Source: Atractiella rhizophila (taxonomy: Eukaryota). Taken from it: a DNA stretch of 35,119 bases. The translations under genes were made by a program, and so were the position numbers. The stretch lies in contig MU271652.1 of the NCBI GenBank assembly GCA_021432655.1, positions 1 to 35,119 on the forward strand, in the 5' to 3' direction. Under the pieces are notes generated by a model. It was given only the letters and a program-made list of their open reading frames with translations. It did no database searches and had not been told where the DNA came from. Below, one piece after another: positions 1-35,119 of the stretch. Each line of letters opens with the position of its first letter. The first letter of the stretch is position 1.

Positions 1-1095
1 GGCATTTTGGGAGAGGGAATCGTCGTTCCACCTAAGTGGATCAACATGAGGTCGATGGAGTGCGAGGCGTATCGCTTCGGTATTTCCTTCAGTTCATCGA
101 CCAAGAGCGTGTCTCCAGATATGTATATTCTGTTCCCGAACGTTTTTCAGAAGGCTGAATAGAGAAGAGATAAGAAATAACCTGTAACCACAAGAAAACT
201 CGTCGCTTCCTGCACCCACCGATCCCAACTCAAGCATCCATCCATTCGTCGGTCTAATCAACCAACAAGCACTTCAGCTCCTGCTCGTCCTGTCAGACGG
301 AACGACAACTCACGGTACAGCACCAAGAAGGTCATTAGCTGCCCCAATGAGTCCATCAGGAACATGTTTCCCTGGCATAGCGGTGACCTTTAACGCCTTC
401 CTCTCCTCCTTTTCTCCAGGTTTATCAACCAAGCAACCATTCCAAAAGTCGAGACCGAGGACCTTCGTAAAACTTTCTTCTCCTTTTCCTTCGAGACAGC
501 CCTTAGCGTGGGGAGTGGTAATGATGGGTAGGTCCCTGCGTAGTTTGTCTTCTACTAGCTGGTCAAAATGGTCTGTTCCACCAGACCATGCCACACATCA
601 CAATCGGGTACGGCGTGAGGTGGTCAGAGATGGCACTGACCAGCGTGATAGTGTGACAGGAGGACGAGGTCGATCGGCGGTAGAGCCTCGATATCTATCG
701 CTGGGTTCGTCAATCTCGTGCCTGTTACTCCAGGGCCTAGATGCACCTAATCGCAGCAAATTAATCAGAACATCGCTCGAATTGAGATAGGAGATATCTA
801 CGTGATCCCCAGCGTGTAAGAAGTTGGGGTCAGTCATAATCCTCATATTCCCATGTTGAATGATGGTCGTGGCAGTTCCGACAAAATAGATCGATGCATC
901 CAAATCTTCAAGTTGCTGTCTGACCCCAGGGACATCACGATATTTCACGTCTAAGTTTGGAGGGAACTTCGTAGCCGTTGGGATTGGAGGTTGGTTGATT
1001 TTCAATTCGTCATGGGTACCTGCGACCGTCGGATCATGATGGGACAAAGAACGGAGAGGGGAAGACGGTGCAGGAGGGAGTCTGAGGTGCTGCAT
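1..1095 (-). CDS. Metallo-beta-lactamase-fold (UlaG/NAPE-PLD-like) hydrolase, multi-exon, 3' end runs off the window
   Basis: Manual splicing (introns 747-801, 573-640, 254-313, 130-181, all GT..AG) gives FVGTATT..IMTDPNFLHAGDHVHLGPG..IDLVLLSHYHADHFDQ..MPGKH..TNGWMLELG..RIYISGDT..LIHLGGT. This includes the HxHxDH metal-binding motif and the SGDT motif of MBL-fold proteins. Confidence 0.88.
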
Positions 1096-2334
1096 TTTGT
1101 TCCTACTTTATTTTGAGTGCGCTGGTCGTGAGAGGCGAGGGTAAGGTCGATGCGACGCTGGTACTTTAGCTCCAGCTCGATTCAGACGCCAGATGACGTC
1201 GATCATATTATATCAGCTTCTCGTGACTTCTTCTTTCCCTTCTCTTCATGCACTAATATTTATTCTTGACACTAAAGCGTCGACACGGTACCTCAAATTA
1301 GACTCTTCATATTCCTCGGGCAAATTGAATTATTTCTCGAAGCCGACAAATAAATGATCGTGTCTTTAAAACCTTTCTACCATTCAATATTATTGTTATT
1401 ATTTCGAACATCCTTCAACTTTCAATAATTTATACAATTTCCCTTGAAACTGTTTTCCACGGTGAAGCGCTTCGCTGAATGTTTCGTTATTTACGGATGA
1501 GAAGAATGAGAACAGGAAACAGGAAACAGGGACGTATGAAGCTAAGATGTACTTCGATAACGTCTCTGCTCATGTCGCACAACATGAATCCCACGGTCAC
1601 ACACACGTATGTCAGTCATGCAAAAAACAGTAACCAACCAAAAGGAATACGAATTGTAGTATCAGCCTCGCCGAACCGGTGTTGTGTTTCGGGCCCACGA
1701 AGCCGCCAGTCTGAAGCATTTGAGCGACGGAGGAAAAGAGAACATGATGCCCACCGCATCAAGCATCGCAAAGAGTTCGAAGCGCTCACTGGTCACTCTT
1801 TGACTTCTAGCTTGGAATAGGAGCACAGTGAGCTCCTGTCAGCCTTGGCTAGTAGATGGGGAGAGGTACTGTCTGGGCGTCACTGGAAATGGAGACGCGC
1901 AGGAAGAGTATAAAGAGGTGCAATAGAACATAACTGTATAAACAGAACGCGATATGTGACAGCTCGACGATTGCATTCGCACTTAACGAGTGTCGATGCT
2001 ACTAGGAAGGAAGAAAGACGAACGCCTTAGCACTTTCCGCTCTTGGACCCATCTTTTTACATTAGTTCTACATCCCTCAATATCCACGTACTCCTCCCTT
2101 GCTCTGGCCACATACTCTTCCAACTTCCAAGATCTGACTATTTCCCACTCGATAATAGGTTGTTCCCCAGTTTGCTCATGGTTGTTCCGATCACCCCACT
2201 TCTCACAGGAAACGAACACGAATTGCTTCGGCCAAAGCTGCTCCGTTTCATGCTCCCATATCGCTGTTAGTGCTGTGCCAGTGATATATATACTCTCGCC
2301 ATCGAACACCCTTGAATCCACCAACAACGACGGA

Positions 2335-3671
2335 ATGGCAACAACGACAACTCCCCCTCTCAATCCACCACACTCCAAATACTACGATGGCACCGACGTC
2401 TGGGCACGCCAATACGTCCTACGGCACACGACAGTGAAGGGGATCCAGCTCTTCTCGCTCGTCTACCCTCCGCTCCTACTTGCTGGCATGGCGTGGAAGC
2501 GCTCCTTCAGCGTGGGCAGGTTCATGAGGAACAGTGCGCTCGTGGGATTGGGAGGCGGAGCGGCTTTTGGTGCGCTCGCTGGATGGGGAAGGTTGAGGAG
2601 TGTGGAGGAGGAGGGTGTGAGGGATAGAGCGGAGAGGTTGAGGGCTAATTGGGGTCAGGTGTGCAATTTCCTTCTTTTTGCTTGCGACTTGTTCTTTGGG
2701 TTGATGATAGCGAGGGAGGAATGTTTTGAGTGTTTTGGTTAACTTTGTGTTGTGCCCATCATGTCACGCGACCATGGGCAGGAGTTGTCGAACAATACAA
2801 GCCCTACAACTTTGTCGCATGCATAATGTGGGGAGACACAGAGACAGGAGTTCCCAGCTGAATTCCTCAAGAGAGAAGGAAGCTTAGTATCCTTCTCTCC
2901 TATTTCTGTGTCCGCTTCACTACGATGAAATGGAATAAAGCGGACAACTGTTTGTATACATACACATGCACGTTATCATGCCAGTTTGTTGGAGGAAGTT
3001 CTCTATTCTTTCTTTCCTATTTTACATTTGGGTGTTGGTAACTCTTCACCTTTTTCGACTAGCTTAAGCTTTGTGGGAATATATTGTGATATAATTGCTG
3101 CTATAAGAGGTTTTCATGGAGCGGCTAGAACGCCATTATGACGCGTTAGAATTGCCATTTTTACGCTACGGCTACCTATTACTTCATTAAACACGCGACA
3201 GATCTGTAAAAAGTCAAATTCAGGAAAGGTTATTCTCGAATGATGAACGGCTCGATGAAACGAAGTATCACTTTTTTTTTTAATTCGCAATTTCATCGTT
3301 TGGCAATTGAAACCAGAACTGCTACTCTCCATCCCAAGTTCGCCGCACTGATACCACTCCGCAGAACACTGTCGATGACTACTCCCTCGTTGGAGGCTTC
3401 TTAGGTTCCCTCATCACCACCACCGTCTTCCTCCGACGCGCATCTCCTCTCTGGCTCGTCCCTGGAGGTGCCTCTTTAGGCGTCGCAGGAGGTATTCTAG
3501 CCCATGTCGTGCACAATTGGGACTATGTTAGGGGTTCGGGTGACTTGAAGCATAATCCGATGGTGGAAGAGGCACGGATGGCAATACAGGAGGTTAAGGA
3601 AGGTGGTGCGTTTTCCCTGCTCCGCCACAATGAGAACTGCTGATAATGTCGAGACAGCTAAAAAGGAATAG
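2335..3671 (+). CDS. Small (~192 aa) Gly-rich multi-TM hypothetical fungal membrane protein, 3 exons (2335-2658, 3365-3605, 3658-3671)
   Basis: TATA-like TATATATA near 2285 and ATG at 2335. The phase-0 donor at 2659 joins in frame to the acceptor at 3364 (..RLRANWGQ|NTVDDYSLVGGFLGSLITT..). Both main exons have hydrophobic GxxxG segments; stop TAG at 3669-3671. Confidence 0.7.
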
Positions 3672-4270
3672 TCGTCTGATCGATGGACCGTTCAACGTGC
3701 ATGTATATTCCCTCATCACTCACCTAAACCAAACCGTTGTTGTAATTTATGTTCCTATCTCAAACACAGTCAACGATACGGAGAGATCCTTTCATATTGT
3801 GTAGGAAGCAGAGTTTGGTATGGGTATGGATATGCAATTTCTCAACAAGCATGGACACAAACTGAACATTGATAATCAATAAGTATCGAATGAAACTTGT
3901 AAGTGTTTGAAATGAAATGAGTAGGAGGAGCAAATAGAAAGAGATCTAGTGACGAGATGAATGAAGGTGCGCGATGAAACAGGATATCCCATCTGAACGG
4001 ACTGCCATTGCCATGAATGGATACGCCTTCAAGCTTCTTCGAGTGACTTAAAATTGTTGCAGAGCAAAGCACTCGAACCTATTGCTGCAGCCAAAAATCA
4101 AAACGAACAAAGTAACGCTACTTTTCTTCGCTCCTCAGTTTAAAAATTCGATGTGAAAATTAGAAACAACCTCTGCCCTTCATGAATCTCAAAGACCAGT
4201 GGTCAACAATGTACTTTTGACCTCTTATCCCTCTCAACAACCGTGACGTTCGTCATATATCATCATGAAT

Positions 4271-7212
4271 CTAACAATACACTTTAACGATCCCATCCGC
4301 ACCAGCGCTCCCTAAGACAGGAGAAGTCGGGTGGTACTTGACGTCTAGGATACCTTCGCCACCCTTATTCCGGTGGCTTGAGATCTCCTGCACGCAGGTC
4401 TTCGACTGGATATCCCAGAACCGGATGGAGCAATCATGCCCGCCGGATACTAGCGTGAGGCCTGATGGATCGATGTCGAGGGATGTAACGGAATCGAGAT
4501 GAGCAAGCATCGAGTGCGTACATGCGCCTGTTTAGGGAAATATCGACGTCAGGTGGATGTCAAAGGAGAAGAATGAGATGAAGGTACCTGTGTTGATGTC
4601 GAAGAATCGGATATATTTGTCTTCGTGGGCAGTTATTAGTAACGGAAGGGTCGGATGGGTGATGACTTTGTTGATCTGCGTTGCTGGTGTTCCATCTAGC
4701 ATCACTAACATCAATCTCCTGACTATAAAGATGGAAAAGGCTGATGACACACCGCTAGTCTCATCGCTCTTAAACTTGAGAACCATCCTTCCAGTTTCAA
4801 GATCAAAAAGCCTAACCACCGAATCCTGCCACCCGACGGCGAGTTTCTTCATATCGCTATTGACGACCGCAACCGAGGTCGGAGCGAGTTGTTTCTCCTC
4901 TCCCTCTCCTCCAGCGCCGCGATAATCCCAACTGCTCTTCAACGGGTTCTTGAGCGTCTCAGTGCTCCACACCTTGACCGTCCCATCCGCGCTGCTCGTC
5001 GCCAATAAATTCTTGAAAGGTAGGAGCGCCATGTCCCAGATCGCGTCTGAGTGCCCGACGAGTGTCGTGATCTTCATGCTCGGGTCGTACGGAGCATATG
5101 TCTCCCGATCCCGTGATGGGATTGCCCAGACGTGCACGGTCGCGTCTAGGGAGGAAGAGTAGATACGTTCCTGTTGTGTAGAAAGTGCTATACTTGTTAC
5201 GGTGGAGGAATGGCCACGGAATGTGACTTGGGGTTCTGTCTCTGGTAATGACGACCGCATGCTGTATTCCAATGTCAAACAACGTGGCAAAAAAAATGGG
5301 AAAGGATACGCACTTGTTCGCTCCCAAAGACTGAGACGATAACCGCCAGAATTTCACGGTACAATCGTCACCTCCACTCGCAATACTAAGATCTTGCCAA
5401 TCGAACGCAATGCAGCGGACCGAATCCAAATGGCTGTCATCCATCGCATCACATTAGACTTTCAGAACCAATTCTTGCTCGAAAGCGAGGGATGAAAACA
5501 CACCTTCTCAACGTCTTCCGTGCCCTCCACACCTTATGTCCAGTCCCATTAGTCTCCTCCTTCTCGTCCTCCCACTTTTCCTCCCCTCCTCTCTCCCCAA
5601 TCTCATCTTTCTTCTTCAGCTTTTCACTCTTAACAGCCATCCCCATTCCTTCCCCCGCCTTCCTCAGACGCTCCTTCCACTCCTCACTACTCCCCGGCCT
5701 AAAAATGGCCGTCACCCTGTTCCCAACTTGCGACTCATCATATTCGCTAGCTGCAGCGGATAGATCCTCATAATCTGAGCCGGCAAAAGCGGAGGCGACT
5801 ACACCAGCGGAAGAAGGAGGAGAGGACCGGTGCTCGTTCCCTTGTTGAGATTGGATCTGGGGAGGTGCAGCCTTCTCTTTCTCACGAAGCATGGTGAACA
5901 TGTCGCCCGCGATGTGGCTCCCCGATCCATGTGGAGCTTCCGACCCTACGTTCGCGACTGGTGGTGCACCAGTATGGGGTAGAGGTTCACCAGTGGACAT
6001 TGTGGAGGGAGGAGGGACGGAGTTGAGGGATTTCCGGATGCGAGGGATGCCGGACCATGTGTGGCTTGGTAAAGGATTGAGGGTCGCATTCGAGGTGAGG
6101 TAGGTGATTTCTTGCAGACATCTTTCAACACAAAAACCGTTCACCTATGTCATCTGAGGAGAATGAAAAGACAAACTGCTTCAAATAATCCCTGCTCCTC
6201 GCCTTCCCCCGTCCTACATTCACCCCTCCTCCTCCCGCTCCCACTCCACCCCAAGTCCCACCAAAACGGTCCGCGACGTTGGGGAGGTCTCCATCACCTT
6301 TCAGGAGCGGGGAGCTAGCACCGGAGTCCGTTCCTCCGCGTTCTATGCTCGCGAGTGCGGCGACCTTGGAAGGCGGTATTGCGGACGCTGGATGAGCAGG
6401 TAAGGAAGCAGGGTGCGGTGGGACAGAGGTGGGGGGCGAGCTGTTAAGTCCACCGGCGTGCGGAAGGGCGCTGTTCAGGTTCGAGGTGAGGTACTTGGAC
6501 CGCTCTTGTTTGAGCGCGAATTCGAGCATCTTCACCCGACGCATTAAATCCGTCTTGAGATTCTCCATCGACCGTCGTTCTCCTTCGAGCAACGCTATCC
6601 GTGCCTGCAATCAACGGTGCATTAGTATTCACAGGTTATTTGCTAATTTCAAGAAGGATCAAGTGTGGTATTGACACTTTGTAGCTCAAAAAGCCTATGT
6701 CTGTCTCTGCTAAACACCTCCTGCCATTTAGAATGTGCATCATTGAACCCTTCTGCTTCTCCCACGCGTCAAAGGGATCTAATATAAATGCATATGCAGT
6801 AGACAGGTGCAGAACGACGGTGTCCTCAGCACGCTCAGTTTCTGTCGCGACTTTTTTGCTACCTGAATGTAAAGAAACGCCGTACCCTCATCTCAGCTCT
6901 CTCAATCTCCCACTCGTTCCTATCCCTCTCAAACTTCCTCCACTCCGCCTGCAAATAATGCAGCACGTTCCCCAGATTCATATGCACCATCCCTCCACCA
7001 CCACCCATGCTTCCCACGCCAACTCCTGGGGGACCCATATGCTGGACATGCTGCTGCTGCTGCTGTTGGCCCTGACCCTGTTGCTGTTGCTGCTGAGGAG
7101 GGTTTGGGTTCTGGTCGAATATGGACGGCTGCTGTTCCTGCGCGGAATAGGAAGGCTGTGAGTTCTGAGGCAGGGAGATTGAGAGGGACGAGGGTGGCTG
7201 CCACGGCAACAT
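4271..7212 (-). CDS. Striatin (PP2A B''' / STRIPAK scaffold, Far8/Pro11/HAM-3 homolog), 7 exons
   Basis: N-terminal striatin signature VLHYLQAEWRKFERDRNEWEIERAEMR|ARIALLEGERR..DLMRRVKMLEFALKQER, then SRDYLKQCLQEITYL and C-terminal WD40 repeats. Introns 6605-6885, 6122-6176, 5434-5503, 5262-5313, 4696-4752 and 4528-4587 all keep the frame. Confidence 0.95.
7048..7094 (-). repeat. CAG/CAA microsatellite encoding the poly-Q tract in the striatin N-terminus
   Basis: (ctg)n/(ttg)n run on the + strand, translating to QQQQQQGQGQQQQQQ. Confidence 0.85.
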
Positions 7213-7889
7213 TGCAGAATCGAGGAGGGTATTACGGGGGATTAGCAAAAAGAGGAGAAGAAGTGTCGTGCGTGGTCGTGTTCAGTCGGGTGATAGGGTT
7301 AGGGACTCCTCAGAAAAACATGCAATGTTTGTGTTTGTGAAATAACATTTCGAAATGTTGGTGCAGCAGTATGATATGAGATCGACATGGTGTTTAGGCT
7401 GTTGCTTAAGACGTTCGAGTTGCTCAATTATAGACTTCGCGCAGTTTGTCTCTTTCCTCGTTCTTCCAGCTCAGGTACAACCACTGGGTTAGTATGACGC
7501 TTCTCCTTCTTGTTCCCGTCTTCCTTACTATCCCCTCTTTAATTGGCGCAGCTTAGAGGTATTTTCTTTCGTTCGCCAAAGTCACGTGACCTGACTGAAC
7601 CTCAATGTTTATCCTGATTTTTTGGTATCATTAACAATGCCTGAAGAGGGATGGTTCTGAATTCATGAAGATCTTGTTCTCTCCTCTCTGTTAAGTGAAA
7701 ATATTTTGTTCTCTTCGCAAGCAGATGGAAATTATAATGATTCTTGCAGTGCTGTACTAAGTTTATGCTGAGGATATTATGGTACAAATGTGTGGAAACA
7801 AACAACATTATTGATACAACCACAGACGTTAGTTCTGTTGGCTATGTCACGCGCAGTGACTGCTGAGTTGGAGATATTTATGGTCTTGT

Positions 7890-10800
7890 TCACGGATTTC
7901 GTTCTTCTGGAGGTCTAGTGCTGTTTCTCAGCCACACGTTGACAATACGACAAAGAGAGAGAGAGGACGAACCTCCACTTGACGCCCAATATTCTAAAGA
8001 TTTCTTCCTCACTTTCTCCTGCCACCTTCTCCCCATTCGTCGTCTTCGCGCCTCCCGCCTGCTTTCTCAGTACCTGTCCAATACGTGAGCTTCTAGTGTT
8101 GTATTGGACCAGACAATTTGATGAGACGAACCCCCTTGTACAATCCACATTGGTTCAGACTGTACCCCATATGCCGAGCCTTTAAACGTAAGGATCGGTT
8201 GAAAATATCGTTTCCAGTGAAGTAGATCCAAGCCGCACCGCGTTCATCCCACGGCACCCCAAGAATGTCTACTCTTCTCATTAACACGTCGTCTTCTGAA
8301 GGCAAAGGAAAGAGACAGACCGATGCGACGCTGTTTGCCATCAGGGGTAGATTTGCAGAGCCCCATGTAACTAGAGTCGCCGTCATACAAAATACATGAC
8401 GGAGGGGAAACCCACCGAAAACTGAGCGATTCGTAGCAATCCGGTTCACCCAGATCAAAGGTGATAATGCCAGCTTCCTTGAGCCTTCCGAGGAGCGGCT
8501 TGATCAGACCTACGAAGAAATATCAGCTTCATTAGGATAGACACGGGCGGAGACGGAGCTGCAAACCTCTATGATCTCTTCCGTACTTTGGATTTCTCGT
8601 CAAACAAAAGTCAATATCCCCACTATCCTTCGCTCCCCTCCTGTAGGATCCCATGATGGTCAACTCCAGTCGTTTGTCCAAACCCCTTGCTACTTCCTTC
8701 ACCTTCTTCCCGATCAATTCGATCTCCTCTCGAGGGATGCGGCACTTCAAATCTTCGTAAAACCTCAACCCGATCTCCTGCGCCGTGCTCAGCTTGATCC
8801 CTTCAAATGTGCGCTCTCGCAAGTCTTCGATCGTTCGCGCTCCAGCTCGATACCATTTCGACGCCGTTGTCTTTCCCACGCCTACAGAATAACTGCATGA
8901 GGATGCATCTTGGAGAGGCAGGAGCGAACCGTAAATGTCACTGAATACGGAGACCACCTTATCTTCCTCTGTCACCATCTCTAAACGACGATGATTACCG
9001 GTCTTGACAATCTCAACAATCTGTTGACATGACATGTCGGTCGGGCGGTAAGCTGTGTTTGGAGGATGGCTCACCTTATGAGCAGTTTGGGCACCGACAC
9101 CAGGTAGAGCGATAGCTTTCTGGTATGTATCAACGAGGTGGGTACACTTTCGTAACGCAGTTTGAGCTGAACCTATTGATGAGCTACATCCGATGAGATG
9201 AGGAGTAGAAACCTCACCTTTTGATAAGGCCATTTGGCGCCAATTGTCTGCGGCAATAGACTTCATCTTCTCCAACTGAAAACTGAGATCAGCGGTCCGA
9301 CCCTCGACATGATAAGTACACATACCACCTGTATGGTGTGTTGATTGGGCCCATTGTCCCTAGCTCCCTTCATGTTCTGGCCCTCACATATGTATCGAGC
9401 CCCCTAATCACACACATTAGGCCGCACAATGAATTGGAAGCAAAACCCAACCCTTCGATCGACAACCTGCTTCTTAGTCTTCCTCCTGTTCTTTGCCTTC
9501 AATCGACCTTCATCGTTATCGTTATCGTCCTCAGAGTCGCCTGGACCTGGCTCTTCATTTAGGAGCATGAGCGGGTTTATCATTCCTTTTGCCTCAGCAG
9601 CCTCCTCTTCCCACTCCTCCTGAATATCCTTGTCAATCAGCCAAGCCCTGAAATAGATCGAAAATATACGATGTACCTCACCAGTATCGTCACCCAATCG
9701 AGCAAGCTCAAGCTCCCTGGACATATCCTCAAACTTGTCTTCTTTCCTTTTCGCCTTTGAACTATCGCCATGATCGACGGAGTATTCAATGGAATCCTCA
9801 TCTTCTACCTCGCCTGATTTCGATCCTTGCTGGTCCACCTCATCTATGGGTTCTGAAGGACGGGTGGACGTCTCTTGGGAGCTGATCGGAGGTTGATACT
9901 TCGAATATCCCTTTCTTACGATACTGCGTACACATCACCTCACAATTCTGAGGAAGGATAACGGATGTGAAGCCACATACCTCGAATTTGACCGACTCGT
10001 CCTGTCTTGCCCGTCACTTGAACCAATTCGCCAACGATCAGCACTAGCTGCTGCATTATTAAAAACATACACAGCTTTCCCTGTCATCATCGAACCGGCT
10101 TTCTTGTCATTTTCGAAGAGATTCACCATCCAAGGTTTGTAGTCGCTTACGAATTTGATCTTCATCGCATTGAGCCACCAATGGTGTTTCACAACCTTGA
10201 CCCCTCTCAAATTCTCTAGGTCTTCTTCGAGCATGCCCAACGATTCCAAAAGACCCTTCTTCCACCTTCCTCCAGTCCTCTCCAAAGTATCATACGACTC
10301 AGGGAGGATGATGTGCGTTGTCCTCTTCTCTTCCGGCCCATTGAGGACGAGTTCCAGGTGAAGGTCGGCTCCATGTTTCAGGGAGTTAAGCATCCTCAAA
10401 CGAATGGCGGTATCGAGCATTCCGTGCTTCCTGTCTACATTCGCGTTCACCAGGGATAACCTGAGCCGTGCGGAAGTGGGAGGAGGTACGACTGGATTGA
10501 CGAAATGGAACCTGAGACCATTAAACACCTTCTTCCTCTCGCCAGCACCGCCAGCATCCCCACCCTTCTTCTCGTCGTCCTCTGATTCAGAATCATCGCT
10601 GTCCCTGTGCACGATCCTCGGGTGGGTCTCGTCCCATTTCTTCTGAGCTAACAGGAGCTCTCCATACGCCTTGATTGTAGGATATTCTTTCAAGATCTTC
10701 GTCGGAGGTGGTTCCACCGGCCGAGCATCTCCTTGACCGGAACGCGAATTCCTTCCCCTCTTCCCGGTCGTCGGTGCGGCGGCAGCATGAGTGGTGGACG

Positions 10801-12043
10801 ATGCGGGGGCGTTGTTACTCTTCCGTTTCTTTGCTGGCGGTGGGACGTCTTCATTCTTCTTCCTGGAACGCGCGAAAACGGGAGGAGAATCAGCACGGCG
10901 CTTCAAGGCTGGTGCAGGTCGTGGAGAGGAATGAGGTGGCAGGGAGTGGGAGCGAGACACTGAAGACGGTGGATGAACTGGATCCTCGATTGTTTTTGGT
11001 TCTCGCACCAAAAGACTACCGAGCAAGGTACTTCGTTCACCTTGCTGGTTCCAAGTCTCCTGCCCCAACCCCAACCGCCCTTCCGTGTCTTTCGGGGTCA
11101 ATCTGGATTCTCCGTCGTTCACCACATCACGTTGCTTCTCCCCATGACAGAGCACGTCTTTCCCGCCCATACCAGAGTCAATACTGGCCTCTTCCTCCGT
11201 CCCCCTCCTCTTCAAGATCCATACTGGGCCTTCTTCGTACTTCCTCTTGGTCCCATCGCGCTTCTCACTCTTTCCACTCTGGTCCTTCTGCCTTTCTATT
11301 TCCATTTCGTTCAGACTATCCTTCTCCTTCTGCATTTCCGCAGCGACGGGAAGGCTCACGTAGCGCTGAGAAGATGCGAATGTATTCAACTGCTGAGTGG
11401 GTAGAGGGTAGGAAATTGATGAGGAGAGGAGAATATGTGGAGGACGCGGTGGAGGCAGAGCGAAGGAAGGGAGCAGAGAGATGGAGTCATCTACGCCTTG
11501 TATCTGCGATACAATAGAGGAATCCTTCGCCCCTTGAGCCCGTTTATTTTCCGAATTTGGCGTCACATTAAAGTCAGATACTATGTCGTCAGAGAGGTGC
11601 TTGAAAATATCCTGGCGAGTAGTATAATTCTTGGTTATTGTAGCGGATACCTTCTTGGGATGGACTGGTTTTCCTTGCGCGGACAAGACGAAGATGGATT
11701 GTCGACGTTTCTGTTCGTTCCTGCTCTCCTTGCTCGTCTTCTGCCCACTCCATGGATTGTTGATGCCATTTTGACTCTGTTCGATCTGTCTCCTGCCTTC
11801 TTCTTCTTCCTCCTTCGAACCAGCAAGTATGACCTTTAAGCTGCCTTTGATTAACCCCTCCCTCTCTTCCTCCTCTTCTGCAGCCTCCTTACCCTCCAAA
11901 AGTTCAAACATCTCCTTCTGCTGCCTCAAAAACCGCTTATTCAGATCCTGTTCCTTCATCCCCCTCCGTATCTCCTTCTCCACTTCCATCTCCTCCGAAG
12001 AACTCGAAACATCTCTGAAATCTCGAGCATCCATGGATAACAT
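7890..12043 (-). CDS. X-family DNA polymerase (Pol lambda/Pol4-like) with BRCT domain and long disordered N-terminus; multi-exon, start codon uncertain
   Basis: Motifs LPGVGAQTA (HhH), GVGKTTA, MGSYRRG..SGDIDF, RRVDIL, YFTGNDIFNRSLR, SLNQ and EEEIFRILG..RPPEERNP*. YFTG (rather than GWTG) indicates lambda-like. A BRCT-like segment (VFNGLRFHF..THIIL..VVKHHWW) lies at ~10150-10530. Confidence 0.92.
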
Positions 12044-12329
12044 GTGTTTGTAATGTGCGTCCCGATCGGATGGGGAGAGGAGTGAAGACTGCAGGAGGAA
12101 GGAGGATGCTTGGTTGGGGAAAGAGTAGTTCGTAACGTGTTGAGCCGTAATGTGGACCAAGAGGTCGGATGAGGCTAATTTTGAAAGGTGCTTGACGTTG
12201 GAAAGTCTGTGACAGGGTCAATCACTGTAGTTTGTTTCCCGAAGGTGGAACACACGGGTCACTAGGTCCCACCGTCTGCTGGCGACTGGGCATCACGCAA
12301 AATATTCAGATATGTACAATATGCAAAGT

Positions 12330-13210
12330 AACAGCAAACATGGACTCTGAAAATGAAATAATTGTCTCTGGCTCTGTTTCAGCAGTCCAAGTCATTTCAA
12401 CAACAATGGTTGTCAAACAGTGTTCATGATATGAGTCATTAATAACCTGCATTGTCCGAATTATTTTCTCTTCGCATTTGACTTTTGAACAACCTTGCAA
12501 GTTACAAGATATCTACAAACATAAGTGAGTCGCTTGAAAAGGTATAAGGTCGACCGAAGTGGTCAATCCATTTCTTGCAGTATTCTTAACTTGTGCCTGT
12601 TTTCACAGTTATTCGACACAAAGCTGATAAACATGCATCCAGCCGTGGTAGAAATAAGAGTTTTATAGTTCTCACAATGCAAAGCGAGGTCTGTGACTAG
12701 TATTACTCTGTGTGACAGCCCAGGTTCAAGTTGGACAAGAATACCACCCACCAGATACTGTAAAAGACCTGCAACGAGAAGTACTCTCCCCGGGATGCAT
12801 ATGGTCTCCAACTTTATCTCATGCTTTCGTGATCCCTCATCTATGTCAAACTTGGAACTGCTCCGATTCCCAACCTGTTGACACTCTCACCTTATCCGGC
12901 GTCATAAACCTCACAGACCTCACATCCACTCTTTTGCTTGCCCACGGACCACGTCTGCAAATCTGCGCCTATGATGGAATGGATTTCAAGTTGATGCTCC
13001 TTGCTGCTTCAGACGAATGACATCGACCCCGTGACGCTTTGCGAGACATTTACTTTTGTCTTCACTTCACTCCATTGCACTTCTCTATCTAAGACCTTCT
13101 TCCTCCTTCCTGAAGTTCGCCATTTCGAAATTCACATTCGCAGGTTGGAAGGTTACATAATCAAAATCCAAGTCGCAGCCTCATGCCAGCAGAGATGCAC
13201 AATCCGATAA
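12330..13210 (+). pseudogene. Possible decayed gene fragments (Leu-rich, repeat-like)
   Basis: Several short overlapping + frames with protein-like Leu-rich segments (e.g. VDTLTLSGVINLTDLTSTLLLAHGPRLQ) broken by stops and frameshifts, plus a GTGAGT donor near 12525. No family recognised. Confidence 0.25.
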
Positions 13211-13378
13211 CTCTGATAGGAGCTACGATGTTAAAATTCTGTGATTCTTATTGATTTAGATAACATACACATATACTCTGTAAATCATTCGTGTTCGTTT
13301 GAAGCTTACATGCTGATAGACACAAATGCCACAAAACATTACAAAAGCTCGAGGAAATCACATACAATGCTAGCGTAA

Positions 13379-14961
13379 TCACTCCGGTGTGGGCATTCCT
13401 AAATGCACCTTTTTCCCGTGACTTTTGAAATACTCTTCAGGCAAGATCCCCATCCTCCTCACCATTTCGGTGTTATACTGCTCAAAGGCGGGATCTTCAT
13501 CCATCCTCTTTCTAAATCGCTCGAACTCCTTCCTTCCGTCTGGACCTTTCGAGTCCAGCATATATCCAACCATCTGCTCCAAAGGAACCTCAGCAACAGG
13601 GATATCAGGGTCGAAGTTTCCGCTCATCACATCCTCCATCCACGGTTCCATCGAACCTTCTGGCTGGAGAAAGATCATTTTCCCGTTCGGATCAGAAACC
13701 ATGCGTCTGATATCAGAGATATCGAGCTTTTTACTGGATTTTCTAGGAGGATCTTCCTTCGGGTCCTTCGAGGTAAGGCGGACTCCGTTAACCGTGTTTT
13801 CCATCTGGGTGATAATCGGCTCAGGAACGACGAAATCAAACAATTTGATCGTTGGCAAGACAGACTCGGCGAGCTCAATGGATTTGTCCAGTAGGCCCAT
13901 CCCGAAGTAAACGAAAAAGAGACAAATCTTCGAGAACGCGATATTGGGGTAGAATCCGAGTCTTTCCACCTCTGCGTATTTGATTTCCTTGAGCAGCTGA
14001 TTGACGTTCGACTGACCCAATGAATCGGCTTTCTCGCACCATTCGATCAATGTCCCGAGCGTCACCTTCTTGCTGAGGAACGCCCTCCTGTGATCAGACG
14101 CCTTCAATTCCCCGATGTTCTTGAAATCACAAACCTCGCAATGGCACTCGAAGGACCACATGCGCTCAAGATCAGATTGCCGTTGAGATCTCGGACGCAG
14201 AACATCGACATTTTCGGTTGTGATGCTCGCTCCTTTTGGGATGAAGCGGTTCGCAATAACCTGATCGACGACGGAATCATCGAAGCGACGAACGTAGGTG
14301 TTGGGACAGCAACTGCTATGATTTAAATATAATTAACTTCAAAGTGAAAAGCATACCTATGTTCCATCCTCGACAACTGGTTAAAAACCCCACCATAAGG
14401 CATCTTGTCCATCTTGGATAGAGATTTGGAAACTGCGTTGGACCTCAAAATCGCCTGATTTAGCGGAACATCTGGTCCTTTGCAGTTCGGAAGACTGTCC
14501 CACACTTTCCTATTCTCTTCCGGGAGCATATCGACAATAGCTTCCAAATCTCCTGCGGTCGCGATCCTCGGCGCCATAACCAGTGGACGCTCTTCAATGA
14601 TGACCTCCCCAATGGTGAGATCCCTTGTAGCCACCATCAAACCTTTACCACACGGACCGCGATTCGGCATGATCTCGAATGGCCAACCGTCAGGCGGTGG
14701 TATGATGGGATGGAAGCTATGATTCAATACTCTTTCTTTAGCGGCGGGGTAAACGCAAAAAACGGTCTGGAGAGAGGGTGGACCCTCTTCTGGGAGCAAG
14801 AAAATGGACGGTTGGAGGTGTCCGTGCTCCTTCCACGTTTCCTCCGCTGCATTGAAGAAAGAAGGGGAACCAAATCGCAAATCGTTAATGCCTGCTTTTG
14901 GCTTCTTCTTCTTGGAGGATCGTTTTCTTGACGATTTACTTTTGGGCGAATCAGACTGCAT
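13379..14961 (-). CDS. SET-domain protein (SMYD/Set5-like with post-SET CxCxxC), ~512 aa, one intron 14313-14356
   Basis: Motifs GKGLMVATRDLTIGEVIIEERPLV, GGVFNQLSRMEH|SCCPNT, IPKGASITT, and post-SET WSFECHCEVC followed by a helical C-terminal region. Confidence 0.88.
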
Positions 14962-15622
14962 GATGCCGCAAACGATCGTGTCGAGTGTAGTGGCTGGTTC
15001 ACGTCAGAGAGCCCAGAAAGAGTTCACTTTTATAAGTAGGCTAGTTATGGGGAATAAGCGCCTCATAAAGGCGAGAAATAACGGTTAATTTAGGTCCCGC
15101 ATGCTGCACGTGCTTAACTTACTTAGAACTACTTTGGCATTTATTCAGTAGGAGAGTAATGTACGAGACTTTTGCGCGTTGGCGTGATTGTGGTAGCAGG
15201 TGGGATAGTGAAGAGATTGGTCATGAAGCTAAAACAAAATTGCAAAGTGTCAAAAAAATTGCCTTTCAGCCATCTGTCCCTATGGAAAACTTCATTCCTT
15301 TACGCCTCGCTCTCTGACAACCGACATCATCTCCCTGTCAAGCAATTTATACAAGCTCCCTGCGTTTGAGTTCGTTAGGGAAATACGTCCATATTAATCG
15401 ACATAAGGGTTGTGTTATGAGCGAATGAAAACAAAAAAATATTCATCAGAGCTTACAGTATAGTGGGGCTAAGTTGTAGTGTACGTGAAGCATCAACAGT
15501 GACTCCTTCATGTCTTTACACTCTATATTGAGCAGCATTTACTCTCTCCATCTCGAGTCGAAGTTAAACATACACAGAACTATGAGAGGACTGACCAGGT
15601 GACCTGCCCCCTGCTCTGACGT

Positions 15623-15662
15623 GAAGCTGAAGTGTTTGTTTTTGAAGCTGAAGTGTTTGTTT
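15623..15662. repeat. Short tandem duplication GAAGCTGAAGTGTTTGTTT x2
   Basis: Directly visible repeat with a 21-bp period. Confidence 0.7.
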
Positions 15663-16834
15663 GGAGAACACTAAAAGTGAGCAACAGCACACCGTCGATA
15701 GATTGGCGGACTTTCCTATGTTCAGAAAATCTCAAAATAATTTGATTTGGCTTTGGTACCAGCGATGTATCATAAACGAACAGGTAAGAATGGGTGCTTG
15801 GCAACCCTGAGTGCGTTTTCGTGAGCTACCTTATTCAACGGTTATAAAACCATATCGAATCCTGAATACCACTGACCCATACTGACAACTGCATTGAAGT
15901 CTGGTTCGAGTCAAATCTCACCTCCATGTAATATATGTAATATTCAGCATCTGGCACAACTTCCTGTAGACCTTTACCCAAGTTCCGCTTCTCTTCTCTA
16001 ATGCTACTTCTTTGCCCGTTAAACGTCCTATTGCCTTTCTCTTGCCTCTTGGTTGAAAATTCAAGTTACCGCTTTTGACTCACTCGGACTCACCAACGTG
16101 ACTAGCATTGGTGATTCCACGAGCAAAAACTAATTCCAGCTATTGCCCTCGTCTTGTGTCACGTTGTAATGTGAAAAAGCCGATCTGTCTGTGGCTACAC
16201 GCTAGTAGTTACAGCCATGAATGGGTTAACAAGTTGAAGATTATAGATATGAGAGAAGACGACAATTTATCAAGTGACGACAGTAATGACACATTGCCCA
16301 ATGATTGTCGTGGTGACTGAGGTGGATTATCACTCCAATGTGCTCAGTACGCAGCGCAAGCAGAAAGGGGAAGCTGGAACAAGCTTATTGCACGCCAGGA
16401 TGATCTGCAGTCTGAAGAACCGAAGTATTATTGCAGGCCTCGGCCAGAATAGCAATATTTGCCGCGCCAATGTTGTTTACAAGACTTTTTGGCTTCTATT
16501 GCGATACGGGGTGTACTCAAGTTTGGACAAGAAGAGTAGGGCGACACTAGGACCTCGGCGACACAGTAACTGACGGTATGCGTCACACCTTGAACATTTT
16601 AACGTTGTTGCAAATCCATTGATGGAAGATACCAATCTCTAATTGGTAGCCATCGGCTGTTTGGAAACCCCAGGTTCGTGATAACTCTTTGGAGAGCAGA
16701 AACATACTGCGGAACAGGAAAGAAACTTCGAGTGGGTATAAGAACTCCAGTTGGCTTCTAGTTATAGTGATATACAACAGGGAATATATCATTCCACTGA
16801 ATATTATACAGAATAAATTACAACATGAGATGGA

Positions 16835-17030
16835 CATAAGTTATGAGATAAGTTAAATATAAGTTAATAGACACTGTTTTAATTGAAGCATTAAGTTAAA
16901 CAAGAAATTAAACAAGATAAACAATAATTTGATTAGATAAGTTAAGATATAAGTTAAGCATTAATTTAAGCAAGCAATTAACCAAGAAATTAACCAAGAC
17001 ATTAAACGATGCGTAAGACAAGTTAAGCAA
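16835..17030. repeat. AT-rich degenerate repeat tract (TAAGTTAA / ATTAA(A/C)CAAG units)
   Basis: Multiple copies of ataagtta(a) and aattaa(a/c)caag, arranged as two related blocks. Confidence 0.6.
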
Positions 17031-17181
17031 TAGGGAAACCAACGACTTTTGGGGGGTTCGAAATGAAATTGCGCCAGGCAATGAATCAACTCGATTTTGA
17101 ATAGTTAGGGCTGCTTAATTCATTTCGTCAATACTGAGAGTCGATCGAAAATAGCGAATAAACACACTTGCATTGCACCTC

Positions 17182-17712
17182 TCAGTTATCGACATCAACA
17201 TCAACATCCATCGCACATCCCGAATCTTTCACGACCGGCACCTTCCCTTCGCTTTTCCTTCCGGTAGACACCCTCCTCTTTTCGCAGGGAGACGTAGGCG
17301 GAGTCGGCAACTTGAAGCTATCGTCATGCTCAGAGTCAGTGTCGAGGTGACTGCGGCGACGGCAGACGTACTCAGAGCTGTCAGGGATGGACTTGGCTCG
17401 CTTCAAAAAGAAGACCGTCGCTCTTGTCACCTCCTGCTGAACCGGAGTAGTCTTCTCGCAGGGCGAGACTCTGTTTCCAGGAGCTGTCAGCACGATGCAA
17501 TATAGGGAAAAGGGAGAAAGACATACGTTTGCTGCTGGGCTTGGGCGTTCGACTCGTTGTGGGAGGCCAGTGAGCGCCGAGGGAGGGGGCGGATCTCCCT
17601 CACGGTCGCATCAAGAGATCTATCGCTAAGTTATCCAGAGAAAGAGATGATGAATGAGAAATGCGAACGACTGGAGGGAGAAACCTGGGACGGCGAAGGT
17701 GAATTGGGACAT
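17182..17712 (-). CDS. Small (~141 aa) disordered hypothetical protein, 3 exons (17669-17712, 17527-17619, 17182-17470)
   Basis: TATAAAA ~90 nt upstream. Introns 17620-17668 (GTTCGC..TAG) and 17471-17526 (GTATGT..GCTGAC..CAG) give the continuous frame MSQFTFAVPGFSLQSSLDATVREIRPLPRRS..KLPTPPTSPCEKRR..MDVDVDVDN*. Confidence 0.6.
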
Positions 17713-17803
17713 GTTGCTGTTGGCTGTGGCGAGGCTTTGGAGAAGGTAGTCAATGCTGAGAACTGCTGTCGTTGGTGAGGGAGAAGGTAGGAATCGGGTT
17801 CGC

Positions 17804-17860
17804 TTTTATATCCTTGGATTGATGCAGGAATGATGCAGGAATTGATGCAGGAATTGATGA
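17804..17860 (-). promoter_or_regulatory. TATA box plus adjacent triple TGATGCAGGAAT repeat upstream of the small gene
   Basis: TATAAAAG on the minus strand at 17803-17810; three tandem copies of tgatgcaggaat (+ strand) at ~17820-17855. Confidence 0.45.
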
Positions 17861-19461
17861 GTTAGGAGCAGCACGTGACCATGGGAATTCTCGTGATTTT
17901 GTTTTCTCACTCAGGAAAACAATTTCCTTTTATAGAAGGTGGAATCTAGTCATTGTTTTCAAGGGAGATGTTATCGTGTCACAAGCGCGGCTTGGGAATT
18001 TATGGGAAAGCGGGCAGCCTCCGTGCGTCCCGCCACGGCATGGACGACGGGATTTGCCTTTTTGCTCTTGCCACCCCCCAGATTCCTCACAACAGCTTTG
18101 CATCGCTTCTACGTCTGCAGGTGAAAGTTTTTATACAAATATCTAATAAAATGAGAAAGGAAAGCGACCAGAAGTGGCGACTATTGGAAATGAGAAATTT
18201 CAGGGCAAATAACACAAATAAATCCCGGCAAGACCCCTTATCAACTCAATCCAAGAATGCAAACTCTGTCCTTGGAGTTTGCACTTCTCCTACAAGACTT
18301 TGTTCATGAATTCTGTGCGTTTTGAAGAGATTAGGTGAGGACGCGTTACAACGCGAAAGAGAAACGTGATGCTGGAAGACTGAGAAATGCGGCTGGCCAC
18401 CTTCCAACTCAACTTCGCCCTCAACACGAAAAGGAGACCAACAGATCGAAACTCGAGCCTTACAAGATGCTGAATAGGCTGTTATTGCGCGACGAGCGTT
18501 CTGATCTAATAGAGTTGGCAGGAGCAGAGCAGTAGGACGACTGCACAAGGATACATGTTAGGGCCGTGTAAGCATTTCCTTGATTGAAGGAAGTATGGAT
18601 GAAGCTGTACACAAGTTTAATTTAAAGATGGTGGAACTCGTTGTAAGCTACGCGTGTAGCGTGTTTGAATATTGAACAGTTGTGCCGTATTGCTCTCCTT
18701 CCTTCCCCCCTTGAATCCAACGGTATCACAGAGTAAGCTCATAGGTCAGGCGAATGAGAGTCATTTAATTTCCTGATGATGCCTCAACAATTGCTGATAT
18801 TGGATGACTCTCTCTTCCAGACTCTTTTTCCCCACGGCGCCGTTTACGCCTTGAACCAAAGACACCCATTGTCTCATACTGCAGTTCATGACGACTGACC
18901 ATAGGTCCGCCTCCTCAAGGCTCATACCGCAATACTTCCCCTTTTACCCTTACTCCCATTTTCAGATATCTTTCTTTCCCTTTTATGCAGACCATTGCTG
19001 CTGCAAGACTGGTCGTGCTTTGGTTGTGTGTGCATAGTAGTTCTGGGCAGACGCGGGGCCAAAGATGGTTGATGGCTGACGGTGAGAAGACGCGGATTCC
19101 TACTCTCAGTGGCTGCTGTCTTTATTCTTTATTGCTGCAGTCTTTCCTCCCTGTGATGTCCGGTGAGACAGCACCAAAGCGCGGGAGCTGTCTTGGGCAT
19201 AAGTGTTAGGTCATATGTGTCATATCTCAGTGCCTCTCCGTCTCTTTTTTCGGACGTGAAACTAGAACCTGCTACTGATTCGGCCCGTTTGGCTTCTGCT
19301 CTTGGGTGCCTACTCATATTAATGAAGCCCGCTTCTCGTCTCCGTAACGCACGCAACCGTATCCGGCGAGCCTATCTCTTGATTGATATGCGCTGGCCTT
19401 TGAGCGAATAACAATTCTTCCCTTTTCGATTCTCTAAAGCTCTGGACCGGTATATGTTGAT

Positions 19462-21103
19462 ATGTTACGGATGAACGAGGATGAAGCATCTATATCCACC
19501 TACATTCCTCTCTTTTCCAAGTTTAGCTTGCTGTCGCTCTTTTTTGATACAGTGCTTGCAGTTTTGAGGACAGAAATTGTCGATGGCATTGTCAGTGATC
19601 ACCACCCCTCGGTGTCTTATCAAGGGGTACCTCTCTCTTCAGGATTGTCAAGGAAGTGACAGATGGAATTTTCGGATGAAGAAATGGACAACAATCCAGC
19701 CCATCCGGATCTCTACTACAATCAAACGGCCCACCACGCCGCCAACGAAGTGTCCATGGTGACGCTACGCTTTAATGGAACTGTTCGTCCACTCCCTCTT
19801 CACCTTCCTTTGCTCCCTGCATTTGTTCATACTCAAACACTCCGTCTTTGCCCAGGAAGTTCGCTACGCCGGTGTAAGGAACACAGATCACTCTCTCCTG
19901 CACTCTCGACGGCGGCAAAACGACGACGGTCAACGGGAAGGGGACATTTGCGGCGCATTCAAATTTGTGTTCTTTCTCTGCTTTAGACAACGAGACTGGA
20001 CACTGCCTAGTGGTGAAGAATGAGGGAGGAGGTAGCGTGGACATCGAATACTTGCTCGTCACTTTCGTTGATGGGACGGAGGAGTTACAGCAGAGCTTAA
20101 CGGATGACAAGATCAGGAAGCAAGGTACTGTGTCGGTGGATGATCACGATCCAAGCGTTGTCCACGAAAGGGTACGCGGTGCTTGTTCAATTTCGGAGGG
20201 TGACTGATGAAAGGGATGAAGGTGTGGGAAGCGAAGGACCACCTGAGTCTCTTCAACCACTCAACACACACCGCCAACACCACTGGTGCACGAGCGACAA
20301 TAACATTTCAAGCAGCCTCAGTAAGCTCATCCTTCTTTTCTACTCTCCATCGTGCTCTTCCCACTCTATTCTACTCACATGACCGAAACCCCTCGAAATG
20401 TAGGCAATCTCTTTCTTAGGTTCCACGACAGCAGATCACGGCCTTGGAACGTGCGAGATTGAAGGTGGCTCACGATCCACGTTCAACGGAAGCGCTGCTA
20501 CGCAGGAATACACGCAGGTGTTTTGTGCATTTGATGGATTGGATCCTACGCAGGAACATGTACTCCATGTTATGAACTTGGAAGATAAGTTTCTCGATGT
20601 CGATCTCTTCTTGTGCGTTTCTTGGTTCACTTCCTGCTTCCTGCCTTTGAACGAAAGAATAGCAGGTTGACAATTGATTATTATCATCGTCCTCTCCATC
20701 TTCCTTTATCGTCGACACAAAAGCTCTCACTTACACATTTGGTCACATCACAAAGACTCAACTGCAGTCCTGGCCACGATTGAAATGGCTTTTACGCCGT
20801 CTCCCGCCTGCAAGTCAAACGGGTACGGGAAGCATCATGTCCTTGGGCGGCATGGAGAAATACCACGAAGGCGTACTAGGGGTATACGGGCACAACTTAG
20901 GAACTGGAGTGAATGATGTGGGCAACGCTCATCAATTGCGGTCGTCGCCACTTGGCAGCTCAAAGCTCAATTGTCTCAGCGCTCCTGGTGTGGTAGGGCA
21001 GATGAGGAGGAGCAACAGTGGCTACGGAGGAAACCCCGTCCCATCACAATTTCCAGAGATTCAGGATTGGCATGTGAATGGATCCCGTAGATCCATTCAC
21101 TAG
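19462..21103 (+). pseudogene. Disrupted type-I membrane protein gene with two tandem 'DDxDP' beta-sandwich (galactose-binding-like) repeats
   Basis: Signal-like N-terminus. Repeat 1 (VSDHHPSVSYQG..TLRFNGT..DHS/SCTLDGG..CSFSALD..HCLVVKN..VDIEYL) aligns with repeat 2 (VDDHDPSVVHE..TITFQ..DHGLGTCEIEGG..CAFDGLD..HVLHVMN..LDVDLFL). There is a frameshift at ~19895, a truncated TM (IIIIVLSIFLYRRHK), and the tail is in another frame. Confidence 0.55.
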
Positions 21104-21527
21104 GGAGATAACTTGGAATTTGTGAGCTTCACAATCGTCTTTATTAATCATTGACACAAGTTTACCTTTGCACGAATATCCAGTGTCGTTCGCAGACCAT
21201 GAGCTGAATCGAGATCCCGGTTGTCCTTTCCCAAAGAAGTCGTGCGTTACTCTGAGAAGGAAGGACATTGACACATCGACAGAAGTTGGCGAAGTCCTCC
21301 ACAATTGCCAATCTACTGGCGCCGCTGTTGAGCTAGGTTGAGCTCTACTTGACCTCTGTACTCATCTAGTGGCGACCAGGAGCCCTTTGTTTGGCTTGCG
21401 ATGTGACCTTGCTTATTTCTACTTTCTGACATAATCGCGAATCATGGAGTTTTGGGTCTTCCGGTGGGTCACAACGACCGCCCTTTAAAGCTTCCAGCAT
21501 GCCTTACCAGGAGGGCAACGGGCCAAG

Positions 21528-22596
21528 ATGATGTTTCTTCCCTTTTTCATCGTTCAAGTTGTCTGTGGGCTCGAGACTCCCCATGGTTTTAAGCGACAAG
21601 AAGTGGAACTACCTGCCAGTGGAACAGTCCAAAGAATCAAGCCTTTGACTGAATACTCTGATGCCGATAGCCCTTTTCCTGGCGTCCTGGGTAGACGGCA
21701 ATCTTCATGCATAGATCCTGGCTATGGAAAATGCAACTCGTATAATTACTGTTGCCCGCTAGGTGGGGAATGTTGTGGAAACTACAGTGAGAAGCGATTC
21801 TTTCTCCTGTTTTCGACTAAAGTGAAGTGTACAGATTGTTGTGGTTCTGGGAAATGGTGTTATTCCATTGGTCACTTCCTCGATCTTTTTGCCCTGCAGA
21901 GAGCTAATCAAGGAGATCAGGTTGTTGTGATGACAACGAGAACGGCTGTGATTCCCAGGGATGCTGTCAACTGGAGGAGCAATGCTGCAAAGGTCGATAC
22001 CCTTTCCTCCCAACCAAATTTATCTAAATTTCACGAGTTGCAGGAGGAGGGTGTTGCGCAGCCGGGTATGCCTGCTCTAACAAAGACCGAACTTCGAAAT
22101 TGATCATTAAGAGAACTCAGCACCAACTGTATCAAGTTTGCCAGCGGTAACCCTGGTTGTTGTCATACTGATCAAGGCTATTATCCTTGTGCAAGCGCAC
22201 TGTACGACTTTTGTTGCCGTTAGTGTTATGACCATTTCTGGCATGCATGGTCGCTCATATTATTGCGGCAGCGCTCGATTCGATCTGCTTCGTCGATGAC
22301 TTAGGTGTCCCGAAGTGCAGGTCTAGTGTCCCAACTTACTCACAGGCCACCAATACACGTAAGTGCCTCGGTCAATCCTCTTCACTGAAAGAGCTCACCC
22401 AATATATAAAGCTGTGGGGGGAACGACGTCGCCAAATGGACAGACTTACACCGCGATTTCATTTCCAACTTCGTCCGCAAGACCTTCCGCAACTTTGGCT
22501 GGAAATATCGGGTCGACAGCACAGATAGTATCTGCGAAGCCTTGGTGGGTGGTCATTATGACAGTATTTTCTTTTGTCCTTGCTTTGATATTGTAA
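21528..22596 (+). CDS. Cys-rich secreted, probably GPI-anchored cell-surface protein; many short exons
   Basis: Signal peptide, KR/RR processing sites, repeated CC motifs (CIDPGYGKC..YCCPLGGECC, CCGSGKWC, GCCDDNENGCDSQGCC..CC, GCCHTDQGYYPC..FCC), a Ser/Thr stalk and a hydrophobic C-terminus WWVVIMTVFSFVLALIL*. Confidence 0.8.
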
Positions 22597-22801
22597 TACA
22601 TGAACTCCACAATCAGAAAGGTGTAATATATGGACTCCACAATCAGAAAGGTATAGGAAAACTGAAAGGTGACAATGTGAAGGAAGTGTCTCTATTATTG
22701 CAGTCCATGCATAATCGCAAGCATTTCCTTGTCGTAGGTGTCATAATTCCTCTGGGCAGCATCGAGCGATTTTGACATGAAACCGAGAGGGTGAAACTTG
22801 C

Positions 22802-23290
22802 TGTCAGGCTTGCCCCTACGCATTACCGAAATGCACCATCTGAAGTCACGTGACCTACTTTACCATGCCATAGGACCACACGCCTGCCCATCGCCGCTTT
22901 GCTCACGATCTCGCTGATCGCCGCCTTCCCCTGTCTCACACTAATCACCGCTCAGCAAACCTTAACCATTTCGCCGGTCTGCACCGTCTCCATTATTGCT
23001 TTATTGTCCTTTCTCACTTGTACTGCTCAGTATGTCTTATTTCCGAGTTTCCTTTTATTGCTTTCCTGATCTAGCTATCTTACATGTTTCAAGAAACTTA
23101 TGATACAGTTTATGGCAGTGCTCTTACATATGGATATATACATCGAGATGTAGTGGTGGTGACCTCAGAGTATTCTCTTAGGTTTACCTCCACTACAGGT
23201 TAGTCTCCTCATGCCATACTATTCTCTTAGGTTTACCTCCACTACAGACGCATCGCCTATCGGCGACCGCACATAGTGTCAGCCCTAACA
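22802..23290 (+). mobile_element. Solo LTR (TGTCAGG...CCCTAACA) with 5-bp target-site duplication CTTGC, inserted antisense into the RNaseH region
   Basis: TG..CA ends; CTTGC at 22797-22801 and 23291-23295; the flanks join to give ..DGK|FHPLGF..; ~90% identical by eye to the LTRs at 24142-24624 and 26874-27363. Confidence 0.95.
23171..23247 (+). repeat. 28-bp direct repeat inside the LTR (TATTCTCTTAGGTTTACCTCCACTACAG x2), present in all three LTR copies
   Basis: Copies at 23171-23198 and 23220-23247; near-identical pairs occur in the other two LTRs. Confidence 0.85.
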
Positions 23291-24141
23291 CTTGCCATCT
23301 GACTTGATTTGTGACAAACGGCGCTTGTTGTGAAATTCGACACATTGACTTCAAGCAAAAATCGTCCTGTCAGTTCAGCATGTCCCAAAACTTGGCACCA
23401 AAATCATGAGCTGTTTTAAAGCGGTGAACGAACGTTGCTGATCTACCTCCCAGACTCAGGAAGCCTTGTTGTTTGTTAGTTCATATAAAGGTCATGCGGA
23501 ATCTGTCGCAAAGTGGTGGTAGAAGTTAGTGAAACCGAGGAACATTCGGACTTCCTTCTTGTTTTTCAGTTCCGGCCAGTCCATCACTCCTGCGTCTTTT
23601 AGTGGTTCAATCCCTCTGCTGGAAATGATCAAACCTGGATACTCCACCTCATCTTGACACCAAACGTATTTCTGCAAATTTACGTAAAGCCCATTTTCAC
23701 ACAAAATTTGACAAACTTTTCGAACGTGTTCCCAGTGTTCTTCTTCAGTCTCCGTCCTAATCAGGATATCGTAGATGTCTATGAAGATGAACGCAGCGGC
23801 AATTCGGCGATCATCATGCAGAAAATAGAGTTCAGGAAAGCCTGAACAGTCGCCAATGAGTTGCAGAGTCCAAAATACATCACTAACGGTTCGAAAAGTC
23901 CGCGATTAGTGCGAAATGCCGCTTTGTGCTTGTCTCCCTCTTTGATGTGAATGTTGTTGAAACCTTTTCTCAGGTCGATCTTGCTGAAGAATTTCTTACC
24001 AGAGACCATGGAGCAGAGGTCAGCTTGGATGGGGAGTGGAGTGGAGTTTTGTCTTTGACAGTGGCTTCATTCAACTTACCATAGTCGAAAAGGGGACGAA
24101 GTTCAGGTGTCCTTTCTGTGCTTAAAAAAGACGGAACCTCC

Positions 24142-24624
24142 TGTTAGGGCAAACACTATGTGCGGTCGCCGACGGGCGATGCGTCTGTAGTGGAGGTTAA
24201 CCTAAGTGAATAGTATGGCATGAGAAGACTAACCTGTAGTGGAGGTAAACCTAAGAGAATACTCTGCCACCACTACATCTCGATGTATATATACATATGT
24301 AAAGGCACTGCCATAAACTGTAACATACGTTTCTTGAAACACGTAAGATAGCTAGATCGGGAAAGCAATAAAGGGAATACTTGGAAATAAGATGTACTGG
24401 GTAGTACTAGTGAGAAAGGACAATAAGGCGAACATGGAGACGGCACAGACCGGCGAAATGTATAAGGTTTGTTGAGCGGCGATCGTGTGAGAAAGGGGAA
24501 AGCGGCGAACAGCACGGGCATGAGCAGAGCGGCGATGGGTAGGTACGTGATGCCATGACGTGGTAAAGTAGGTCACGTGACTTCAGATGGTGGATTTCGG
24601 TAATGCGTAGGGGCAAGCCTGATA
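24142..24624 (-). mobile_element. Solo LTR of the same family inside pol (PR-RT junction), no target-site duplication
   Basis: Reverse complement of the 22802 LTR with the terminal TG mutated to TA; the flanks (CCTCC vs GAGCG) differ. Confidence 0.9.
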
Positions 24625-25490
24625 GAGCGCCGCTTGTTCGTCTCTTTTCAAGGGGTAGACAGGAACAGCCTATGGTTGAGCTTCTGCTTTGAGGTTGATG
24701 GCATGGTCCCAAGGTCATCAAGGAGGAAGCGAGGTTTTGAATTTTTCGTCTTCGAAAATGTCTGCAAAATCGGCGATTTGCGTCGGTATTTCGACAACGC
24801 TCTTTGGTGTCATTGCCGCTACGTCTTTCACCAGTTTCTGCAATTTTGTCATGGCAGCACGTATTGAGGCAGAGGACGATGGAAGTTGGTCACGTGTGGT
24901 AGACACATCAACCGTGTTGCAACTGGTGGGGCAACGAGAGAACTCAACTTTCCCTGACACCCAGTTAATCTCTGGGTTGTGGTGTCTTAGCCAGTCATGA
25001 CCCAGAATCATGTCGACTGTCCCCAACTCCGCCACCGCGAATTGCCAAACTTCATGATGAGCGGTGATTGAAATGGGTAAATAAGCGACAGAATGGATAG
25101 AACCTCCCTGATTGAGGGATCCGTCGATATTGTAAACAGGCACTGGGGAAGGGAGTTGAGTGATGGGTAGGTTGTATTCAGAAACGAGTTTTGGAGAAAT
25201 AAAGGAAGTGGTTGCCCCGCTGTCGACGAGCGCCGATGTGGCACGTCGGCGATGGGAGTGTGGGTGATGGAAAGCGGTTCTGAGTTTCGTTTTTGAACTG
25301 ACTAGGGATGCTGTTGTCGAACGTAAATGGACTTTGTCGTACATTTTTGCGACATCTGCGCATCTTTGTCTCCAAGATGGAAAACACAATTTTGGAAATG
25401 GGGAGTCTTGTTCGGGAGAAGGGAAATCTGCGCAAAGCGGCGCTTTGTTGGAAGTGATTTTTAGATGACGAAAATGAATTGCAAGTCGGC

Positions 25491-25530
25491 GACGGGACAC
25501 TCCTTTCACCCATGGCCGTCTCAAAAATCC
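25491..25530 (-). promoter_or_regulatory. Putative -1 ribosomal frameshift signal (G GAU UUU UGA) with downstream stem at the gag-pol junction
   Basis: gag ends ..GAG GAT TTT TGA, and the -1 frame continues GGFLRRPW.. into the protease. GACGG(25520-25516)/CCGUC(25495-25491) can form a stem just 3' of the heptamer. Confidence 0.7.
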
Positions 25531-26873
25531 TCCTCCAGATCCGATGATTGAGCGACACTTGTTTTCGGCGACCGGTCGGCGATTTGCGCAGATTGTCGTT
25601 CTTGTTCTACGAGACGAGTGTCGAAATATTCTCCTTGTGCATGAAGGTATTGCTCTTTGCTCATGGACATCTTGCATTCCTTCTCTCTGTGTCCGATCTT
25701 TTGGCATCTTCGACAACGAGGCGGTCTGAACTTCGTTGCCTCCACCTCCATATCGTTGGGGTCTTTAGCTTCATGAGGTTGCGAAGCGGCGATGGGCGAC
25801 AAAGTGGCGCTCGGTCAGTACAGAGGCAGTCCGCTGTTGTCTTTCTGTTTCGTCGATTTTGAGTGATCTTTCTTTGCTGAAAGTGTATTTTGGGTTCCAC
25901 GCGTCGCCAATGAGATGCCCCGAAAGAAGCTGGAATACGCGAATTCTTCTGTGTCGATTCGCCGCGTTTTTTCCTTCCACTCTTCAAGGGACTTGCGGAA
26001 ATCACCTTGTATCACTTTAAGGTACAAAGCAGGATTAAGGCCCGTTTGAAGAAAAATGTGAGCACCTCATCATCAAAGTCTGCCTGATTTGCCAACTCTT
26101 CAAACTTGATGATGTAGGACTCCAGGTTGCCCTTCTGTTGCAGGAAGACAGTTTCGTCTGCGCAATAAGTTTGTGGTCAGTTTTGCAAAAATGCGATCTG
26201 AACTCCGACAAAAATTGCTCCCCCGAAATCTATTCCTCATTTTCGACAAGTCAGCGCAGTATCCCAGCGGCGAATTTTTCAGCATCTCATTCTTTCATAT
26301 ACAATAGAGTAAATAAGATTTTCGACTTTTCTGAAGCGAACTGTCCTGGGATGGCAGACGTGTAGACGTAAATTTCACGGAGAAAGGTCGGCACTGAGCT
26401 AGGTACTCCTTTGAAGATAGAGGGTGTGGCAAGTCTGATTCCAGCATCAGGCAAAACTTGTGCATTTTGAGGTATAGAGGGAGGAGAGTAAGTTTGGGGT
26501 ATTGGGTCTGTTCATGATAAAAAGGGGGAGGTGGTTCCACTGTCTCTAGGAGGAGGCAGTCTGGAGTCCAGTAATTGTAAAATTCGGTCGTTTGTGTTCT
26601 GGATGTCGGACCTCAGTTGCGCAATTTCGTGCGCATTGTGGGAGGTTTGTGCGTTTTGTTGGTTGAAATTTGCTATGAGGTCTTGTTCGATTTTTTTGAA
26701 CTGCTTTTCGGTTGTGAGGTGTAGAGTTTGGAACATCCTTTCTAAGCGATGGATGTGTTCTTCGCTCGTCGGCAATTCGCGCGTTTCCATATCTCCCCAA
26801 ACCTCCAACATTTTTAAGTTTGGTTTTGAAAATGAGAGAGAGTATTCTTCTGTTAGGGCTGACACTATGTGCA

Positions 26874-27516
26874 TGTCAGGCTTGCCCCTACGCATTACCG
26901 AAATGCACCATTTGAAGTCACGTGACCTACTTTACCATGCATAGGATCACGCGCCTACCCATCGCCGCTTTGCTCAATTCCGCGTTGATCGCCGCCTTCC
27001 CCTGTCTCACACGAATCGCCGCTCAGCAAACCTTAAACATTTCGCCGGTCTGCATCGTCTCCATTATTGCCTTTACTGTCCTTTCATACTTGTACTGCTT
27101 AGTATGTCTTATTTCCGAGTATTCCCTTTATTGCTTTCCTGATCTAGCTATCTTACATGTTTCAAGAAACGTATGTTACAGTTTATGGCAGTGCCTTTGC
27201 ATATGTATATATACATTGAGACGTAGTGGCGGTGACCTCAGAGTATTCTCTTAGGTTTACCTCCACTACAGGTTAGTCTTCTCATGCTATACTATTCACT
27301 TAGGTTTACCTCCACTACAGACGCATCGCCTATCGGCGACCGCACATAGTGTCAGCCCTAACAGAAGAATACTCTCCTTATTTTCGTATTTTCGAAACCA
27401 AACTTAAAAATGTCGGAAGTCTGGGGAGATATGGAAACGCGCGAACCGCCGACGAGCGAAGAACGCATCCAGCACTTAGAAAGGATGTTCCAAACTCTAC
27501 ACCTCACAACTGAAAA
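26874..27516 (+). mobile_element. 5' LTR (26874-27363), PBS and gag start (ATG 27410) of a plus-strand copy of the same family; gag truncated at ~27516
   Basis: TG..CA LTR followed by GAAGAATACTCT and MSEVWGDMETREPPTSEERIQHLERMFQTLHLTTE, paralogous to the minus-strand gag. Confidence 0.93.
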
Positions 27517-29874
27517 TGCAACAACTTGGGAAAGGAGTCTAGTTAGAACGACTTTTTGAAGAATGGTCTTTGGTACCTTTTCTCCAGTCGAACTTACCCC
27601 TCACCCCAGAACAGAAACTGACACCGAAGCAAGTCGAAAGCTATTAGCTTTTCCCCTGCTTCAAGCCTCCTCAGAAAAAACACGCACTTTTTTTGTCTTC
27701 GAGGTACAAGTGGACACGATCCTGCATATGCTGGCCGCGAATCAAGCCGCAGTTACTTAACCAGCTCGCGGCGAACAAGCAGAGAAAAGTTCCCATCTGG
27801 CCCGGCGTATACCAGCACTAAGCCCATACTCCAACTAGCGCACTAGGGTTCCTGCAGCCCCTCCTTCTCTTCAAAACTTAAAAAGCAGCAGCTTTTACAG
27901 ACGTTTTAGCCGCTAAACGCAACCATAAAGCTGCTGTAAAAAGAGTAGCGGCGACGCGAAGGGCGGTCAAAGACGCTAAAACAGTATCGCCGAGCATAGC
28001 TCCAGCTGCTACCGCCCTTCACAAGCGCTCACCATCTGTGCAGTAGACGTAACGTTGACCATCCCGTCGCTCTCTTGAGTTGAAAGGGACTCAGGGTCAA
28101 CTAGAGACCCAATACCACAGAATCGGTCAGTACTGGGTCTTAGTACAGCTGTCAGGGGTTGAGGCGGTGTCGCTTAACGGTTTGGAGTACTACTCGCCGC
28201 TAGCTTTACCCGTTTATTCGCTGTCTTACCTATCTTGGTGGGACTAACTCTCTAGGCAGCTATAATATTTGTCCCGTGACCCCTTCCTTCAACTCACTGT
28301 CCATCCAACATACGTCTTTGCTCAAAACCTCTTTATTTTCTTCATCAACGGGGCGACAGCTGCTCGCGGCTACACCGTGCAGCCGCTACCCTTACACCTA
28401 CTACCTTTCGCCAAGACTCGAAGCAAAGAAGCTTGACTGTTCTCTACGACAACAGCTTGCATTTACCTGAAACAGCATGTAAAAGCGCTGTAGACGCGTA
28501 GAAACGGAGGTTCTCCCTTTTGTGTTAAAGCCTTTACCCCTCAGAACGAGTCTTCTTCCCTTTTGACGCGTTTCGCCGCTAAACAACCTTCACTAAAAAT
28601 CTACTGCTTTTACTTAACGTTCAGCCGCTAGCCCTGTGAGGAAGGTGGGTGGCGGCAGGGTTTTTAGGAGGAGTTCTAGGCTACTAACTCGTTGTGAGCA
28701 AAAGCCGCTGGCCAGCCGCTTAACGGGTTTAACAGCAAGAACCAGGTGGTAACTGCTCATAGTTTTATAAGAGGAGACCCGTGCTTCTATAACGAGGAAC
28801 GAGTACCTGTAGCACGTATGTGAAGAGGGCCACAGGCTAGAAAAACCGTAGCGGCTGTTGCTCCTCCAGATTTGAAGCAGCGGAGGTGGAGGTATAGTAG
28901 CCCCAGAAATCGAGGTACTCGCACACCTCGCCGCAACCCACTGCTTCGCCGCTGGCCGCTGTTTCGCCGCGAGCCAGTTATGCTCTGCCCGTCAGGCGAC
29001 AAGAGAGAGACGAAGCTAAGCTAAAACTCGGTAGAGAGAACCGTCTTTTGCATAAAACCCCAGGTGCGCAGCGGTTACTCTACGGGGCTTTCTTCGACCT
29101 TATTCGTTTGAGAAGGCGTAGTTAAGCGGCTCTAAAAAGGAAGGTGAGAAGTTCCCTGAACGCCTTTAGTGGAACCTAGTGAAATTCCATGTTTCGTCCT
29201 AATTCCGGAGCAAACTTCTTTTTTTACTCGTGGAGTAGTAGTTTCAGTCGGACTAAACGGTTGAGAAGTTTGAACTACTACATCCCTGAGGTCCAAGGGG
29301 AAGACGACGTCCCTTCTGTCAAAGCAGACGCGTTATTCGAACACCAGACAGAACGTCTTTGCGCGAAACTTGAGGCTGTTTTTAACAAGGGTGCTTTAAA
29401 CAAGGAGCAAAAGCTGTTCAGCCGCGTTTTAGGGTCGCCGCTTAAAAAGGCGTAGAGGAAGAAAGTACATTCTTTCCCATTTATCCTAAAAGCTAAAAAG
29501 CAAGCCCTTAACCGGACCTTGTCATCTGCACATCTGCATTTAAAGCGCATTTTTACAGCCTCGACACAACCCATGAGGAAACTTCTAACTTCCACCCCGT
29601 TCAAACTATGGACGTATACCACGTTGAACCTGCCAAACCCCATATCTCCCTCTTCCCATTCGGACTCCACAACCCAGACAAGCGCTATTTTTCCCCCTTC
29701 ACCAAGGTGATAGAGATCCTCCTCCATCAGACCTCAGATCGTTAACATTTTAAGCCAGTAAACACAAAAACCTGCAGCCTGGAGTCAACGCGTTAAAGCA
29801 AGCGTAAGACCCTCCAAACGCGTAAAACAACCAACTTCGAACAATACTCCAGAACAAGCTCAAAAAACTTAACG
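27517..29874 (+). pseudogene. Heavily mutated coding-like sequence of unknown (probably mobile) origin, replacing or interrupting gag
   Basis: Broken protein-like + frames (LERLFEEWSLVPFLQ.., KAAAFTDVLAAKRNHKAAVKRVAA.., ALFEHQTERLCAKLEAVFNKG..) with many stops and a skewed dinucleotide composition. Confidence 0.45.
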
Positions 29875-30333
29875 NNNNNNNNNNNNNNNNNNNNNNNNNN
29901 NNNNNNNNNNNNNNNNNNNNNNNNNNNNNNNNNNNNNNNNNNNNNNNNNNNNNNNNNNNNNNNNNNNNNNNNNNNNNNNNNNNNNNNNNNNNNNNNNNNN
30001 NNNNNNNNNNNNNNNNNNNNNNNNNNNNNNNNNNNNNNNNNNNNNNNNNNNNNNNNNNNNNNNNNNNNNNNNNNNNNNNNNNNNNNNNNNNNNNNNNNNN
30101 NNNNNNNNNNNNNNNNNNNNNNNNNNNNNNNNNNNNNNNNNNNNNNNNNNNNNNNNNNNNNNNNNNNNNNNNNNNNNNNNNNNNNNNNNNNNNNNNNNNN
30201 NNNNNNNNNNNNNNNNNNNNNNNNNNNNNNNNNNNNNNNNNNNNNNNNNNNNNNNNNNNNNNNNNNNNNNNNNNNNNNNNNNNNNNNNNNNNNNNNNNNN
30301 NNNNNNNNNNNNNNNNNNNNNNNNNNNNNNNNN
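29875..30333. other. Assembly gap (459 N)
   Basis: Run of N. Confidence 1.
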
Positions 30334-30335
30334 AC

Positions 30336-33047
30336 AGATTTAGTCACATCGCAAGACCTTTATATGAACTGACCAAAAAGGAGGTTTCCTGGGCCTGGGG
30401 GGTAGATGAACGACGTTCGTTCGCCGCTTTGAAGCAGCTCATGACTTCGGCGCCCGTTTTAGCACATCCCGAACAAATAGGACGATTTTTGCTTGAAGTC
30501 GATGCGTCAAATTTCGCGACAGGCGCCGTTTTGTCGCAAATGAAGCCAGATGGGAAGTTTCACCCTCTCGGTTTCGTATCAAAATCCCTCGACGCTGCCC
30601 AGAGGAACTATGACACCTACGACAAAGAAATGCTCGCGATTATGCGAGGACTGCAAGAATGGAGACACCTTCTTCAGGGTACTGATGAGCCATTTCTGAT
30701 CTTGACCGATCACAAAAACCTTGAGTATTTCAGAATGCCACAAAAGTTGAATCGGCGACAGGCACGCTGGATCACTGAACTTGCATCTTTCAACTTCACT
30801 CTATTACACCGTCCTGGACGAAACTCCGCAAAACCAGATGCGCTCAGTCGGCGACCGGATCACAAACCGGCGACTTGCGACAACTTTGACGTAGTATTAC
30901 TCCCAGAACGTTTTTTCAACACAGATCGTATCACGATCAACGCGACTGGGAGTGTGGTTGCGCTCACTAGACAAACGTCGGAGTTGAGTATACTGGAACG
31001 CGTGAAAAAGGTACCTGATAGGGAAGAACAAGTAGTCAAAGCCTTGAGGGAGATCCTAGACGAACCAGTCGATGCAATTCGCCGACGGGAGTGGCAAGAA
31101 GTCGATGGCGCTGTCTACTTTCGCGGGAAACTCTACATTCCACGCGACGACGAAATTCGCCGCTCGATTTTGCAGGACCTGCATGATTCGCAAATCGCCG
31201 GTCATCCAGGCGTAAAATCGACGACGGCTCTTGTAAAAAGGTACTATTGGTGGCCAGGTTTAGCGCATTACGTTCGCCGCTATGTCAGCGCCTGTCACAC
31301 TTGCCACAGAACAAAAAACTTTCCTTCCCCACCTGTCGGGTTTTTGCAACCAAATGACATTCCCACACGTCGCTGGCAAATTGTCAGCATGGACTTGGTT
31401 GGACCTCTCCCAGAATCTGGGGGGTTCGACACGATTTTCGTCATAGTAGACAGACTCTCAAAACGCACCCATCTCATCCCCACCCATTCGACGATGGATG
31501 CAGAAGGCCTTGCAAGACTTTTTCGTGATCACATATGGAAGCTACATGGACTTTTCAATGTCGCAATTTTCGATCGAGGCAAAGAGTTTGTGTCCAAATT
31601 CACATCCGCGCTTTTTCGCCTATTAGGTATCAAAGGCTCACCATCGACAGCCTACCACCCGCAAAGTGATGGCCAGACTGAACGCATGAACCAAGAGGTT
31701 GAACAATATTTGCGCATTTTCTGCAATCACCTTCAAGATAACTGGGTAGAAGGACTTCCCAACGCAGAATTTGCGCTCAACAACCGCGTCAGTTCGGCGA
31801 CGGGCGTAACTCCATTTTCGCTCGATTGCGGTCAACATCCCCGCATGGCCTTTGAACCCATCTCCGACGAGGACGTTCCCGCGGCGGCGCAATTCGTCGA
31901 AAAGATGCAAATCGCCGACCGGGAAGCACAAGCGGCACTCGAGCAAGCAGCAGACCTCATGGCCAAACATTACGACAGAAAACGCGCACCGGCGCCCGAA
32001 TATCACGTCGGCGACTTCGTCTGGTTGAGCGCGAAAAACATCAAATCGACAAGACCTGTCAAAAAGAATGTCGCAATTTTCGATCGAGGCAAAGAGTTTG
32101 TGTCCAAATTCACATCCGCGCTTTTTCGCCTATTAGGTATCAAAGGCTCACCATCGACAGCCTACCACCCGCAAAGTGATGGCCAGACTGAACGCATGAA
32201 CCAAGAGGTTGAACAATATTTGCGCATTTTCTGCAATCACCTTCAAGATAATTGGGTGGAGGGACTTCCCAACGCAGAATTTGCGCTCAACAACCGCGTC
32301 AGTTCGGCGACGGGCGTAACTCCATTTTCGCTCGATTGCGGTCAACATCCCCGCATGGCCTTTGAACCCATCTCCGACGAGGACGTTCCCGCGGCGGCGC
32401 AATTCGTCGAAAAGATGCAAATCGCCGACCGGGAAGCACAAGCGGCACTCGAGCAAGCAGCAGACCTCATGGCCAAACATTACGACAGAAAACGCGCACC
32501 GGCGCCCGAATATCACGTCGGCGACTTCGTCTGGTTGAGCGCGAAAAACATCAAATCGACAAGACCTGTCAAAAAGTTGGACGACAAATGGCATGGCCCT
32601 TTTCGCGTTTTGCAAGTTTTGGGTCCCCTCAACCTTAAACTTGAGTTGCCATCCTCATGGAAGATACATCCAGTGTTCCATATAGGTCTAATACGAAAAG
32701 TCAACGAAGACGACATCCCGGGCAGAGTCCAGTTGCCCAAACCGCCTCCGGAATTGGTGAATGGAATTGAAGAATGGGAAGTGGAGAAAATTGTCGATGG
32801 AAGATGGTTCGGTACCCGGAATAGAGTTTTCAAATATCGCGTTCGATACAAAGGGTATTCACCATCTGAGGACGAATGGATCAACATCGCAGATCTAGAA
32901 AATTCGCAGGATGCCATAAAAGACTATCACACTGCACACCCTCTCGCAGTTCGTCCCGATTCCATACCGAACTCCGCAAAAAATCGCCCAAATGCACGTT
33001 TTCGTAACCTTCGACGAAAACGGGCTGAAGGGTCTTCCTCACTTTAA
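30336..33047 (+). CDS. pol: Ty3/gypsy chromovirus Pol, C-terminal part: RT connection, RNase H, integrase (HHCC, D,D35E, GPY/F), chromodomain
   Basis: LEVDASNFATGAVL, RNYDTYDKEMLAI, LTDHKNL, H..GHPG..CHTC, VSMDLV, FDRGKEF, QSDGQTERMNQ, WHGPF..HPVFH, and chromodomain EEWEVEKIV..YRVRYKGYSPSEDEW. RNaseH DNA is ~85% identical by eye to the minus-strand copy. Confidence 0.97.
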   Translation, partial: RFSHIARPLYELTKKEVSWAWGVDERRSFAALKQLMTSAPVLAHPEQIGRFLLEVDASNFATGAVLSQMKPDGKFHPLGFVSKSLDAAQRNYDTYDKEMLAIMRGLQEWRHLLQGTDEPFLILTDHKNLEYFRMPQKLNRRQARWITELASFNFTLLHRPGRNSAKPDALSRRPDHKPATCDNFDVVLLPERFFNTDRITINATGSVVALTRQTSELSILERVKKVPDREEQVVKALREILDEPVDAIRRREWQEVDGAVYFRGKLYIPRDDEIRRSILQDLHDSQIAGHPGVKSTTALVKRYYWWPGLAHYVRRYVSACHTCHRTKNFPSPPVGFLQPNDIPTRRWQIVSMDLVGPLPESGGFDTIFVIVDRLSKRTHLIPTHSTMDAEGLARLFRDHIWKLHGLFNVAIFDRGKEFVSKFTSALFRLLGIKGSPSTAYHPQSDGQTERMNQEVEQYLRIFCNHLQDNWVEGLPNAEFALNNRVSSATGVTPFSLDCGQHPRMAFEPISDEDVPAAAQFVEKMQIADREAQAALEQAADLMAKHYDRKRAPAPEYHVGDFVWLSAKNIKSTRPVKKNVAIFDRGKEFVSKFTSALFRLLGIKGSPSTAYHPQSDGQTERMNQEVEQYLRIFCNHLQDNWVEGLPNAEFALNNRVSSATGVTPFSLDCGQHPRMAFEPISDEDVPAAAQFVEKMQIADREAQAALEQAADLMAKHYDRKRAPAPEYHVGDFVWLSAKNIKSTRPVKKLDDKWHGPFRVLQVLGPLNLKLELPSSWKIHPVFHIGLIRKVNEDDIPGRVQLPKPPPELVNGIEEWEVEKIVDGRWFGTRNRVFKYRVRYKGYSPSEDEWINIADLENSQDAIKDYHTAHPLAVRPDSIPNSAKNRPNARFRNLRRKRAEGSSSL
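31557..32576 (+). repeat. In-frame 510-bp tandem duplication inside integrase (31557-32066 / 32067-32576)
   Basis: The 170-aa block NVAIFDRG...RPVKK occurs twice; only 3 synonymous differences were seen (31742/32252, 31748/32258, 31751/32261). Confidence 0.95.
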
Positions 33048-33482
33048 GGGGCCCAACACCCCTATATGCCTTGCCGGGTGAAATCCTAGTCTTTGAGACT
33101 TAGGTCAAGGCAGGGCGCCGACTTGCTCCTCAACGGGCAAGTCGGCGACTTGGTCGTTGGTGAGTCCATTCGTCGCCCGTCAAAGACGAATGCTCATTGC
33201 GTTCTCGCACCATCACCAATGTCGCACTTACGAAAATTGTCCTCAATCGCGAGGTCCCCTCCCCCTCACTTTAAGAGGTCCTACTCCTCTATATGCCTCG
33301 CTGGGTGAATCCCTAGTCATACTGTTGAACATAGGTCTAAGCGAGGCGCCGGTCTGTTCCTCAACGGACAGATCGGCGACCAGTTTGTCGGTGAGTTACT
33401 CACCCCATTTTCACAAACGGTTACTTACTGCACCAAAACAATACCGGTCAAACTTCAAAAAATCCCTCAATTGCGAGGTACA
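33030..33482 (+). ncRNA. Tandem pair of ~227-nt structured cis-acting RNA modules in the retrotransposon 3' region (unclassified)
   Basis: Two diverged copies share several helices; three show compensatory substitutions (detailed in findings). G-U pairs favour the + (genomic RNA) strand. Confidence 0.65.
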
Positions 33483-33484
33483 CA

Positions 33485-33715
33485 ATGACTTCCCCTCATC
33501 CTACACTCTGTTTGGTTTTGATGATTATTGTTTCCTATTTTTGCTTTTACCTTTTGATTCCCATCCTTATTCGCTCGACAACACATTCTTCCACGAAGAA
33601 GGCAGACCGGCGACGAGCACGCAAATCGCCGACCCGTTATACTGCGCGTTGTGTCCACGAGCGCGTGGCCCAGGCCTGTTTGGTTGCGAGCTCCAAAATA
33701 AGCTTGGGTAGCTAG
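33485..33715 (+). CDS. Candidate 76-aa small transmembrane protein with polybasic tail
   Basis: ATG 6 nt after the last hairpin of RNA module 2; TM segment LCLVLMIIVSYFCFYLLIPILI followed by KKADRRRARK. Could be a chance ORF in U-rich UTR. Confidence 0.3.
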   Translation: MTSPHPTLCLVLMIIVSYFCFYLLIPILIRSTTHSSTKKADRRRARKSPTRYTARCVHERVAQACLVASSKISLGS

Positions 33716-34103
33716 TGGGAGGAACGCCTGAGGGTCCTCCCCTAGACAGGGGAGTGTGAGTCCTGCATCACCCACTTTGCCATTGCTCTCCTCACTCACC
33801 ACAATGCCTGATGCCACCATGACACGATTTACACTTGTCGCCGCCTGGCAATTCGCCGCTGTTACGGAGGCGCAAAACGCATACATTTCAGAGATCAAAA
33901 TCACCACTCTGGACTGACTCCTCACTATCGCTGCTGCTCGAAGAAGAAACGGAATATGCATCATAATTGGAATTGCCATAGGCCTCTTGGGCTAAAGAAG
34001 GGTTTAAGTCGCCTAGTCGAAACTCAATTTCGCCGATACGACGTATTTTCTGCAACTGGCGATGGGTCAGGTGCCCTACGATGCCTAAACAACATCTAGA
34101 TAG

Positions 34104-35118
34104 TCAGACAGATCGCCGAAAAACGGATGAACTCACCCTACCAGTCACATCGGCGATCACACCTTCCACAGCCGAATCTTCACTAGCCCCATCCTCCGCG
34201 GCTCGATCGTCCTGCCTCCTTTTATACAATTCCATCTGCAACTCAGCGGCCTTCAGGGCGTCCGCCGCCGCTTGCGCATTCAATTTGGCGGCAGCTAACA
34301 TGGTTTGTGCGAAGTCCAGGCTGAATGCCTCAGAGTACAATCGGGCGGCGCTCAGCAACGATTGCGAAGGAGAATCCTCGTCCACGTCCGAAATATTCTC
34401 GTAATTGCTTTCGATGAAGGCCGATGGACGTTTTTTCCCGTCGCCGATACGTTTAGGATGGAATGAAGTCGACATTACGACTAACATCGAGAGTTCCCGC
34501 AAATATCCCAATGGCAAAACCTCACACCTTTTTCGCGAACTATGACAACGCGAACAGACCCGTCCGAACGCGGTTGCGACATACCCAGCAGAGAAGTCGC
34601 ACACCTGCGAGTCGTTGTCACCCTTGGCTTTCTTTTTCGCCGCTTTGACAGGCGCCTCGAACCTTTCCAGTACAATTGCTACAGCGCTGTGTCCCGATGC
34701 TTGCTAACGTGGGAAGAATGCGCGCATTCGCCCGAGGAGTCGTGATAACCAATTCCAGATCCAGCTCACCCAGATTGATGTTTGCCGCAGCGTGGGAATA
34801 AGCCTCACGAGTACCCGGCCAGAAGTACCGGTATTTCGCTGCATCCAATTCCTTGTCGCCGATTCGCACTTTTCCGTCGCGCACTACGAATTCGGCAACC
34901 GGCGCACCGGCGAACGGATTTCGATCCCCCAACGCTGCAGGCAAAACGAAAGTAGTTGCAGTAACCAGGTGGTCAGACAGGGTCCTCACGACCCCGACCT
35001 CGGATCCCTTCGCCGCCGAAATCGACTTTTGAGCGCGCAAATTTTCCTCCGCCGCTCGACGTTTGATTTCGAGCGCCGCCCGTTTGCGTTCCTCTTCTTC
35101 CTTCGCCAAGCGTTTTTT
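34104..35118 (-). CDS. Antisense gene (5' end outside the window): coiled coil + Zn2Cys6-like cluster + coiled coil; putative intron 34605-34662
   Basis: A 58-nt GTTCGA..GGTGAC..GCAG intron joins the two listed ORFs in frame to give RCSNCTGK|VCDFSAGYVATAFGRVCSRCHSSRKRC (C-x2-C-x4-C-x14-C-x2-C-x6-C), flanked by E/K/R/A-rich helices. Confidence 0.65.
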
Positions 35119-35119
35119 C

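Follow-up and report, generated by a model that had tools for sequence, protein, structure and literature searches.

The locus lies in a window of 35,119 nucleotides, this being the whole stretch of DNA analysed (Atractiella rhizophila, contig MU271652.1), and comprises the 3′ part of a pol gene, two tandem structured units beginning at its very end and a minus-strand gene of another repeated element (Table 1). The domains of pol follow in the order RT_RNaseH, Integrase_H2C2, rve, SH3_Tf2-1 and Chromo, each scoring above its Pfam cut-off, and the host element is a Ty3/gypsy chromovirus in which RNase H and integrase are followed by a C-terminal chromodomain; its fungal identity, assumed by the initial annotation, agrees with the named relatives, which are fungal. 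The pol frame extends stop-to-stop over 29826-33047 and is closed by TAA at 33045-33047, and homology with relatives, as traced by tblastn of related polyproteins, begins only at 30339, for which reason this copy is most likely truncated at its 5′ side. No flanking direct repeats (LTRs) were found around it, and flanking LTRs with PBS and PPT were not recovered. Inspection by eye for a PBS-like sequence or tRNA complementarity gave nothing convincing, the window having no tRNA gene for comparison, since ARAGORN returned neither tRNA or tmRNA genes nor a tRNA-like cloverleaf in its whole length. The earlier statement that no PPT or LTR follows pol holds as far as flanking LTR repeats at this copy are concerned, but a purine-rich tract precedes the stop codon and, judged by its composition, could be a PPT-like candidate. 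Since the copy is 5′-truncated and another repeat follows, the lack of both elements may be a defect of this particular copy, and the presence of the tract together with the truncated appearance of the copy does not allow generalizing it. The product of the neighbouring minus-strand gene is 90% identical to a hypothetical protein listed under the name Atractiella rhizophila, which also agrees with a fungal host. A likeness between the tail of unit 2 and the leader before gag of a reversed copy (local score 22, matched by 5 of 500 shuffles) was judged to be due to chance.

Table 1. Coordinates of the features at the locus (position 1 is the first letter of the window).
Feature	Position	Strand	Basis
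Chromovirus pol, 3′ part	30339..33047	+	Pfam matches; tblastn of related polyproteins; ORF list
Purine-rich tract, 16/20 purines, inside pol end just 5′ of repeat start (PPT-like candidate)	33014..33033	+	sequence reading
Unit 1 of tandem module; takes in last 10-12 nt of pol and stop codon	33035..33261	+	repeat comparison, self-BLAST
Helix a, unit 1, 5 bp (33047-51/33059-63), 7-nt loop; first pair uses last A of stop codon	33047..33063	+	RNAfold, pair count
Helix b, unit 1, 8 bp (33068-75/33109-16); encloses internal loop GGGUGAAAU / UCAA and inner hairpin 33085-33104	33068..33116	+	RNAfold, pair count
Helix c, unit 1, 12 bp (33117-28/33135-46), loop CUCAAC; abuts helix b directly	33117..33146	+	RNAfold, pair count
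Candidate helix d, unit 1, 10 bp (4 wobble); uses GGUGAGU	33155..33201	+	RNAalifold, pair count; weaker support
CCUC-AAUCGC-GAGG, end of unit 1; small hairpin e, or closing helix with CCUC at unit start	33241..33254	+	sequence, RNAalifold; positions invariant
Unit 2 of tandem module	33262..33482	+	repeat comparison, self-BLAST
Helix a, unit 2 (33274-78/33286-90)	33274..33290	+	RNAfold, pair count
Helix b, unit 2 (33295-302/33340-47); internal loop GGGUGAAUC / UCUA, inner hairpin CCUA 33312-15 / UAGG 33332-35	33295..33347	+	RNAfold, pair count
Helix c, unit 2, 12 bp (33348-59/33366-77), loop CUCAAC	33348..33377	+	RNAfold, pair count
Candidate helix d, unit 2, 10 bp	33386..33432	+	RNAfold, RNAalifold, pair count
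CCUC-AAUUGC-GAGG, end of unit 2	33467..33480	+	sequence
Minus-strand gene of another repeated element; right boundary of region; outside module	34104..35118	-	protein match

Tandem Units at the End of pol

The proposal that two diverged copies of a unit of about 227 nt with preserved pairing follow the pol TAA was confirmed on the sequence in all its coordinates. Direct repeats are spaced by 227 and 231 nt with identity of 84% and 75%, respectively, and self-BLAST aligns the units with 76% identity over 133 nt (E 1.8e-12); TRF did not report a tandem repeat, and further occurrences of it elsewhere in the window were not found. Unit 2 opens with the same 12 nt as unit 1, CCTCACTTTAAG, although they are non-coding there. 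The common unit end CCTC-AAT(C/T)GC-GAGG was likewise recovered (CCTCAATYGCGAGG at 33241-54 and 33467-80), and the invariant single-stranded motifs are GGGUGAA, the loop CUCAAC and CCUCA, the last of them occurring three times in each unit. Coding capacity as the reason of the repeat was rejected: a frame of 204 codons running across the module has no homolog (0 matches from 90 candidates), and the repeat period of 227/231 does not keep one frame. Rfam 15 (4227 models) gave no match at E up to 10 over 32000-35119, and a scan of 481 nt returned three chance-level matches only (mir-1677, mir-44 and CDKN2B-AS; E 3.4-7.7; 13-15 bits against cut-offs of 54-84). Thus, with no match at the gathering threshold, the module is not assignable to any known RNA family, as the initial annotation had anticipated.

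Compensatory Changes in Helices a, b and c

RNAfold alone recovers helices a and b, the inner hairpin and helix c in each unit (z -4.0 and -4.4), and the same helices appear when the whole 461-nt stretch is folded (z -6.95). The count of pairs, for which two paralogous units from one genomic copy served as the basis of covariation, encompassed 29 pairs with 58 of 58 cells paired, six pairs being changed on both sides (compensatory) and two on one side (wobble); in slid controls 29-48% of cells pair and double changes do not occur at all. Every one of the 14 stem substitutions is a transition, compared with 10 transitions among the 24 substitutions of unpaired columns (Fisher p 2.8e-4). If 14 substitutions are placed at random, all pairs survive in 4201 of 2,000,000 simulated trials when only transitions are allowed and in 24 of 3,000,000 trials when the observed share of transitions is used. 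Preservation of helices a, b and c by compensatory change, postulated earlier, is therefore upheld, and this concerns the plus strand: the counted helices contain two G.U pairs per unit, which would turn into mismatches on the minus strand in line with the interrupted helix c and the poorer fold of unit 2 predicted for it (-50.3 versus -55.3 kcal/mol). In these models G.U pairs point to plus-strand RNA as the folded molecule. Since mutations between the diverged copies leave the same hairpins intact, the module probably functions as an RNA signal that is not assigned to any family.

Proposed Long-Range Contacts and Candidate Helix d

Apart from the local helices, the initial annotation suggested a pseudoknot between GGGTGA inside helix b (33076-81 and 33303-08) and the downstream TCGCCC (33173-78) or TCACCC (33400-05), as well as pairing of the loop CTCA with a conserved TGAG. 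Neither contact was sustained. All positions involved are invariant or changed on one side, the pseudoknot differing between units by a single one-sided change, and by an arithmetic estimate 100 nt should contain about 0.8 sites that can pair with GGGUGA if G.U is permitted. The same GGUGAGU is claimed by the 10-bp helix d, which according to modelling probably forms a fourth hairpin following helix c; helix d therefore competes with the proposed pseudoknot and with the loop contact, and in unit 2 a local hairpin GGUGAG/CUCACC (33390-33404) competes with all three. Modelled in this way, the GGGUGA/UCRCCC pseudoknot is sterically possible, yet no better than chance.

This outcome bears on several readings that rely on a compact pseudoknotted shape. 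Flaviviruses carry tandem xrRNAs in their 3′ untranslated region, that is, duplicated structured modules placed right after the stop codon, each built as a three-way junction with ring-forming pseudoknots. In its tandem placement, starting at the stop codon that ends the last ORF, the module resembles this arrangement, and a sterically feasible pseudoknot would suit an exonuclease-stalling element producing stable 3′ fragments or protecting the RNA. Nevertheless, Rfam offers no family match and no nuclease-resistant RNA family is among the matches listed, the pseudoknot does not exceed chance, and the three-way junction is missing, since helix b encloses one hairpin only; stalling of this kind is thus quite improbable. 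Self-cleavage appears to be very remote. In HDV-like ribozymes two pseudoknots are nested, P3/L3 is short, P1.1 is present and the catalytic C sits within a short J4/2, and if the pseudoknot is accepted, the strand order b-PK-inner hairpin-b-c-PK reproduces this nesting, the likeness being topological alone. Against it, the matches listed by Rfam up to E 10 include no ribozyme family, HDV-type or other, the joiner of 22-26 nt and the inner hairpin are long, the b-c linker is absent, and cleavage at this place would remove the 3′ end needed for reverse transcription. One may also think of a new class of retroelement RNA modules, in which helix b, the inner hairpin and helix c together with the long-range GGGUGA/UCRCCC contact are pseudoknotted in tandem and act by shape and not by a bound protein; we consider this improbable, and a search of the literature found no report of a fungal LTR retrotransposon with such a module. 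If it were so, the module might, for instance, block a 5′-3′ exonuclease leaving a stable 3′ fragment, or a switch between pseudoknot and helix d might mask or expose the splice-donor-like GGUGAGU.

Copies of the Family and Distant Relatives

Sequencing runs allowed estimating how widespread the arrangement is; among the 17 run entries listed, none is an RNA run containing the stretch. In run X1, 982 contigs fall on 32600-34400, and the summed depth of the module up to 33392 (about 22-46 thousand) is comparable to that of pol (about 22-42 thousand). The listed contigs include ones bridging unit 1 into unit 2 (33100-33374, 33108-33308 and 33194-33397), and none of the six listed joints skips one unit. 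The family is very abundant, and many of its copies have the tandem arrangement. Beyond 33392, inside unit 2, the depth drops 3- to 5-fold. Two of the ten listed majority variants are located in helices a, b or c, which occupy about 22% of the region, so that by our own tally helices are not depleted of variants; both of them (33113 G>A and 33340 A>G) keep the pair, and at 33113 the A of the family majority turns a U.G pair of helix b into U-A. Soil and rhizosphere runs X3 and X4 contributed only 151-nt pieces with 0-2 differing letters, and pieces from run X7 gave short matches with unlike flanks.

The depth profile is also relevant for two readings dealing with what lies around the units. 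According to the first, acting at the DNA level, the 3′ LTR (U3) would start at about 33034, right behind the purine-rich tract, and the two units would serve as reiterated enhancers. The tract indeed ends exactly at the repeat start, and in one relative (L029) the LTR-like repeat already starts upstream of the pol stop; but depth does not show the rise from pol to the module that a sequence present twice per element and in solo copies should produce (a weak measure), the presumed LTR start is not TG, and compensatory changes with wobble pairs suit an RNA rather than DNA repeats bound by protein, which leaves this reading decidedly improbable. The second implies an IRES or another translation element serving the downstream ORF (ATG 33486, 76 codons, hydrophobic), whose start codon sits 4 nt past unit 2. 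It is hardly credible: this ORF is short and unsupported, frames across the region have no homolog, and family depth is much lower beyond 33392, where the region is probably other sequence.

A pol-based metagenome scan yielded 79 chromovirus loci with 35-51% protein identity. The module was not detected after pol in any of them by blastn or by its covariance model with default filters, and with filters off nothing below E 4.6 appeared in 18 of the 79 loci, the model, built from two sequences, being weak for distant folds. Absence of the region from other elements had been named in advance as an argument against a selected fold; it was not detectable after pol in the 79 relatives, which partly fits that argument, but these are distant. 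Given that it was not found at this level of protein identity, the module looks lineage-specific as far as sequence comparison goes. Degenerate module patterns produced two chance matches in prokaryote genome contigs (one with 6.2 bits for helix c only, the other with nothing) and none in viral contigs; two short matches of pol in genome contigs were irrelevant. At least about 330 nt past the stop are available for 36 relative loci, and eight of them show repeat pairs placed like LTRs, with spacers of ~35 (L064), ~71 (L006 and L054), ~91 (L056), ~182 (L059) and ~336 nt (L046) and with the 5′ copy cut by the contig end in L029 and L032; loci with repeats at both contig ends (L011, L013, L060 and L062) or with internal or nested duplications (L027, L030, L044 and L078) were left out of this set. 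Fold z for the first 230 nt past the stop ranges in the 36 relatives from -5.7 to +2.1 (30 shuffles each), with 2 of 36 at or below -4.5, compared to -5.1 and -4.5 in the window. Neither the most structured relative (L016) nor the closest one (L011) has such a tandem repeat, and their fold is different.

The failure to detect the module in the 79 relatives and the lack of depletion of listed family variants in helices are what could be expected from a neutral by-product, that is, a functionless repeat generated by template switching in the course of reverse transcription, like the hypervariable 3′ untranslated regions of plant LTR retrotransposons, and carrying its hairpins along. Drift at about 24% divergence should nevertheless break pairs, yet every cell is paired with six double changes, stems contain no transversion, and the fold is kept in both diverged units; we consider such an origin unlikely.

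Proposed Role and Comparison with Known Systems

In our analysis the best explanation, to which we assign a probability of about 0.5, is that the module represents a selected cis-acting RNA structure in the 3′ untranslated region of the genomic RNA, arisen by an old tandem duplication and serving as a multivalent protein-binding platform for export or stability and/or packaging. According to this scheme, a structured segment of the full-length retrotransposon RNA would have been duplicated in tandem long ago, each unit consisting of hairpin a, the irregular hairpin b with its conserved internal loop and the 12-bp hairpin c predicted to stack on b. The fold may then act as a platform that helps unspliced RNA to accumulate in the cytoplasm (export or stability) and/or to be packaged, and with the duplication twice as many binding sites would be available. 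This function is inferred from position, since transport elements of retroviruses and murine retroelements are situated between the last ORF and the 3′ LTR, and in our assessment the observations do not favour export over a role in packaging, stability, reverse transcription or translation. For the ribozyme, nuclease-stop and IRES readings, which had been among the initial candidates, there was no direct support. A fold that so abundant a fungal chromovirus maintains in two copies would add a new RNA family and would provide a tractable case for expression, export or packaging of intronless retroelement RNA in an intron-rich basidiomycete. Should the fold turn out to be a neutral passenger, it would demonstrate how misleading compensatory-looking change can be when two paralogous repeats are compared.

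To our knowledge, few functional cis-acting RNA structures have been described in 3′ untranslated regions of LTR retrotransposons outside animals and yeast. The ENE is characterized by a U-rich internal loop flanked by G-C-rich stems that clamps the poly(A) tail, and the internal loop of the module, with GGGUGAAAU / UCAA in unit 1 and GGGUGAAUC / UCUA in unit 2, does not have this composition. Among tested 3′ RNA structures of retrotransposons, the only one that our literature search brought up was the ENE of plant Evade (PMC12501189). This triple helix in the 3′ region of Arabidopsis Evade (Copia93) is described there as protecting the transcript and raising mobility and, like the module, is formed by the RNA of an LTR retrotransposon (PMC12501189). 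Elements of the CTE/RTE/MTE type confer export of unspliced RNA and bind an export factor. Transport elements of retroviruses and retroelements, except for that of MLV/XMRV, are placed by the available excerpts in untranslated sequence that separates the last ORF from the 3′ LTR; some of them have repeated binding motifs, and long-range or pseudoknot contacts are also reported (PMC4588558; PMC11379458). Those of simple retroviruses and murine retroelements, namely MPMV CTE, RSV direct repeats, IAP RTE and MusD MTE, are presented in the excerpt as structured cis-acting elements past the last ORF, and the module matches them in position only (PMC4588558): there is no sequence or Rfam relation, and the module is fungal and built of two units in direct tandem, not of a single long hairpin. 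Plant Tat/Ogre LTR retrotransposons, according to the accessible portion of the source, bear hypervariable tandem repeats in the 3′ untranslated region downstream of gag-pol, probably made during replication, and thus share with the module the location of tandem repeats directly 3′ of gag-pol inside the element (PMC7004042). For these hypervariable arrays no structure is claimed in that portion (PMC7004042), whereas the module has only two copies, is old (about 76-84% identity) and exhibits compensatory changes keeping the fold.

Tandem Units at the End of pol and Their Host Element

The initial annotation described two diverged tandem units of about 227 nt following the pol stop codon of a fungal chromovirus, and both the repeat and its host are borne out. 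Direct repeats spaced by 227 and 231 nt share 84% and 75% identity, and self-BLAST of the window aligned the units at 76% identity over 133 nt (E 1.8e-12), with no further copy of the module in the window. The frame ending with TAA at 33045-33047 codes for the RNase H, integrase, SH3_Tf2-1 and chromodomain of a Ty3/gypsy chromovirus; its best-matching relatives share just ~51% identity with it across the 314 C-terminal residues, and those bearing names are fungal with the sole exception of one alga. The start of unit 1 lies ~10 nt ahead of the pol stop; hence the duplication originated inside the element rather than by foreign insertion. The 12-nt unit start CCTCACTTTAAG is unchanged in unit 2, where it is non-coding.

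Similarity of this pol copy to related polyproteins begins only at 30339, and the copy is therefore 5′-truncated. An A+T-rich stretch (29826-30339; G+C 0.33 in the bin 30001-31000), having no homology to related polyproteins, is fused in frame to the truncated pol. Within the integrase region a 510-nt tandem duplication (31557-32066 versus 32067-32576, 99.4% identical) adds 170 codons with the frame perfectly kept, and could either have happened recently in this copy or be an artefact of the assembly. A second chromovirus copy, reversed and spanning gag to RNase H (26439-22659), is interrupted by two of three copies of a ~490-nt repeat (22802-23290 and 26874-27363 on the plus strand, 24138-24625 on the minus strand; 84-99% identity). 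Because this repeat codes for residues 1-38 of the Atractiella-like protein P0121, it probably represents the terminus of another mobile element. Perfect 35-nt inverted repeats are located at 26838-26872 and 27342-27376, and a 129-nt inverted duplication derived from the gag start of the reversed copy (26705-26833 and 27388-27516, 92% complementary) brackets the inserted repeat as a local palindromic rearrangement. TCGCCGA, a heptamer, is found 30 times counting both strands of the window versus 3.7 expected (largest shuffle 9), densely at 23000-35000, including pol, other repeats and, in each unit, the 3′ foot of helix c (33142-48, 33373-79); it is possibly a genomic or transposon motif.

Units and helices of the module
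Feature	Coordinates	Strand	Description	Source
Unit 1	about 33035-33261	+		alignment of two units
Unit 2	about 33262-33482	+		alignment of two units
Helix a		+	5 bp	RNAfold, each unit alone
Helix b		+	8 bp, inner hairpin enclosed	RNAfold, each unit alone
Helix c		+	12 bp, loop CUCAAC, adjoins b without linker	RNAfold, each unit alone
Candidate helix d	33155-33201, 33386-33432	+	10 bp	RNAalifold

Fold and Compensatory Changes

Single units fold with RNAfold z of -4.0 and -4.4, and helices a, b and c recur when all 461 nt are folded together (z -6.95). The pairing-preserving substitutions formerly ascribed to these helices were recovered: all 58 cells of helices a, b and c plus the inner-hairpin base (four helices, both units) are paired, with both partners changed between the units in six pairs and one partner in two, whereas in controls with partners slid by 1-3 columns 29-48% of cells pair with zero double changes. 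Transitions account for 14/14 stem differences versus 10/24 of those in aligned columns without pairing (Fisher p 2.8e-4). When 14 random stem substitutions were restricted to transitions, all pairs survived in 4201 of 2,000,000 trials, and with the overall transition share (24/38) in 24 of 3,000,000. Without selection on plus-strand RNA pairing in both units, such a pattern would be difficult to account for. Each unit contains within the counted helices two G.U pairs that would be mismatches on the opposite strand, and minus-strand folds have helix c interrupted and unit 2 weakened (-50.3 versus -55.3 kcal/mol); thus the selected molecule is the plus-strand RNA, which has the same sense as the transcript of the element.

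Tertiary contacts are less certain. The pseudoknot suggested earlier between GGGUGA within helix b and downstream UC(G/A)CCC can form in both units, but displays just one one-sided change, and its sites are near chance frequency (~0.8 GGGUGA-pairing sites expected per 100 nt, wobble included, by arithmetic estimate); it stays an unproven possibility. Positions of a putative contact between loop CUCA and UGAG are invariant between units. Both contacts are rivalled for GGUGAG(U) by helix d and, in unit 2, by a local hairpin GGUGAG/CUCACC (RNAfold). Every cell of helix d is paired, with one double and four one-sided changes (slid controls pair 21-58%), which gives this candidate modest support because the helix was picked by the predictor itself. 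In the RNAalifold prediction each unit is additionally closed by its start CCUC paired with its end GAGG, all positions being invariant. A perfect splice-donor-like GGUGAGU is present in each unit with GCGAG/G 87-94 nt downstream (33160-33254, 33391-33478), a span of fungal-intron size; removal of either segment is absent among the joints listed for run X1.

Family Copies and the 3′ End of the Element

The chromovirus element is present in very many copies in sequencing run X1 (organism A), with 982 contigs matching 32600-34400, 350 being at least 99% alike, 358 95-99%, 197 90-95% and 77 below 90%. Summed depth over the module to 33392 (~22-46 thousand) is similar to that at the pol end (~22-42 thousand). 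Contigs bridging unit 1 to unit 2 are found among those listed (33100-33374, 33108-33308, 33194-33397), and none of the six joints listed deletes one unit; thus the tandem form is a family trait and predates much of the diversification within the family. Of the listed variants ten lie within the module, and seven of these are majority by depth. Helices a, b and c, making up ~22% of the region, hold two of the ten, which is no depletion; both keep their pairs (33113 G>A in nearly all depth, U.G to U-A; 33340 A>G in about two thirds, U-A to U.G).

Past 33392 X1 depth drops 3- to 5-fold, where most copies may either differ or have diverged further, nowhere in 33483-34400 does it show an LTR-like rise above pol level, and the sequence right of the module is another repeated element; therefore this copy is probably truncated shortly past unit 2. 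Hence the reported lack of a polypurine tract (PPT) and long terminal repeat (LTR) is not to be generalised to the family. A purine-rich tract (33014-33033) stops exactly at the repeat start. An ATG 4 nt downstream of unit 2 opens a 76-codon frame (33486-33716) with a hydrophobic stretch, where family depth is low; it is probably due to chance. Further right, minus-strand ORFs (34104-35118) share 90% identity with a hypothetical protein named from Atractiella rhizophila, which assigns the window to that fungus or a near relative; this gene, with a frame change near 34651-34655 and without Pfam domain, is multi-copy in X1 (depth in thousands).

Comparison Beyond the Family

As the initial annotation held, no known RNA family fits: a 3.1-kb Rfam search yielded zero matches with E ≤ 10, and a 481-nt scan three, all chance-level. 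In 79 metagenomic loci with pol relatives (35-51% protein identity), neither blastn nor a covariance model (two units, 29 pairs; own units score 166 bits) matched the module, and with filters off in 18 of these loci nothing was better than E 4.6. Collections of prokaryote and viral contigs, scanned with patterns and proteins, yielded chance matches only. Relatives with recognisable LTR pairs have a stop-to-3′ LTR spacer of ~35-336 nt, compared to a post-pol non-coding stretch of at least 435 nt here. Folds with z ≤ -4.5 just past the stop occur in 2 of 36 relatives, making such stability unusual, not unique, and these strongly folded regions are unrelated to the module. With the data at hand the module appears lineage-specific, which partly weakens the earlier proposal, although the relatives are too distant and the two-sequence model too weak for this to count as absence. 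Literature searches covering exoribonuclease-resistant RNA in retrotransposons, covariation and structure in LTR-retrotransposon 3′ UTRs, and Atractiella transposable elements turned up no account of such a module.

Functional Interpretation and Known Systems

As far as two paralogous units and the X1 summary statistics show, the 3′ UTR of this fungal chromovirus carries a genuine RNA fold that is under selection, is present in duplicate and is assignable to no known family. Readings as ribozyme, nuclease stop, ENE-like element or IRES each fail the checkable features. The repeat itself plausibly has a neutral origin, template switching being an accepted source of 3′-UTR tandem repeats in plant Tat/Ogre elements (PMC7004042), but such origin leaves the conserved pairing unexplained. 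Since the pairing-preserving pattern points to selection, we read the module as a cis-acting 3′ UTR structure of the genomic RNA. CCUCA is invariant and single-stranded where each unit begins, in the loop of helix c and close to the end of the unit, as is GGGUGAA in the internal loop; these motifs and the module's position fit a multivalent protein-binding platform, which would display them in a form doubled through duplication. We infer that the step served might be export, stability, packaging or reverse transcription. The module shares with Tat/Ogre elements tandem repeats in the 3′ UTR, and with retroviral and retroelement transport elements, usually sited between the last ORF and the 3′ LTR, a position past the last ORF (PMC4588558, PMC11379458); for the plant retrotransposon Evade, a 3′ RNA structure is described whose role has been tested (PMC12501189).
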